This document shows, piece by piece, positions 1-64,000 of a stretch of 64,000 nt of DNA. Numbering within the stretch: the first letter of the stretch is position 1; each line of letters opens with the position of its first letter. The notes under the pieces are model-generated. The model was given only the letters and a program-made list of their open reading frames with translations, made no database searches and was not told the origin of the DNA. Where the stretch lies: assembly GCA_963422735.1 (NCBI GenBank), contig OY730476.1, forward strand, positions 3,008,001 through 3,072,000. The letters are read 5' to 3'. This stretch comes from Candidatus Latescibacterota bacterium. Lineage in GTDB: Bacteria > Latescibacterota > UBA2968 > UBA8231. Both the position numbers and the translations under genes were made by a program.

Positions 1-1386
1 ACCCTATCTCACGCCGACAAGGCCGACCGCGGTACCGAGATCAAGCTCTACATCCGCTCGGACTGCGAGGAATTTCTCGACGCCCATCGGCTAGAGGCCA
101 TCATCCGCAAGCACTCGGATTTTGTCGCGTACCCCATCAAGGTCGCCGGCAAACAGGTCAACGACACGGCCGCCTTGTGGACTAGGCCGCGCAACGAAAT
201 TACCCCCGAGCAGTACAACGAATTTTACACGCACCTGACTGGCGACCCCGACGAGCCGCTCGCGTACGAGCACATCGTCGTGGATGTGCCGATCCAATTC
301 TACGCCGTGCTCTACATCCCCAAGCGCACACCGGCCCAATGGCTGCACGCGGAGCCGACGATCTCGCTCAACCTGCACGTCGCACGGGTCTTTATCCAAG
401 ACGACTGCAAGGAGCTTCTGCCGCTGTGGCTGCGCTTTGTGCGTGGAGTGGTTGACTGCGACGACCTGCCTCTCAACGTCTCGCGCGAAACCCTCCAGCA
501 AAATCCCATCATCGCCAAAATACGCGCCACCTTAGTCCGGCGCATCATCGGCATGTTAGAGGGCATGGCTAAAAAGGACGAGGCGCAGTACATGGCCTTT
601 TGGCATGCCTTCGGCACCATACTCAAAGAGGGCGTGGCCACCGATGCTGCGCACCAAGCCCAACTTGCCAAGCTCCTGCGCTACCGCTCCTCGCTGGCCG
701 ACGACGACGCGCCCTACATCTCGCTGCAGAATTACGTCGATCGGATGCAGAGCGAGCAGGATAAGATCTACTACCTCGCCGGCGAGAGCAAAGAGGCCAT
801 CGCCCAAAGCCCTCTATTGGAGGCCTTCCGCAAGCGCGGCATAGAGGTGCTCTACCTCGACGAGCCAGTCGATGAATGGGTCGTCCAAGGGCTACAAAAG
901 TTCGCCGACAAAGAGTTCCAAGGCGCGGATGCGGCCGAGTTGAACTTGGAAGAGGACGCAGTCGAGTTAGAAGGGGTCAACGATCAGAAGGCCGAGACCA
1001 TCGAGCTGATCTCCTTTCTCAAGAACAAGCTCGCCGGCCGGGTCGAGGACGTAGTCGAGTCCAAGCGGCTGACCGACAGCCCTTGTCTGCTGGTCGCCAG
1101 CCAAGATGGCCTAAGCCGCAACATGGAGCGGCTGATGAAAATGACCGACCGCGAGTTCAAGGGATCGTTGCGTACGCTAGAAATCAATCGCCAACACCCG
1201 ATCATCCGCAACATGGCCGCCGTGCTCAAGCGCGACCGCGACTCCGAACAACTGGAGAGCTGGGCACATTTTCTGGTTGATTTCGTATTGCTGGGCGAGG
1301 GCACGGTCGAAGATCCACAGCGGCTGAGCCAGAGCTTGCAGTCCATCATGGGCGCGGCCACTGCGCACGGCGCCGAGGAGAATTAG
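1..1386 (+). CDS. htpG: Molecular chaperone HtpG (Hsp90), 5' truncated by window edge
   Basis: Frame is open from base 1 (RGTEIKL...IIRKHSDFVAYPI); Hsp90 motifs RFVRGVVDCDDLPLNVSRETLQ, LKEGV, IYYLAG, LEINRQHPII. Confidence 0.96.
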   Translation, partial: TLSHADKADRGTEIKLYIRSDCEEFLDAHRLEAIIRKHSDFVAYPIKVAGKQVNDTAALWTRPRNEITPEQYNEFYTHLTGDPDEPLAYEHIVVDVPIQFYAVLYIPKRTPAQWLHAEPTISLNLHVARVFIQDDCKELLPLWLRFVRGVVDCDDLPLNVSRETLQQNPIIAKIRATLVRRIIGMLEGMAKKDEAQYMAFWHAFGTILKEGVATDAAHQAQLAKLLRYRSSLADDDAPYISLQNYVDRMQSEQDKIYYLAGESKEAIAQSPLLEAFRKRGIEVLYLDEPVDEWVVQGLQKFADKEFQGADAAELNLEEDAVELEGVNDQKAETIELISFLKNKLAGRVEDVVESKRLTDSPCLLVASQDGLSRNMERLMKMTDREFKGSLRTLEINRQHPIIRNMAAVLKRDRDSEQLESWAHFLVDFVLLGEGTVEDPQRLSQSLQSIMGAATAHGAEEN

Positions 1387-1388
1387 AC

Positions 1389-2702
1389 ATGTCGGATCAA
1401 GTGCGCCAACAAGCCCTAGCCGCACGCGCAGCGTCGCGCGTCCTCGCTGCGGCTTCCGAAGAGGTGCGCAACCAAGCCCTCGAAACCATTGCTGCGGCTC
1501 TCGAAGCAAATCGAGAGCGCATCTTGGCCGCCAACGCCGAGGATCTAAAAGCCGGTGAGCAAGATGGGCTGACCCCGCCCTTGCTCAAGCGGCTCGACCT
1601 GAGCGGGCGCAAATTCGCCAGCACGGTGGAGATGGTGCGCGGCGTTTGCGCCCAGCCCGATCCCCTCGGCCAAACCCAGAGCGCGACCGAGCTAGACGAC
1701 CGGCTCCACCTCTATCGAGTGACCGTGCCCATCGGCGTGATCGGCGTAATCTTTGAATCCCGGCCCGACGCCTTGGTGCAGATCGCCTCCCTGTGCCTCA
1801 AGTCTGGCAATGCCGCCCTGCTCAAGGGAGGGCGCGAGGCCACCGCAACCAATCAGACTCTCGCCGAGGTAATGTGCCAAGCCACGCATGGCATCTTGCC
1901 GGAGGGGTGGATGGCACTCTTGCCGGGCCGCGAGGAAGTCCGTGCGCTCCTTGGCGAGGAGGACCTGATCGACCTAATCATCCCGCGTGGCAGTAACGAG
2001 TTTGTGCAATACATCATGCACAACACCAAGATCCCGGTCATGGGCCACGCCGACGGGATCTGCCACGTGTACGTCGATGCCAGCGCAGACCTAGACAAGG
2101 CCGTGCAGATCGCCGTCGATGCCAAGACCCAGTACGTGGCCGTGTGCAACGCGGCCGAGACTCTGCTCGTACACAGCCGCGTAGCCGCGGCCTTTTTGCA
2201 GCGGGCTGTGCCGGCGCTGCTTGCAAGGGATGTGGAACTACGCGGCGACGAGCGCACCATTGCCCTTGCCAACGCCAACGGGCAAGTCAAACCAGCCGCC
2301 GAAGCCGACTGGTCCACCGAATACTTAGACTTGATGCTGGCGGTAAAAGTCGTCGATAGCACGGCCGAGGCCATCGAACACATCAACGCGTACGGCAGCC
2401 ATCACACAGACGCGATCGTGGCCGAAGACCCGGCGGCCGCACGCACCTTTTTGCGCGAGGTGGATTCGGCCTCGGTGATTCACAATGCTTCGACGCGCTT
2501 TGCCGATGGCTTCAAATACGGGCTAGGGGCCGAGGTCGGCATCAGCACCAATCGCCTTCACAGCCGCGGCCCAGTAGGCCTAGAGGGCCTCGTCATCTAC
2601 AAGTACATTCTCCAAGGGGACGGCCACATCGTCGATATGTACGATGGCCAGCATCAGCGCCCCTTCGCCCATCGCCCCCTCGACCAGCACTGGCAGGCCT
2701 GA
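1389..2702 (+). CDS. proA: Gamma-glutamyl phosphate reductase
   Basis: [56 protein letters not shown]. Confidence 0.97.
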
Positions 2703-2703
2703 C

Positions 2704-3060
2704 ATGAGCGAGTACACCACGGATTCGACCTACACTCCTGTGGAGCGCCACATCTTTCTCTGCGCTACCCCCACCAAGCCCAAGTGCCACAGCGACGGCA
2801 CCGGGGCCGAGTGCTGGGAGTACCTGAAAAAGCGGTTGTCCGAATTGGGCTACGGCCATCCGGGCAAGGGCGGCATTCACCGCACCAAGGCCGACTGCCT
2901 ACGCGTCTGCGAATCCGGGCCGACGGTGGTGGTATATCCCGAAGGCGTCTGGTACCACTCCGCGACCGTCGAAAAGCTGGAGCGCATCATCCAAGAGCAC
3001 TTGATCGGCGGGCAGGTTGTAGAAGAGCTAGTCAACCGCGAGCCGTTCCGCAACCTGTAG
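2704..3060 (+). CDS. Thioredoxin-like [2Fe-2S] ferredoxin
   Basis: HIFLC..KPKC...[25 protein letters not shown]; ATG 2704 directly after proA stop. Confidence 0.9.
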
Positions 3061-3094
3061 TCACACAGGGGGCCTCAGCCGGCCACAAAAGCGC

Positions 3095-4282
3095 ATGGTG
3101 AGCAAATCCAAACCCAAAAAACACATCGACCTAGAGATCAAGGACGCCAGCCTGATCTTCGACCGCGTCTGGAGCGACATAGAGCAAGAGTTCGGTCGCG
3201 CCAAGCTCTGCTTCCCCGGAGAAATTATCTGGCTCGGCGGCGCACCCGGGGCCGGCAAGGGCACCAATACCCCCTTCATTCTCGAAGCGCGGGGTATTAC
3301 GGCCGCGGCCATAGTGATCAGCGACTTGCTCGACAGCCCTCGCGCCCAACAGATCAAGAACGCCGGTGGCTTAGTCGGCGACGAGGAGGTCACTTACCTA
3401 CTCTTGCACAAGCTGCTCGACCCAATATACGAGCGCGGCGTGATCGTCGATGGCTTCCCGCGCACTCAAGTGCAGGTCGAGTGCCTCAAACTATTCTACG
3501 ACAAGATGACCGAATTGCGCGAGGAATTCCGCAATCACAACTTCCCGCGCCCCCTCTTTCGCACTGTGTTGCTCTTCGTCGATGAAGAGGTCAGCGTCGA
3601 GCGCCAACTCCACCGCGGTCGGGAGGCTCAGGAGCGCAATCGCAAGGCCACGGAGTCAGGTGTCGGCCAGCTCGCCGAGATCCGCGCCACCGACCTCGAT
3701 CCAGCGGCCGCACGCAAGCGCTACCAAGTTTTCAAGGAAACGACCTTTGAAGCACTGCGCTCGCTGCGCGCTATTTTTCACTTTCGCTTCATCGACGCCA
3801 GCCAGTCGCTCGCCAAGGTGCAACAGGAGATCGAGGAGGAGTTTTCCTACCAGAGTTCGCTGGAGCTTTCGCACAAAACCTTCGACCGCGTCCGCACCAT
3901 CACGCCGGCCAGCCGCCTCGTGCTCTACGCCCGCCAAGAGCTAGTCAAAAGGCTGGAGATCTACAACGAGGATCATCCCGAACTGTTCCAGCGGGTCATC
4001 GACAAAGTTCACTCCAAGTTCATGCCCATTGTCACCCGCTATGCCATTACCGGCATGACGCTCGTCAACTCCGAGGACGCGCTCTTTGACAATCCTTTGG
4101 CCTTGGCCATGTTGATCGACATCTTTTCCGAGCGCGGCTATCAGGCCCTCGTCGATGTCGAATCCATAGAGGTTCCTCACCGCATTGACTCCCACACACA
4201 CGAAATTGTCTGCCGGCAGAAGCGCGTCTATCGCTTTCAGATTCGCTTTGCGGCCTCAGCCATCCGGCACGGGACCGACTAA
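3095..4282 (+). CDS. Long adenylate/nucleoside monophosphate kinase-like protein with C-terminal extension
   Basis: P-loop LGGAPGAGKGT, GGLVGD, VDGFPRT; about 395 aa. Confidence 0.8.
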   Translation: MVSKSKPKKHIDLEIKDASLIFDRVWSDIEQEFGRAKLCFPGEIIWLGGAPGAGKGTNTPFILEARGITAAAIVISDLLDSPRAQQIKNAGGLVGDEEVTYLLLHKLLDPIYERGVIVDGFPRTQVQVECLKLFYDKMTELREEFRNHNFPRPLFRTVLLFVDEEVSVERQLHRGREAQERNRKATESGVGQLAEIRATDLDPAAARKRYQVFKETTFEALRSLRAIFHFRFIDASQSLAKVQQEIEEEFSYQSSLELSHKTFDRVRTITPASRLVLYARQELVKRLEIYNEDHPELFQRVIDKVHSKFMPIVTRYAITGMTLVNSEDALFDNPLALAMLIDIFSERGYQALVDVESIEVPHRIDSHTHEIVCRQKRVYRFQIRFAASAIRHGTD

Positions 4283-5301
4283 CTCGGCCCGATCTGCCCT
4301 TCTGCGAGCATGGTAATTAGGGCCGAGTCCTCCGCGTCGAGGGGGAGCAACACCCGGCCGCGGCGGCGGCTCGACTCATAGGTAGCGAAAATTAGTTCGG
4401 TCGCTTGCAGAGCCTTGCGCGCCGACAAGCGCGGCTCCGCACCGCTGGCGAGACAGGCAATCAGATCGAGCACCGACAGCACGGTGTCGCCGCCTGGCGG
4501 GACGACATCGGCGAGCTCTTCATCCGCGAAGTCCTGCCACGCCTCACCCGCACGCAACAGCCGCAGCGGTGCGCGCTCTGCGCCGCCAACTTCGATGATG
4601 CCTTCGCTGCCGATGAGGCGATTGCGCGGGCCTTGTACGTGCGCGGCACCCGTGCCGAGCAGACCCTCGACGCCGTTTTGCCAGCGGATCCACGATAGGC
4701 CGCTAGTTTCTAAGGGCACGCCAAAGACCGCGTGCTCGGATTCGACGGCAATCTGGCCCATGACCCATTCGGCGGGTACTTCGTCGTTGTAAAAGAAAAA
4801 CATGTCAAACCAATGAGTGCCCCAATCAAACAGGTTGGAACACGCCCCTTCGAGCCGCTGGAGCGCACCTATGGCCCCTGCGTCGAGCAATTGTTTGGCC
4901 TTGACAAACGGAGCACCAAAGCGGCGTTGGTGGCAGAAGGTGAGGAGCACGCCGCGGTCGGCGCAGGCTCGGGCGAGCACCTTGGCGTCGCCCCACGTGC
5001 TGGCCATGGGCTTTTCGCAATGGATGGCTTTGACGCCGGCTGTGGCCGCGGCTTCGACCATTTCTCGGTGCTGGACGGTCCACGTGCAGACGCTCACTAC
5101 ATCGAGGGCTTCGCGCTCTAGCATGGCGCGATAATCTTCGTACGGGGACGCCACGGCAAAGTCCTCGGCAAAGGATGTGCGGGCCGCTGCCACCGGGTCG
5201 GCACAGGCCGCGATTGCGACTTGGGCGGAGGCTTGGTAGCCCTCGGCGTGGCTTCGACCGCGAGCGCCGCAGCCGATCACACCGGCTTTGTACTGAGTCA
5301 T
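4279..5301 (-). CDS. Gfo/Idh/MocA family oxidoreductase
   Basis: GVIGCGARG Rossmann motif, CEKPMA, DWGTHWFD; start taken at MTQYK (5301). Confidence 0.9.
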   Translation of the reverse strand: MTQYKAGVIGCGARGRSHAEGYQASAQVAIAACADPVAAARTSFAEDFAVASPYEDYRAMLEREALDVVSVCTWTVQHREMVEAAATAGVKAIHCEKPMASTWGDAKVLARACADRGVLLTFCHQRRFGAPFVKAKQLLDAGAIGALQRLEGACSNLFDWGTHWFDMFFFYNDEVPAEWVMGQIAVESEHAVFGVPLETSGLSWIRWQNGVEGLLGTGAAHVQGPRNRLIGSEGIIEVGGAERAPLRLLRAGEAWQDFADEELADVVPPGGDTVLSVLDLIACLASGAEPRLSARKALQATELIFATYESSRRRGRVLLPLDAEDSALITMLAEGQIGPS

Positions 5302-5340
5302 TTTGTGCTCCGTCTGTGTTTGCGTAAAGTTGCGCGTTGT

Positions 5341-5507
5341 AACTGACGTTACGGACCGACTTCTCCGGTATGAGATGCTTCGACTCCGCTGTGCTCCGCT
5401 CAGCATGACCAAGAGCGCACCAACACCTGTCGTGCCGAGCGAAACGCTTCACCTCGCCTTTAGGCGACACAGCATCTCATACCCAATGCCTGTGCGTAAC
5501 ATCAGTT
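5341..5507. repeat. Nested inverted-repeat (MITE/REP-like) element
   Basis: Outer IR 5341-5356/5492-5507 (14/16), perfect 13-bp IR 5367-5379/5471-5483, inner IR 5397-5409/5429-5441 of GTCATGCTGAGCG type. Confidence 0.75.
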
Positions 5508-5558
5508 CGTAAAATAGAGATCCCATCGCCTCGCCATCAAACGCAACAGGAGAACGCC

Positions 5559-6389
5559 ATGCCCATCACCGACGCCCTCCCCGACATGGAACGCGTGCTT
5601 AAATTTTTCAGCGCGACCAACGACAATCCCCAAAAGCTCACCCGCGCCCAGATTCGCCAGTTCAACGAACAGGGGTACATCTGCCCCTTGGACGTGTTCA
5701 CGCCGGAAGAAGCCACGGCCAATCGCCGCTATTTCGACGCACTCATGGCCCAAGCCCAAGCCAGCGGGCACAACAGCTATTCAATCAACGGCTGGCATCG
5801 CCACTGCCGAGGCATCTACGACTTGTTGCACGAGCCGCGCATTCTCGATTGCGTCGAAGACCTCCTCGGCCCCAACCTCGTCAGCGTTATGACTCACTAC
5901 TTTTGCAAGGAGCCGGGCGACCAAAAACAGGTCGTCTGGCACCAAGACGCCTCGTACTGGCCGCTGACCCCGAGCAAGGTGGTGACCGCTTGGCTGGCCA
6001 TCGACGATGTGGATGAGGAAAACGGGCCGATGACCGTCGTCCCCGGCTCGCATTTGCACGGGCAGATTCCCTTTGAGCACAGCACCGCCGAAGAACAAAA
6101 TGTGTTGGGGCAGAGTGTGCGCTCGCCGCTCCAGTGGGGCAGCGAGCCGGTGGCCTTTATCATGCGAGCCGGTCAGATGTCCTTGCACACCGACCTGCTC
6201 TTGCACGGCTCGGCCCCCAACCGCTCCACGCGCCGCCGCTGCGGCCTGACGCTGCGCTACATGCCGCCCGAGGTGCGCACCCGTGAAGAGAAGCGCGCCA
6301 ACGGCTATATCTGCCGTGGCACCGACTCAAGCGGCTACTGGATTGACCTCCCCGTGCCAACCGGAGACGAGATGCTATCGAAGGCCTAG
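5559..6389 (+). CDS. Phytanoyl-CoA dioxygenase (PhyH) family Fe(II)/2OG enzyme
   Basis: WHQDASYW, AWLAIDD, VVPGSH, LLHGSAPNRS.RRR. Confidence 0.92.
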   Translation: MPITDALPDMERVLKFFSATNDNPQKLTRAQIRQFNEQGYICPLDVFTPEEATANRRYFDALMAQAQASGHNSYSINGWHRHCRGIYDLLHEPRILDCVEDLLGPNLVSVMTHYFCKEPGDQKQVVWHQDASYWPLTPSKVVTAWLAIDDVDEENGPMTVVPGSHLHGQIPFEHSTAEEQNVLGQSVRSPLQWGSEPVAFIMRAGQMSLHTDLLLHGSAPNRSTRRRCGLTLRYMPPEVRTREEKRANGYICRGTDSSGYWIDLPVPTGDEMLSKA

Positions 6390-6394
6390 CTGCC

Positions 6395-7342
6395 GTGGCC
6401 CTACCGGAAACCTTTCGCGCCCGCTTGGAGGACATGCTCCCGGCCGAGCACTTTGCCGCCTGCTGGCAGAGCCTAGCCGCCGAGCAGCCTACGGCCTTCC
6501 GCGCCAACTCGCTCAAGGGTACGCCTGACGCGCTCGTTGCCGAGCTAACGGCTGCGGGCTTCGCCCTGACGCCGCTGGGCTGGAAGGGCGACGCCTTTGT
6601 CGTTCCGGCTGCCCAACGCCGCGCCCTCACCGAGTGTGCAGCCTACCGCGAAGGCCGGCTCTACATCCAAAACCCCTCTAGCATGGTGCCGCCGATTCTT
6701 TTGGCGCCGCAAAGCGAGGAGTGCATTCTCGACCTTGGGGCCGCTCCGGGCAGCAAGACTTTGCAGCTCGCCGAACTGATGGGCAATCAAGGGCGCATCT
6801 GGGCTGTGGAGTCCGTGCGCGGTCGCTTCTTTCGCCTGCGGGACAATCTGGCGCGGCACGGAGCCGAGAACGTGCAAGTCCATCTCGCCGACGGAACCCG
6901 CATCTGGCGTCGGCATCTGGAGCGATTCGACCGCGTACTCCTCGACGCGCCGTGCTCGTCCGAAGGGCGGTTCCACGCCGATACGCCCAAAACTTATGCC
7001 TATTGGAGCGAGAAGAAGATCGCCGAAATGAGCCGCAAACAGCGGCGGCTCTGCTACTCGGCCGTGCAATGCCTCAAGCCGGGCGGAGTGCTAGTCTATT
7101 CGACCTGCACCTTTGCGCCCGAAGAAAACGAGGCCGTCATCAACCGGGTGCTGCGGCAGTTTACCGGTGCCCTAACCGTAGAGGACATCGCGCTGCCTTT
7201 TGACAATGTGGCACCGGGCTTGAGCCAGTGGCGAGACAAGGCGTTTGACGCGCAGGTGCAGCGGGCCAAGCGAATTTTGCCGCTGGGGGGGATGGAGGGG
7301 TTTTTCGTGTGCCGGTTGCGGAAGACGGCGAGTACGAGGTAG
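6395..7342 (+). CDS. RsmB/RsmF (NOL1/NOP2) RNA m5C methyltransferase
   Basis: DLGAAPGSKT, DRVLLDAPCSSEG, LVYSTCTFAPEENE. Confidence 0.92.
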   Translation: MALPETFRARLEDMLPAEHFAACWQSLAAEQPTAFRANSLKGTPDALVAELTAAGFALTPLGWKGDAFVVPAAQRRALTECAAYREGRLYIQNPSSMVPPILLAPQSEECILDLGAAPGSKTLQLAELMGNQGRIWAVESVRGRFFRLRDNLARHGAENVQVHLADGTRIWRRHLERFDRVLLDAPCSSEGRFHADTPKTYAYWSEKKIAEMSRKQRRLCYSAVQCLKPGGVLVYSTCTFAPEENEAVINRVLRQFTGALTVEDIALPFDNVAPGLSQWRDKAFDAQVQRAKRILPLGGMEGFFVCRLRKTASTR

Positions 7343-7403
7343 GGGAAGTCACGAACCGTGGCTCATGCATGCGCTCCAAAAGCTCAGTCCAATCTCTACC
7401 GGC

Positions 7404-8291
7404 TCACAATTCGCGATACGTCCCTTGAAATACCTCTCTAACGTGCCAGCCTATGAAATCCACCTTCGGATAATAGGATCGCCTTTGTGGAAAGTTGATT
7501 TTTTTGCCGTGAAACCGCATTAGCCATTCTCTAAATCCAACTAATCCATGTGCATCTTCTGATACTAGTATCTCCCACTGCTTAGACAGAGTAAAAGCTC
7601 CGCGGTCAAATAGTTTATGGTGCAGCACACACAGAGTCAGTCCATTCACCACCCGATTAGGTCCACCTGCTGCATGCCATTTTATATGAGATGCTTCTAA
7701 CCCAATGGGAGAATGCCCCAATTTCACATCAAAGCCACAGATGGCACATCTGTATTCATAAGCTCTGAGGACATTTTCTCTAAAATGGGAATCGCGCCTT
7801 CTCGTCTCAAAAACCCGTAGAGTAGGTTCAATGTTAACAGCCTGTAAGATGTCTCCGTGAATTGAAGGAGGAAAGTGAGCGTCTAATAAGTTGTGAATGA
7901 TTTCAAAAGTTAGTTTGGAATCATTCTGAAACTGTGTGGCAATAGCTTCGTGGAAACCACCAGAAACACTACGAGCAAGAAGATCGCTTTTTCTGGCATT
8001 TCCAGAAGCGTCTGGCACAATTTGGTCGGCATCGGTTACTTCCCAAACACTATCATTACGCAATCGCCAAAATGGATACTGGGACCCCTGCTTTGATCGT
8101 CTAGGTCCAAACTCCTGTAGCAACCTCCCAAGTTCCTCATCTACCTCGCAGTATGGAATGAACCGGCTTTCGCCGCGCAGCAATTTTCCAATTGCATATA
8201 GAACCAGTAGGGGTTTGTGCGGTGCTCTTTCCCCCGTCCTTCTCCATATCCTAAGGGTCGCAAATTTCTGAGTAATTAATTCTCGGTCCAT
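7404..8291 (-). CDS. HNH endonuclease with N-terminal sulfur-binding (SBD)-like domain; putative phosphorothioate-dependent restriction enzyme
   Basis: RAPHKPLL and YPFWRL motifs; C-terminal CAICG...EASHIKWH..GGP..V.NGLTLCVLHHKLFDRGAF; lower GC than flanks. Confidence 0.8.
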   Translation of the reverse strand: MDRELITQKFATLRIWRRTGERAPHKPLLVLYAIGKLLRGESRFIPYCEVDEELGRLLQEFGPRRSKQGSQYPFWRLRNDSVWEVTDADQIVPDASGNARKSDLLARSVSGGFHEAIATQFQNDSKLTFEIIHNLLDAHFPPSIHGDILQAVNIEPTLRVFETRRRDSHFRENVLRAYEYRCAICGFDVKLGHSPIGLEASHIKWHAAGGPNRVVNGLTLCVLHHKLFDRGAFTLSKQWEILVSEDAHGLVGFREWLMRFHGKKINFPQRRSYYPKVDFIGWHVREVFQGTYREL

Positions 8292-8310
8292 TTTTTAGTA
8301 TATAACCTAA

Positions 8311-9360
8311 CTACACGACAGCGATAATCGGGTACTGTGTAGTAGTTGGGTTTGTTTTTTTCTATTGTCGATGAGGTGTTGTATCGCATCAAGCCTTCGT
8401 CGAAAGAGGCTTTGGGCCAAGGCTCCATGTTTTCTGGTCGGCGTCGGTGCTCACCGACGAGCAGACTCCGCAGGAGGGTCAAGGCGAGTACCCCCACGAG
8501 TCGGAGGATTCGTTCGGGTGCCCGCAGGAGAGTCGTTTCTAGACCAAAGCCTTTGGACTTGAGAGAGCCGAACGCCGTCTCAGCCGCCCAGCGCGGTTGA
8601 TACAAAGCAACCACGGCGTCGAAATCTCTTCGATTGGTGGCCAAAAACAGGCGCGCTCCCTTGGGCGGACGATGGCATATAATATGAACCGCTACTGATT
8701 ATCGCCTCATATAAGCCGACGTTTTCATAGGCGCGGGTGGTGTTTTTGGGTTGGCGGCGGGTAGTATGCTCCAAGGGTCGGTAGCGTCCATCGGCGGTTT
8801 CCATCGTGTGGTTCGCCCGCAAGCAGATGACGAAATCCTCTTGGCACTGCAACATATGGCGAAGCCAATCGCCGCCAATACATTCTCGGTCGGCCAACAA
8901 GCAGCAGCGCGGCGCTGGCAGATAGCCTAACGATCGATCCAATAGGTGGATTGGGTCGTTCATCGAGGCGTCGTCCGTCCGACCCAAGGACATTGATTCA
9001 ATCGGGATCGAGACGCGCGGATGCACCACACCTAAGCACAACAGATTGCGACGGGTTGGGCCGTATGGCCAGTGGGTCCGATCCAAGGTCAACAAGACCT
9101 GCTTGCTCGGCTTGACCACGTGTCGCACCATCAGTTGGGTGCTTATCTGCGGCGACCACGTGCCGCCGAGAAATCGCTGCAAGCGGCGATACTGGCTGGT
9201 GATGGTAGCCGACCCTCAAACGGCGATGGCCACCTGCTTCATACTGACCGAACGGGTCTGCATCAACGCGTACAACAGACTGGGCAACAGGTCGAGTCAT
9301 CGAGCAAGTCCCTTGACGTAGCACCCGTTTTAACATCTGAATCATTTTCACAGTCAGTTC
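8311..9360 (-). mobile_element. Degenerate IS4-family insertion sequence (transposase pseudogene)
   Basis: Fragments YRRLQRFL, LTLDRTHW, LLADRECIGGDW, ICLR, YQPRWAAETAFGSLKSKGFGLETT over several frames; two in-frame TGA near the N-terminus; ends approximate. Confidence 0.85.
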
Positions 9361-9369
9361 CAAGGGATT

Positions 9370-9453
9370 AGCGTCGATGAATTCACGGCGGGATAATCCC
9401 GCTATTTCGGCCGCCCGGCTCTGGGAGACAAGCTCCATTTCGTACCATTTCAC
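9370..9453 (-). pseudogene. Internal fragment of UPF0175-family (HTH antitoxin-like) gene
   Basis: VKWYEMELVSQSRAAEIAGLSRREFIDA resembles the UPF0175 core; truncated on both sides. Confidence 0.65.
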
Positions 9454-9662
9454 CGCTGAAACACGCTTGCTTCACCCTGCCTTGTCACGCCAGCTATCTC
9501 GCCTACTTCACCGCGCCTTTAGGCGTGTTGACGTAAGCAAGCGCGGAGTGGACTGACTAGGGTTTATCTCAAAACAAAACGCTCAAAACAGAAAGTTGAG
9601 TTTGCTTCGGCAGTAGGCTATCTTCCCTCTATGATCAACCTGACCGGAGGAGAACCACATCC

Positions 9663-10145
9663 ATGAACTGGATTGAAATGTGCCAAAACAAGGCCCTGCA
9701 GGACCTACCCTTCAAGATCGAACTAAACGAATGGGGGCAAATCACCATGACGCCGGCCTCAAATAAACACGGCCATATCCAAGTCCTCATCGCCTTCAAA
9801 TTGATGCAGCAAAAAACAGTAGGACGCGTCCTGACCGAGTGCTCGATCCAGACCAGCCAAGGCGTCAAAGTCGCTGATGCGGCTTGGGGTTCGGACGCCT
9901 TCTTCGCCCGCCACGGGATGGACACGCCCTATCTCCAAGCACCGGAACTATGCGTCGAAATCCGCTCGCCCTCTAACTCCATCGGCGAGATGCTGGCCAA
10001 GAAGGATCTGTACTTGGCGCGGGGTGCCCAAGAATTTTGGCTCGTTGACGAAGAAGGTCGCCTGAGCTTCTACTCCTATGGCGGTGAACAAGAGCAATCA
10101 ATCCTGTTCGCCGACTTTCCTTCAGCCCTAGCCGTTCCAGAGTAA
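9663..10145 (+). CDS. Uma2 family (PD-(D/E)XK) putative endonuclease
   Basis: KIELNEWGQITMTPA..HG, GVKVADAAW, APELCVEIRSPSN, YLARGAQEFWLVD; RBS GGAGGAG. Confidence 0.9.
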   Translation: MNWIEMCQNKALQDLPFKIELNEWGQITMTPASNKHGHIQVLIAFKLMQQKTVGRVLTECSIQTSQGVKVADAAWGSDAFFARHGMDTPYLQAPELCVEIRSPSNSIGEMLAKKDLYLARGAQEFWLVDEEGRLSFYSYGGEQEQSILFADFPSALAVPE

Positions 10146-10308
10146 CTGTGCAGATGCATTCCGCCAAACAATTCGGCGCGGGACAAGCTGGCTAGGATAT
10201 AGTGCTGCATCAACTCCTGCAATTTTCACCGGGGCCACCGCAACACGCGCCGAGCGTGAACACCGAGACCGCGCGACCGCTGGCCCCGGCATCGCCAAGG
10301 GAGACCCC

Positions 10309-10542
10309 ATGACCGAACCCGTAACGCAGGCCCAAGCCCACGACCGCCGCATTGGACGGCTAGAAGGAATCGCCGAGCAGTTAGACCGTCGCTTGGACCG
10401 TATCGAGCGAGCCATCAACGCCACCAATGCCCGCATGGATGCCACTAATGCCTGCATTGAACGCTTAACCCGCTGGCTTATCGGCATCCCGCTTGCCAGC
10501 CTCATCGCGCTGGGTACGCTGATTTTGTCGCGCCAGCCCTAA
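10309..10542 (+). CDS. Small coiled-coil protein with C-terminal TM helix
   Basis: RIGRLEG..EQLDRRLDRIE heptads then WLIGIPLASLIALGTLIL; RBS GGGAG. Confidence 0.65.
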   Translation: MTEPVTQAQAHDRRIGRLEGIAEQLDRRLDRIERAINATNARMDATNACIERLTRWLIGIPLASLIALGTLILSRQP

Positions 10543-10578
10543 TCCGATCCGCACCCTCCTCTTTCCCGCAAACAACAG

Positions 10579-11829
10579 ATGATCAACGTACTGCGTCGCC
10601 AATTTATCGAGTGGGGCCTCGGCAAGGACTTCGGCGAAGACCTCGCTGCACTGGTCGGCTTGGTCTTGGTGGCCTTCGTCGCCTTGCTCGCCCATCGTCT
10701 AGCGAGAGGGCCTCTACTCCGCGGCCTCGACGCCATCATTCGTCGCACCGATATCCCTTGGGACGACGCCCTAATCGAGTGCCGGGTCCTACACCGGCTG
10801 GCCCATCTAGTCCCCGGCCTCATCTTCTACCACCTAGGGCCACTGGCTTTAGAAGGCCACCCCGTTTCAGTCAGTATCATCCAGACCGCGGCGCATATTT
10901 ATCTGGTGCTCTCCGGCTTACTAGCTATTGAGGCGTTGATAAGCGCGGGCGTCCGCATCTATCACAGCACTAGGGCCTCGCACGAAGTCTCCATTAAGGG
11001 GCTGGTGCAGTTTCTCAAGATTCTCCTCTACTTGCTCGGCGGCGTCATCGTCGTCTCAATCTTAAGCGGCCAATCGCCGCTTTACTTGCTCGGCGGCCTG
11101 ACGGCGACGACCGCGGTCCTACTCTTGATCTTCCGCGACTCGATCCTCGGGTTGGTCGCCGGCATCCAGATCTCGGTAAACCGCATGGTCGCCTACGGCG
11201 ACTGGATTGAAATGCCCCAATACGGGGCCGACGGCGACGTGCTCGACATAACGCTGACGACGGTCAAGGTCCAGAACTGGGACAAGACCATCACGACCAT
11301 CCCCACCTATGCGCTGATCAGTGAGTCGTTCAAAAACTGGCGCGGAATGCAAAACTCGGGTGGGCGGCGGATCAAGCGGGCGATCTACCTCGATGTCAGC
11401 ACCATCGAGTTTTGCGACGAGGAAATGATCACCCGCTTCGCCAAAATCCAGTACATCACCGCCCATATTGAGCGGAAGAAGAAAGAGCTAGCCGCATACA
11501 ACAAGCTCAACCAAGTGGACCTTTCGCATCTGGTAAATGGCCGGCGCATGACCAATATCGGCACCTTCCGCGCATACGTATGGGCCTATCTGCAAAACCA
11601 TCCGCAGATCAACCAAGAGATGACCTTTTTGGTGCGTCAGCTAGCTCCGACCTCCAAGGGGCTACCCATTGAAATCTATGTCTTCTGCAAGGATAAGGTC
11701 TGGGCTAACTACGAGGCGATTCAGGCCGACATTTTCGACCACCTCTTCGCCATTGTGCCCGCCTTTGATTTGCGGGTTTTTCAGGAGCCGACGGGGACGG
11801 ATTTTCGCACGCTGGGGACACCGCAGTAA
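10579..11829 (+). CDS. Mechanosensitive channel MscS family (YbdG-like)
   Basis: DSILGLVAGIQ, GDWIEMP.YGADGDV, VKVQNWDKTITTIPTY, SFKNWRGM..SGGRRIKR, TNIGTFRAY. Confidence 0.93.
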   Translation: MINVLRRQFIEWGLGKDFGEDLAALVGLVLVAFVALLAHRLARGPLLRGLDAIIRRTDIPWDDALIECRVLHRLAHLVPGLIFYHLGPLALEGHPVSVSIIQTAAHIYLVLSGLLAIEALISAGVRIYHSTRASHEVSIKGLVQFLKILLYLLGGVIVVSILSGQSPLYLLGGLTATTAVLLLIFRDSILGLVAGIQISVNRMVAYGDWIEMPQYGADGDVLDITLTTVKVQNWDKTITTIPTYALISESFKNWRGMQNSGGRRIKRAIYLDVSTIEFCDEEMITRFAKIQYITAHIERKKKELAAYNKLNQVDLSHLVNGRRMTNIGTFRAYVWAYLQNHPQINQEMTFLVRQLAPTSKGLPIEIYVFCKDKVWANYEAIQADIFDHLFAIVPAFDLRVFQEPTGTDFRTLGTPQ

Positions 11830-11960
11830 GATGAGAAGCGTTGGCCTTAGTTGGCCTTTGGATGGCTTGCATCAGCCGACCGTTTCGCCTAATCAACTGA
11901 CGTTATGCAGTCAGACAAGTCAGCAAATAGATCAATAGACGAATTCCATCCTGTCTCGAC

Positions 11961-12022
11961 AGGGCAACCACGAGAGTTGCCCCTACCGCATCGCCGTAGG
12001 GGCCGTCCCTTGTGGCAGCCCT
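11961..12022. repeat. Inverted pair of GTAG-type REP sequences
   Basis: Minus GTAGGGGCAACTCTCGTGGTTGCCCT (11986-11961) and plus GTAGGGGCCGTCCCTTGTGGCAGCCCT (11996-12022). Confidence 0.75.
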
Positions 12023-12032
12023 TAGGATCCCT

Positions 12033-12545
12033 ATGTCCACTGAACACTTGCTCTACACCACCGCGTCCAGTTTCATCGGCGAGCTGTTCATAGCCGGCGA
12101 CCGCACCGGCTTGCGGCACATCCAGTTCAAGGGCCGCGACTTTACCCCGCCGCCGGATTGGCAGGCCGTGGCTACCTTGCCCTATCCGGTCGTCGAACAG
12201 CTTGATTCTTACTTCGCCGGGCACCTGCGAGACTTCGATCTGCCGCTCCATCCCCAAGGAACGGCGTTTCAGCGCAAAGTCTGGGCCGCACTCTTGGAGA
12301 TTTCCTACGGCGAGACGATTTCCTACTTGGAGCTAGCCCGCCGCATAGGCAACCCAAGCTCGGTCCGCGCCATTGGCTTGGCCAACGGCAGGAATCCCCT
12401 GCCGATTGTCGTGCCTTGTCACCGCGTCATTGGCAGCAACGGCGCACTAGTCGGCTACGCCGGAGGGCTGCCGATCAAAAGAGCACTACTCGCCCTTGAA
12501 GGTGCGCTTGTTCCTCAACTCGGTCTCTTTTCAGACGATTTCTAA
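12033..12545 (+). CDS. ogt: Methylated-DNA--protein-cysteine methyltransferase
   Basis: GTAFQRKVW..L.EISYGETISY, NPLPIVVPCHRVIG, GYAGG. Confidence 0.93.
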   Translation: MSTEHLLYTTASSFIGELFIAGDRTGLRHIQFKGRDFTPPPDWQAVATLPYPVVEQLDSYFAGHLRDFDLPLHPQGTAFQRKVWAALLEISYGETISYLELARRIGNPSSVRAIGLANGRNPLPIVVPCHRVIGSNGALVGYAGGLPIKRALLALEGALVPQLGLFSDDF

Positions 12546-12558
12546 GGCTGGAGGTCTC

Positions 12559-13659
12559 ATGTCCACGTATCGCGTTGCTATCATAGGCACGGGGCGCGTC
12601 GGCTATCAGTTCAGTTTTTCCGACCTGCCCGACAACCACGCCGCCGCCGTTGTTCAACATCCCTCCTGCGAGTTGGTCGCCGGTGTCAACCGGGGGCGCG
12701 AAAAGCTCGATGCCTTCGGCGAGCGCTTAGGCGTGGAGGCACTCTACCACGACTATCGGCAAATGCTCGCCGAGGTCCAACCCGACATCTGCATCGTCGC
12801 CACCCACCCCGAGCTCCACACCGAAATGGTCACTAGCTGCGCCCGTGCCTCCTCGACGCGAGCTATCATCTGCGAAAAGCCGATGGCTCTCTCGCTGGGG
12901 GAATGCGACCAGATGATAGCGGCCTGCCAAGCGGGGGACGTGCTTTTGCAGATCAATCACAACCGCCGCTGGCACTCCGAGTGGGTTCTCGCCAAAACGC
13001 TCCTCGACGAGGGAGCTATCGGCGAGCTAAACCACATCTACTGCTACATGGACGGGGGCAAGCCAGCACCTTGGTGGCGCAGCGAGAACGAAGGTCCCTT
13101 ACTGCACGATTTCACCCACTATTTCGACCTGATGGATCTCTACGCCGGCGAAGTGGATTGGCTGTGCGGCATGGCTGAACAGCGCATGCGCCCTTGGGCT
13201 GTCGAGGATTTTTCGGCGGCTATGCTCAAATTCAAAGGGAGGGCCACTGGGCTGATCTGCGGTGCCGAGCTGACGCAGTACAACGATAACGCCTTCGAGC
13301 TGCGCGGCACGACCGGCCTGATCCGCATGGACCTCGAGCAAATCCGCCTTTTTCAGTCTAAGGTCTCGCTGTCCGAGCCTGACAGCGGCTTTGAGTGGAG
13401 CAGCCTCGAAGAAATCGAAGTCGAGCGGCCGGCTCCGGTCTCTACGTACGTCGTAGCACTGTCCGAGCTGATTGGCGCCCTTGAAAGCCGCGGCACCTTG
13501 CGCAGCGACGGCACTGTGGGTCGCCGCTCGTTGGAAATGGTCATGGCCATCTATCAGTCGCAGCTAGAGGGCAATCGCCCCGTTCACTTCCCCGTCTCGC
13601 TCGCCGAATCCGGCGTCGAGGCACTGCGTCGGACTGGGCGTTTTCAAGCAAAAAACTAA
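12559..13659 (+). CDS. Gfo/Idh/MocA family oxidoreductase
   Basis: AIIGTGRVG, ICEKPMA, NHNRRW, HDFTHYFD; RBS GGAGG. Confidence 0.9.
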   Translation: MSTYRVAIIGTGRVGYQFSFSDLPDNHAAAVVQHPSCELVAGVNRGREKLDAFGERLGVEALYHDYRQMLAEVQPDICIVATHPELHTEMVTSCARASSTRAIICEKPMALSLGECDQMIAACQAGDVLLQINHNRRWHSEWVLAKTLLDEGAIGELNHIYCYMDGGKPAPWWRSENEGPLLHDFTHYFDLMDLYAGEVDWLCGMAEQRMRPWAVEDFSAAMLKFKGRATGLICGAELTQYNDNAFELRGTTGLIRMDLEQIRLFQSKVSLSEPDSGFEWSSLEEIEVERPAPVSTYVVALSELIGALESRGTLRSDGTVGRRSLEMVMAIYQSQLEGNRPVHFPVSLAESGVEALRRTGRFQAKN

Positions 13660-13694
13660 ACCTTGAGGCAAGGCGTCATTCGGCGACACATCGC

Positions 13695-14024
13695 CTATCC
13701 CTGCGTTGGGCACTGAGCAGTCCGAAGCATACCCATAGCACTCGTTCGTCTCGGCTTCAAAGGCGTTTTATACGCGGAGTAAATTACGAATTCCCAAGGA
13801 CCGCCGCAGGGCTTGGAACCCAAGCCTGAGTAGCGACAATCCTCAACTGACGCGCCCGCGCGGTCGCCGACAAGCGCGTCGATTTCCTGTCGCATCTCCG
13901 CTAGCTATGCACGGTCACCATCCTCGGTCCGCTGGTCGCCATTGTTGTCTCCAGCGATAGGATCAGAGTCGCCACAAGCGACGAGGGAAACGGCAATTAG
14001 TGCCGCCGCAACCAAGTATCGCAT
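13695..14024 (-). pseudogene. Lipoprotein gene interrupted by in-frame TAG
   Basis: MRYLVAAALIAVSLVA-C lipobox from ATG 14024, TAG at 13907-13905, then in-frame LAEMRQEID...C...GSKPCGGPWEFVIYS. Confidence 0.65.
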
Positions 14025-14083
14025 GATCTTCCGCTCTGTTAAAAGATACCTAACCTGCTTGCCATTCAAGTCGACCGCTAGCG

Positions 14084-15061
14084 CTAGAATGCACGATCTT
14101 CAAGCGAAAGATTCCCCCACCGCGTAGCGATAACTGCATCCGCAAAAATCTGCCCTAAGTGAAACACAATACAAGGTATTGCTATCAACCCCTTCTGCTC
14201 GGGCGACACCGCTGAGTCCGGCAAAAATGCCAGCACCGTCATCGCCACCGGCAAGGTCTTCTGGCTCGCCATCAGCACAATGGCCTTGCGCGCCGCCGCC
14301 TCAAGTTGCAAAAGCACACAAGCACCACCGTTGAGCAGCAGATAGAGCGCGTGGATTGCCAGTCCAGACAACACCAGAATCAACAAGCTCACCGGCTCTA
14401 CCTCGACTAGCCGTCCAGAAGACTCGCTGAATTTCATCCACGGAATTGAGATCAGCACCGCGTTGCTGGCCAAACTCAACCGCGAGCGCTGGGCGTTGAT
14501 CCAATCAACGGCGAAGCGCCGCAGGTACTTGCCGACGCCCAAGGGCAGCAAGATCGAAAGACAGAGTTTGGCGAACAGATCGCTGGCCGAAAGCTCGACC
14601 TGGCCTAAGGAACTCAGAAGATGCGCTAACACGAAGGGTACCGTGAAGATGCCGGCAATATTGGTCAGCACCGTCAAAAGCAAGGCCAAGGCTACGTTGC
14701 CTCGGGCCTGCGCCGTCAACGCCACGCCCGAGGTCAGGGTAGTTGGCATGCAGCAGAATAGTGCCAGACCGAATTGGAAGGCGGGATTCATTGGGATCTG
14801 AAATGCGATTGCTGCGCCCAGAAAGGGCGTAGCGAAGAGAATCGAAACACACCCCCAAGACGTCGCCTTCCACGCGACGAGGGCAGCGTGGGCTTCGTCG
14901 GTTTTCAGCATCAGTCCCGAAAGAAAAAAGATAATACTGACCGCGACGTACTGAGTGGGCAACCCAGCCATGTACTTGCCCGGCGTCGGAAAGAAGACGC
15001 CTACCACGGCCGCGGTCACTAGACCGATGGGGAGAAATTGACTCTGTAGTAAACCCAGCAT
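14084..15061 (-). CDS. Bile acid:sodium symporter family (SBF-like/BASS) transporter
   Basis: IFFLSGL.L, CMPTTLTSGVALT..ARGN, SQKTLPVA, FHLGQIFAD; about 10 TM helices. Confidence 0.88.
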   Translation of the reverse strand: MLGLLQSQFLPIGLVTAAVVGVFFPTPGKYMAGLPTQYVAVSIIFFLSGLMLKTDEAHAALVAWKATSWGCVSILFATPFLGAAIAFQIPMNPAFQFGLALFCCMPTTLTSGVALTAQARGNVALALLLTVLTNIAGIFTVPFVLAHLLSSLGQVELSASDLFAKLCLSILLPLGVGKYLRRFAVDWINAQRSRLSLASNAVLISIPWMKFSESSGRLVEVEPVSLLILVLSGLAIHALYLLLNGGACVLLQLEAAARKAIVLMASQKTLPVAMTVLAFLPDSAVSPEQKGLIAIPCIVFHLGQIFADAVIATRWGNLSLEDRAF

Positions 15062-15174
15062 GATCGTCTCACAAAAAAGGGCCGGACGATGTCCGACCCG
15101 ATCCGTGCAGCTATGCGATCTGGCTCTTGCTCACTCTCTGCTAGAGCAACTATGGGGCAGAGCTCGCAGAGATT

Positions 15175-15660
15175 TCACGCTTCCGCGTCGCCATTGCGGG
15201 AATCTATGGCACCTTCGCGGAACATCTGGAGAAACCCGTTGGCCGCCGGTTTTTCCGAAAACAACACGCGCAAAAAACGGACCAGCCGCATCCGCGCTTC
15301 CGTGCTGATTAGGTGTTCGACCTTGCAAGCGTCAATCATTGCGTCGTCCTCGTCCATACCGAGGCCGTCTCTGAGAAACCGCTGCACGACCAAGCGCGTT
15401 TCCTCGACCTCCTGCACCACTCTCAAGCCCTGTTCGGTAAGTTCAAGGAAGCGATTGAGGTCCTCTTGCACATAGCCGCGCTCCTTGAGGTGCTTCATTG
15501 TCGTCGAGACGCTGCCTTTGGTGATGCTCAGGTGCTTGGCGATATCCGAGACGCGCGCGTACCCGTGCGCCTCGCGCAGCTCGTGGATCGCCATCAGGTG
15601 ATGCGCAGCACTGTGGCTTAGTTCGTTTTCTTCGTAGGCTCTCCAGACTTCCTCAAACAT
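15175..15660 (-). CDS. DtxR/MntR family metal-dependent transcriptional regulator
   Basis: GYARVSDIA..L.ITKGSVS..M..L, DACKVEHLIS. Confidence 0.9.
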   Translation of the reverse strand: MFEEVWRAYEENELSHSAAHHLMAIHELREAHGYARVSDIAKHLSITKGSVSTTMKHLKERGYVQEDLNRFLELTEQGLRVVQEVEETRLVVQRFLRDGLGMDEDDAMIDACKVEHLISTEARMRLVRFLRVLFSEKPAANGFLQMFREGAIDSRNGDAEA

Positions 15661-15708
15661 ACATTTCGCCTTTCTGCCTCCGCCAAAGTCGCAGAGCCTC
15701 GTATTGAG

Positions 15709-16782
<1,074 letters not shown>

Positions 16783-17041
16783 CTATACGACTATCCAAAG
16801 GGATATAGTACCAGGCGGATGAACGGAACTTTACAGCCCGCTGTAAAAACTTATATTGCACAATTGTGGGAAGCGTACAAGGCGGGCAAATCAGACTTGA
16901 TTCTCAACTTTTGCGTTGCAAAAAGCTAATGAATAAACCCAACCCCAGCAAGAGCACTGCCGTTGACCGAGATGCGCGACGGACCAAGCCGTTGTGGGCT
17001 AGGCTGGAGGGCGGGGAGGACGATTAGAGAACAGAGAAGCG

Positions 17042-18454
17042 ATGCGAGAGGAAGGCATAACCTTGGAAAAGGTGCTGCTGTGCATCGACGAGCAGCAGCG
17101 AACCTATGTCGAACAACTGAAAGCCTTTGTCCGCATTCCCAGCGTCAGTGCTGGTGCCGATGCTGCCACAGGCGATGGCCTCGCCCGGGCGGCCGACTTC
17201 CTCGTCGGCCAATTTAACCAAATGGGGTTTGGGGTCGAGAAGATCCAAGTCAGGGGCGCTACGAACCCCCTAGTCCTCGCCCGTAGCCCCGCGTTCTCGC
17301 CAGATCGACCCACCGTCTTGGTCTATGGCCATTACGACGTGCAAGGGGTGGACAATCCGCGCTCGGCTTGGAAGGTGGACCCCTTTGCCGCCGAGGAGCG
17401 GGACGGCTTCCTCATCGCCCGGGGAGCCAGCGACAATAAGGGACCCTGCTTCGCGCATCTGAAGGCAAGCGAGGCCGTCTTCGCTAGTGGATGCCAGCTT
17501 CCGTTCGATTTGGTCTTCCTGATCGAAGGCGAGGAGGAATGCGGCAGCTCTGCGCTGAGCCAGTTTGTGGCCGAGGGCGGGCTTGACGAATTTGCCCCGG
17601 TGCTCTGTACGGTGATTTCCGACACCAGCATGTACGGGCCGGACCAGCCCTCCCTGACTGTGGGTCTGCGCGGCATTGTCTATACCGAAATCGAGGTTTT
17701 TGGACCGGTGCAGGATGTACACTCCGGCCTTTTTGGCGGCATTGTCCACAATCCCAACCAACTTCTCGTCAACGCCTTGGCCGGCCTCATTGGCGCCGAA
17801 GGGCGCATTGCTGTGCCCGGTTTCTACGAGGGAGTGCAGCCGCTCTCGGCCCGCGAAAAAAGCCTCTACGCCGCTCTCGTGGTTGACGAGGGTGCTTATT
17901 GCCGCACCTTGGGCGTGACCTCGCTGGCGGGAGAGCAAGAGTACTCCGTCCTCGAAAGGCGCTGGACCCGTCCCACGCTCGACATCAACCTCCTCAGCGG
18001 CGGCAGCCCGCGCACCGTCATCCCGGCCACCGCTCGCGCTGCTGTCTCTTGCCGATTAGTGCCCGACCAAAACCCCGAGCACATCCAAGCCACTCTCGAA
18101 GGACACATCCGCGCCCGTCTGCCCGCAGGCACCCGCGTCGAGTTCAAAAACCAGCATTACTCACCGGCTTACTACTTGGACCTAGACCATCCCCTAGTCG
18201 AGCCGGCACTTGAGGCCATGCGCAAGGGATTCGGAGTCGAGCCGGTATTTACTCGCGAGGGCGGCTCCATTCCCATCGTCGTCGATATTGCCGCCGCAAC
18301 TAGGGCACCGATCCTGCTCATTGGTCTAGGGCAAATTACCGACAACTGGCACGGCCCCAACGAGCGCTTTTCCACGTGCGACTTTCACTGCGGCATCCGC
18401 ACTTCAGCCGCGCTCTTATGCGAGTTGGCGCGAGCATCTCAGCGCTCAACATAG
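17042..18454 (+). CDS. M20/M25/M40 family metallo-dipeptidase
   Basis: YGHYDVQ, ARGASDNKG, IEGEEECGS, DVHSG, REGGSIP, HGPNE. Confidence 0.92.
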   Translation: MREEGITLEKVLLCIDEQQRTYVEQLKAFVRIPSVSAGADAATGDGLARAADFLVGQFNQMGFGVEKIQVRGATNPLVLARSPAFSPDRPTVLVYGHYDVQGVDNPRSAWKVDPFAAEERDGFLIARGASDNKGPCFAHLKASEAVFASGCQLPFDLVFLIEGEEECGSSALSQFVAEGGLDEFAPVLCTVISDTSMYGPDQPSLTVGLRGIVYTEIEVFGPVQDVHSGLFGGIVHNPNQLLVNALAGLIGAEGRIAVPGFYEGVQPLSAREKSLYAALVVDEGAYCRTLGVTSLAGEQEYSVLERRWTRPTLDINLLSGGSPRTVIPATARAAVSCRLVPDQNPEHIQATLEGHIRARLPAGTRVEFKNQHYSPAYYLDLDHPLVEPALEAMRKGFGVEPVFTREGGSIPIVVDIAAATRAPILLIGLGQITDNWHGPNERFSTCDFHCGIRTSAALLCELARASQRST

Positions 18455-18487
18455 TCCCGCCACCCTGCACAAGACAAGGAACCACCT

Positions 18488-19303
18488 GTGTCTCTCTCCC
18501 ACGCCCAAGTAACCCATTTCAAAAACCACGGCTACACTGTGGTTCCAGATTTCTTTGGTCCCCGCGAAGTCCGAGCCATGCAAGCCGAAGTCGAGCGCTT
18601 CAAACGCGAGGGCTTGGTCCGCAATGTCGCCACTGAGGGCGACGGTAAGACCCCCTCCACCACTAAGGTCAACCTGCAACTAATTCCCCTGTACGACAAA
18701 AGCGATCTCATCCGCGCCGTGCCCTTTGACGAAAAAGTTACCGTCGCCGTCTCACAACTCATCGGCACTCCCTTCATCTTGCATCTAGATCAGATGTTTC
18801 TCAAGCCGGCTGGGCACGGCATCGGCACGGACTGGCACCAAGATAACGCCTATTTCAAAATAGACGACCCTTTAAAAGGTACTGCCATGTGGGTTGCCGT
18901 TCACGACGCAACCATCGGGAATGGCACCATCCACGTCGTGCATGACTCCTTCAAGGAGGAGTACCCGCACGACCGCGACCCCTACTCCGACCATCACATC
19001 CACTGCCAAGTACCTGAGGAGTGCGCCGTGCCCATTGAGCTAAAAGCCGGCGGCGTCGCCTTCTTCTGCTACGGCACCGCCCACTCTACCAAGGCAAACA
19101 CCACCAATTGCGAGCGCGCCGGACTTGCCTTCCACTTCCTGCACACCACCTGCGTTGAGCGCACCAACCTCATCGCCGAAAGACGCGGCCAGCCCATCTT
19201 GGTGGGACCGGAAGCCACTGGTGGCGAAGCCGAATACGGCGTACGAGTCGCTGGGACTTGGGAACGGGAAATCGAGCGCGTCCTCAAGGAAGCAACCAAC
19301 TAA
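18488..19303 (+). CDS. Phytanoyl-CoA dioxygenase family protein
   Basis: DQMFLKP, WHQDNAYF, MWVAVHDAT.NG, TAH.T.AN....R. Confidence 0.9.
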   Translation: MSLSHAQVTHFKNHGYTVVPDFFGPREVRAMQAEVERFKREGLVRNVATEGDGKTPSTTKVNLQLIPLYDKSDLIRAVPFDEKVTVAVSQLIGTPFILHLDQMFLKPAGHGIGTDWHQDNAYFKIDDPLKGTAMWVAVHDATIGNGTIHVVHDSFKEEYPHDRDPYSDHHIHCQVPEECAVPIELKAGGVAFFCYGTAHSTKANTTNCERAGLAFHFLHTTCVERTNLIAERRGQPILVGPEATGGEAEYGVRVAGTWEREIERVLKEATN

Positions 19304-20364
19304 TGCCACACATCAAACCCGACGACCTGCGCCAGATCGGCTACCTGCTTTTCGAGACAGCCGGCTGCCCTCCCGCAAGCGCCTGCGCCGTGACCGACCA
19401 CTTAGTCGAGTCATCTCTCTACGGGCACGATTCGCACGGCAGCCTGCGCCTCTACGAATACATCCAACAGATCCAAGACGGCATCTTTGATCCCAAAGGT
19501 CAGCCTTCTATTGTCAGCGAAAGACCCTGCACTGTGGTCGTCGATGGCGGCGGAACCATGGGCCAGATCGGCGGGACTTTCGCCACCCAGTTAGCCATTG
19601 ATAAGGCATCTCAGTACGGGGTCGCTACTGCCACCCTGCGCAACTGCGGGCACGTTGGCAGGGTGGGGGCCTATCCGCTCCAAGTCGCCCGCCAAGGCAT
19701 GATTGGTCTAGCCTTTTGCAACGCCGGCCACCTCGGGCGACAGATCGCTCCCTACGGTGGGATCGACGGCAAGCTCAGCACCAACCCCATATCCTGCGCC
19801 GCACCTCGGCGCAACGCCGACCCGCTCTTGGTGGATATGACCACCTCGGTCTGCGCCGAGGGCAAGGTCCGCGTCGCCCATAACCGCGGAGAACAGCTAC
19901 CCGAGGGCCGGATCATCGACCACGATGGCAACCCCTCTACCGATCCGCAGGCATTTATCGGCGATCCGCCCGGCGCAATCCTGCCTTTCGGCGGCCCGGT
20001 GGCCTACAAAGGGTACTGCCTGAGTATGATAGTAGAGATCCTAGGCGGGACCCTTAGCGGTCAAGGCTGTGCCAACGGCGAGACCGTCATGCAGAGCAAC
20101 GGGCTGCACTTGACGGTTTACGACATCGGGCATTTCGTCGAAATGGACTACTACTTCGACGAGCTTGAAAGCCTAATCCATCATGTATCCACCAGCCGCG
20201 TCGATCAGCACATCGGCGAGATACTGCTGCCCGGCGATCCCGAATATCGCACGGGACGCCAGCGCCAAGAAGAGGGAATTCCCATCGACGACACGACCTG
20301 GAGCCGTATTGTCGAGGCTGCGCGGACCCTCGGGCTGGACGACCCCCAAGCCCTTTCGCAATAA
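19303..20364 (+). CDS. Ldh_2 family (malate/L-lactate/L-sulfolactate dehydrogenase-like) oxidoreductase
   Basis: GHDSHG, HVGRVG.Y, STNP, DMTTS..AEGKV, PFGG...YKGY; TAATG coupling to upstream gene. Confidence 0.9.
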   Translation: MPHIKPDDLRQIGYLLFETAGCPPASACAVTDHLVESSLYGHDSHGSLRLYEYIQQIQDGIFDPKGQPSIVSERPCTVVVDGGGTMGQIGGTFATQLAIDKASQYGVATATLRNCGHVGRVGAYPLQVARQGMIGLAFCNAGHLGRQIAPYGGIDGKLSTNPISCAAPRRNADPLLVDMTTSVCAEGKVRVAHNRGEQLPEGRIIDHDGNPSTDPQAFIGDPPGAILPFGGPVAYKGYCLSMIVEILGGTLSGQGCANGETVMQSNGLHLTVYDIGHFVEMDYYFDELESLIHHVSTSRVDQHIGEILLPGDPEYRTGRQRQEEGIPIDDTTWSRIVEAARTLGLDDPQALSQ

Positions 20365-20371
20365 GGGCGAG

Positions 20372-20470
20372 TGGCGGGAACGTGTGGGAATCGAACCCAC
20401 CCAGCGCAACTCTCGCTACGCCGCAACGGATTTGAAGTCCGCGACAGCCACCAGGCACGCATCCGCTCCC
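20372..20470 (-). tRNA. selC: tRNA-Sec (anticodon UCA)
   Basis: GGGAGCG...GCGGA-CTTCAAA-TCCGT, 9-bp variable arm with GAGA loop, GTGGG-TTCGATT-CCCAC, GCCA end; 99 nt. Confidence 0.92.
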
Positions 20471-20539
20471 GCAAAGTCTTTATCTGAGTACGCAGAAATA
20501 TAGAACGACTTCCCAATAGCACCAACGAGATCTACGGTA

Positions 20540-21469
20540 CTACTTTGTTCGCGCTGCTTCTGCCCGCGCCTCGCGCTCGACCCGCTCTGCCGCCTTGCGC
20601 TCGGCCACCTCGGCCTCCGTCGGCAAGCGCCGCGAGGGCATTTCTGGATACGCGAGAGGCAGTTCCCAGCGCAGGATCCGCAATGGAACATCGCCCAAGT
20701 TCTCGATCTGCAACTCGAGATAGTCGTCGTCGCGCCGAACAATCGGCGCCTTGTCGTCGCTCTTGCAATTGGGAAAGAAGACTCGGTAGTAGGTCTTGCC
20801 GTCGAGCACCTCTCCTTCGGGCCGGTCACTCTCGTAAGGATAGGAATCAAACGTCCCGCTGGGCTGGAAGCGCGCACCTCGCTGATCGACCAAGAAAGTG
20901 CGCGCACCGATATCGGCAATATATGGCTTGAGCTGAGACTCTCCGCTCGACAGGTAAACGGTAAAGACCAGACGACTGTAGAGAGTCAAGCCCCAACGGT
21001 CGTCGTACTGGTTGCGGAGGATGGGAAACTTGGGGTCGTAGATGGCATCGACAACCCGGCGTATGTATTCGGCCCTCCAGATGTTGAAGGCGCGTTTTTG
21101 CAGGGGATTGAGCACATCGAAGGACGGATTTACGTAGATAAGATACTGAAAGTAGAGGCTGTTGATGTCCGTGCCGTCTTCAGCCGGGTAGGTGCCATCG
21201 ACGTAGGAGTAGAGCAACTGCTTGATGCGGTATTCGAGCTGCTCCTGCCCCAAGCCTTCGCGCTCAGCACGCGCATAGGCGCGGGCGATCTCATAGGCGA
21301 AGGTGTGCAAGGCAGCCTGCACCAAGACGCCATCAGCACCCCGGTGGCCTCTGTTTACGGTGCGCCATACTTCCTGCCCGACGCGCGTGAAGGGGCCTTC
21401 CGAAAGTTCCGGGCCGCAGCCGGTGGCCGCCGCACACATCCAGCAAAGGAACAAGACCCGGCTTGGCAT
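20540..21469 (-). CDS. Hypothetical lipoprotein
   Basis: 309-aa ORF, RBS GGAGG, lipobox AATGC; no family recognised. Confidence 0.7.
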   Translation of the reverse strand: MPSRVLFLCWMCAAATGCGPELSEGPFTRVGQEVWRTVNRGHRGADGVLVQAALHTFAYEIARAYARAEREGLGQEQLEYRIKQLLYSYVDGTYPAEDGTDINSLYFQYLIYVNPSFDVLNPLQKRAFNIWRAEYIRRVVDAIYDPKFPILRNQYDDRWGLTLYSRLVFTVYLSSGESQLKPYIADIGARTFLVDQRGARFQPSGTFDSYPYESDRPEGEVLDGKTYYRVFFPNCKSDDKAPIVRRDDDYLELQIENLGDVPLRILRWELPLAYPEMPSRRLPTEAEVAERKAAERVEREARAEAARTK

Positions 21470-21508
21470 GAATTACCTCCGTTGAGGAGGGAGGGCACCT
21501 AGGGTCGG

Positions 21509-21952
21509 CTATTCCTTGACGACCCAGAGCTTGACCGCTGCTGCTACCTCCGGGTGGAGGCGCACTTCGACGTTGTAAACACCCAATTCGCGTATGGGAT
21601 CTTCAAGATGGATGACGCGGCGATCGATCTCGTAGCCCTTTTCATCGAGCAATTCGGCGATATTCTGGGTGGTTACCGAACCAAAGAGACGATCCTCCTC
21701 GCCGACTTTGACCTGCGCGGTGATAGACTCCGTTTCCAGCTTCTTGGCGAGGGCCTCAGCGGCGCGCCGATCGCGCTCGGCCAGGGTCTCTTGCTGTTTG
21801 CGCCTAGACTCGAACTGGGCCATGTTGGCGGCCGTGGCGACCAATGCCTCGCTGCGCGGAATCAGGAAGTTGCGACCATACCCGTTCTTTACCTGCACGA
21901 CCTCACCGGCCAAGCCTAAGGCCTCAATATCCTTTAACAGAATTACTTTCAC
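21509..21952 (-). CDS. rplI: 50S ribosomal protein L9
   Basis: MKVILL..I..LG..GEVV.VK.GYGRNFLIP, LFGSVT. Confidence 0.98.
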   Translation of the reverse strand: MKVILLKDIEALGLAGEVVQVKNGYGRNFLIPRSEALVATAANMAQFESRRKQQETLAERDRRAAEALAKKLETESITAQVKVGEEDRLFGSVTTQNIAELLDEKGYEIDRRVIHLEDPIRELGVYNVEVRLHPEVAAAVKLWVVKE

Positions 21953-21998
21953 GATTTGACCTCCACTGCTATAGAAAATGGCGATGTTGGTTGGGCCT

Positions 21999-22811
21999 CT
22001 ACGTTTCCTCCTCTGTGGGGGTTGGGCGCAGCCGACGCCAATCGAACCAAGTATCCAAAATCCCCAATCCAGCCAAAAGCAGAAACGCTAACCCTGCGAC
22101 GAAAAAAAGCCCTACGTAAAACAATAGCTCGACCAAAAGCGGCACTCTTTGGCGCTGGGCGAAAAAGCGCAGCACCGCCAATCCTTGGACCCCGTAGATA
22201 ATCCCCATCAACACGATCAGGTTGAGGCCCAAATCGGCCAACAGCCCATCGCCCAAAAGACTTAGGCCCAAGGCCGCGATCAATATCCAGATCAGTTCTT
22301 CCCAAGGCCGCCACAAAGGCAGCGGCAGAGGAGCAGGCAGCGACAACCCCAGCCGCAAAGCCAAGCCTTGGCTCAACCGATACGCTAAGACAAAAGTCAA
22401 AAGCAGGGTCGCCATCTCGATAGCCGGCTGCACCCGCAAGACCGCGTTGATCATCGCGCTTAGCGTCTGGCTGCCTTCCTCAACAGCTATCCCCAAGGCT
22501 TGGAACTGCTCTAGAATGGCGGCGGCCTGCTCTTGGCGATGTACGCCATCGCGCACATCAATTAGCTGCCAAAAACACAAGCCCGCCGGCGGCGTACAAG
22601 CTATGGCCATGATGCGACCATAGGTCTGCCGACGCTCTATTTGCAAAACGGCGAGCAACCCCATGATGGGCACTAGCCCCAACGTGGCCCCTAGCAGTAA
22701 GGCGGTGCCCAAGCACAGCAGGCCGATCAAGGGTAAGGCACCACGCGAGCCGTAGCGCAGACTGGCCAAGAGCGAAGTGGCCGCCAGCGCTATGCCCAGC
22801 AGAATCAGCAT
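21999..22811 (-). CDS. DUF2232/YybS family membrane protein
   Basis: Multi-TM, YGVQGLAV, GLGILDTWFDWRR; typical position upstream of rplI. Confidence 0.8.
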   Translation of the reverse strand: MLILLGIALAATSLLASLRYGSRGALPLIGLLCLGTALLLGATLGLVPIMGLLAVLQIERRQTYGRIMAIACTPPAGLCFWQLIDVRDGVHRQEQAAAILEQFQALGIAVEEGSQTLSAMINAVLRVQPAIEMATLLLTFVLAYRLSQGLALRLGLSLPAPLPLPLWRPWEELIWILIAALGLSLLGDGLLADLGLNLIVLMGIIYGVQGLAVLRFFAQRQRVPLLVELLFYVGLFFVAGLAFLLLAGLGILDTWFDWRRLRPTPTEEET

Positions 22812-22826
22812 CGGCGCACGCCGGCT

Positions 22827-23342
22827 CTAAGAGTCGTTGGACTCTTGGACGACAGCTTCTCCTTGTGAATCCTCTACTTCCTCATTAGGTGCCTCGTTTT
22901 TAGAGGAAACACCGTGGGCCTCGTCGCGGTCCCTCGGGCCACGATAGTTGCGGTGCGGGCCGCCTCGGTCTCTTGGGCCGCGGGCGGGTCGGGCAAAGGC
23001 TTCTTCAAGGAAGTTGTCGGGGGCTAGTTGGGGCACGTGGATAAACTCGCCTTCAACAGCGGTGACGAGATAGCGCAGCACCGTTTCGTCGAGTTTGAGC
23101 GTCTGCTCCAGCCCTTCGATCGCCGTCGGCTCGGCGGAAAACTGGTAGAGCACGTAATAGCCTTGGTGCCGATTCTTTAGGCTAGCCGAGGTATAGGCCA
23201 GACGCCGCAGGCCCCAGTTGTCAATCCGGACGACTTGCCCGCTATTTTCATCGAGATGTGCCTCGTATTTTTCGACGACTTGCTCATATTGGCCCTCGCC
23301 GACTTGGGGATCCAAGATACATACGAGTTCGTAGTTTCTCAT
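22827..23342 (-). CDS. rpsF: 30S ribosomal protein S6 with long C-terminal tail
   Basis: MRNYELVCILDP, DNWGLRRLAY, GYYVL, VLRYL. Confidence 0.95.
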   Translation of the reverse strand: MRNYELVCILDPQVGEGQYEQVVEKYEAHLDENSGQVVRIDNWGLRRLAYTSASLKNRHQGYYVLYQFSAEPTAIEGLEQTLKLDETVLRYLVTAVEGEFIHVPQLAPDNFLEEAFARPARGPRDRGGPHRNYRGPRDRDEAHGVSSKNEAPNEEVEDSQGEAVVQESNDS

Positions 23343-23381
23343 TGTATTGCGCTTTCTTGGTTCTAGTCTGAGGCACATCCC

Positions 23382-25433
23382 TCAGACGACAAAAAGCGGT
23401 GCCAGGACAAGAGATATCACCGACATCAGCTTGATGAGTATGTTCAGAGACGGCCCCGACGTGTCCTTGAACGGATCGCCGACCGTATCGCCGACAACAG
23501 CGGCTTTGTGAGGGTCAGAGCCCTTGCCCCCTAAGTGGCCCTCTTCGATCCACTTTTTGGCGTTGTCCCAAGCGCCGCCGCTATTGGCCATCATTAGCGC
23601 CAGCAGTACGCCACTGACCATCGCCCCGGCGAGCATTCCGCCTAAGGCGATGGGGCCAAGACCAAAACCAACAGCGACCGGAGCCAACACCGCTAAGAGG
23701 CCCGGTAAAATCATCTCGCGCAACGCCGCCGTCGTGCTGATCTCCACGCAGCGCCGGGTATCCGGCTTGGCCTTGCCCTCCATTAGCCCCTCAATCCCGC
23801 GGAATTGACGCCGGACCTCTTCGACCATCTTGAAGGCGGCCTTGCCGACCGAAGTCATGGTGATGGCAGCAGCTAAATAAGGAATGAGCCCACCAATGAA
23901 AAGCCCACCGACTACGATCGGCGTAGTCACGTCAATTACTACCGGCTCACCCGTTTCGGCTTCAATGGCCGAAGAATACGCAGAGAAAAGCGCCAATGCC
24001 GTCAACGCCGCCGAACCAATGGCAAAACCCTTGCCCATGGCGGCGGTAGTGTTGCCGAGTGAATCGAGACCATCGGTGATCTTGCGAGTGTCTTCGCCCA
24101 AGCCCGCCATTTCGGTAATGCCGCCGGCGTTGTCGGCTATGGGACCATAGGCGTCAACCGACATGGTTATTCCCACTGTGGCCAGCATGCCCACGGCGGC
24201 GATGCCTATCCCAAAAAGCCCGGCAAAGTGGAAGGCCAAGCCAATGGCGACGACGATCCCCAAGGTCGGCAGAGCGACGCTTTCCATGCCCACGGCCAGA
24301 CCTGAGATGATATTGGTCGCCGAGCCGGTCTTGGACGCTTCGGCGATGGTGCGGATGGGTTTGCCACCTGTGTAGTACTCCGTGAGAAGGCCGATGACAA
24401 CTCCGGCCAAACAGCCCGCGCACAGAGCCCACACTGGCTGATTGGACAAGCCGATCGTCCCGGCGGCCCACCAAGCCCCCAAAAGCATCAGCGCAGCAGA
24501 GACCCACGTCGAATACCGCAGTGCAGCACCCGGGTCGGCATTCTGCAAGACCCGCACCATCAACACGCCCAAGAGCGAGGCAACCATGCCAACCGTGATG
24601 ACGATCAGCGGAAAGCTCATAGACGCGAGCCTAGCTTGGTTTGGGTCGGAGACTCCGGGGGCTAAGACGCCGATCGTGGAAGCGGACGCTGTCGCGGCAA
24701 TGGCAATGGTGGCAATGACCGAGCCGACATACGATTCAAAAATGTCGGCCCCCATACCAGCCACATCGCCGACATTGTCGCCGACATTGTCAGCGATGAC
24801 GGCCGGGTTGCGCGGATCATCTTCCGGAATACCGGCCTCCACCTTGCCCACCAAGTCGGCACCAACATCGGCGGACTTCGTGAAAATGCCGCCGCCAACA
24901 CGCGCGAAGAGAGCGATCGAAGAGGCACCCATGGCAAAGCCGTTAATGGTAGCGGCCTCGCTCAAATTGCTCCAGATGTCAAAGGCACTCGCCAGCGTCC
25001 CGACACCGAAAAGCCCCAAGCCGGCGACCGCGAGCCCCATCACTGCACCTCCCGAAAAGGCGACATTCAACGCTGGCCCCTGGCCGTGCTGATTGGCGGC
25101 TTGGGCAGTGCGCACGTTGGCGTGACAGGCGGCCTTCATGCCAGTATAGCCGGCCAAGATCGAACAAACGGCACCCGACAGAAACGCGTACGCCGTGTTG
25201 GCACTAACAAACGCGAAAAGCAAGACGAAGACGATAAATATAAAACCGGCGAGAAGGATGTATTCGCGTTTGAGAAAGGCCATAGCCCCTTCGTGGATGG
25301 CCTCGGAGATCTCTACCATTTTTTGGCTGCCGGTCGGCGACTTTTTGATATATAAGTACAACAAGAGCGAACAGACCATGCCGCCCAAGCCCACAAATGG
25401 TGCTGCTGTTATCCAACTTTTCAAGATTTCCAT
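23382..25433 (-). CDS. hppA: Membrane pyrophosphatase, K+-dependent, probably Na+-translocating
   Basis: [42 protein letters not shown] (Ala = K+-dependent), [14 protein letters not shown]. Confidence 0.95.
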
Positions 25434-25465
25434 GTACGCCTAACCCTCCCTCGGCTACTTTACTT

Positions 25466-26023
25466 TTAACCGTTGAACCTGTTCATGGCCGCCTCAATGC
25501 CTTCGGCGTAGTACACTTCGAGCGCCGCATTCCCTCGCTCAATCAAGTTTTCTACATCGTCTTCTGGGGAAAACGGATCTAGTACGTAGTTAATGATGTC
25601 AGCGCCTGCGGGTGGGGTACCAATTCCTAGGCGCAGGCGCGGTACAGCCTCCGTGTTGAGCGCTTCGAGTACCGAAGCCAAACCGTTGTGCCCGCCATCA
25701 CTCCCTCCACGGCGAAAGCGCAGGCGTCCGAAGTCAAGGAGGAAGTCGTCGAAGATGACCAGTACGTCCTCGGGAAGCACTTCCCATTGGGCGCAAAGGG
25801 CCGCGGCGGTCCGGCCGCTGTGGTTCATATAGGTCTGGGGCTTGGCCAAGAGTACTTCCCGACCGCCCAGCACTACTCGGCCAACTTGGCCCTGTACATC
25901 CGCTTGATGCTGCCAGTCAACACCACAGTGGGCCGCTAGGTGGTCTACCACCATAACGCCTATGTTATGCCGTGTCGAGGCGTAGCGCACACTGGGATTA
26001 CCCAAACCCAAGGCTATTTGCAA
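25466..26023 (-). CDS. pth: Peptidyl-tRNA hydrolase
   Basis: GLGNP..Y..TRHNIG, KPQTYMNHSG, GSDGGHNGL, RLRLGIG. Confidence 0.97.
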   Translation of the reverse strand: MQIALGLGNPSVRYASTRHNIGVMVVDHLAAHCGVDWQHQADVQGQVGRVVLGGREVLLAKPQTYMNHSGRTAAALCAQWEVLPEDVLVIFDDFLLDFGRLRFRRGGSDGGHNGLASVLEALNTEAVPRLRLGIGTPPAGADIINYVLDPFSPEDDVENLIERGNAALEVYYAEGIEAAMNRFNG

Positions 26024-26025
26024 AC

Positions 26026-26715
26026 CTATTCTTCGCCACCCTCGCCGCCTTCGCCGCCTTCGACTGCCTCTCCTTCACCTTCGGGAACTTCGGCATCCTC
26101 GGCTTCTTCCTCAGCAGCAATCAAGCGCGGAGCCAAGATATTGACAATCGTGCGAGCCGGGTCGGTGGTAATGCGCGGCTCTTGTTCGACGAGATCGCTC
26201 ACGTGCAAGCTATCGCCGATGACCAGCGAAGAGATGTCGATCACCATCGCGGAAGGCATTTCCGAGACGACGCATTCCATTTCGATTGAGGTCAGCGTCT
26301 GCTGCAAGGCCCCGCCCTCGTTGCGGACCCCTTCGGGTACCCCTTCAGCCAGGAGCGGTACATTGGCGCGCAACGTCTCGCCCGGATCAATGCGCAAGAG
26401 GTCTAAGTGCAGCACATCGCCGCGGACCTTGTGGTATTGGATGTCGCGGACCAGGGCCTGCTCAGGGACTTTATTGGGATCTTCGTGCTCAACCAATATA
26501 ATCGCGTTTTGTCCGCCCTTGCTCAGGATGCGCTCCAAGACATGGGCATCCGTCTTGAAGGACTCTGAGGGCTGATTGTGGCCGTAGATCACTCCGGGCA
26601 ACTGGCCTCGTAGGCGACGCATCTGGCCCACCGGGCCCTTGCCCTGCTCTTGGCGAGACTGGACTTTGAGCGCGACCTGCTCGCGCGCTTGGATCTGTAG
26701 TGGAACTTGCGGCAT
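26026..26715 (-). CDS. rplY: 50S ribosomal protein L25/general stress protein Ctc
   Basis: R..GK....RR...PGVIYG, IQYH.V...VLHLD, GV..EGG.L, acidic tail. Confidence 0.95.
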   Translation of the reverse strand: MPQVPLQIQAREQVALKVQSRQEQGKGPVGQMRRLRGQLPGVIYGHNQPSESFKTDAHVLERILSKGGQNAIILVEHEDPNKVPEQALVRDIQYHKVRGDVLHLDLLRIDPGETLRANVPLLAEGVPEGVRNEGGALQQTLTSIEMECVVSEMPSAMVIDISSLVIGDSLHVSDLVEQEPRITTDPARTIVNILAPRLIAAEEEAEDAEVPEGEGEAVEGGEGGEGGEE

Positions 26716-26759
26716 CGGAACATCTCCTCAAAAGACTCAATCAAATATCAATAGCATAA

Positions 26760-26834
26760 TGGCAGCCCGGCGAGGACTCGAACCTCGATAAACGGAACCA
26801 AAATCCGTTGTCCTACCAATTGAACGACCGGGCT
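26760..26834 (-). tRNA. tRNA-Gln (anticodon UUG)
   Basis: AGCCCGG/CCGGGCT acceptor, ACGGA-TTTTGGT-TCCGT, CGAGG-TTCGAGT-CCTCG, GCCA. Confidence 0.96.
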
Positions 26835-26864
26835 ACCTATCTCTATGCCTCACACCACCCTGAG

Positions 26865-27722
26865 TTAGACCGGCTGACATAAAAAAGACCGGCAACCTTG
26901 CCTTTGCAGTGCGCTCTGCGCCTGAGAGGCGGTCGGCCGGTCGTCGAAGATACCGTAAACAGTGGAGCCGCTGCCCGACATTGACGTGGCGCGAGCACCA
27001 ACTCGGTCCAGTTGAGAACGAAGTTCTGCGACGATGGGATAGGTGCGATCTACCTCGGGCGTGAAGTCGTTCTCCAGCACTTCAAATAACCTGTCGTGGT
27101 CAACGCACCCGCCGCTCAGGGAAGCAATAAAGTTAAAATAGGGAGTATTTTCTGTCAAGATGGGGCCAAGTTGGTCATAAGCCCACGCCGTGCCGATCTC
27201 AATCTCGGGGTACGCTAGTACGTAAAAGACCGCGCCCTCCCAGCTCAGATCTTCAAGTATCTCGCCCCGGCCTCTCAGTATAGCGGTGCCGCCTTTCACT
27301 AGAAAGGGAATATCCGAGCCAAGAGTGGCGGCAATCTGGCGGAGGTCTGCGTTCGAGAATGGCTGGTTGTAGAAGCGATTGAGTGCTCGCAGGGCCGCTG
27401 CCGCATCGGCACTACCCCCGCCTAGGCCCGCGCCTATGGGTATGTTCTTTTTTAGGTGGATGTGGAACGACTGAGCCGGGCGGTCAAGCTGAGCGCGAAA
27501 GGCATTAACTGCGCGGCAGACCAAATTGTCCGGCTCCGTCGATAGGCTATCGAGGCTACAGGTCAACTGGTCGGAGGAAGCCGACTCAAAGTATAAGACG
27601 TCCGCTAAATCTACGCATTGGGCCACGCTGAGGATCTCGTGGTAGCCATCAGGGCGACGACCGAGAGCCTTAAGCCCCAAGTTTATTTTTGCATATGCTT
27701 TTTCGACCAGCAGACCCTCCAT
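26865..27722 (-). CDS. ispE: 4-(cytidine 5'-diphospho)-2-C-methyl-D-erythritol kinase
   Basis: AKINLGL...GRRPDGYHE, KNIPIGAGLGGGSADAAA, LGSDIPF, MSGSGST. Confidence 0.97.
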   Translation of the reverse strand: MEGLLVEKAYAKINLGLKALGRRPDGYHEILSVAQCVDLADVLYFESASSDQLTCSLDSLSTEPDNLVCRAVNAFRAQLDRPAQSFHIHLKKNIPIGAGLGGGSADAAAALRALNRFYNQPFSNADLRQIAATLGSDIPFLVKGGTAILRGRGEILEDLSWEGAVFYVLAYPEIEIGTAWAYDQLGPILTENTPYFNFIASLSGGCVDHDRLFEVLENDFTPEVDRTYPIVAELRSQLDRVGARATSMSGSGSTVYGIFDDRPTASQAQSALQRQGCRSFLCQPV

Positions 27723-27799
27723 TGCTGCATACCTTGACTGCATTTTACTATACAATATTTTATATATTAATCAACTGTCAGATTGGCATCCTCTTGAGA

Positions 27800-30700
27800 A
27801 TGGTTATGTTCCCAAAGTTGACATTAATGCTTCTCCTCTGCCTAAGCACCCAGAGCTGGGCGCAAACGAGCGCAGAGGATGACTTCAAACTGGCCAGCAA
27901 CCTCTTCCGGGACGCCGGCGATTATGCCACGGCCGCCGCGCTATTCGCCGAGTTTATTCACAACTATCCCGATTATCCGCAACTGGCCGAGGCCCGCCTG
28001 ATGCTAGCGCGTGCGTACCGCCAGAGCGGCCGTTGCGACCTAGCGGTGCCGGCCTACGAGACGTTTCATCTCGAACATCCCGATCACTTGAGCACTGCCG
28101 ACGCACAGAGAGAGAGAGCGGCCTGTTTGGCCGAACAAGGTGAGTACTTGCTGGCTGCCCGGTCATACGAAGAGGTGCAGCGTCGTTTCAGTGCCAGCAA
28201 ATTCGCCGCCAGTACCCTAATTGACGCAGCGGTTAATTATACCCGCGCCGAAAATTTGCGGCAAGCCGAAGCTGCTTATGGACGTCTGCTAACCGACTAC
28301 GCGACTTCTGCCCAAGTGCATTTGGCGCGCTATCGGCTAGCCCAGCTGCGCTTTGCCGCTGGTCGGGCCGAAGAAGCCCAACAGCTCCTTGGGAAAATCG
28401 CTTCCACTACACCGCCGCCGCCTGAGGCCCCTAGCGCCATGCTCCTCGGAGGGCGCATCGCGTTCTTTATGGGCAATAGGGAAACCGCTGAGAAGCGATT
28501 CAAATCGCTGGAGCGGCACTTTCCCGCGGCGGCGCAGACCGATAGTGCTTATCTAGATCGCGCAGACTATCTCTATAGATCGCGCCTCTTTCGCCAAGCC
28601 GGGGACGCCTATCAGCGGGCCTTTAACAAAATTGACGACCGCTCCCTCAAAGAACACGCGCTCCTAGGGCTAGCCGATGCCCGGCGGCAGAGTCGGCAGA
28701 CGCGCGAAGCCATCGCCCATTACAACGAGGTAAGCGCCGTGCTCCAACCCGACCACCCCGCTTACCTCAAGGCACGGCTAGGCCGGGCCATCGCCTTAGG
28801 CCAAGCCGGACAATTCGCCCTCTCGGTAGGTTTGTTTCAAGGATTGATCCAGATCGGCAGCCCCGAAGCCACCAGTGCTCTAAGGGAACTGGGCGTTCTC
28901 TACAAGCAGCGCGGCGACCACAGCCGTGCAATAACCTGGTATCGCCGCTATCTACAGAAAGCCGATGCGGCCACCGACGCCGACGCCGTGCGTTTCGAGC
29001 TCGCCGAACTCTATGCCTCAACCGGCTACTACGAAGAAGCCATCGCTCTCTATCGCCGGCTAGCGTCGGGCCAAGACGAGGTAGCAACCAAAGCGCAATT
29101 CGCCCTCGCCCAAACCTTTGAGCAAAGTAGACAGCCGCGTACAGCACTGCGCGAATACGTGGCCTTTCTCGAACTCTTCCCCGCCGACCGCCAGAGCGAG
29201 GAGGTGCGCGAGCGAATCGAATATCTGCGCGAATTCACCGTCTTGGACCCGGCCGGCCTCAACCGGGCCTTACAAAAAGCCTGGATCGACGAGTTAAGCG
29301 GCAAGTCGCGCCAGCTAGTGCAGCTATATGTCGCCCGGGTGCTGTTCTCGCACCACGATTTTGTAGCTGCCGCCCAATCTTTCAAATACTACGCCGCGGC
29401 CTATCCAGACGACCACAATAGCAACGAGGCACAGTACTTTCTGGCAGAAAGTTTGCTCCGGCTCGCCCGCCAACACCAGCTAGAGGCGCAGCCTGTCAGC
29501 GCGGACTCGCTGCGGATTCTAGCCTTACGGGAATACCGCATTCTTGCCGAGCAATCCTCCACCGACAGCACTATTCTCGCTGAGCAATCCCCCGCCGATA
29601 GCCCCTGGGCCCGACGCGCACGACTGCGCCTCATTAAACTCGAAGCCGAGGACAGCCCCGATTCGTTGCGGTTATTCACTCTCGAAAAGGGGATTGCCGC
29701 TTTCGTCGCCGAGTTTTCCGAGGGCCAAGGAGCCGACCTAGACCAAGCCCTTTTGCAGCTAGGCGATGCCCGACGCCAGCTCGGGGCGACCGATAGCACT
29801 TGGCTCGACGGGGCCATTGCGGCCTACGACCAGCTCCGCCGGCTCTCTTCCGACAGTCCACTCGTGCCCCACGCTCTGTACGGCAAGGGTCTTTGCCTAG
29901 TGCAAAAAAGCCAACACAAAGCGGCGGCCGACTTGCTCGATCGCGTTTTGCAAGACTATCCCGACAGTCCGCTGACGGCACCGGTGCTCTTCGAGCTAGG
30001 CCATATCCGCTTGGCGCAAGAGCGGCCCCAAGAAGCCATCGCCCGACTGCAAGAGTTGCGCTGGGGCTACCCGGCTTTTCCCCAACGCCGCGCTGCACAG
30101 AAACTGCTAGGCGACACCTATTTTCAGCTCGGCCAATACGCCGCCGCCATCGAGTTGTACCAACCACTGGTCTCCAGCTCGACAATCACCGACGACAGAG
30201 GGCCGATCCTCCGACGAATGGGCCGCGCTTATCATCACCTCAGCCGCTATGGCGAGGCCATGGAAACCTATAGGCAAATACTCGCCGAAGAGCCAAATCC
30301 GGCTGGGCTAGACAGCATTTACTTCGCCCAAGCGGTACTGCAACTGGGGCTAGGGCAAGAAGACGAGGCATTTCGGCTCTTCCAAAAGGTAGGCCGAGAG
30401 TTTGCATCCGGAGGGTTGGCAGCCGAAGCCTCGGCGCGGGCCGGCCATATCGCCTTTGTCCGACAGCAATACAAGAAAGCCTACCAGCTTTATCAGCCCT
30501 TGCTGAAGCAGAGCGAGGATACCCTGATCCACGGACAAGCCGTCCTCGCCCTGTTCCGACTCAAGCGCATAGAGGAGGGGCGCAAAGCAGCCAAGCGCTT
30601 TGCCAAGCACTTCAAGGAGGAGACGGAGTGGCGTCAACACTTCCGGGTTGAAGAAGGGAAATGCTATTTGCAGGCTGGCAACTATAAGAAGGGACACGAG

Positions 30701-31498
30701 CTGTTTCAAGAAGTGGAAAAGCAAGGAGGTACGTGGGCCGACGACGGGGCCTATTGGATGGCAGTGACCCTGTGGAAGCGAAACAAGGTGACGCCCAGCG
30801 AGGAAGGGGCGGCGCACGCGTTGGAGGCCATATCGCGCTTTGTACGGGAATATCCGACAAGTCCCCATGTAGCCGATGCCTACTTGCGCCTAGGCGGCTA
30901 TCACTTTTCGCTGCACAACTTCCTGCAAGCGGCAGGGGCCTACAAACACGCCTTGGACGCGCCAGAAGTCAGTAGCGAACAGGCCCAAGATGCGATGTGG
31001 AACCTCCTCAAGAGCTACCAGAGCGCCCACGAGTACGAGGCCGCTCACCAAGTGGCCAATCAGCTACTGAGCCAGTACCCCGAGCACCCCAAAGCCATCG
31101 ATGTCCAACTCGAACTGGGTATCATCCTCAAGAATAAGGGACAATACGCCCAAGCCGTTGAACAGCTAAACGACCTGCTCTCCCAACAGCTACTCGATGG
31201 CAATAGTGCTTCCGAAGCCCGGTTTTACATCGGCGAATCCTATCAGAACATGGGCGAATACCGCAAAGCTATCCAAGCCTATTACAAAGTCAGCTACCAC
31301 GGTGCCGAAGGACTCAGCATGTGGATCACCTCGGCGGACTTCCAGCGCGCCCGCTGCCACGAATCGCTGGGCGAACATGCCACGGCCATGACCATCTACG
31401 AGCGCATCGCACGTCGCGAAGGGGGCCAGAGTCCACAGGGGGCACTAGCCCGCGAGCGGATCGATACCCTGCGCCCCAAGCTGGAAACCCTCAACTGA
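27800..31498 (+). CDS. Large exported tetratricopeptide-repeat protein
   Basis: Signal peptide ending SWA-Q; many TPR units with YP.S/HP loops (BamD/CpoB-like); start 27800 or 27806. Confidence 0.85.
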   Translation: MVMFPKLTLMLLLCLSTQSWAQTSAEDDFKLASNLFRDAGDYATAAALFAEFIHNYPDYPQLAEARLMLARAYRQSGRCDLAVPAYETFHLEHPDHLSTADAQRERAACLAEQGEYLLAARSYEEVQRRFSASKFAASTLIDAAVNYTRAENLRQAEAAYGRLLTDYATSAQVHLARYRLAQLRFAAGRAEEAQQLLGKIASTTPPPPEAPSAMLLGGRIAFFMGNRETAEKRFKSLERHFPAAAQTDSAYLDRADYLYRSRLFRQAGDAYQRAFNKIDDRSLKEHALLGLADARRQSRQTREAIAHYNEVSAVLQPDHPAYLKARLGRAIALGQAGQFALSVGLFQGLIQIGSPEATSALRELGVLYKQRGDHSRAITWYRRYLQKADAATDADAVRFELAELYASTGYYEEAIALYRRLASGQDEVATKAQFALAQTFEQSRQPRTALREYVAFLELFPADRQSEEVRERIEYLREFTVLDPAGLNRALQKAWIDELSGKSRQLVQLYVARVLFSHHDFVAAAQSFKYYAAAYPDDHNSNEAQYFLAESLLRLARQHQLEAQPVSADSLRILALREYRILAEQSSTDSTILAEQSPADSPWARRARLRLIKLEAEDSPDSLRLFTLEKGIAAFVAEFSEGQGADLDQALLQLGDARRQLGATDSTWLDGAIAAYDQLRRLSSDSPLVPHALYGKGLCLVQKSQHKAAADLLDRVLQDYPDSPLTAPVLFELGHIRLAQERPQEAIARLQELRWGYPAFPQRRAAQKLLGDTYFQLGQYAAAIELYQPLVSSSTITDDRGPILRRMGRAYHHLSRYGEAMETYRQILAEEPNPAGLDSIYFAQAVLQLGLGQEDEAFRLFQKVGREFASGGLAAEASARAGHIAFVRQQYKKAYQLYQPLLKQSEDTLIHGQAVLALFRLKRIEEGRKAAKRFAKHFKEETEWRQHFRVEEGKCYLQAGNYKKGHELFQEVEKQGGTWADDGAYWMAVTLWKRNKVTPSEEGAAHALEAISRFVREYPTSPHVADAYLRLGGYHFSLHNFLQAAGAYKHALDAPEVSSEQAQDAMWNLLKSYQSAHEYEAAHQVANQLLSQYPEHPKAIDVQLELGIILKNKGQYAQAVEQLNDLLSQQLLDGNSASEARFYIGESYQNMGEYRKAIQAYYKVSYHGAEGLSMWITSADFQRARCHESLGEHATAMTIYERIARREGGQSPQGALARERIDTLRPKLETLN

Positions 31499-31520
31499 GG
31501 AGACGCCAGCAGAGAGTACC

Positions 31521-33095
31521 ATGGCTCCGACTCAACGTCACATTCTGCTCCTGACCCAGCGGGCAGAGCTAGAAGCGGAGTTCAAGTCCGCGGTCCATGA
31601 CGTGCGGCTGCGCGTACTCAACGCGGCTAACGGCGATGGGCTTGAGCCGCGGCTGCGGCGCGGGGTGGATCTGATCGCCTTTGATATGGAACTCCCGCCC
31701 GCCGTCCTAGCAGCGGGCGTCGCCGCACTCGACCAGCACCGCGATGTGCCCGTACTAGCCTTGGGCAAAGCCGATGAGCACTGGGACCGACTTTTGTGGG
31801 ACTCGCCTCTCAAAGACCAAGTCGCCGTGCCCTTTGAGGCCGAAGTCCTGCGCCAACATTTGGACCAGTTACTAGAGCGAGGGGACTTTTTGCACGGGGC
31901 CGAGCTGGTGGGTCAGTCTTCCTTAATGCGCCAATTGCGCGAACGCATCTTAATCGTGGCACTGACGCCGGTCTCCTCTATCCTACTGACGGGCGAAAGC
32001 GGCGCGGGCAAGGACCTAGTCGCCAAAGCTATACATCGCTACAGCAGCCGGCGCAAACATCCTTTCCGCCCGCTCAACTGCGGTGCCATTCCGGAGAATC
32101 TGTTGGAGAACGAACTCTTCGGACACGAGAAAGGGGCCTTCACCGACGCCCGCGTCCAGTACCGAGGCATCTTTGAACAAGCGGACGGCGGAACGATCTT
32201 TCTAGACGAAATCGGCGAGATGTCGCTGGCGGCGCAGGTGCGTCTCTTGCGAGTCCTCGAGCAGCGTGAGGTTGTCCGCATCGGCGGTAGCGCGTCTATC
32301 TCGGTGGACATTCGCGTCATTGCCGCGACCAACCGCGATATACAAAAGGCGGTTGACCAGCGCGATTTCCGCCTCGACTTATACCATCGGCTCAAGGTCG
32401 TCGAGTTCGACATTCCTCCGCTGCGCCGCCGGGCCGAGGACATTCCCCTCTTGATCGAGCACTTCACCAGCGAGTTGACCCAAGATAACAAGAGCCGCCT
32501 AGAGGGGTTCTCGGCTGCGGCAATTGACCTTTTGCAAAGCTATGCCTGGCCTGGCAATGTGCGCGAGTTGCGCAACCTAATCGAGCACTCGGTCTTCCTC
32601 GCCCCGCGTGCCCTCGTCGAACCCGAAGACTTATTGCCCCACCTCGGGATCCAGCCTACGCGCCATTTGCCAGTGCCAACCAACAAGACGCCGGACCAAT
32701 CCGAGCGTGAGTTGATCTACTTTGCTCTCTTAGACCTCAAGCGCGAGGTCGCCGAGCTAAGAGCCACGGTCGAGCGCAATGCCCCCATGATGTCGTCCTC
32801 TACGCCTCCAGTAGCACCAGCGGTCGTTCAGCCGGTCGCGCCAGAGGAGTCAAGTCAACCGATCTACCCGGTTGAGGATGCCCCATACAATCCCGCATAT
32901 CCCCAGAGGCCCGCGGCAATACACATCCCCGAAAATGCAGCTATTGAGCCTTTGCCCACACTCAAAGACAGGGAGAGGGAAGCCATCGAACAAGCACTTG
33001 ACCGCGTCGGCGGCAATCGCCGGAAGGCGGCGGCAATCCTCGGCATCAGTGCTCGTACTCTCTACCGGAAGTTGAAGGAATACGACCTCGGATGA
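31521..33095 (+). CDS. Sigma-54-interacting (NtrC/Fis family) transcriptional regulator
   Basis: GESGAGKD, ELFGHEKGAFTDA, FLDEIGE, WPGNVRELRN, C-terminal Fis HTH; degenerate receiver domain. Confidence 0.93.
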   Translation: MAPTQRHILLLTQRAELEAEFKSAVHDVRLRVLNAANGDGLEPRLRRGVDLIAFDMELPPAVLAAGVAALDQHRDVPVLALGKADEHWDRLLWDSPLKDQVAVPFEAEVLRQHLDQLLERGDFLHGAELVGQSSLMRQLRERILIVALTPVSSILLTGESGAGKDLVAKAIHRYSSRRKHPFRPLNCGAIPENLLENELFGHEKGAFTDARVQYRGIFEQADGGTIFLDEIGEMSLAAQVRLLRVLEQREVVRIGGSASISVDIRVIAATNRDIQKAVDQRDFRLDLYHRLKVVEFDIPPLRRRAEDIPLLIEHFTSELTQDNKSRLEGFSAAAIDLLQSYAWPGNVRELRNLIEHSVFLAPRALVEPEDLLPHLGIQPTRHLPVPTNKTPDQSERELIYFALLDLKREVAELRATVERNAPMMSSSTPPVAPAVVQPVAPEESSQPIYPVEDAPYNPAYPQRPAAIHIPENAAIEPLPTLKDREREAIEQALDRVGGNRRKAAAILGISARTLYRKLKEYDLG

Positions 33096-34570
33096 GGAGG
33101 CGAGACTCGCGAAACTCCTCCGCCCTGTTCAGCACTTGTCGCCCGTGGGTGGACATCGCCTTTATCGCCGCGTTGCTCGTGGGCGAGCGCCCAGCCAAGG
33201 CGCAATTGCCGGTGGAGAGCACCCAGCCCCTAGAGGATCTCAGCAGGGCTTTCCGCCAAGCCTATGAACAAGTGCGCCCGGCCGTGGTTTTAATCGCGGC
33301 GGCGACCCGACCTTGGCGAAAGGGCGTATTGCCCCCCTTTCACCCGGAAATTCCCGACGAAGACTTTCGCGGCATAGGTTCAGGTACCATCGTCAGCGAC
33401 GACGGCTACATTCTAAGCAATTACCACGTCATCGCCGGTGCCGACTCCATCCAAGTCACCCTCTCTGACCGCCGCACCTATCAGGCCGAGGTCATCGGCT
33501 TCGATTCGCTGATTGACATCGCCCTGCTCAAGGTTGAGGCGCAGGGGCTGCCTACTGTGCAGTTGGCCGACTCAGACCTGTTGCAAATCGGCGACTGGGT
33601 GCTGGCTATTGGCCATCCCTTGGGCATGGGGTCAACGCTGACGCACGGCATCGTCAGTGCCCTAGGGCGCCAAGCAGGCATTTTCAACCACGACGAAGAA
33701 AACCGCTACGCCATCGAGAGTTTCATCCAGACCAATGCCGTGATTAACCCCGGCAACTCAGGCGGTCCGCTACTCGACCTACAGGGCAGAGTCGTAGGGA
33801 TCAACACGGCCATTTCAACGCGAACCGGTTACTACATAGGCTATGGGCTGGCCGTGCCGATCAACTTGGCACGCGAAGTAGTAGATGATCTACTAGTCCA
33901 CGGACGGATCGTACGCGGCCATTTGGGCGTGACCATGGAAGCTGAGATGACCCAAGAGCTAATCCGCAAGCACGGCCTCGACATGGAACGGCCGCGGGGC
34001 GTTTACCTCAGACAAGTGCAGTCCAACAGCCCTGCCGAACTCGGTGGCCTGCTCGGCGGGGACGTCATACTGTCGCTCGACGGTATCGCGGTGAACCACT
34101 TCAACCACCTGCAGACGCTGATCTACGGCCGCGACCCAGGCGAGACGATCAACCTGCAAATTATGCGCCAGAACCAGCTCCGCCAAGTCGCCGTGGTACT
34201 CGGCGAGCGCGAAGACGACCGGCTTCTCTCCGTGGGCCATCAGCGGCTAGCACGGCTAGGGATCTCAGTCGAATCCTTGCCCGCCGAATTGGCCGCCGAA
34301 CTGGGCTTTGTCGGCGAACTGGCCGCTGAACTGGGCTTTGAACAAGGCGAAGATCCGGTGGTGGTAGTTGAAGTAGATCCGGAGGGGCTGGCAGCGGACA
34401 AAGGCATCCAAGTGCGCGACGTGATTACCGAGGTGGATCAAGAGCGCGTAACCTCATTGGAGCAATTTGTGCGCTTTGTCTCCGAGCTGGAAGAAGGGCA
34501 GTCTGCGTTTTTCTGGTTTTGGCGGCCCGATACCGGAATCGATGTCCGGGCGCTGAGGATTCCGGAGTAG
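33092..34570 (+). CDS. HtrA/DegP-like serine protease with two PDZ domains
   Basis: GSGTIV, SNYHVI, DIALLK, IQTNAVINPGNSGGPL. Confidence 0.93.
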   Translation: MRRRDSRNSSALFSTCRPWVDIAFIAALLVGERPAKAQLPVESTQPLEDLSRAFRQAYEQVRPAVVLIAAATRPWRKGVLPPFHPEIPDEDFRGIGSGTIVSDDGYILSNYHVIAGADSIQVTLSDRRTYQAEVIGFDSLIDIALLKVEAQGLPTVQLADSDLLQIGDWVLAIGHPLGMGSTLTHGIVSALGRQAGIFNHDEENRYAIESFIQTNAVINPGNSGGPLLDLQGRVVGINTAISTRTGYYIGYGLAVPINLAREVVDDLLVHGRIVRGHLGVTMEAEMTQELIRKHGLDMERPRGVYLRQVQSNSPAELGGLLGGDVILSLDGIAVNHFNHLQTLIYGRDPGETINLQIMRQNQLRQVAVVLGEREDDRLLSVGHQRLARLGISVESLPAELAAELGFVGELAAELGFEQGEDPVVVVEVDPEGLAADKGIQVRDVITEVDQERVTSLEQFVRFVSELEEGQSAFFWFWRPDTGIDVRALRIPE

Positions 34571-34575
34571 AAACC

Positions 34576-35715
34576 ATGACGCCTGACCTAAAAGGCACCG
34601 ATGCCCTGCTGATGATCGGCAGCAGCGAACGCTACGCCAATCTGTTCTACGCCACCCGCTTTCGCGCTCCCGACCCCTTTGTCTTTCTGTGGACCCCCAG
34701 CGAAAAAATCATACTCGCGCATAACCTTGAGATCGACCGTGCGCGCGACCAAGCCTGCGTCAACCGGGTCTTGCCTTATGCCCAGTACGAGAAGCGAACC
34801 AAGGACAGAGGCCAAGAGTCGCCCAACAGCAACGCCGTCTTGTTGGAACTTTTGCGCGACCTCGGCTTGGAGAAGCTGCAAGTGCCCGCTGATTTTCCCC
34901 TTGGTACGGCCGATTTTCTGCGGGGGGAGAGCATCGAACTCGCCATTGCGGCCGAGCCGCTCTTTCCCCAGCGCAAAATCAAGGACGCCGAAGAGATCGC
35001 GAGTATGCGCCGGGCGATGAGAGCCGCCGAGGCGGGAATGGAAACAGCGATTGAGAGACTGCGCACAGCCGATGTGCGCGACGGTGTGCTCTTCCTCAAC
35101 GGCGACGTACTCACCTCAGAGCGATTGCGGCGCATGGTGCATCAGACGCTAATGGAATGCGACAGCATTGGCGAACATACCATCATCGCCGGCGGCGACC
35201 AAGGCTGCGATCCACACCAAGCGGGCTTTGGGCCTTTGCGCACCAGTGAGACCATCATCATCGACATTTTTCCGCGCGACGAGGCGAGCGGATACTATGG
35301 AGATCTGACGCGGACCGTCTGCAAGGGAGAGGCATCCAAGCCGATGCAGCACCTATACGAAACCGTGCTGGAGGCTCAACAATTAGGCTTAGACCACATC
35401 CGTCCGGGTGCCGAAGGCCACCTTATTCACGAATCAATCCAACGGTTCTTTAGCGATGCTGGCTACGAGACGGGGGAGAAAGACGGCTATATGCAGGGCT
35501 ACTTCCACAGCACTGGGCACGGGCTAGGTCTGGAGATCCACGAGAAGCCGAGGATTGGCCCGCACGGCGACGTGCTTGAGCTAGGCCATGTCGTGACGAT
35601 GGAACCAGGACTCTACTACCGAGGATTAGGGGGCGTGCGGATCGAAGATACGGTCATCGTTTGCGAAGGTGGCTACGAGACCCTATCCTGCCTGCCCAAG
35701 GTGCTCGAAGTGTGA
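34576..35715 (+). CDS. Xaa-Pro peptidase (M24 family)
   Basis: IIIDIFPR...GYYGDLTRT, HSTGHGLGLEIHE, TMEPGLY..GGVRIED. Confidence 0.93.
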   Translation: MTPDLKGTDALLMIGSSERYANLFYATRFRAPDPFVFLWTPSEKIILAHNLEIDRARDQACVNRVLPYAQYEKRTKDRGQESPNSNAVLLELLRDLGLEKLQVPADFPLGTADFLRGESIELAIAAEPLFPQRKIKDAEEIASMRRAMRAAEAGMETAIERLRTADVRDGVLFLNGDVLTSERLRRMVHQTLMECDSIGEHTIIAGGDQGCDPHQAGFGPLRTSETIIIDIFPRDEASGYYGDLTRTVCKGEASKPMQHLYETVLEAQQLGLDHIRPGAEGHLIHESIQRFFSDAGYETGEKDGYMQGYFHSTGHGLGLEIHEKPRIGPHGDVLELGHVVTMEPGLYYRGLGGVRIEDTVIVCEGGYETLSCLPKVLEV

Positions 35716-35781
35716 GCGCGACTCTTTACCCCAACTGGTGTTCGTTTGCACAAGAATGAGAAATTGAGCAGATTTATTTGT

Positions 35782-36216
35782 ATGAGACGGCACAAATTCA
35801 CCCTCGGCTCCCTAGTCATTGCCGCTGGCTTGATCTATCTTTTTGTTGCTGGCGTCCAACAGTCCACAGCGACCCACATGACGTTGCAAACTCTGATGGA
35901 CGGAATTATTTATAAGGGCCAGCGTATCCAGCTAGGCGGGGGCACGGTCGTGCCCGGTTCGATTGAGTGGGACCAATATCGCTCGCGTCCCGAATTCTCG
36001 ATTACCGACGGGCAACACACTCTGCGGGTGCGCTACATCGGACACGCCGTGCTGCCCGACACCTTCAAAGACGATGCACTAGTAGTTCTCGAAGGCGAGT
36101 ACCATCGAGCCGACCAAATCTTTGCCGCTGATATCGTCTTTGCCAAATGCCCCTCCAAATACGAGGGACAAAGCTATGAAGGCCACGTGCAAGCGATGAA
36201 TAGCCCGAACGGCTAG
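35782..36216 (+). CDS. ccmE: Cytochrome c maturation heme chaperone CcmE, CxxxY variant
   Basis: N-terminal TM, V.Y.G...PDTF, AKCPSKY. Confidence 0.92.
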   Translation: MRRHKFTLGSLVIAAGLIYLFVAGVQQSTATHMTLQTLMDGIIYKGQRIQLGGGTVVPGSIEWDQYRSRPEFSITDGQHTLRVRYIGHAVLPDTFKDDALVVLEGEYHRADQIFAADIVFAKCPSKYEGQSYEGHVQAMNSPNG

Positions 36217-36250
36217 CCCGCAGCACCTTTTTGGCTTTTCCCGACATTTT

Positions 36251-38707
36251 ATGGTTAATATCGGCTATTCTGCCTTGTGTCTAGCACTCATAGCGTCCGG
36301 CTATGGAGTCTTGGCATCGGCACTCGGGGCGAGGCGAGGCCATTTGGGTCTGGTGCGCTCGGGCGAAAATGCGGTCTTGGCGACTTGTGCCCTGCTGACG
36401 TTGGCGGTTCTCACGCTATGGCATGCTCTTATCTCCCACGACTTCCAAGTCGAGTATGTAGCCGAAAACAGCAACCGCGCCATGCATTTGTTTTACTTAA
36501 TAACGGCGCTGTGGGGCGGGCAGAACGGATCGCTGTTGTTTTGGGGCTGGATCCTATCCATCTACTCAGCGGGATTGGCAGCACTCTACCGCCAGCGCTA
36601 TCGCGAATTGATGCCCTACGCGGTGGCGACCTTATCCCTTACCAGCTTCTTCTTTTGTATCTTGCATCTCTTTGCCGCCGACCCGTTCCAGCGCCTGCCT
36701 TTCACGCCAGAGGACGGCCGCGGGCTCAATCCGATTCTACAACACCCAGTCATGGCCATTCACCCGCCGATGCTTTACTTGGGGATGGTGGGCATGGTCA
36801 TACCCTTTGCCTTTGCCATAGCCGCGCTCTTGACCGGCAAGTTGGACGCTACTTGGCTCCGCGCTTCGCGCCGCTGGATGCTCATTCCTTGGACCTTTCT
36901 CGGCTTTGGTCTCCTGCTAGGCGGCAAATGGGCCTATGTCGAACTAGGGTGGGGTGGATATTGGGGATGGGATCCTGTGGAGAATTCCTCGCTGATGCCT
37001 TGGCTGATCGCGACCGCTTTTCTGCACTCGATTATGATTCAAGAGCGCAAGGGCATGCTCAAGGTATGGAATGTGGCGCTGGCGATTCTCACGTACGCGC
37101 TGTGCCTGTTCGGCACCTTTATGACCCGCAGCGGCATCATTTCTTCGGTTCACGCCTTTGCCCAATCCAATATCGGCCCTTTTTTCGGCACGTTCCTAGT
37201 CCTGACGTTGATTTTTTCTTTTGGGCTTTTGTGGCTGCGGCTACCCCTGCTCAAGACCGAGAACCGCTTGGAATCTTTTGCCTCGCGCGAGACGGCTTTC
37301 TTGCTCAACAACTGGATTCTCTTGGGAATGCTCTTCGCCGTGTTCTGGGGCACTGTCTTCCCACTGGTCTCCGAAGCCTTGACCGACGAGCAAATCACAG
37401 TTGGCCCTCCCTTTTTCAACCAAGTCACGATTCCCATCGGCCTAGTGCTCCTGTTGTTGACAGGTGCTGGTCCGCTCTTTGCTTGGCACCGCACTTCCCG
37501 CGAGAGTCTGCGCAAAAATTTCACCCGCCCGGTGGCGGCGGGTGCTCTTTCTTGCGGGGTCTTTTTTGCTCTCGGCGTGCGCGACCCCTATGTCGTGCTG
37601 TCATTCGGGTTGTGCGTCTTCGTCCTCGTCGCGCTCACTTCCGAGTTCCACGCCGGAGCGCGGGCGCGGATGCACAGTATGGGCGAGCCTTATCCGGTGG
37701 CATTGTATCGCCTCTGCGCCAAGAGTCGGCGGCGTTACGGCGGGTATTTGACCCACCTCGGACTGGTATTGCTCTTTGCTGGCTTCACCGGCAAAGCTTT
37801 TACCCAAGAAACCGAAGTCGTCCTCGATCAAGGGGCTTGGCGTCAAGTCGGCGAATACCGGATTACCTTCGCGTCGCTGGCCTTCGCCGAGAACGCCAAT
37901 CACAGCACTACCGCTGCGGCCCTAGCCCTACACCGCGGCGATCAATTCCTCGGCACGCTGCTGCCAGAGCGACGCTACTACCCGGCTTTTGACCAAGGTA
38001 CCACTGAGGTCTCCATTTACTCGACATGGCGCGAGGATTTCTATGTAATTCTGGTGGGATCTGCCGAAGACCAGAGCGCCAAATTCCAAGTCTATATCAA
38101 CCCGCTAATCAACTTTGTGTGGCTCGGTGCTGTCGTCCTAGTGCTCGGCGCACTGTGGGCGATGTGGCCCACGCCGCGAGACCAGCGGCTAGCTCGGATC
38201 GATCGCGAGACTGCAATGGACTCGGCCATAGTACGGAGGCCTCGTACTTACGTACCTGTACTCGCCGCGCTGGCTCTGGGCTTCTCGCCGGTAGGGGCAG
38301 CAACAACGGCGGAAATCAAGGCCGTGGCTGAGGAATTGGTCTGTCTCTGCGGTAATTGTCCTCGGGAATCCCTAGCCACCTGTCTTTGTACCGACTTCGC
38401 CGTACCCGAACGCGAGGCGATTGGTTTAGCCCTAGACCAAGGCCAGACTCGGCAGCAGATCGTCGATGGCTATGTAGCGCGTTTTGGCCTGATGGTCTTA
38501 GCCACCCCGCCGCACGAGGGTTTTAACTTGCTAGCTTGGGTCGCGCCCTTTTTGGCTCTTTTATTTGGTATTGCCTTAGTACGCACACTGCTAGTTCGCT
38601 GGAAGAACCAAGGCCAAACACCTCTACAACCCAAGCCCCTTCCAGCCGACCGCAGCCAAGACGCGGATCGCCTGAGACGAGAGTTGGATCACTACGACGA
38701 TGGCTAG
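36251..38707 (+). CDS. ccmF: Heme lyase CcmF fused to C-terminal CcmH-like domain
   Basis: WGGQNGSLLFW, GLNP.LQ...M.IHPP, WGGYWGWDPVEN, TRSG..SSVHAF; tail LVCLCGNC...GYVARFG..VLA.P...GFN.LAW. Confidence 0.93.
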   Translation: MVNIGYSALCLALIASGYGVLASALGARRGHLGLVRSGENAVLATCALLTLAVLTLWHALISHDFQVEYVAENSNRAMHLFYLITALWGGQNGSLLFWGWILSIYSAGLAALYRQRYRELMPYAVATLSLTSFFFCILHLFAADPFQRLPFTPEDGRGLNPILQHPVMAIHPPMLYLGMVGMVIPFAFAIAALLTGKLDATWLRASRRWMLIPWTFLGFGLLLGGKWAYVELGWGGYWGWDPVENSSLMPWLIATAFLHSIMIQERKGMLKVWNVALAILTYALCLFGTFMTRSGIISSVHAFAQSNIGPFFGTFLVLTLIFSFGLLWLRLPLLKTENRLESFASRETAFLLNNWILLGMLFAVFWGTVFPLVSEALTDEQITVGPPFFNQVTIPIGLVLLLLTGAGPLFAWHRTSRESLRKNFTRPVAAGALSCGVFFALGVRDPYVVLSFGLCVFVLVALTSEFHAGARARMHSMGEPYPVALYRLCAKSRRRYGGYLTHLGLVLLFAGFTGKAFTQETEVVLDQGAWRQVGEYRITFASLAFAENANHSTTAAALALHRGDQFLGTLLPERRYYPAFDQGTTEVSIYSTWREDFYVILVGSAEDQSAKFQVYINPLINFVWLGAVVLVLGALWAMWPTPRDQRLARIDRETAMDSAIVRRPRTYVPVLAALALGFSPVGAATTAEIKAVAEELVCLCGNCPRESLATCLCTDFAVPEREAIGLALDQGQTRQQIVDGYVARFGLMVLATPPHEGFNLLAWVAPFLALLFGIALVRTLLVRWKNQGQTPLQPKPLPADRSQDADRLRRELDHYDDG

Positions 38708-38749
38708 TTCGGCCTCACGGACGCGAGTCTATGAGGGCCTTATATATCA

Positions 38750-39190
38750 ATGAACGCGACAGACCTCTTACCCATATTGTGTTCGGTCGCTCTGCTACTG
38801 GGGCTATTGCTCTATCTGGGACGCCCCCTCCTAACGACGAGCGAGAGGGCGGGCGCGGCGAGTGGACCGATGCGACAGCTTTTTGAGCGCAAGGAGCAGC
38901 TTTTGGGCCAGATCGTCGAGCTGGAACTTGACCGCGGGCTCGGTAAAGTGTCCGCAGAAGACTTTCAGCACCTCTTCGCCGAGCTGGAAGCCGAGACGTT
39001 GGCGATTATGGGAGAGTTAGATCGGCTCAACGGCGTGAGCAGCTATCAACTCGAACGACGCATAGAGGAAGAGATCGCAGCCCTGCGCCAAAAGACCGCT
39101 GTTCCTCGTTGCCGCGGCTGCGGGACCCTGCGACGAGAGGGCGATCTGTTCTGTCCACAATGTGGGGCCTCTCTAGTGGAATCCAGCTAA
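38750..39190 (+). CDS. CcmI-like membrane-anchored protein with double zinc ribbon
   Basis: TM + ELELDRGLGKVSAEDF + CRGCG...FCPQCG. Confidence 0.75.
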   Translation: MNATDLLPILCSVALLLGLLLYLGRPLLTTSERAGAASGPMRQLFERKEQLLGQIVELELDRGLGKVSAEDFQHLFAELEAETLAIMGELDRLNGVSSYQLERRIEEEIAALRQKTAVPRCRGCGTLRREGDLFCPQCGASLVESS

Positions 39191-39193
39191 GCC

Positions 39194-40273
39194 ATGGTCC
39201 TGCGCTCGTTTTGCGCTGCAATCGTCCTTTGCACATCCGCTTCCGATCTGTGGGGCGCGGCGGTCAACGGTTATGTAATCAACCCCTTCACCCAAGCGCG
39301 AATCCCGGGAATTCCCGTGGCCTTCTACGTCCGCCAAGACGGACAGATCCTCGAGATGCTGCGCAAGGATACAGACGACGATGGACGCTTCTCCTTTGCC
39401 GGCCCTTTCCTACAGGGCGGAGTCCACTTTGGGCTAGCCGCCTTCTACGACGGCATCCCCTACTTCTCTTCGACCCTTGAGGTCGGCGCACAGCAACAGA
39501 TCATCCTCGAGGTTTACGAAAAAACTGATGATTCCTCCGGAATCCGCATCAGCACTCATCATCTCTTTTTTTCTTTGCGCGAGGACGCGATTGAGTGTGT
39601 CCAGCTTCTGCAAATTCACAACACCTTAGAGCGCACGTACTCAGGCAGCGGCGACGGGCGTGAGCGTCGGGTGACTGAGCTTGCCTTACCAGCGGGCCTC
39701 TTCAACCTCCAAAGCCACTCGGGTCTGCTCCACCAAGCTGGAGAAGGCCGATTCTTCGACAACCAGCCTCTGCCTCCAGGCCGCTCGCAGCAGAGTTTTT
39801 CTTTTAATCTCGACGTACGCAAATTCGCCAGTCCCTATGTGCATCAGGCAGTCTATCCTACCGACCGCTTGGAGATTTTTCTTGATCCCCCTTACATTGA
39901 GATCAAACCACCCTTTATCGACTTAGGCATTAGCGATCAGCACGGCCGCCAATACCGGAAAGTTGCTATAGAAAATCTACAGCCAAGCCAGCAGGTGGCG
40001 GTCCCCTTACCTTTTGCCCCCTCACTGCGTTGGTCGCTCAAATGGGCTGCGCTGGCAGGCGCATTTCTCACCGGTGGCGTCGCGCTGGCATTGAGCCGCC
40101 AACACTCAAGTACCGATCGCGCCCGCGCACTGGAAAAGCGGCATCATATCATTGAGGAACTCGCTCAGCTCGACGACGCTTTTGCCAGTCGGCCCGAATA
40201 TCCGCATTACGTTGACCAGCGGGCGCATCTGATGCGCGAAGCTGTTGCCCTGACTCAAGTTCTTGAAGTGTGA
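39194..40273 (+). CDS. Exported beta-rich protein with C-terminal TM (ccm-cluster associated hypothetical)
   Basis: Signal peptide, TDDDGRFSF, YDGIPY, TM then ELAQLDDAF..Y..R..L. Confidence 0.7.
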   Translation: MVLRSFCAAIVLCTSASDLWGAAVNGYVINPFTQARIPGIPVAFYVRQDGQILEMLRKDTDDDGRFSFAGPFLQGGVHFGLAAFYDGIPYFSSTLEVGAQQQIILEVYEKTDDSSGIRISTHHLFFSLREDAIECVQLLQIHNTLERTYSGSGDGRERRVTELALPAGLFNLQSHSGLLHQAGEGRFFDNQPLPPGRSQQSFSFNLDVRKFASPYVHQAVYPTDRLEIFLDPPYIEIKPPFIDLGISDQHGRQYRKVAIENLQPSQQVAVPLPFAPSLRWSLKWAALAGAFLTGGVALALSRQHSSTDRARALEKRHHIIEELAQLDDAFASRPEYPHYVDQRAHLMREAVALTQVLEV

Positions 40274-40986
40274 TGGATGGAGACGAAGCAATCGTCCTAG
40301 AGGGTGCTGCCAAGCGCTTCGGCACCCACACAGCCCTACATCCCACCGATCTGGTCATCCCGCGAGGCCAAGCGGTGCTGCTCGTTGGTGCCAACGGCGC
40401 AGGCAAGAGTACCCTGCTGCGATTGATGGCCGGCCTCTGCCGACCTTCGGAGGGAAGGGTGAGGCTCAACGGTCGCGATCCCCAACGCACCCCCGATGTA
40501 CGGGCCGAGATCGGCCTCCTCTCGCATCAGACCTTGCTCTACAACGAACTGACGGCGAGAGAGAACTTGCGCTTCTTCGCCCAGCTCTATGGTTTGGATA
40601 ACCCAGACAGAAGACTCGCTGCGGCCTTAGGGGCTGTTGGTCTGAACGAGTGGCTCGACCAGCGCGTGGGTTCGTTCTCTCGCGGTATGAAGCAGCGTCT
40701 GGCTATTGCTCGTGCTATCCTGCATTGTCCCTCTATTCTCTTGCTTGACGAGCCGTTTACTGGCCTCGACTCCAGTGCCAGCGCTGCATTGCACCGCCTC
40801 GTGCGCCGCTTTCGGCAAGAGAGGCACACCTGTATCCTAGTGGTGCATCGCCTCGATGAGGCCGATGGCCTAGTGGATCGCCTGCTGGTGATCGAACGCG
40901 GACAATGGTGCTTGGACCAAGCCCTGACGGATGATCCAGACCACCTGCACAGGCTCTGTGCGCCCTATCTCGACGCCGACCCATGA
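40273..40986 (+). CDS. ccmA: Ccm ABC transporter ATPase CcmA
   Basis: GANGAGKST, LTARENL, FSRGMKQR, LLLDEPFTGLD; ccm context. Confidence 0.9.
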   Translation: MDGDEAIVLEGAAKRFGTHTALHPTDLVIPRGQAVLLVGANGAGKSTLLRLMAGLCRPSEGRVRLNGRDPQRTPDVRAEIGLLSHQTLLYNELTARENLRFFAQLYGLDNPDRRLAAALGAVGLNEWLDQRVGSFSRGMKQRLAIARAILHCPSILLLDEPFTGLDSSASAALHRLVRRFRQERHTCILVVHRLDEADGLVDRLLVIERGQWCLDQALTDDPDHLHRLCAPYLDADP

Positions 40987-41660
40987 GCTTTTTAGAACGT
41001 GCACTGGCGATACTGCGCAAAGACCTGAAGGCCGAGTGGCGCACTAAGGCACGTCTCAGCCCGATGGTCTTCTTTATACTATTAATGTTGTTGGTATTCA
41101 ACTTCTCTTTCGATTTAGGCGGGGCCGCTCTGCGCGAGATCGGGCCTGGTACGCTCTGGTCGTCCTATGTCTTCGCCAGCCTGTTGAGTCTGGGTCGCTC
41201 TTTTGCTGACGAACGTGAAAACGACGCGCTCGACGCGCTACTGTTAGCACCAGGAGACCGCGGTTCTATCTACCTAGGTAAAATGCTGGGCAATTTTGTT
41301 TTTCTTTTAGCGATAGAACTTCTAAGTTTGCCTTTTTTCGCCCTCTTCTTTAATCTGTCCCCGAGCTTCTTCTTGCTCCCCCTGCTGGCCGTCTTCGTCC
41401 TAGGATCGGCTTGTATGGCATCGGTGGGCACGCTCTTTGTGGCACTGTCGAACAACATGCGCTTACGCGAACTGCTGCTGCCTCTCCTGCTCTTGCCCAT
41501 GATCTTACCGGCGTTGATTTCCTGCGTGGAGGCGACGGAGCTAGTGCTGGCCAATGACTGTTGCGAAAAACTCTTCCCACACCTGCAAATGTTGGGAGTG
41601 TACACGGTCGTTTTTACGGTGCTCTCGCTAATGCTCTTTGAATACGCAATCGAGGAATGA
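40983..41660 (+). CDS. ccmB: Ccm permease CcmB
   Basis: KDLKAEWR, RSFADERE, IYLGK, RELLLPLLLLP. Confidence 0.92.
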   Translation: MSFLERALAILRKDLKAEWRTKARLSPMVFFILLMLLVFNFSFDLGGAALREIGPGTLWSSYVFASLLSLGRSFADERENDALDALLLAPGDRGSIYLGKMLGNFVFLLAIELLSLPFFALFFNLSPSFFLLPLLAVFVLGSACMASVGTLFVALSNNMRLRELLLPLLLLPMILPALISCVEATELVLANDCCEKLFPHLQMLGVYTVVFTVLSLMLFEYAIEE

Positions 41661-42328
41661 TGCGTTCGGTCCCATTCTCCTGTTTGGTTTTTTTGCTCAT
41701 GCTCGTCGCCTTGGGCGCGATTTTTCTGTGGGTACCTACTGAAAAAGAAATGGGAGTTGTCCAGCGAATCTTCTATTTTCACGTGCCGGCGGCGTTTTCT
41801 TCATTTCTGGCCTTTTTTCTCGTATTCGTCGGCAGTGTACAGTATCTGCGCACCCGTGAGGACAAGTGGGATCGCCTAGCACTATGCTCCGCCGAACTGG
41901 GCGTGATCTTTTCGTTGATCGTACTGATCACCGGACCCTTGTGGGCCAAACCCATCTGGGGGGTTTACTGGCGATGGGAGCCGCGCCTAACCTCAATGCT
42001 GATTACTTTCACCATCTATGTAGCCTACCTAATGGTGCGGGGATACGAGTCTCACTCTACCCCAGTACAGCGCATCAGTGCTGTACTGGGCATTCTCGCC
42101 TTCGCCAACGTGCCGTTGGTATATTATGCTGTCGATCTGTGGGCCGCCGGCCAACAGCTACACCCGCCGCGCAACGTAGAACTTGAGCCGACGATGCAAT
42201 ATACCAAGTGGATCTGCTACGTGGCTTTCTTCCTGCTGCTCTTTCGCCTCCTAGCGCAACGCATGGAACTAGCCCGCATTGAAAAAGCTGTGGCACTCCT
42301 GCGGCAAAAACTAATTGACGAAACGTAA
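41657..42328 (+). CDS. ccmC: Heme delivery protein CcmC
   Basis: RIFYFHVP, TGPLWAKPIWGVYWRWEPRLT, LHP. Confidence 0.93.
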   Translation: MMRSVPFSCLVFLLMLVALGAIFLWVPTEKEMGVVQRIFYFHVPAAFSSFLAFFLVFVGSVQYLRTREDKWDRLALCSAELGVIFSLIVLITGPLWAKPIWGVYWRWEPRLTSMLITFTIYVAYLMVRGYESHSTPVQRISAVLGILAFANVPLVYYAVDLWAAGQQLHPPRNVELEPTMQYTKWICYVAFFLLLFRLLAQRMELARIEKAVALLRQKLIDET

Positions 42329-42334
42329 GAGATT

Positions 42335-42496
42335 ATGGACAATCTCCACTACTTGTTTGCCGCCTTTGCGGCCGTGTGGATCGTGCTTTTTGCCTATTTG
42401 GCGCGCCTAAACCGGCGCACCGGGGAACTAGGTCGCCAACTCGCAGAGCTTGAGCTGAAGCTGAAGAACAAAAAGGGCAATTTGCCAAAGGGCTAA
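42335..42496 (+). CDS. ccmD: CcmD-family small membrane protein (53 aa, below ORF-track cutoff)
   Basis: MDNLHYLFAAFAAVWIVLFAYLARLNRR...; directly follows ccmC. Confidence 0.85.
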   Translation: MDNLHYLFAAFAAVWIVLFAYLARLNRRTGELGRQLAELELKLKNKKGNLPKG

Positions 42497-42510
42497 GAGG
42501 CATGAGTTAG

Positions 42511-42540
42511 TTGACACCTGCTTTGAAGTCGTATTATATT
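42511..42540 (+). promoter_or_regulatory. Sigma70-like promoter for DUF151 pair
   Basis: TTGACA-N18-TATATT. Confidence 0.6.
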
Positions 42541-42585
42541 TCACACGTCAATCGGCAATAGCCCACTAAACCGCAGTATACCGCT

Positions 42586-43200
42586 ATGGTTCTGATGGAA
42601 GTCGAGAAGGTCTTAAGCAGCAAATCTCAATCTTTATACCCTGAAGTAGTACTCAAAGAAGTCGAAGGCAACTATTATCTTCACATTGTTATCGGCCGCT
42701 TCGAGGCTGCAGCCATTTCTATGGCCCACAGCAAGCGGCAACCCGTGCGCCCCATCAGCTATGACTTGGCCCATCAGATTCTCGCCAACGTCGACGCTCA
42801 GATAGTCCGGGTCGAAATCACTGACTTTAATTTACGCGAAAGAACGTACTACGCTGAGATTCACCTCGTCGACGACGAGGGTAAGACTCATACACTCGAC
42901 GCACGTCCCAGCGATGCAATTGCCCTAGCCTTGCGCTTTCGTGCGCCAATCTACGCCGCCATCGAGATTCTCAAAGAAGCGGGCTGTGTTCGCTCTGACG
43001 ATGATGAATGGATTACGGCTGACGTTGAGGCCATCGCCAAATCCGTGACCGCACCGCAAGAAGAGCATCCTACCATCGCCGCACCAGCCGTCAATCAGCT
43101 AGAACAACTCAAAAGACGCATGAATCAAGCCATTGCCGAAGAAATCTACGAGGAGGCGGCGCGGCTTCGCGACGAGATTAGTCGTCTCAAACAGGGATGA
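42586..43200 (+). CDS. Bifunctional nuclease (DUF151/BFN) domain protein with UVR coil, paralog 1
   Basis: IGRFEAAAI, RPISYDL, YYA, DARPSDAIALALR, EIYEEAARLRDEI. Confidence 0.9.
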   Translation: MVLMEVEKVLSSKSQSLYPEVVLKEVEGNYYLHIVIGRFEAAAISMAHSKRQPVRPISYDLAHQILANVDAQIVRVEITDFNLRERTYYAEIHLVDDEGKTHTLDARPSDAIALALRFRAPIYAAIEILKEAGCVRSDDDEWITADVEAIAKSVTAPQEEHPTIAAPAVNQLEQLKRRMNQAIAEEIYEEAARLRDEISRLKQG

Positions 43201-43886
43201 TTAAGGGAACTTCCTCTTTAGTCGAGATGACCGTAGTCAAGGTTAGCCCCTATTTGCGCGAGGACAGGCCCTTAGTATGGTTGAGCGAGAAGAATGGGAA
43301 ACTCCCACGGCTCCTGCCCATTCCGATTGGAGAATTTGAAGCAGCCGCCATTCAGATGCGGCTAGAAAACGATGGGCCTATACGCCCGATTTCCTACGAC
43401 TTGCTCTCTTCTATGGTCAACAACCTTGCGATACGTATGCGCCAAGTTGTCATTCACAACGTGCGCCGCTCAATTTACTACGCGAGGGTCGTCATTGAGA
43501 AGAATCACACAATAAAAGACATTGACGCACGTCCCAGCGACGCAATCGCTTTGGCCTTGCGCACTGATTCGCCTATCTACGTTTCTCAAACGTTGCTTGA
43601 CGAGGTGGGCTTGGAGCCTTTGGAGACCGACTTGGACGTTGAACACATACTGAATCGCTTCTACGAGTTTGAGGCGCAGATTTCTAAACCGCTCAATACG
43701 GCCAACATCCGTCCACCGAAGCGGAACGCCGAAGAGGCCGAAGCTCAACTGCCCTCCAAAGAAGAGAAAGACGAACTCGGCCTGCTTCAGCACCAGCTAC
43801 AGCAGGCCGTTATCTGCGAAGAATACGAAGAAGCTGCCCGGCTACGCGACGCCATCGAATTGCTCGTTAATAAAGCCAAGCACTGA
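43197..43886 (+). CDS. Bifunctional nuclease (DUF151/BFN) domain protein with UVR coil, paralog 2
   Basis: LPIPIGEFEAAAI, RPISYDL, DARPSDAIALALR, EEYEEAARLRD. Confidence 0.9.
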   Translation: MIKGTSSLVEMTVVKVSPYLREDRPLVWLSEKNGKLPRLLPIPIGEFEAAAIQMRLENDGPIRPISYDLLSSMVNNLAIRMRQVVIHNVRRSIYYARVVIEKNHTIKDIDARPSDAIALALRTDSPIYVSQTLLDEVGLEPLETDLDVEHILNRFYEFEAQISKPLNTANIRPPKRNAEEAEAQLPSKEEKDELGLLQHQLQQAVICEEYEEAARLRDAIELLVNKAKH

Positions 43887-43908
43887 AGTCTAATCTGGGT
43901 GGACGCAG

Positions 43909-44403
43909 ATGAAGTTGCTTAAGATACTGAGCCGTGCGCTGCACACTATGGCCCTACAACCCTTCCTTTGCCTCGCCCTTTTCATTCTTCACGGCTGCCA
44001 TAGCGAAGAAGCAGATCAACGCTTCGCCCATCCGGCCCAGACCTTCCAGACCTATAAGTACGCGCTAGAAAACAGCGACTTTGACCTGCTTTGGGAATGT
44101 TTCAATTCTTCGCAAATGGAGGGAGAAGATCGTCAGAGCTTTGTCGAACGATGGCGGCAAAAGACGCCAGCCGAGATAAAGGCTCACCTGCGGCGAGAAA
44201 TCGCCGAAGAGCGCATCATCAACGAGCGCATAGGTTACTTACTCTTCGATTCTTCTACGCTAAGCGATGAGCGCGCTTCGCCATTTTTTTATTTTCTTCG
44301 CGATTCGAGTGGTTGGAGAATCACTTCTCACCTAGACAGCACCTTCCACCAAGAGTTAGAGCAAGCCATTGAGCGCGGCGAGTATAAATTACCCGATTTC
44401 TAG
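43909..44403 (+). CDS. Hypothetical lipoprotein
   Basis: Lipobox LHGC; start 43909 or 43948. Confidence 0.65.
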   Translation: MKLLKILSRALHTMALQPFLCLALFILHGCHSEEADQRFAHPAQTFQTYKYALENSDFDLLWECFNSSQMEGEDRQSFVERWRQKTPAEIKAHLRREIAEERIINERIGYLLFDSSTLSDERASPFFYFLRDSSGWRITSHLDSTFHQELEQAIERGEYKLPDF

Positions 44404-44978
44404 CCTCTTCCCTCCCAACTGGGAGGCTCTAAGTTCCAAGTCCCGATTATGCCCATTATCATATCCCACTGTTTGTCGTCCATCGCCTCTACTAGAGCGA
44501 GGAGGCGCAGCACATCGCGTTCCTTCTGTTTCTTGCGCGCTTGGGCAACTGCCTCTAACCACGGTTGATCCCCGAGCAGAGCCAAGATTTCTGGATTAGA
44601 GAGCACTCCCAAGAGGGCCGGATCCAAAGGATCTTCGCTAGACAGGAGCTTATTAATCACTGGGTCCAACAGCGAGCGCATCATCTTGCCATAGAGAGCG
44701 CGTCCTTCCTCCGAACCCGCCTTAGCCTCATAAGCAGCAATCAACACTCTGTTAGAGTCGAGTTCCAATACCTCGGCCAACTTGATACATACTTCGTCGG
44801 AAGGAACCTTCTCCGCCCTCTCAATTTGTCCTATATAGGTTGCCCATACGCCCTTAGGCCTTCGCGCTGTCACGAGTTGCTCGGCCAATCCTTGCTGACT
44901 CAGGTGGGCTTGTAGCCGGGCCTCCTTGATCATTTCTGCAAACTGCATTCGCGGTTCCTCTGAAGTATTTTCAACCAT
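44400..44978 (-). CDS. XRE-family HTH transcriptional regulator
   Basis: IKEARLQAHLSQQGLAE...YIGQIER.EKVPS..V..KLAEVL; start uncertain (44990/44978/44948). Confidence 0.85.
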   Translation of the reverse strand: MVENTSEEPRMQFAEMIKEARLQAHLSQQGLAEQLVTARRPKGVWATYIGQIERAEKVPSDEVCIKLAEVLELDSNRVLIAAYEAKAGSEEGRALYGKMMRSLLDPVINKLLSSEDPLDPALLGVLSNPEILALLGDQPWLEAVAQARKKQKERDVLRLLALVEAMDDKQWDMIMGIIGTWNLEPPSWEGRG

Positions 44979-45006
44979 CTTCTCCGTCATCTTCTCCGTT
45001 AAAATA

Positions 45007-45028
45007 TGCACACACCAGTAAGTGTGCA
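45007..45028. promoter_or_regulatory. Palindromic operator TGCACAC-N8-GTGTGCA
   Basis: Perfect 7-8-7 inverted repeat just upstream of the XRE gene; core repeated at 45073-45088. Confidence 0.65.
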
Positions 45029-45066
45029 AGGCTCCGCTTTGGTTTTCTACGCACATGTTTTTCTAC

Positions 45067-45095
45067 TTGACAACACAATCTAGCGTGTGTATGTT
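45067..45095 (+). promoter_or_regulatory. Sigma70-like promoter with embedded ACAC-N8-GTGT operator
   Basis: TTGACA-N17-TATGTT; ACAC(45073)-N8-GTGT(45088) in the spacer. Confidence 0.65.
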
Positions 45096-45101
45096 TATTT
45101 C

Positions 45102-45300
45102 TAAATAGAGTGTGGCGGTCCGCTAGCGTGGCCAAAGTCCTGATCCGCGAAGCTCGGATTTCCCTTTTCGGGTCGTTGGGATCTTCAAAACTACCTCCCC
45201 ACACCGCCTCGTTTGAGGATCTCACTTGCGTTTCAAGATCACACCATCTGGCCGCCACACTCTTTAATAAGCAGCCCATTTTTAGATGGGCTGCTTTTTT
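45102..45300 (+). ncRNA. Candidate structured small RNA (family not recognised)
   Basis: 14-bp closing stem 45107-45120/45250-45263; 13-bp stem 45177-45189/45212-45224 with 22-nt C-rich loop; flanked by promoter and terminator. Confidence 0.65.
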
Positions 45301-45308
45301 ATTTTATT
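45269..45308 (+). terminator. Intrinsic terminator
   Basis: AAGCAGCCCAT-ttttag-ATGGGCTGCTT followed by TTTTATTTTATT. Confidence 0.8.
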
Positions 45309-45341
45309 CTTTACACCGATTCCTTTACACACCTACACACC

Positions 45342-46457
45342 ATGCGTATTTGTATGGTCGCCTTCACCGACCTGAATTTCGACTATCGCATCTACCGAGA
45401 GGCCACTTCGCTGCGTCGTGCTGGTCACCAAGTCGTCATTGTCGCCGCCTCGTTCAATCTAGCACCTCTCAAGGGATGGGACGATTTTGAAATCTATCCA
45501 ATTCCGCTAGATCGAAGCCGCTCACTGCGCCGCCTCTATCCTTTATTTTGGCAACAAGCCTATCCACTGCTAGTCGATACCCATCCGGATGCCTATCACG
45601 CCCACGATCTAGACTCGCTCTGGCCAGCAGTGCGAGCTGCACAGCGACTAGGTCTGCCCATCGTCTACGACTCGCACGAATTTTGGACCGAACAATCCTC
45701 ACTGGTCAACCGGCCACTGATGCGGTCCTGCTGGAGTTTGCTGGAACGGCGGCTGATAAGACGGGTAGATCGCGTCATAACCGTCAGCGGGTCTATCGCC
45801 CAATCACTTAAGGAGCGTTACCGTCTCGACGAGGTTGTTGTTCTGCGCAATTTGCCGCTATTCCGCCATAAGGTCCAAAGCAACCTGATACGCGAAACGC
45901 TGGCCCTGCCCGATGATTGCCCTATTGTGCTCTACCAAGGAGGATTCCTCACCGAAAATGGCTTGCGCGAGCAAATTGAGGCCGCTGCTGGGTTTGCCGC
46001 CGCCCTAGTTCTGATTGGGGATGGACCTAGCGAACAGGCCCTGCAGAACCAAGTCCGCGCTGCCGGGCTAGACGATCGGGTCTATTTTATTCCCCGGATG
46101 CCCTTTCACCAGCTTCACAATTATACTTGCTCGGCCGACTTAGGGTTGTGTCTGATCAAAGGCACGGGTAAGAGCTTCTATTACTCTCTGCCCAACAAGC
46201 TCTTTGAGTATATGATGGCTGGGCTACCGGTCCTAGCCAGCAACTTTCCTGAAATGCAACGCATCGTCCGCGAAACGCGTGCCGGAGCTACGGTCGATCC
46301 AACCGATATAGCTGCCATTCGAGAGCAGATCACCGCTTTTTTGGACAATGCAGAGCTGCGAGAGGCCTGTGCCAAGGCAAGTCTGCAAGCGGCACAACAC
46401 TATAACTGGGAACGGGAAGCCGCCCAACTCACCCAGCTTTACGCAACCCTAGCATGA
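45342..46457 (+). CDS. Glycosyltransferase family 4
   Basis: D.RIYREA.SL, HAHDL, VYDSHE, SLPNKLFEYMMAGLPV. Confidence 0.92.
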   Translation: MRICMVAFTDLNFDYRIYREATSLRRAGHQVVIVAASFNLAPLKGWDDFEIYPIPLDRSRSLRRLYPLFWQQAYPLLVDTHPDAYHAHDLDSLWPAVRAAQRLGLPIVYDSHEFWTEQSSLVNRPLMRSCWSLLERRLIRRVDRVITVSGSIAQSLKERYRLDEVVVLRNLPLFRHKVQSNLIRETLALPDDCPIVLYQGGFLTENGLREQIEAAAGFAAALVLIGDGPSEQALQNQVRAAGLDDRVYFIPRMPFHQLHNYTCSADLGLCLIKGTGKSFYYSLPNKLFEYMMAGLPVLASNFPEMQRIVRETRAGATVDPTDIAAIREQITAFLDNAELREACAKASLQAAQHYNWEREAAQLTQLYATLA

Positions 46458-47395
46458 GTGCCACGCTGACGCTCAGCGTCGTAATGCCTACCTATGACGA
46501 GCCTGAGCGCCTCGAAGCAGCACTTAAGAGCTTATCGCAGCAAGATTATCCCCATGAGGCGATCCAAATCATCGTGGTGGACGACGCCTCCCCCCACTTG
46601 GACGCCGAACGATTGCATGCGGCGGTTGCGCCTTTACAGTTGCGGCTGCTTCGCAACGAACGGAATCAGGGACGCGCTCGGGCGCGCAATGCAGCACTTC
46701 GGGTCGCCAGCGGCGATCTCGTCGTCTTTCTCGACAGCGACATGACCGTCGGCACGAACTTTCTCCGCGCCCATGCCCAACAGCATCAAAACCACGCGGA
46801 AGCCATTTTTATCGGCAACATTCGCTTTGCCAGTGAAATTCCCACCACATCCTTGACCCGCTATCTCGAAGGGAGAGGAGTCCACAGGATCAACGCGGAT
46901 AAGTCCATACCTTTCAAGTGCTTCGTCACCGGCAACTCCTCGGTTCGCCGATCGTCCCTGCTCCGCGTGGGTTTTTTCGACGAGGCTCTCACTGCTTATG
47001 GCGGTGAGGACCTAGAATTGGGGTACCGCCTCCATTTGGCGGGTATTCCGCTTTACTACGCCCCTGAAGCCCTGTCCTATCACTATCACTTGCGTTCATT
47101 GGAGCCGCTTTGTCGTCTGATGCAAACCTATGGTAGCAAGTCAATCCCCATCCTTTTAAACAGGCATCCCGAACTTGACGCCGTACTCCGACTAGATTTT
47201 ATCAGGGCCGGTACATTTTCTCCTCGGCGGCTCGCGCTCCAGCTAGCTCTGTTGTCGCCGATTCACTATCCAATCTACTGGTTGGCCCGCTGGCTTGTGA
47301 AAACCCATGTTCCGGGTCTAGTCTTTAGTTATTTGTTCTGGTCTAGCCGCACTCGAGGTTATCTAAAGGCCATTGCTCATTCAAAGGCGTCTTGA
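46454..47395 (+). CDS. Glycosyltransferase family 2
   Basis: SVVMPTY, IIVVDDAS, NQGRARARN, VFLDSD, YGGEDLELGYR. Confidence 0.92.
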   Translation: MSATLTLSVVMPTYDEPERLEAALKSLSQQDYPHEAIQIIVVDDASPHLDAERLHAAVAPLQLRLLRNERNQGRARARNAALRVASGDLVVFLDSDMTVGTNFLRAHAQQHQNHAEAIFIGNIRFASEIPTTSLTRYLEGRGVHRINADKSIPFKCFVTGNSSVRRSSLLRVGFFDEALTAYGGEDLELGYRLHLAGIPLYYAPEALSYHYHLRSLEPLCRLMQTYGSKSIPILLNRHPELDAVLRLDFIRAGTFSPRRLALQLALLSPIHYPIYWLARWLVKTHVPGLVFSYLFWSSRTRGYLKAIAHSKAS

Positions 47396-47476
47396 CTACC
47401 CAGTAGCCTCTCTAAAAGAATAACCACAGAATAACCACTTAAATTACATACAAATGCCGGAGAAATCCCACGCCTT

Positions 47477-48313
47477 ATGTATGATCACTATCCCAGATTC
47501 TCCCAGATTCTCCGTGTAACCCTACCTGCTCTCCTGCTAGCCCACTTCGTGGTTTGGCCCATCGTTGACCACCTCTTATCCTTACATGCTGGTATTATTG
47601 CCGCCGAATGTACCATTCTGTGGTTTGTAGCCCTTTATATCCGCCGTCATCACCTAATCGCCGAAGACCTGCTTCTGTTAAACGCCACGCCAGTTACGAC
47701 TCTGTTGCTGACAATCCCTATGACTATCTGCTGTAGCCTCTTAGTCGCCGAATTCGACTTGTATCTGGCCTGTCTTCTCGACCAGATAGGTCTATCTATG
47801 CCGCTGCCCTTTCATAAGAACCTGCTGGAGGTTCAGATTCTCCGCGGACTTACGGAGGTACCGAAGGGACTGGTAACGCTAGTGCTAGCACCTGTATTTT
47901 GCGAAGAGCCTCTCTTCCGCGGACTTGTATTCACTAGTCTTTACGCCCATTATGGGCCGCGCTGGGCACTAGGTGGCTCGGCCCTACTCTTCGCCATTTC
48001 GCACTTCAACCCTTGGCAACTGATCCCCCTCTTCCTTTTTGGACTCTTCCTCGGCACTTTAGTCTACTGGACTCACAGCATATATCCCGCCATGCTTGCA
48101 CACGCGATCAACAACTTGGCTTCAATAACTGGGGTCAACTTGCACACGCACTTAGGCATAGATGGCATAGGCCCCTCCCAACATCTCCCCATGCCCTTGG
48201 CCTTGCTCGCCGGCCTAGTCCTGCTTGCTGGCCTCCTGCTTCTTAGCCGCCAATCCGCCATTATGCCGCTGCTGACTAGGAGGGAATTCTATCCGCCTGT
48301 ATGCCGCTGCTGA
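47477..48313 (+). CDS. CPBP (CAAX/Abi) intramembrane metalloprotease
   Basis: APVFCEEPLFRG, FAISH, HAINN. Confidence 0.88.
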   Translation: MYDHYPRFSQILRVTLPALLLAHFVVWPIVDHLLSLHAGIIAAECTILWFVALYIRRHHLIAEDLLLLNATPVTTLLLTIPMTICCSLLVAEFDLYLACLLDQIGLSMPLPFHKNLLEVQILRGLTEVPKGLVTLVLAPVFCEEPLFRGLVFTSLYAHYGPRWALGGSALLFAISHFNPWQLIPLFLFGLFLGTLVYWTHSIYPAMLAHAINNLASITGVNLHTHLGIDGIGPSQHLPMPLALLAGLVLLAGLLLLSRQSAIMPLLTRREFYPPVCRC

Positions 48314-48337
48314 CTAGGAGGGAATTCTATCCGCCTG
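48262..48337. repeat. Perfect 38-bp tandem duplication
   Basis: TATGCCGCTGCTGACTAGGAGGGAATTCTATCCGCCTG x2. Confidence 0.95.
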
Positions 48338-48385
48338 ATTATAGTTGAATGGTTAGTGGCATTTTACGTGGAAAAACGTGCCCAA

Positions 48386-49255
48386 TCAGCTCAGCACCTT
48401 CTCTACCGTTTCCCCAATTTCTGCAGGACTCTCACAGATGTGAATCCCTGCTTTCTGCATCGCCGCCATCTTGTCCTCGGCCGTCCCCTTACCACCTGAA
48501 ACAATAGCTCCTGCATGTCCCATCCGCCGCCCCGGAGGTGCCGTGCGTCCCGCAATAAATCCAATGGCAGGCTTATCGTAGCATTCTTTAATATAGGCAG
48601 CCGCTTCTTCTTCAGCCGTGCCGCCGATTTCGCCGATTATCACCACCGCATCGGTCTCGGGATCATCTCTGAAGAGTGCCAGCGCGTCCACAAAACGCGT
48701 ACCGATGATTGGGTCTCCGCCAATGCCGATGGCTGTGGACTGGCCTAGGCCCCGTTCAGTAAGCTGACCCACAGCTTCATAGGTCAACGTTCCACTGCGA
48801 GAGATAATACCCACGCGACCTGGGTGGTGAATAAAGTCGGGCATAATGCCGATCTTGCACTTCCCTGGCGAGATGACACCGGGGCAATTAGGCCCGATCA
48901 GCCGAGTAGAGCGCGCCTGTACATAATGGTAGGCTTTAACCATGTCGCTTACGGGAATATTTTCGCTGATACAGATGACTAGCTCGAGACCGGCATCGGC
49001 CGCTTCCATGATCGCGTCGGCGGCAAAGGGGGCTGGCACAAAGATGATCGAAGCATTGGCACCGGAGGCCTTGACGCCTTCGGCGACCGTATTAAACACC
49101 GGAATGCCTTCAAATTCTTGGCCACCTTTGCCAGGCGTTGCTCCTCCGACCACTTTCGTGCCGTACTCCAGCATTTGTCGAGTGTGAAAAGATCCCTCGG
49201 ACCCAGTAATTGCCTGTACAAAGACCTTGGTGTTTTCGTCAATTAAAACGCTCAT
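48386..49255 (-). CDS. sucD: Succinyl-CoA synthetase alpha subunit
   Basis: [31 protein letters not shown]. Confidence 0.98.
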
Positions 49256-49268
49256 CCCTGTATTCCTC

Positions 49269-50432
49269 TTATCGAATAGTCGCCTTGACCATCTCCGCCG
49301 CGTCTTTCAGCCTGTGCCCAACGGCAAAGTCCATGTCGGAACTTTCCAGCATCTCGGCGGCCATATCCGCGTTGGTCCCAGCCAGTCTCACGACGATCGG
49401 CACATTGACTTCGATATTTTTGCGCGCCTCAATCACGCCTGCGGCCACGCGATCGCAGCGCACAATACCTCCGAAGACATTGATGAGTATGGCCTTTACA
49501 TTTGGGTCGGAAAGCAAAATTCGGAAGCCATTTTCCACGGTCTCAGCACTGGCCCCCCCGCCTACGTCCAGAAAATTGGCTGGCTCAGCACCGGAGAGCT
49601 TGATGATGTCCATAGTGGCCATCGCCAGTCCGGCACCGTTGACCATACAACCGATATTGCCGTCGAGCTTGATGTAGTTTAGGCCGTATTTGGCTGCTTC
49701 GACCTCCAGCTCCTCCTCTTCATCCAGATCGTGCATTTCCGCTAAGTCGGGGTGGCGGAAGAGTGCGTTGTCGTCTATGTCTATTTTGGCATCCAGAGCC
49801 AAGAGCTGTCCACCAGCGGTCGCCACCAAGGGATTGATCTCGACCAGCGAGCAGTCGGCATCGACATAGGCTTTGTAGAGACGAAGGATAAAATCGACGG
49901 CTTGGCGAACCTGCTTACCCTCAAAACCAAGCCCAAATGCCAAGCGCGTCGCTTGGAACGCCTGTAGCCCCACTCCTGGATCAACCGTTTCCCTAAGAAT
50001 TTTCTCTGGGGTCGCAGCGGCGACCGCCTCAATCTCAACTCCGCCCTCTTGGCTGGCCATGACTACTGGCTTGCTCTGGGCCCGGTCGAGAGTGATGCCC
50101 AGATAAAACTCGCGTTCTATATCCGAGGCGCTCTCCACTAGGATTTGCTTGACCTTTTGGCCTTCAGGGCCAGTCTGGTGGGTAACAAGCTGCATGCCGA
50201 GAATTTCGCTGGCCGTTCGGCGAGCCTCTTCGGGGTTAGCGGCCAGTTTGACGCCTCCGCCCTTGCCTCGACCTCCAGCGTGGATTTGGGCCTTAATTAC
50301 GACCCTTCCCCCCAATTCGGCGGCCACGCGTTCAGCTTGGTTCGCTGTCGTGGTCACGGAGCCGCTCGGTACGGCCACTTGGTACTGGCGCAAAATTTTT
50401 TTGGCTTGATATTCGTGAATTTTCATGGGCAT
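49269..50432 (-). CDS. sucC: Succinyl-CoA synthetase beta subunit
   Basis: [43 protein letters not shown]. Confidence 0.98.
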
Positions 50433-50588
50433 TATCTTCTATTCGGTGGAAGGTAAAAGAGTACAAAAATCCCTCTCTACCAGCAAGGCACCCTAGGGGA
50501 CGGCGAGCGCACGTGTCAAGAGGACTGCCGATCGTTGGAAAAGTCCCGTACTATTCAGCCAGCTCCAAAGACCCCGAGGAGGTGGATC

Positions 50589-51321
50589 GTGAAAATCTTG
50601 TTAGTCGGCAGGGCCGGCCACATCGGCACCTGCACTACTCCCTACCTTAAACGCCATCACGATCTGCGCGTGTTGGACCTAGCCAAGCCGCGGCATGAGA
50701 TAGAATACATCGCAGGCTCTATCGCCGACCCGGAGGCCCTCGCCTGTGCCCTAGACGGAGTGGATGCCTTCATCCCAAGGCGGCCTCGACAGCGACCAAA
50801 ACGAGGCCCAGATCGTCAATAATTACACGATCAACTGTCTGGGACTACACCTGCTCCTGTACACGGCTTGGAGGCTCGGTATCAAAAGAGGCCTCCACAC
50901 CTCGACCATGAGCGCCCACTACCGCGCCCGCTCCTATTACCCGTCCGAGGAGGAGGTACCGCTCGATGGCCCCAATGTGTACGGCTTAACTAAGGGGCTA
51001 GCCGAAGGCATTTGCCGCTACTTCGCCCGCCAATTTGATGTGAACTTGGCGGTCCTGCGCATTACCGGCCCGTGCGCCCGGGAGCAATTACTAGAACGAG
51101 CCAAAAACCCACCACACTATCCCCCTAGTAGCCTTTATTTAATCGACGAGGAAGATTTAGCTATGGCCTATCTAGCCGCTTTAGACTATGTATGCACAGG
51201 CCATGGCCGCTGCGACGTCTTCTTCATATCGGGCGACGCCGATCACCGCGAGATGAACATGTCCAAAGCACGAGCGGTCTTGGACTGGGAGCCTAAATCG
51301 CACCTGATGCTGGAGAAGTGA
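50589..51321 (+). pseudogene. Frameshifted NAD-dependent epimerase/dehydratase
   Basis: GTG start with RBS GAGGAGG, KILLVGRAGHIG in one frame; YGLTK and C-terminal half in another; shift near 50775. Confidence 0.8.
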
Positions 51322-51404
51322 AAATTCTAAGCGGATAATATGTGCCTGATGACTGCAAGCTCCACGAGGTCTGCCGGAGTCTCCAATCACCTAGACACAA
51401 AGTT

Positions 51405-51436
51405 AAAAAACAGGCCCACCAGAATGGTTGGGCCTG
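51405..51436 (-). terminator. Intrinsic terminator after rpmA
   Basis: Minus strand CAGGCCCA...TGGGCCTG-TTTTTT. Confidence 0.75.
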
Positions 51437-51482
51437 CCTCAATATCTATGATTTTCGCGTTGTGATTTATTAACGTACCTTC

Positions 51483-51737
51483 TCAGGCTGCGTAGATGCT
51501 CACCCGCTTGCCTTTCTTGCCAAAAGCCTCAAATCGCACCTGCCCGTCAATTGTAGCGAAGAGCGTATCATCCCCACCCTTCTTGACATTGACGCCCGGA
51601 TGAATGCGCGTACCGCGTTGCCGCACGATAATCGTGCCTGCACTGACCTTCTCTCCGCCAAAGCACTTAACGCCCAGACGCTGGGCATTGCTATCGCGCC
51701 CGTTTTTAGAACTGCCGACGCCCTTTTTATGAGCCAT
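51483..51737 (-). CDS. rpmA: 50S ribosomal protein L27
   Basis: [16 protein letters not shown]. Confidence 0.99.
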
Positions 51738-51757
51738 AATCCCTAGTCCTTTCGCAC

Positions 51758-52075
51758 TCAGTTTGGGAGAACGATGTCTTCGACCTGAATTTCGGTGTAG
51801 TCCTGACGGTGGCCGTTGCGCCGCCGGTACTTCTTGCGCCGCTTCTTCTTGAAAACGACTATCTTGTCGCCGCGGCCATGGCCGACGATCGCCGCCGAAA
51901 CACTGGCACCCTCGACCGTGGGGCTGCCAACCTTGATCTCGCCATCGTCGGAAACTAGCAGTACGTCGGTAAATTCCTGTATGCTACCTTCTTCGACCTG
52001 AAGCCGAGGTACGCGCAGACACTGGCCTCTGTCGACTTTGACCTGATGGCCGGCAATATTGACAACTACATACAT
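51758..52075 (-). CDS. rplU: 50S ribosomal protein L21
   Basis: [32 protein letters not shown]. Confidence 0.98.
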
Positions 52076-52151
52076 GAATTGCGCTCCTAACCTAAAGCTA
52101 CTCTGCAATTAACAGTGAAACGGTCAAAAATATAGGCCGGAACTCTTTCTG

Positions 52152-53675
52152 TCAAACCCGAAACTCGGCCGTCACATCTAGGCTGCGCTTAGTCGAGAAG
52201 AAACGATACTCTTGGGGCCCCAATGTGATATCGGTCTCTATTTGGAGACGAGCTTTGGTTGCCTTGCGCAACGACTTGAGCCGTTCCTCGCGGTTTTCTA
52301 GCATATAGGTGGCCACATCGGGATGGACCTTTAACACATAGCGCCTTTCGCGGGTAGCAGCATAGGAACGCTGAAGCCAGCGCTCAATCCAAGTCAGGGT
52401 TGTGTCTGGCCCCATAATCCGGCCCGTGCCACTGCAAATGGGACAAGGTTCACTATGAGTGTGCAAAAGGTTTGGACGGACGCGCTGGCGAGTCATTTCG
52501 ACCAAGCCAAACTCGCTAATGTGTGGGCTGATAGAGACTTTCGCCCGATCTCTTTTGAACTCCTCGACTAAGCAGCCAATGACCTTTTTGCGGTTGCGTT
52601 CCTCATTCATATCGATAAAGTCGATGACGATAATGCCGCCAATGTCGCGGAGCTTGAGCTGGCGGGCAATCTCACGGGCTGCCTTCATATTGGTATTAAG
52701 GTTGTTTTCCTCTTGGTCGTCCGAGCCAAGGTAACGGGCTGAATTCACATCGATAAAGGTCCCCGCCTCGGCGTAGTCGATGACCAAAGCTCCGCCCCGC
52801 CGCAACCACACTGTGCGGTTGGTCGCCTTCTCGATATCTTCCTCAATGTTGAAGGCATCGAAAATGGGCCGACGATCTCGGTAAAGCTCAACCCTTTGGC
52901 GCAACTCAGGTGAAACTTGTCGCAAATAAGCCGTGATCTCCTTATACAACTCTTTGCTATCGACGACTAGCCGTTCCACATTGTCAGTGAACAGGTCGCG
53001 TATTACGCTGGAGGTCATGCCCATTTCCTTGTACACTAAAGCAGGTACTCCGGCCTTCCTGCTGGTCTTGATCAGACGCTCGTGGTTTTTCACTAGCTGC
53101 TTCATATCGCGTTTGAACTCGCGATCACTCTGATTCTGTCCTTCGGTCCGCACGATTACTGAATAGCCATAGGGTTTGATATTGAATACTAGATCTCTCA
53201 ATCTTTTGCGTTCATTCCGACTAGTGATCTTGCGCGAGACACCAATCCAGTTGCCTCCTGGAACCAGCACCATAAAGCGACCCGGAAGCGATAGCTGAGT
53301 TGTCACACGGGCACCTTTAGTGCCTATGGGCTCTTTGGTGATCTGCACCAGCACCTCTTCGTCCTTCTTGATTAGGTTTCGAATATAAGGATAACCGCGA
53401 TGACGAGAGCGGCTCCCGTTACGCGTCCCATCGGTCTCTCCTCTATCTGCTTCCACCATATCGCGCACTTGGAGGAACGCAGTTCGGTCATGGCCTATCT
53501 CGACAAAGGCAGCCTGTAGGCTAGGCAAAACAGCCGCTACAATCCCTTTGTATATGTCCCCTACCGTCCGCTCATTTTCGGGTCTTTCGATCCAGACTTC
53601 AGCTAGACGCCCCTCTTCCAAGATGGCAATACGGGATTCGTGAATGCCTTGGTTAATAAAAATTTCTGTTCGCAC
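52152..53675 (-). CDS. rng: Ribonuclease G/E family
   Basis: VGDIYKG, QAAFV, VQITKEPIGTKGAR, IDVNS, GGIIVIDFIDM, FGLVEMTRQR, CPIC.G.G. Confidence 0.93.
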   Translation of the reverse strand: MRTEIFINQGIHESRIAILEEGRLAEVWIERPENERTVGDIYKGIVAAVLPSLQAAFVEIGHDRTAFLQVRDMVEADRGETDGTRNGSRSRHRGYPYIRNLIKKDEEVLVQITKEPIGTKGARVTTQLSLPGRFMVLVPGGNWIGVSRKITSRNERKRLRDLVFNIKPYGYSVIVRTEGQNQSDREFKRDMKQLVKNHERLIKTSRKAGVPALVYKEMGMTSSVIRDLFTDNVERLVVDSKELYKEITAYLRQVSPELRQRVELYRDRRPIFDAFNIEEDIEKATNRTVWLRRGGALVIDYAEAGTFIDVNSARYLGSDDQEENNLNTNMKAAREIARQLKLRDIGGIIVIDFIDMNEERNRKKVIGCLVEEFKRDRAKVSISPHISEFGLVEMTRQRVRPNLLHTHSEPCPICSGTGRIMGPDTTLTWIERWLQRSYAATRERRYVLKVHPDVATYMLENREERLKSLRKATKARLQIETDITLGPQEYRFFSTKRSLDVTAEFRV

Positions 53676-53700
53676 GATCTGCCCTCACACTTAGTAGTCA

Positions 53701-53778
53701 TCATAGTAGATAGTAGGGAAGCAAGAGAAAAATCAAGCCGATGAAGAGAAAGGCCGACAGGGTCCGCTTATCTTCCAT
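53701..53778 (-). CDS. 25-aa peptide copied from the YidC N-terminus
   Basis: MEDKRTLSAFLFIGLIFLLLPYYLL*; carries the yidC upstream sequence; expression unproven. Confidence 0.45.
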   Translation of the reverse strand: MEDKRTLSAFLFIGLIFLLLPYYLL

Positions 53779-53804
53779 AGGTTCTACTTACTCTTTTATA
53801 AACA
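53710..53804. repeat. 95-bp direct repeat of 61087-61181 (yidC 5' end)
   Basis: 92/95 identical; differences at 53728, 53756, 53792. Confidence 0.95.
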
Positions 53805-53857
53805 TAGTATTAGTATAGACATAGTATAGACGATTTCAAAGCCCCGCTTATCGCCGT

Positions 53858-55705
53858 TCATTTAGCTTTTTCTACGTCCAATACCCCCAAATACTGGTTT
53901 TGGTCTCCGAGCACTTCTATCGCCTTCGCTAGCTGTGCATCCTCCTGCAATTCTTCGAGGAGTTGGGCTTTTCTTCCTCTGAAACGCAAGACCAATTCTC
54001 GACGTAAAGCACTCTTTATATAAGGCTCTAACTTGCGGCTATACCGCTGGTCCCACTCCTGCCTCACCGCTGCTTTTAGCTGGTGGATCGACTCCTGTGC
54101 CGCCTTACCCCAAGCCATTTCCTCAGCCAAGTCCTCAAGTTCTTCTATTTGACTCAACCCTTCTCGGCGTTGATTCAGACTTCTGTCCTTCGTGCGGACG
54201 AACTCCATAAAGCTCCTAACCATCTCATCGCTGACGGTCAAGCCTGGATGTTCTTCATCCCAAGACGAGTCGGTTGACACATAATCTATGACAAAGTCAA
54301 AGAAGAGCCGGCGACGCTCTAACTCTTGTACGTAGGGAGGAAATGGTTCCGGCTTAATACTAATATCTGGCTTAATACCGCCGCCGAAGACCTTGCGACC
54401 TCGCTGGGTATAATAGGTTCGGCTTGAAATACTATCCGGTAATCCAGCCGCTTCTATCTTGGATTTACCCACTAAATCGCCCAAACGGATCAAGAGAACG
54501 CTCTCTGCGGACTCAGAATCCATATCAAAATGAGATTGGAGTGCAGAAAGGGCCTTAGCCCTATTCTCTGAACGCAAAACGAGATCCATCACTAGCTGAT
54601 GAGGCAGTTCCCTATCGCCGAACAGAACGCGATGTACCGGCCTAGATATATCCTGTTCGCGGTGGATACTACGCCCACTTGGCGCGTAGTAGAGTGCCGT
54701 CGTCAGCTTCAAAGCACTAGGCGCTTCTTCGCGCAGGTCGAATATGGTCTGTACCGAACCTTTGCCAAATGATGCCGCTCCGACAATCACTCCTCGATCA
54801 TTGTCTTGGATGGCTCCGGCAACGATTTCGGACGCACTGGCACTACCCTCGTCAATCAGAACGACCAAGGGTATATCTCGCGCAATAGAGTGGCGGTGGG
54901 AATACTCGACTTCTTCTCTCCGCCCCTCGCGTTCCTTAATAGAAACGATCGGCACCCCTTGGGGTAAAAACAAATCCGCAACTTGGGCGGCTTGCCTAAA
55001 CAAGCCCCCTGGATTTCCTCTCAGGTCTAAAATTAGCCCTTCAACCCGAGGGAGGCTTTTTATTGCCTCTTCTACTTCACTGGAGGTATGCTCGGAAAAA
55101 CGCGTCCGGCGCATACTTATATAACCTATTTTGCCTTTGAGCTCCTCTACCAGCACAACGCTCTTGATCCTGATAATTTCCCTTTGAATTTCAACTTCGC
55201 GCGGCGTTGCTCCCAAGTGGGTGGCGACCGATATTGCGACCTTTGTGCTAGGGTTCCCGCGTAGTGCATTGACCACAGACTCAAGCTGCATATCCAAGGT
55301 ACTTTTGCCCTCAACGGCGACGATCAAGTCGCCCGGTCTTAGCCCCGCCCGAAAGGCAGGAGCATCCTCAATAGGAGAAATTACCACAGGAAAACGATCT
55401 TTTATGGCAACCGTAATCCCCAACCCCGCGAACTTGCCCGTCGTGTCTTGGCGTAACTGGCGCAAACCTTCCTCGTCGAAGTACTCGCTGTATGGATCGA
55501 GCTGGCCGAGCATGCCCTTGATGGCTGCGCTCATAATTTCCTCTTGGTCCAGACTGGAGTAGTAGTTTTCCAGAATACGCGAATACACTGCCCCAAAACG
55601 TTCCCAACTGGCATTTACCTCAGCATATGGATCTTCCGTAGTCGCAGCATGGATTGAGCCCCTACTGGAAAACAAACAAATCAATCCCACTAAAATGTGT
55701 CGCAT
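53858..55705 (-). CDS. S41 family carboxyl-terminal processing protease
   Basis: LDPYS, PDZ GLGI, DLRGNPGG, SASASEIVAGA, FGKGSVQ. Confidence 0.93.
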   Translation of the reverse strand: MRHILVGLICLFSSRGSIHAATTEDPYAEVNASWERFGAVYSRILENYYSSLDQEEIMSAAIKGMLGQLDPYSEYFDEEGLRQLRQDTTGKFAGLGITVAIKDRFPVVISPIEDAPAFRAGLRPGDLIVAVEGKSTLDMQLESVVNALRGNPSTKVAISVATHLGATPREVEIQREIIRIKSVVLVEELKGKIGYISMRRTRFSEHTSSEVEEAIKSLPRVEGLILDLRGNPGGLFRQAAQVADLFLPQGVPIVSIKEREGRREEVEYSHRHSIARDIPLVVLIDEGSASASEIVAGAIQDNDRGVIVGAASFGKGSVQTIFDLREEAPSALKLTTALYYAPSGRSIHREQDISRPVHRVLFGDRELPHQLVMDLVLRSENRAKALSALQSHFDMDSESAESVLLIRLGDLVGKSKIEAAGLPDSISSRTYYTQRGRKVFGGGIKPDISIKPEPFPPYVQELERRRLFFDFVIDYVSTDSSWDEEHPGLTVSDEMVRSFMEFVRTKDRSLNQRREGLSQIEELEDLAEEMAWGKAAQESIHQLKAAVRQEWDQRYSRKLEPYIKSALRRELVLRFRGRKAQLLEELQEDAQLAKAIEVLGDQNQYLGVLDVEKAK

Positions 55706-55707
55706 AA

Positions 55708-56349
55708 TTACCTTTTCTCCTCTGGAAACCACGACCACTGCTGGCGCAGCACACCCTGAATCCTTTTAGCTAGTCGATCCATCTCGAGCTGTGCGTCAAA
55801 AACCAAACCTGCTGGATCTTTTTCGGATATCTCTTGGTAACCTCGGGCGACCTTCTTTTGTAGTGCTATCCCTGTTTGCTCTAACCGATCCGCGATGTCC
55901 CGTCGCCTTAGGCGTGCCCAAGCCACTTCTACGGGCAAGACCAAGTATATTGTCGCGTCCGGCAAATACTCCCCTACTGCCAGCCGATTAACTTGTTTAA
56001 TTGCTGCCGAGTCCAAACCTCGCCCATACCCCTGGTAGGCTAGTGATGATGCAATGTAGCGATCACAAATAACCACATCCCCTCGATTAAGCGACGGTAA
56101 TATTACTTCTTCCACGTGCTGTGAACGACTAGCTGCGCAGAGGAAGAGTTCCGCCGTAGGGGATATACCCTCTAGGCTCGGATCGAGAACAAGCTGGCGA
56201 ATTCTCTCTGCGATCGGCGTCCCTCCCGGTTCTCTGGTTAGTGTAACCGGAAGACCTGCTTCCCTTAAATACGACGCGAGCATGTGGGATTGGGTTGTAG
56301 TTCCACTGCCATCGACTCCTTCAAAAACGATGAAATGACCCCGGGACAC
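55708..56349 (-). CDS. tmk: Thymidylate kinase
   Basis: FEGVDGSGTTT, TREPGGT, CDRY.ASSLAYQG.GRG. Confidence 0.95.
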   Translation of the reverse strand: MSRGHFIVFEGVDGSGTTTQSHMLASYLREAGLPVTLTREPGGTPIAERIRQLVLDPSLEGISPTAELFLCAASRSQHVEEVILPSLNRGDVVICDRYIASSLAYQGYGRGLDSAAIKQVNRLAVGEYLPDATIYLVLPVEVAWARLRRRDIADRLEQTGIALQKKVARGYQEISEKDPAGLVFDAQLEMDRLAKRIQGVLRQQWSWFPEEKR

Positions 56350-56389
56350 GATGGCAGGAGAAACGCAAGAAAGCCCGATCAGCCCCTTA

Positions 56390-57007
56390 TCAGGACTGCT
56401 GAACTGAGGCGGGCGAGTTGGGACCAGATTTCAGCCTATTGCGAATATGAGCGAGGCGCTCAACAACCGTATAGTTGGTCGTAACGGCTAGTAAAACCAG
56501 CACAAAAACCAAACCCTGATGGCCCATCAGGCTCCCTAAGGCCAAGGCGATTAGACGTTCAGGACGCTGCATGAAGCCCACCTTACAATCCTCGCCCAAC
56601 CCCTCTGCTCGCGCCCTTACATAACTAACCATCAGCGAACCAGTAATTGCAAAAAAGAGGATCCCCGAGGGAACCCACTCATCGCGGCCAATCAAATACG
56701 CACCTATTCCAAAGTAAATAAATATCTCAGAGTATCGATCTGTAGTCGAATCCAATAAGGCTCCGAACTTGGTCTCCTTATGGCCTTCTCTTGCAACTTG
56801 TCCATCCAGAATATCGCAAAGACCCGCAACCATCATGATGAAAGCTCCCCATTGTAAATAACCCTTGGCAAAAGCCGCAGTTGCCCCCACGTTCATAAAT
56901 AATCCCATCAGCGTCAGCCAATCAGGTCTGAAGCCCAAGCGAATAAACAAACGAGTCAACGGTCTAAGGACGACCAAACACCACTTTTTCAGATATTTAT
57001 CTATCAA
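56390..57007 (-). CDS. CDP-alcohol phosphatidyltransferase
   Basis: DILDGQVAR...FGA.LDS..DR, VSYVRARAEGLG..C.VG.MQRPER (PIP/DIPP-synthase-like subgroup). Confidence 0.9.
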   Translation of the reverse strand: MIDKYLKKWCLVVLRPLTRLFIRLGFRPDWLTLMGLFMNVGATAAFAKGYLQWGAFIMMVAGLCDILDGQVAREGHKETKFGALLDSTTDRYSEIFIYFGIGAYLIGRDEWVPSGILFFAITGSLMVSYVRARAEGLGEDCKVGFMQRPERLIALALGSLMGHQGLVFVLVLLAVTTNYTVVERLAHIRNRLKSGPNSPASVQQS

Positions 57008-57120
57008 AAAAGAACCTATTTTGTCGGGGCTTGGGAGGCCATTGAGAATCCATGTCCTCGGGAGCTAAGATAAAAATATACTTGCTTTTTTGTTTTCTTC
57101 CAAAGGATTTTACCTTATAG

Positions 57121-57266
57121 TTTTCCACATCTTGCGGACAAGTTTTCCACATATACCTTATCGACTCTACGCAATATCTCCGTGAATCGCAACCTATCTA
57201 TTGGTTAAAATTAGACATATAAACCTAAAAAAGGGCCTAATTGTGACTGTGGATAAGTGTGGGTAA
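57121..57266. promoter_or_regulatory. DnaA-box cluster
   Basis: TTTTCCACA 57121 and 57143, TGTGGATAA 57248, TGTGGGTAA 57258 in an AT-rich spacer. Confidence 0.75.
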
Positions 57267-57324
57267 AACTACTCTCGGAATGTCCAGCCACTTTGGACCT
57301 ACGAGACCTGCTGAGCTATCAATG

Positions 57325-57948
57325 TTAGCAATTAGTGGCGTAGAATAGCCCCAATGTACTCCCGACTCGATCCGTCCTCCATGCCAACAATTCTGAATGA
57401 TCAGCATCTTTTTCAAGCGTTGAAAGAATCCAACCATGAGGAGATAAATGTCCTTGTACTAAATCAAGCAGTTTATCCGGGGAAGCCACCGCCCGCGCAG
57501 TGACCAAATCCGCTCCCACAGGATTCAAATTCTCTATTCGGTCGTTTACAACCTCTATGCGGTCAAGCCCCACAGATCGCACAACCTCCCTGAGAAAGTG
57601 CGCCCGCTTCCTCCTGCTCTCGACAAGCATAAAGTATGAGTCGGGAAGAGCGATCTTCAATGGAATAGCCGGAAATCCAGCTCCTGATCCCAGATCCATA
57701 ACCAGCCGACGAGGAATGCTTGCCACAACCGGGACTATAGTCAACGCCTGTCTCAAGTGCTTCGTTGCTAGGACGGACCAATCTTGCGGAGAGACAAGGT
57801 TGACTCTTCTCGACCACCGACTCAAGAGATATAGATATATTTCCAACTTAGGCCAGACATCCTCAAAATCAAAAAAACAAGAGAGAATTCCTTTTCTCTT
57901 TAACTGATCAAAATCCTTACGAATCTTAGAGGACAGTTGAATTACCAT
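57325..57948 (-). CDS. rsmG: 16S rRNA m7G527 methyltransferase
   Basis: W...VNLVS, DLGSGAGFPAIPL, LVESRRKR..FL, VTARAVA. Confidence 0.93.
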   Translation of the reverse strand: MVIQLSSKIRKDFDQLKRKGILSCFFDFEDVWPKLEIYLYLLSRWSRRVNLVSPQDWSVLATKHLRQALTIVPVVASIPRRLVMDLGSGAGFPAIPLKIALPDSYFMLVESRRKRAHFLREVVRSVGLDRIEVVNDRIENLNPVGADLVTARAVASPDKLLDLVQGHLSPHGWILSTLEKDADHSELLAWRTDRVGSTLGLFYATNC

Positions 57949-57957
57949 ATCAAAACA

Positions 57958-57973
57958 CGTTCCACGTGAAACA
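57958..57973. promoter_or_regulatory. parS site
   Basis: CGTTCCACGTGAAACA vs consensus TGTTNCACGTGAAACA. Confidence 0.85.
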
Positions 57974-58039
57974 TTGAATATCTTATCAACTTATCAACAT
58001 GGTCACGAAATCTTCCAATCCATATCGAGCCAGCTCAAG

Positions 58040-58055
58040 TGTTCCATGTGAAACA
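58040..58055. promoter_or_regulatory. parS site
   Basis: TGTTCCATGTGAAACA. Confidence 0.85.
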
Positions 58056-58061
58056 TTACTA

Positions 58062-59423
58062 TTACTTGCCGATGCAAAATTGGGAAAAGATGGTATCGAG
58101 AACCTCATCTTCTACTGTCTCTCCCAGCATCTCCGCTAGAGCATTCAAGGCATCTTGAAGCTCGGCCACGACGCACTCATCGGGCTGGCTGGATATCAGA
58201 AGTTCCTCTGCTACAGAACTGGATTTAGCTACCCGCAAGAGGCAATCTTGGTGGCGTTGACGGGTAATCCCGATTCCATCTATTTCCCCTCTCTGGGGCA
58301 ATAGGGCTGTCACTTCCTTCTTCAACTCTTCAATATCGAACCCCCTAAGTGCTGATATTTCAACGGATATTGAGGTCCGTGATTTGATCTTAGGTCTAGT
58401 ACTAGTACCCGGCAAATCAATCTTGTTGAAGACAGCAATGGATTTCTTATCAGACGGGAGCAGGTCCAACACAGCCATATCGTCCTCACACGACTCAGTC
58501 GAACTGTCAAATACCACTAAAACCACGTCAGCTTCCTCAACCGCTTGCGAGGCTCGTTCAATTCCCTCTTTTTCGATCAGGTTATGGCTTTGCCTAATCC
58601 CAGCCGTATCGACCAGCCGTATCGTCTCTCCTGCCCATGTAGTCCGACCTTCTACTAAATCTCGCGTCGTTCCTGGTAAGGGAGTGACTATGGCCCGATC
58701 TTCGCCGAGCAAAACGTTGAGCAACGTGGACTTACCTACGTTGGGATGCCCGATAAGCACTACTAAATATCCTTCTTGACGGCGCCTTGTTCCCTCGAAT
58801 GTTTCAGCAAGCCGCAAAGAGGACGCAACTACCTCGCGCAGCGCGATCTGTATTTCTTGACGCCCTATATCATTGATGTCTTCGTCGGAAAAATCGAGCC
58901 CGACCTCGAGCAGTGATAGTATCTTAACCAACTGCCTCTTAAGCTCTTTTATCATCTTAGATAGACGGCCACTGGCCAAGCCATAGGCACTATCGAGATG
59001 AGCTTTAGAGCTGGCCTGGATGAGGTCAATTACAGCTTCAGCTTCTAATAAATCCAAATGGCCATTGAGAAACGCTCGACGGGTAAACTCACCTGGGGCG
59101 GCGGCGGCAGCACCTAAGCTAATCGCTTCCTCAACGACAGACTCTAATACGACTGCACTTCCGTGGCAGCTAATCTCGACAGTATCTTCACCGGTATAAG
59201 AGTGAGGAGCTACAAAGACCCAAGCGACTCCGGTGTCGATTTCCCGACCGCCAGCCCATATACGCCCATATTCGACGTATCGGACTCGCTTACCTAGTGG
59301 TGGACGGGACCGAAAAATCTGCTGGCTAATAGATAGGGCTTCAGGCCCACTCAAACGCACTATCCCAATTCCCCCCTCCCCCCGTGGCGTTGAGATCGCG
59401 ACAACAGTACCGGTATGTATCAA
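58062..59423 (-). CDS. mnmE: tRNA modification GTPase MnmE
   Basis: AISTP.G.GGIGIVRLSG, SYTGED, PGEFTRRAFLNG, GHPNVGKS, DTAG, FCIGK; TTG start inferred. Confidence 0.97.
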   Translation of the reverse strand: MIHTGTVVAISTPRGEGGIGIVRLSGPEALSISQQIFRSRPPLGKRVRYVEYGRIWAGGREIDTGVAWVFVAPHSYTGEDTVEISCHGSAVVLESVVEEAISLGAAAAAPGEFTRRAFLNGHLDLLEAEAVIDLIQASSKAHLDSAYGLASGRLSKMIKELKRQLVKILSLLEVGLDFSDEDINDIGRQEIQIALREVVASSLRLAETFEGTRRRQEGYLVVLIGHPNVGKSTLLNVLLGEDRAIVTPLPGTTRDLVEGRTTWAGETIRLVDTAGIRQSHNLIEKEGIERASQAVEEADVVLVVFDSSTESCEDDMAVLDLLPSDKKSIAVFNKIDLPGTSTRPKIKSRTSISVEISALRGFDIEELKKEVTALLPQRGEIDGIGITRQRHQDCLLRVAKSSSVAEELLISSQPDECVVAELQDALNALAEMLGETVEDEVLDTIFSQFCIGK

Positions 59424-59445
59424 GGAATCGAGATCCGGCTGAAAT

Positions 59446-61155
59446 TCAAGCGCTGGAAGGAACTGCTTCTTTCTTAAAATGATTGACCAATAGCTGTTGG
59501 CCAATGGTCAAGACATTGAAGGTAGTCCAGTAGAGCACTAATCCCGATGACATGCTCCAAAAGACAAAAATCATCACTGCCGGCATCATGTAAACTAGAA
59601 CGGCCTGTTTGGGATCCTTCATAGTCATCTTTTGTTGGATAAGCATGGAGACAGCCATCAATAATGGCAGGACATGAAGACCGAAACTGCCAATTATCAA
59701 CTCGTCAGGAAGGGAGAGATCCTGTATCCAAAGAGTAAAGGGTGCTTGGCGCAACTCGATTGTTTTGCCAAAAAGGTTGTAGAGCGAAATGAAAATGGGC
59801 ATCTGCAACAAAAGAGGTAAACACCCCCCGAGAGGATTGACGCCTTCTTCTTTATAAAGCTTCATGGTTTCGCGGCTCAGGCGTTGGTTGTCGTTCTTGT
59901 ATTTATCGCGCAGTGCCGCAATCTTGGGCTGGATCTCCTGCATTTTCGCCGCGGACTCATAGGTTTTGTGCGTAAGCGGGTAGACTATAATCTTAATGAC
60001 AACGGCGAAAAGGACGATGATCCAACCATAGTTGGGGATATATTGATACGTCGCTATGAACAGAATGAGCAGAAAGCGGCTTATTTGACTTACGATCGGC
60101 CATCCGAAATCAATGGCCTGCTCTAGTTCAGCATCATAGCCGATGAGCTCGTCGTAGTTGAGTGGGCCTAGATAAATGGTGTTATTCCAAGAACCAGATT
60201 GTTCAAGTCGCCGACCTATCTGAAAAGAATAGTCGGGTTCGGCCCTCGCCAATTGGTTATTGCCCTGCAGAACGACGCGAGAACGCTGCTCTCTATCGGC
60301 CGGGACGCAGGAAATCAAGAAGTACTTGTTGCGAATACCCGCCCATTTTAGTAATCCCTTGTCCTCCAACTCGTCCGTTTCCCCATCATCTACCTTGAGT
60401 TCGATCCGTTCTTCGTTGATATAGGCGAAAGCCCGCATTTCGGGTAGGTCAATTTCCAGCTCACGCTCAGTAAACGCTATGCCGTTTTCCCAAGTGAGTA
60501 TGGCTTCGGTATCGTCGTCAAACCCTTCGTGGCGCATCTGGAGATCGAATCCATAGCGGTCCCCATTAAAGGTCAATACCTTTTCAAGTCTCTTGCCGCC
60601 GAGTCGGGCAACCATAGTTAAGGTGCGCTCTTCACCGGGTCCTACTTGCAGACTCGACTGGTTAGCAACAAACTCCGCCGAGGAGATATCCTCCCTGTGG
60701 TTTGCTCTTTGCAGGTGAATTCCCAAGCCGCTGCCGGCTGGAGGCAGCAGTTCGATGATACTTCCATCTACATATCTGTATTTTAAGAGTTTACACGATA
60801 TAATAGTGCCGCCCTTTGTAGAGATAACAAAACTCTGAAGCGGAGTTTGTACTACAATCTCTTCTGGGATAAAGGAGGGGCTTTCGGCCGATTCTATTCT
60901 TTCAATACCCTGAGATTTGACGGGTGATAGTCCTTCCGAATGGAGATATTCCGCAGGCTCGGGATCTCGTATGCGCTCTACCTCAGATTGCTCGTCAGCA
61001 ACAGGTTCTGTTTTAGGCACCGGCTTTTGCGGCACGGATTCCTGAGACGGAGGCTGGGGCTTAGGATTCAGCCCCAGCCATTCATTATAGTAGGGAAGCA
61101 AGAGGAAAATCAAGCCGATGAAGAGAAAGGCCAACAGGGTCCGCTTATCTTCCAT
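59446..61155 (-). CDS. yidC: Membrane protein insertase YidC
   Basis: NYGWII, NPLGGCLP.LLQMP, WI.DLS.PD, SGLVLYW. Confidence 0.97.
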   Translation of the reverse strand: MEDKRTLLAFLFIGLIFLLLPYYNEWLGLNPKPQPPSQESVPQKPVPKTEPVADEQSEVERIRDPEPAEYLHSEGLSPVKSQGIERIESAESPSFIPEEIVVQTPLQSFVISTKGGTIISCKLLKYRYVDGSIIELLPPAGSGLGIHLQRANHREDISSAEFVANQSSLQVGPGEERTLTMVARLGGKRLEKVLTFNGDRYGFDLQMRHEGFDDDTEAILTWENGIAFTERELEIDLPEMRAFAYINEERIELKVDDGETDELEDKGLLKWAGIRNKYFLISCVPADREQRSRVVLQGNNQLARAEPDYSFQIGRRLEQSGSWNNTIYLGPLNYDELIGYDAELEQAIDFGWPIVSQISRFLLILFIATYQYIPNYGWIIVLFAVVIKIIVYPLTHKTYESAAKMQEIQPKIAALRDKYKNDNQRLSRETMKLYKEEGVNPLGGCLPLLLQMPIFISLYNLFGKTIELRQAPFTLWIQDLSLPDELIIGSFGLHVLPLLMAVSMLIQQKMTMKDPKQAVLVYMMPAVMIFVFWSMSSGLVLYWTTFNVLTIGQQLLVNHFKKEAVPSSA

Positions 61156-61201
61156 AGGTTCTACTTACCCTTTTATAAACAACGTGTTATTAACATATTA
61201 C

Positions 61202-61411
61202 TTAGCGCAAAGGATCGTATCCATGCCCTCCCCAAGGATGGCATCGACCAATCCGCTTTAGCGTAAGCATCCCGCCTTTGAACAGTCCGTACTTATCTAG
61301 TGCTTCTTCGGCATATTGGGAACAAGTAGGTCGATAACGACAGGATGGAGGAAAGTATGGAGACAGGAGAAGACGGTAGGCGCGGACGACGAGAAGGACG
61401 ATTTGCTTCAT
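61202..61411 (-). CDS. yidD: Membrane protein insertion efficiency factor
   Basis: [30 protein letters not shown]. Confidence 0.95.
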
Positions 61412-61680
61412 TGTGGGACAAGAAAAATAGGGAGTCTTGCTACCAAAGAGTCCAGTTCCCTTTCCAAGTCAGCAAAGGGAGCTTCAACGGCTGACGGTTG
61501 GCAGAAGACGACTAAACTACCAGGAAAGTTCGGGCGACTTCTGCAAATGCTGCGCAGGCGCCGCTTGAGCCGATTGCGCTTTACAGCATTGCCCAGTTTG
61601 CGGCGGACGACAAAGATTCGACCGCAATCTTCCTGACCGCAGCGGATCCAAAAGCAGCGGCCTCTAACCCAAGCAGCCAC
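61408..61680 (-). CDS. rnpA: Ribonuclease P protein component (short)
   Basis: [17 protein letters not shown] motif; between rpmH and yidD. Confidence 0.88.
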
Positions 61681-61686
61681 TAAACG

Positions 61687-61821
61687 CTAGACTGCTAGAT
61701 GCTTGCGGCCTTTCCTCCGGCGACGATTGATGATATTGCGACCGGCCGGAGTGCTCATGCGCTTCCGAAAACCATGCTTGTTACGGCGACGCCTGTTACT
61801 AGGCTGAAAAGTGCGTTTCAA
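61687..61821 (-). CDS. rpmH: 50S ribosomal protein L34 (not in ORF track)
   Basis: TTG start, [44 protein letters not shown]; RBS GAGGTG. Confidence 0.97.
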
Positions 61822-61886
61822 AATAAAATTCTCACCTCGCTCGCGTTATCGCGTTATTTTCTGTGCAGCATACGCAGAAATAGTTC

Positions 61887-61915
61887 AATTTAGTGGCTAT
61901 TCTAATTGGTGTCAA
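61887..61915 (-). promoter_or_regulatory. Sigma70-like rpmH promoter
   Basis: Minus strand TTGACA-N17-TAAATT. Confidence 0.7.
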
Positions 61916-61970
61916 TACCTTAAACTCTTTGAACGCTAACGAACTTCAACGGCAACCCCGAGTGAGACTC

Positions 61971-61999
61971 TTGACTGCCATACGCCTTCTTTATAGGTT
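61971..61999 (+). promoter_or_regulatory. Sigma70-like dnaA promoter
   Basis: TTGACT-N17-TAGGTT ending 7 nt before the ATG. Confidence 0.55.
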
Positions 62000-62005
62000 G
62001 AAAAA

Positions 62006-63400
62006 ATGGTGCTGAAAATACAAGACCCCCAAGAACTCTGGGCCCAATGTCTGCTCAATATCGAACGTCAGGTTCGTCCCCAGAGTTTTGCTAATTGGTT
62101 TCTTCCCACTTTAGTAAACCACTTCGACGAAGACTCGTTGGTCATCCAAGTTCCCAGTGCATTTTCTGCCGCTTGGGTAGAGGAGCACTACTTGCAGATG
62201 ATCCGAGCAGTAGTAAGGGAAGAGACAGGGATGACTCCAAGGATATCCTTTATTGTTGCACAAGCACCCCAACCAATTCTCAATCAAGCACTCCCCATTG
62301 AGCAAGATTTACCTGCAAATGAAGGAGAAAACACAGAAGACAAACAAAAAAAAATAGAAGCAGGTCCCGCCCAATCGCTAAACAAGCGCTATACCTTTGA
62401 AGAATTCATCATCGGTGATAGCAATCGATTTGCCCATGCAACGGCATTGGCCGTAGCCAATGCCCCAGGTATGACGGAATTTAATCCCCTCGTGATCTAT
62501 GGAGGCGTAGGGCTAGGTAAAACGCATCTGCTGCAAGCGATTGGGCATCACGCCTATAACCTCAACCTCGCCGAGAAGGTCGTTTACGTCCCCTCAGAAA
62601 AGTTTATGAGCGATTTCGTCCAATCGCTCCAAGACCGCAATAAAGCCAGTGAATTCCAGAACTTTTATCGCAGTGTGGACATCCTCCTTGTCGATGACAT
62701 TCAGTTTCTGCTCCGCGGCGAACAGACCCAAAATGAATTCTTTCACACCTTTAATGCCTTGCATCAGTCCGAGAAGCAAATTGTTATGACCTGCGACAGT
62801 CCTCCCGGCCATCTTGATGGGTTAGAAGAAAGGCTGAAATCCCGCTTCATATGGGGTCTGGCCACCGCAATAGATTCGCCCGAGCTCGAGACCCGGATTG
62901 CCATCCTCCACAAGAAGGCCGAGCGCAACGGCATACGGATTCCCGATGATGTGGCGGCTCTATTGGGTAATCATATCCGATCGAATGTCCGCGAACTCGA
63001 AGGTACTTTGATTAGCTTGATGGCCTACTGCTCAATCCATAAGAAGGAACTCGATATAGAGGCGGCCAAGCATATTATACAGGAACGGGGACCCAGCCTA
63101 GTGGAACTGAGCATTGAGGCGATCCAACAGCATGTCGCCGACCACTTCAATCTGACTCGAGAGCAACTCACCGGAAAAGGACGAACTCAATACGTTGTAG
63201 CGGCACGGCACCTTGCTATGTTCATAGTCAAGCGTCTGCTCGGCAGTCATTTCACTACCATCGGCTTGCACTTCGGCAACCGCGATCACAGCTCAATCAT
63301 CCACGCTGTACGCACTGTTGAGAAGAAGTGTAAAAACGATCCCGCCTTCGCCAGACTAGCCGAGAATTTGTCCAATACCATCCGTCAGCAAAACCGCTAA
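62006..63400 (+). CDS. dnaA: Chromosomal replication initiator DnaA
   Basis: YTFEEF..G.SN, NPL.IYGGVGLGKTHL, LVDDIQF, NVRELEG, FGNRDHSSI. Confidence 0.98.
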   Translation: MVLKIQDPQELWAQCLLNIERQVRPQSFANWFLPTLVNHFDEDSLVIQVPSAFSAAWVEEHYLQMIRAVVREETGMTPRISFIVAQAPQPILNQALPIEQDLPANEGENTEDKQKKIEAGPAQSLNKRYTFEEFIIGDSNRFAHATALAVANAPGMTEFNPLVIYGGVGLGKTHLLQAIGHHAYNLNLAEKVVYVPSEKFMSDFVQSLQDRNKASEFQNFYRSVDILLVDDIQFLLRGEQTQNEFFHTFNALHQSEKQIVMTCDSPPGHLDGLEERLKSRFIWGLATAIDSPELETRIAILHKKAERNGIRIPDDVAALLGNHIRSNVRELEGTLISLMAYCSIHKKELDIEAAKHIIQERGPSLVELSIEAIQQHVADHFNLTREQLTGKGRTQYVVAARHLAMFIVKRLLGSHFTTIGLHFGNRDHSSIIHAVRTVEKKCKNDPAFARLAENLSNTIRQQNR

Positions 63401-63689
63401 GCCCTAAGTCCAACCCCCATCTCTTGCCGCGCCTTTAGGCGTGATAAACCCCTCTCGGCCCGTCTCGCCTGCTTCACCCTGCTTTAGCAGGACCGGCGCG
63501 GTGAAGTCCGCGGTGGCCGTAACCACCCCTATTTCCATTATAATAGCAATAGCGGCGGCTTTGCCGGCCGGGTGCGAACAGAGCGCACCGCCTAAAGTCG
63601 GCGTATAGGTGCTCGGGGCGCACCCGGAATGTTCAGACAACTCTTAGGCCTTTTAGTCTGTATTTTTCAGTACCATAGAGCCTATTTGG

Positions 63690-64000
63690 CAGTGGAAAAC
63701 TATTAACACCTATCCCCGCCTAAGTATTGATTCAATGTGGATAAATCTGTGTAAAAAAGAAAATAGTCATTTTCAACCTTTTATCTGTGAAAAATTCGAG
63801 TTTTCCACTCAACAATCCACAGACAATCTCTTGCCGACAAGTTGCCTCCCTTATTTATAAACACCTTATTAACAAGATGTTTTGTTGTTTAGGGATAAAT
63901 CCTTAAGACAATTATCCACACATCCACAGTACAACTAGAACTCCTAAAGATAAAAAGACACAAAGAAGTGTAGTCTTATTAAAAAGACCGGTGTGGGTTT
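63690..64000. other. Replication origin oriC (probably continues beyond the window)
   Basis: AT-rich, ORF-free; perfect DnaA boxes TGTGGATAA 63736 and TTATCCACA 63912 plus near-matches at 63748, 63786, 63801, 63813, 63855, 63866, 63920; downstream of dnaA. Confidence 0.85.

Follow-up and report, generated by a model that had tools for sequence, protein, structure and literature searches.

A 64,000-nt stretch of a Candidatus Latescibacterota bacterium genome (here called the window) encodes, at positions 45107-45265, a Y-shaped RNA with its own sigma-70-type promoter and intrinsic terminator. This is a genuine small RNA of a new family, which is confined to a single Latescibacterota family among the genomes searched. 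A 22-nt loop at the tip of one of its two hairpins is complementary, over 17-18 nt, to the 5′ end of a second, separately encoded, G-rich small RNA predicted elsewhere in the same genome. On balance, we lean towards reading the large RNA as a new base-pairing sRNA that would be held under an XRE-type repressor and paired with an anti-sRNA or sponge.

A conserved Y-shaped RNA is encoded on the plus strand

The features of the locus are listed below, where R1 is a covariance model of the large RNA that was built in this analysis.

44400-44993, minus strand: divergent XRE-family helix-turn-helix gene (Pfam HTH_3, 1.3e-7; HTH_31, 3.2e-7)
45009-45028: candidate operator, the palindrome GCACAC-N8-GTGTGC, 5′ of the RNA promoter
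45067-45095, plus strand: sigma-70-type promoter TTGACA-17-TATGTT, matching 10/12 consensus positions
45073-45090: palindrome ACACA-N8-TGTGT, inside the promoter spacer
45107-45265, plus strand: structured RNA core, 159 nt; match to R1 of 193.6 bits
45107-45120 / 45250-45263, plus strand: closing stem P1, 14 bp with one G-U, in both the MFE fold and the alignment
45152-45173, plus strand: hairpin A, with the conserved C-rich loop TTTCCCTTT (helix 5; 7 pairs, 97.3% paired)
45177-45224, plus strand: hairpin B (helix 6), a 13-bp stem carrying a 22-nt loop
45190-45211, plus strand: apical C-rich loop of 22 nt, ACTACCTCCCCACACCGCCTCG, the proposed interface with the partner sRNA
45269-45303, plus strand: intrinsic terminator, a 12-bp hairpin (45269-45296, 6 G-C) followed by a T-run
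45342-46457, plus strand: family-4/group-1 glycosyltransferase gene (Pfam Glycos_transf_1, 1.5e-21; Glyco_transf_4, 1.6e-21)

An earlier note on this DNA had proposed a plus-strand structured RNA flanked by a promoter and a terminator, and all of these elements were found where it had placed them. The core is about 160 nt long, or about 200 nt when the terminator hairpin is included, and its consensus structure is a four-helix rod that leads into a three-way junction and from there into two hairpins. The MFE fold, which contains both long stems, has an energy of -79.8 kcal/mol, compared with -51.6 +/- 4.1 kcal/mol for shuffled sequences (z -6.9), and 0/200 shuffles folded as well.

An alignment of homologues from related genomes shows that the structure is conserved: 95.9% of cells are paired across its 49 pairs, with compensatory changes on both sides in 30, whereas controls with a slid structure reached at most 50.6% of cells paired and at most 15 pairs with both-sided changes. 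The 14 pairs of P1 (helix 1) are formed in 96.4% of alignment cells, and the sequence of this stem is conserved to an unusual degree, with two pairs that never vary and seven that change on one side only. The 13 pairs of the hairpin B stem (45177-45189 / 45212-45224, two of them G-U) are formed in 97.7% of cells and change on both sides in 9. The loops of the two hairpins are predicted to be largely single-stranded, with a mean unpaired probability of 0.99 for hairpin A and 0.90 for the 22-nt apical loop.

The minus strand of the locus folds almost as well (z -5.9), so the strand cannot be read from folding energy by itself. The plus strand is instead indicated by the orientation of the promoter and terminator, by covariance-model scores (41.6-197 bits on the plus strand and 21-27.5 bits on the minus strand), and by an excess of G-U over A-C cells in the family alignment (328 vs 34), which carries over to the whole family an argument that had been made from the G-U pairs of this single locus.

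The earlier note had also described a near-duplicate of the 3′ arm of hairpin B and suggested that it allows alternative pairing. The near-duplicate is present (45210-45225 and 45229-45244 are identical at 13/16 positions); the helix that it would form is paired in 73% of cells, versus 35-49% in slid controls, which lends moderate support to a conserved alternative pairing.

The large RNA is apparently abundant in RNA libraries and matches no Rfam family

Metatranscriptome contigs cover the core in 4/4 runs from four studies, so that the transcript expected at this locus is represented in RNA libraries, albeit in contig-level data that carry neither strand nor ends. The summed contig depth over 45147-45223 was 133714, 2558, 901 and 1231 in the four runs, and contigs of the flanking genes in the same runs had depths of 0-142. 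Judged by contig depth, the large RNA is apparently highly expressed, and in the field samples examined it seems to rank with the most abundant transcripts that these bacteria make. Taken together, conservation, covariation and coverage by RNA-library contigs indicate that the large RNA is more than a chance structure. Positions 44993-45069 were uncovered in the four runs, although contigs cannot show absence. One X2 contig joins position 45253 back to 45126, which we take to be either an assembly artefact or a variant that carries the 3′-arm duplication.

Searches with R1 identified one full-length copy in 51/132 genomes of the class. All of these genomes belong to family f1 (50/75, together with the window's own genome), and R1 had no match in any of 87 genomes sampled from 13 other families of the phylum. 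At gathering score, the only Rfam matches in the whole window were a tRNA-Sec and one tRNA, and a permissive search of 44950-45400 returned 8 sub-threshold matches, all of them on the terminator or the flanks. Neither search matched the large RNA itself, in keeping with the proposal that it lies outside the known Rfam families. Literature searches naming the phylum found no paper on small RNAs of Candidatus Latescibacterota.

An XRE-type protein is a likely repressor of the RNA promoter

The large RNA is organised as an independent transcription unit. The promoter pattern TTGACW-N16-18-TAnnnT precedes it in 48/50 loci, with a spacer that is invariant within the genus, and by inspection a terminator-like hairpin followed by a T-rich run lies 3′ of it in 19/21 loci from other genera, even though the hairpin sequences are unrelated between these loci. 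A palindrome sits within the promoter spacer in 43/50 loci, and the 200 nt upstream of the RNA contain the more general pattern ACAC-N6-12-GTGT in 46/50 loci, compared with 0/50 control windows. In other genera, a similar palindrome is located downstream of the promoter; because of this shift in position, the palindrome most likely acts as DNA.

The divergent XRE gene has an open frame that extends to 45056, with a start probably at or near 44993. Pfam matches to its product are confined to the N-terminal part, the C-terminal stretch of about 110 amino acids had no match to anything, and searches found neither a family beyond the helix-turn-helix domain nor a sequence relative among solved structures. 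An orthologue adjoins the large RNA in 15/21 loci from other genera. Four loci have the promoter but lack the palindrome, and all of them fall among the 6 loci without an adjacent XRE gene. The XRE-type protein is, on this pattern of association, likely to be a repressor of the RNA promoter, and is predicted to bind the palindromic operator.

Several sRNA genes lie divergent from the gene for their own regulator, as in OxyR/OxyS, GcvA/GcvB and SgrR/SgrS. The locus described here shares with these the head-to-head arrangement of regulator and sRNA genes and an operator in the shared control region. It differs in its regulator, a helix-turn-helix protein of XRE type whose C-terminal part is uncharacterised and whose binding is predicted, and there is no homology to the known pairs.

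A second, predicted small RNA is complementary to the apical loop

The sole extended intergenic complement of the 22-nt loop in the genome (designated G000) lies outside the window, at G000:C1:3817743-3817764 on the minus strand, within a second predicted small RNA gene:

G000:C1:3817722-3817775, minus strand: partner G-rich sRNA, about 50 nt (predicted)

This gene is usually found upstream of zwf. The complementary site stands out as an island of conservation between flanks that diverge, and its identity stays at 87-100% in other genera too. A TTGACA-type promoter is present at the locus, as is a terminator that covaries, with changes on both sides in 5/10 pairs. Compared with Rfam, the locus gave 4 sub-threshold matches only. 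A model of the partner, R2, detected it at E<=1e-5 in 51/76 genomes of the family. Weaker R2 candidates in six genomes (G089, G119, G126, G082, G094 and G103) appeared to be coding or chance matches and were left uncounted, and words resembling the loop in family f4 and genus g13 proved to lie inside a conserved coding region and to be unrelated. Across the 76 family genomes, both RNAs were present in 44, the large RNA only in 7 (for which no confident partner was found), the partner only in 7 and neither in 18, a pattern of co-occurrence that is confounded by phylogeny.

We compared the pairing in 45 genomes with both RNAs, which represent 10 distinct combinations of loop and seed. Within the genus, the loop varies at a single position only (C/T); 41/45 genomes share an identical 18-nt core, and the pairing with the partner comprises 15-17 Watson-Crick and 0-2 G-U pairs of 18. 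The variation that does exist consists of four single transitions, all of them wobble-compatible, one double change affecting both sides of the pairing (in G095 and G096), and an uncompensated U-to-A mismatch in G086 and G087. Since both motifs are nearly invariant, intermolecular covariation comes down to one event in two genomes. Nor is the 15-nt exact complement significant within a single genome, where matches of that length or more were found for 19/150 shuffled loops.

The predicted energy of the loop-partner duplex is -38.5 kcal/mol, versus -16.5 +/- 3.3 kcal/mol for shuffled partner seeds, and the 6-nt loop of the partner has a predicted unpaired probability of 1.0. RNAcofold applied to both full RNAs returned a net gain of -2.9 kcal/mol; this value is low because the program is unable to form intermolecular helices inside a hairpin loop that is closed, and it was not used as evidence. 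Neither Hfq nor CsrA was found in the genome, a setting that fits long, chaperone-independent pairing.

At the level of sequence, these two loci appear to encode separate sRNAs with conserved mutual complementarity, and the match of the loop to a second, separately encoded small RNA suggests a two-RNA regulatory pair. The loop had previously been proposed as a pairing interface directed at ribosome-binding sites: it does look like an interface, but its conserved counterpart is a second small RNA and not an mRNA ribosome-binding site.

A model for the RNA pair

In the model that we favour, transcription would start at the near-consensus sigma-70 promoter, where an XRE-type repressor would presumably bind the operator in the spacer, and would end at the strong intrinsic terminator. 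The rod would then present two hairpins, each exposing a C-rich loop, in a shape that is backed by covariation. The invariant 22-nt loop would serve as the base-pairing interface, the 5′ hairpin of the G-rich sRNA of about 50 nt being its only extended conserved counterpart. First contact would probably be made loop to loop, between CGCCTC in the large RNA and GAGGCG in the partner, and may then grow into a duplex of 17-22 bp. The two RNAs would either titrate each other or trigger mutual decay, one of them being the regulator and the other its anti-sRNA or sponge. When unbound, the C-rich loop might conceivably also mask G-rich ribosome-binding sites.

The shared motif could instead be a DNA-binding site

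Because the same 17-bp sequence lies at both loci, the complementarity has to be weighed against a reading in which it is a DNA motif bound by the XRE-type regulator or another factor; the structured RNA would still be real, and its loop would be conserved for some other reason. The two loci do carry an identical double-stranded sequence, in opposite orientation, and the motif contains a GTGTG half-site. The 'compensatory' change in G095 and G096 is an identical DNA change at both loci and so fits a DNA motif equally well. Read as DNA, the 5′ hairpin of the partner is a CACAC-N6-GTGTG inverted repeat that resembles the CACAC-N8-GTGTG promoter palindromes, and the lack of significance of the complement within a single genome points in the same direction. 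Yet the half-site spacing differs (N6 in the partner and N8 in the promoter palindromes), and the motif lies about 85 nt inside the large RNA transcript, where it falls precisely within the loop closed by a helix of 13 bp, 9 of which covary. Moreover, 4/4 single transitions between the two copies yield G-U and not A-C, and in partner variants from other genera the complementarity shifts or extends along the loop, with no fixed DNA word. We consider a DNA motif unlikely as the explanation, and prefer to view the shared sequence as an RNA-RNA interface.

A 6S-like role is unlikely

We also considered whether the large RNA might be a protein-sequestering housekeeping RNA that replaces 6S, with the small G-rich RNA acting as an encoded release or reset signal through refolding. 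In 6S RNA, a long irregular duplex opens at its centre into a large bubble, in mimicry of an open promoter. The 6S model RF00013 matched 0/132 genomes of the class and had no match in the window's own genome; SRP RNA, RNase P RNA and tmRNA were all found. The large RNA is single-copy and of 6S-like length, has a long closing stem, and shows a very high depth per contig in RNA libraries. In addition, the complementarity to the partner extends as far as the 3′ arm of hairpin B, and the alternative helix that the freed 5′ arm could form is partly conserved (the 73% of cells against 35-49% in slid controls given above).

Against this, the 6S model had no match in 451 nt around the RNA even at E<=10, and the structure is a rod with a forked end in which the large unpaired region is a 22-nt hairpin loop and a central bubble is absent. 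Both observations speak against the suggestion, raised in the earlier note, that this might be an atypical 6S RNA. The promoter is dedicated and operator-controlled, which to our knowledge is not typical of 6S, homologues matching R1 are absent from the sister families searched, and the short complementary RNA is encoded in the genome, unlike the 6S product, which is templated by 6S itself. A 6S replacement thus appears rather improbable. A more elaborate variant strikes us as unlikely too: here an abundant scaffold would act as a switchable global regulator of a new class, possibly as a 6S stand-in, and would be reset by a genome-encoded 'key' RNA that docks loop to loop, invades the 3′ arm of hairpin B and frees the 5′ arm to form the alternative helix, so refolding the rod.

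Membership of several known RNA classes was rejected: for 6S and 6S-Flavo, RF00013 and RF01685 were unmatched in the window (at gathering score), in 44950-45400 (at E<=10) and in the whole genome, bacterial Y RNA is disfavoured by failure to find the TROVE domain (PF05731) in G000 or any Y-RNA-like Rfam match, and a divergent SRP RNA, RNase P RNA or tmRNA is discounted since all three were found elsewhere in the genome.

Masking of mRNAs and a cis-acting leader are less well supported than an sRNA pair

The C-rich loops might, alternatively, mainly mask Shine-Dalgarno (SD) regions of mRNAs, with the complementarity to the small G-rich RNA being incidental or secondary. The genome does use SD sequences, with a motif peak near -11 and, by a crude count, motifs at 1273/3478 starts versus 360 in a background window; the 3′ end of 16S rRNA carries CCTCC, and both hairpin loops of the large RNA are rich in C and predicted to stay single-stranded. 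The top-ranked start region belongs to an FN3-like lipoprotein gene (G000:C1:432951), which has TGGGGAGGTAG at its SD and GAGGCG 11 nt further upstream, each of them complementary to the loop, and 22/26 aligned orthologues from the genus keep an intact SD word. The 5′ UTR of this gene is, however, conserved throughout, beyond the complementary parts.

A scan of 4641 start regions, for which gene starts were called crudely, gave no support to the idea that the loop is a seed that blocks ribosome-binding sites: 24 regions reached -25 kcal/mol or lower with the real loop, compared with a mean of 40 for 12 shuffled loops, and the best energy was -30.8 kcal/mol for the real loop versus a shuffled mean of -33.1. 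Among the same 4641 regions, the flanking genes did not stand out as targets either of the loop (rank 4201 for the glycosyltransferase gene and 2955 for zwf) or of the partner seed (ranks 2213 and 4344), and were rejected as such. Since SD masking alone leaves 18-22 invariant nucleotides unexplained, we regard it as a doubtful main function.

Least probable of all, we judge, is a reading of the large RNA as a leader that acts in cis, as a riboswitch or attenuator, on the glycosyltransferase operon downstream. In 18/21 loci from other genera, no more than 100 nt separate the RNA end from the start of the glycosyltransferase gene, a terminator stands between the two, no clear separate promoter or SD was seen for that gene, and the conserved unpaired nucleotides around the three-way junction are aptamer-like. 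This adjacency is weak evidence, because the whole neighbourhood is syntenic across loci, and both RNA and terminator are retained in three loci without an adjacent glycosyltransferase gene: L059 lacks the gene, L065 has it at a distance of 274 nt, and in L070 it lies 1.6 kb off, beyond an insertion-sequence-like ORF. Furthermore, the terminators are unrelated between genera, on inspection, no conserved anti-terminator was seen that would pair with the invariant 3′ arm, and Rfam riboswitch and cis-regulatory families gave no match. We regard the glycosyltransferase gene as context, and possibly as a read-through target.

Comparison with known sRNA pairs and significance

The proposed sRNA pair most closely recalls two described systems. 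In cyanobacteria, the sRNA pair Yfr1/Yfr2 offers a case in which one sRNA is reported to interfere with target binding by the other (PMC6778093), and Yfr2 is reported to be controlled by a dedicated transcription factor (PMC6191309). As there, the RNAs described here are a separately encoded, conserved pair whose ultra-conserved single-stranded motifs are nearly complementary (PMC6778093 for the Yfr pair). They differ in phylum, in the greater length of the motif (17-18 nt) and in the C-rich member, a 160-nt RNA with a three-way junction here and a short RNA of about 60 nt in Yfr. No Yfr family matched above threshold; Yfr10, whose gathering score is 43, reached 20 bits, and did so on the terminator only.

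The C-rich regions of RoxS, an sRNA of the RsaE family, pair with Shine-Dalgarno regions. In Bacillus subtilis, this C-rich-loop sRNA is countered by the sponge RosA through a complementary G-rich sequence (PMC8216469), and the arrangement described here likewise combines a C-rich-loop sRNA with a second, predicted sRNA that carries a complementary G-rich sequence. Here, however, there is no RsaE/RoxS match in Rfam, size and fold differ, the G-rich RNA is the small, simple member, and enrichment of mRNA targets was negative.

Candidatus Latescibacterota have no cultured model, and this locus yields two new RNA families as well as a defined promoter and operator. Because the large RNA is apparently among the most abundant transcripts, its function probably matters for the physiology of these bacteria. 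Tests of the proposed RNA-RNA interaction in vitro require no culture of the organism and, if true, the pair would provide an independent example of mutual titration by two conserved sRNAs, in a distant phylum without Hfq.

Structure and strand of the large RNA

Each element that the earlier note had listed for the large RNA was found in place by sequence inspection, all on the plus strand of the window:

45067-45095, plus strand: promoter, TTGACA-17-TATGTT, matching at 10 of 12 positions
45107-45120 with 45250-45263, plus strand: outer (closing) stem, 14 bp, one G-U pair
45177-45189 with 45212-45224, plus strand: inner stem, 13 bp, two G-U pairs
45190-45211, plus strand: loop, 22 nt
45269-45296, plus strand: terminator, 12 bp plus a T-run

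The plus strand has a predicted fold of -79.8 kcal/mol (z -6.9; none of 200 shuffles was as good), and because that of the minus strand is nearly as good (z -5.9), folding energy alone cannot choose between them. An alignment of 50 sequences, of which 48 were distinct, was fitted to the structure by the model and hence leans towards it; standard pairs occupied 95.9% of its 2333 cells, and 30 of the 49 pairs had changed on both sides, in 111 cells. No shuffled control (0/500) attained any of these measures, and when the 3′ partners were shifted by 1-3 columns, 37-51% of cells were paired and 8-15 pairs had changed on both sides. The fold consists of the closing stem and three short helices, which form a rod ending in a three-way junction that carries hairpin A (7 bp, with a C-rich loop) and hairpin B (13 bp, with the 22-nt loop). 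The plus strand, as first proposed, is fixed by the excess of G-U over A-C cells in the alignment (328 versus 34), by the scores of the covariance model R1 (41.6-197 bits on the plus strand, versus 21-27.5 bits for three minus-strand matches) and by the orientation of promoter and terminator. The near-duplicate of the inner stem’s 3′ arm is likewise real (13/16 positions identical); the alternative pairing read from it is only partly conserved, with 73% of the alternative helix paired versus 35-49% in slid controls. Two loci from two species (L014 and L019, in genomes G022 and G001) carry a 10-nt tandem duplication of GGCCGCCACA in the 3′ arm of the closing stem, aligned to 45250-45263.

Distribution and family assignment

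The window sits within a single 4.95-Mb contig. A 251-nt query taken from the locus found DNA of 83-95% identity in 22 of the 24 other genomes of the genus, and no match in 16 genomes of other genera sampled alongside. R1, built from 23 sequences of the window’s genus, gave exactly one full-length match in each of 51 of the 132 genomes of the class, all confined to family f1 (50/75 plus the window’s own genome, in 14 genera), with none in the 56 genomes of the class’s three other families. In a phylum-wide sample it matched 40/63 genomes of f1 plus the window’s own and none of 87 genomes from 13 other families, both searches having been run with Infernal’s stricter filters, which weak relatives may have escaped.

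In agreement with the earlier proposal of a new family, an Rfam search of the locus returned nothing at gathering score and, at E<=10, sub-threshold terminator matches only. The main alternative, 6S RNA (RF00013), was not found in the window’s own genome or in any of the 132 class genomes, nor was 6S-Flavo found; SRP RNA, RNase P RNA and tmRNA were rejected as identities, all three being located elsewhere. No TROVE/Ro protein is encoded. A literature search combining the phylum name, Latescibacterota, with small or non-coding RNA found nothing relevant.

A small G-rich RNA as putative partner

When the reverse complement of the loop was searched against the window’s own genome (G000, contig C1), one extended intergenic match was found, at G000:C1:3817743-3817764 (-), with 15 exact bases and 17 pairs including one G-U. 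Matches as good as this 15-nt match were obtained with 19 of 150 shuffled loops, so that in a single genome it is not significant. A G6P-dehydrogenase-like gene, which, from its N-terminal translation, we take to be zwf, begins 45 nt downstream of the site; in four genomes of the genus (G013, G110, G109 and G007) the site adjoins a different gene. A stretch of about 49 nt forms a conserved island, separate from the match to the zwf coding region and 87-100% identical even in another genus, and the site was present in 39/39 fetched loci. Judged by its sequence, the locus (G000:C1:3817722-3817775) has the anatomy of an sRNA gene of about 50 nt, all on the minus strand of G000:C1:

promoter: TTGACA-type, 17-nt spacer
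5′ hairpin: 6-nt loop GAGGCG
terminator: hairpin plus T-run

The terminator pairs in 99% of cells and has changed on both sides at 5 of its 10 pairs, invariance being limited to the part complementary to the loop of the large RNA. The partner’s own model, R2, finds it in 51 of 76 genomes of the family at E<=1e-5; matches at about 3e-5 are, as expected, the antisense of the large RNA’s loop.

Co-occurrence of the two RNAs in 76 genomes of the family, which are phylogenetically non-independent (R1 at E<=0.01, R2 at E<=1e-5)
Both RNAs: 44/76
Large RNA only: 7/76
Partner only: 7/76, all seven at most 89% complete
Neither: 18/76

In some genera, variant or additional G-rich RNAs combine the shared complementary core with other flanks; examples are G084, G088 and, in genus g16, a second type. 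The g16 genomes G099, G104 and G102 hold a longer, second G-rich RNA-like locus (L141-L143), in which an inner word is a perfect 16-17 nt complement of the loop and a strong terminator lies downstream.

Evidence for and against selection on loop-partner pairing

Loop and seed (the complementary 5′ part of the partner) were compared over an 18-position register in 45 genomes with both RNAs, with G088 added by motif. All have 15-17 Watson-Crick pairs and 0-2 G-U pairs; there are 10 different combinations, and near-invariance on both sides leaves few change events to count. G095 and G096 have changed on both sides (loop C to T, seed G to A), four single transitions all yield G-U and none A-C, and G086 and G087 carry one mismatch without compensation. 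The first rival to RNA pairing is a protein-binding DNA motif common to the two loci; both carry the same DNA sequence, so that such a motif would account for the double change in G095/G096 equally well. The display of the motif argues for RNA pairing: in the large RNA it is the loop of a covarying helix (unpaired probability 0.90), and in the partner GAGGCG is itself a hairpin loop (1.0). Furthermore, the single changes are biased towards wobble pairs, and the variant partners shift along the loop without retaining one fixed word. The predicted duplex reaches -38.5 kcal/mol, versus -16.5 +/- 3.3 for shuffled seeds (minimum -32.2). Neither an Hfq nor a CsrA gene was found in the genome.

Promoter, candidate operator and neighbouring genes

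A promoter pattern, TTGACW-N16-18-TAnnnT, lies upstream of the large RNA in 48/50 loci, and a palindrome, ACAC-N6-12-GTGT, within 200 nt upstream in 46/50, versus 0/50 control windows; in 43/50 it falls within the promoter spacer. Divergent to the large RNA stands an XRE-family gene (HTH_3/HTH_31 domain), which adjoins it in 15 of the 21 loci from other genera, its place in the remaining six being occupied by a HEAT-repeat-like lipoprotein ORF. In L061, L066, L067, L068 and L071 this ORF, of about 150-190 aa, lies between a hyp164 homologue and the RNA (repeats judged by eye). Four of the six loci without an adjoining XRE gene (L066, L067, L071 and L073) are exactly those with a promoter and no palindrome. 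Because palindrome loss and absence of the XRE gene co-vary across loci, we infer that the XRE protein may repress the large RNA promoter. Head-to-head layouts of regulator and sRNA are known from OxyR/OxyS and similar pairs, which the present arrangement recalls.

A second palindrome (45009-45028) lies upstream of the promoter in the window’s genus and downstream in other genera, and therefore most likely works as DNA. The distance from promoter to core is 44-124 nt in other genera, versus 9-12 nt in most of the window’s genus, so that the primary transcript there must be longer, or processed. In L020-L023, and in most loci from other genera, about 35-115 additional nt separate conserved promoter and core, often with a CACAC...GTGTG hairpin or palindrome; most species of the window’s genus lack this segment.

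In 18 of the 21 loci of other genera, a glycosyltransferase gene begins at most 100 nt from where the large RNA ends, and read-through into the glycosyltransferase operon may occur. However, the neighbourhood is syntenic as a whole, and RNA and terminator are retained in three loci without an adjoining glycosyltransferase gene:

L059: gene absent
L065: gene 274 nt away
L070 (G096): gene 1.6 kb away, behind a 1.6-kb insertion with a transposase-like ORF (judged by eye)

By inspection, a hairpin and T-rich run follow the RNA in 19/21 loci with unrelated hairpin sequences, and no conserved anti-terminator was seen among the 21. Since RNA and terminator outlast adjacency to the glycosyltransferase gene, the terminators are unrelated and no conserved anti-terminator was seen, we favour action in trans.

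The genes 3′ of both RNAs are without a Shine-Dalgarno sequence; immediately 5′ of the ATG of each stands an A/C-rich stretch containing ACAC words (45305-45341; G000:C1:3817700-3817721). Elsewhere in the window, a selenocysteine tRNA gene (20376-20470, minus strand; 70 bits, RF01852) makes the use of selenoproteins probable, and at 42586-43886 (plus strand) two neighbouring, overlapping and mutually similar ORFs of 204 and 229 aa share a similar acidic EEAARLRD motif at the C-terminal end of both translations.

Candidate mRNA targets

The genome uses Shine-Dalgarno sequences. Among 4641 crudely called start regions, the real loop had no more strong matches than 12 shuffled loops, which lends no support to the anti-Shine-Dalgarno targeting of mRNAs proposed in the earlier note; the glycosyltransferase and zwf start regions rank in the middle or at the bottom. 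The best site (-30.8 kcal/mol) belongs to an FN3-like lipoprotein gene (G000:C1:432951), whose 5′ UTR (G000:C1:432860-432950; L211) holds two loop-complementary words 11 nt apart, GAGGCG and, at the ribosome-binding site, TGGGGAGGTAG. Of 26 aligned orthologues of the genus, 22 retain the Shine-Dalgarno word unaltered, but the 5′ UTR hardly varies in the genus over its whole length, so that the site is only a lead.

Expression in field RNA libraries

Fifteen runs recorded as RNA contained a small share (0.05-0.11) of the words sampled from a 2.3-kb query, a share about the size of the large RNA alone. Depths were compared in four of these runs, from four studies.

Depth of Logan contigs in four RNA-library runs (one figure per contig, related organisms summed; contigs reveal neither strand nor ends)
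RNA core, 45147-45223, summed: X2, 133714; X5, 2558; X9, 901; X12, 1231
XRE gene bins: X2, 13-35; X5, 0-142; X9, 0-7; X12, 0-38
Glycosyltransferase gene bins: X2, 4-72; X5, 7-58; X9, 0-3; X12, 0-17

One X9 contig of 206 nt (depth 873) covers 45128-45241 with 2 differences. These depths, as support and not as measurement, strongly suggest that the RNA family is highly expressed in the field. An X2 contig (depth 11796) over 45126-45253 connects 45253 to 45126 through 5 additional letters, and could be an assembly artefact, a duplication-bearing variant or a permuted or circular form.

A proposed mechanism

The large RNA is a conserved, structured and independently transcribed molecule that exposes C-rich loops and is covered by RNA-library contigs; its putative partner, as read from sequence, is a conserved gene for a small G-rich RNA, in which the part that never varies is complementary to the main loop. 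In the mechanism that we propose, the XRE protein would repress the promoter through the palindromes, and the two RNAs would meet by loop-loop contact and then pair along 17-22 bp; in the window’s genus the duplex can take in 6 nt of hairpin B’s 3′ arm. The outcome would be mutual titration or co-degradation of both, and the partly conserved alternative helix leaves room for refolding induced by the partner. Yfr1/Yfr2 of cyanobacteria (PMC6778093) follow the same logic, and RoxS/RosA of Bacillus (PMC8216469) a matching one; neither of our RNAs belongs to these families or to OxyR/OxyS. The extra conserved structure of the large RNA and its abundance suggest a further partner, protein or mRNAs, in which case the small RNA would be its dedicated antagonist. 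Each of the two RNAs seems to represent a new family, from a phylum for which no sRNAs have been described.
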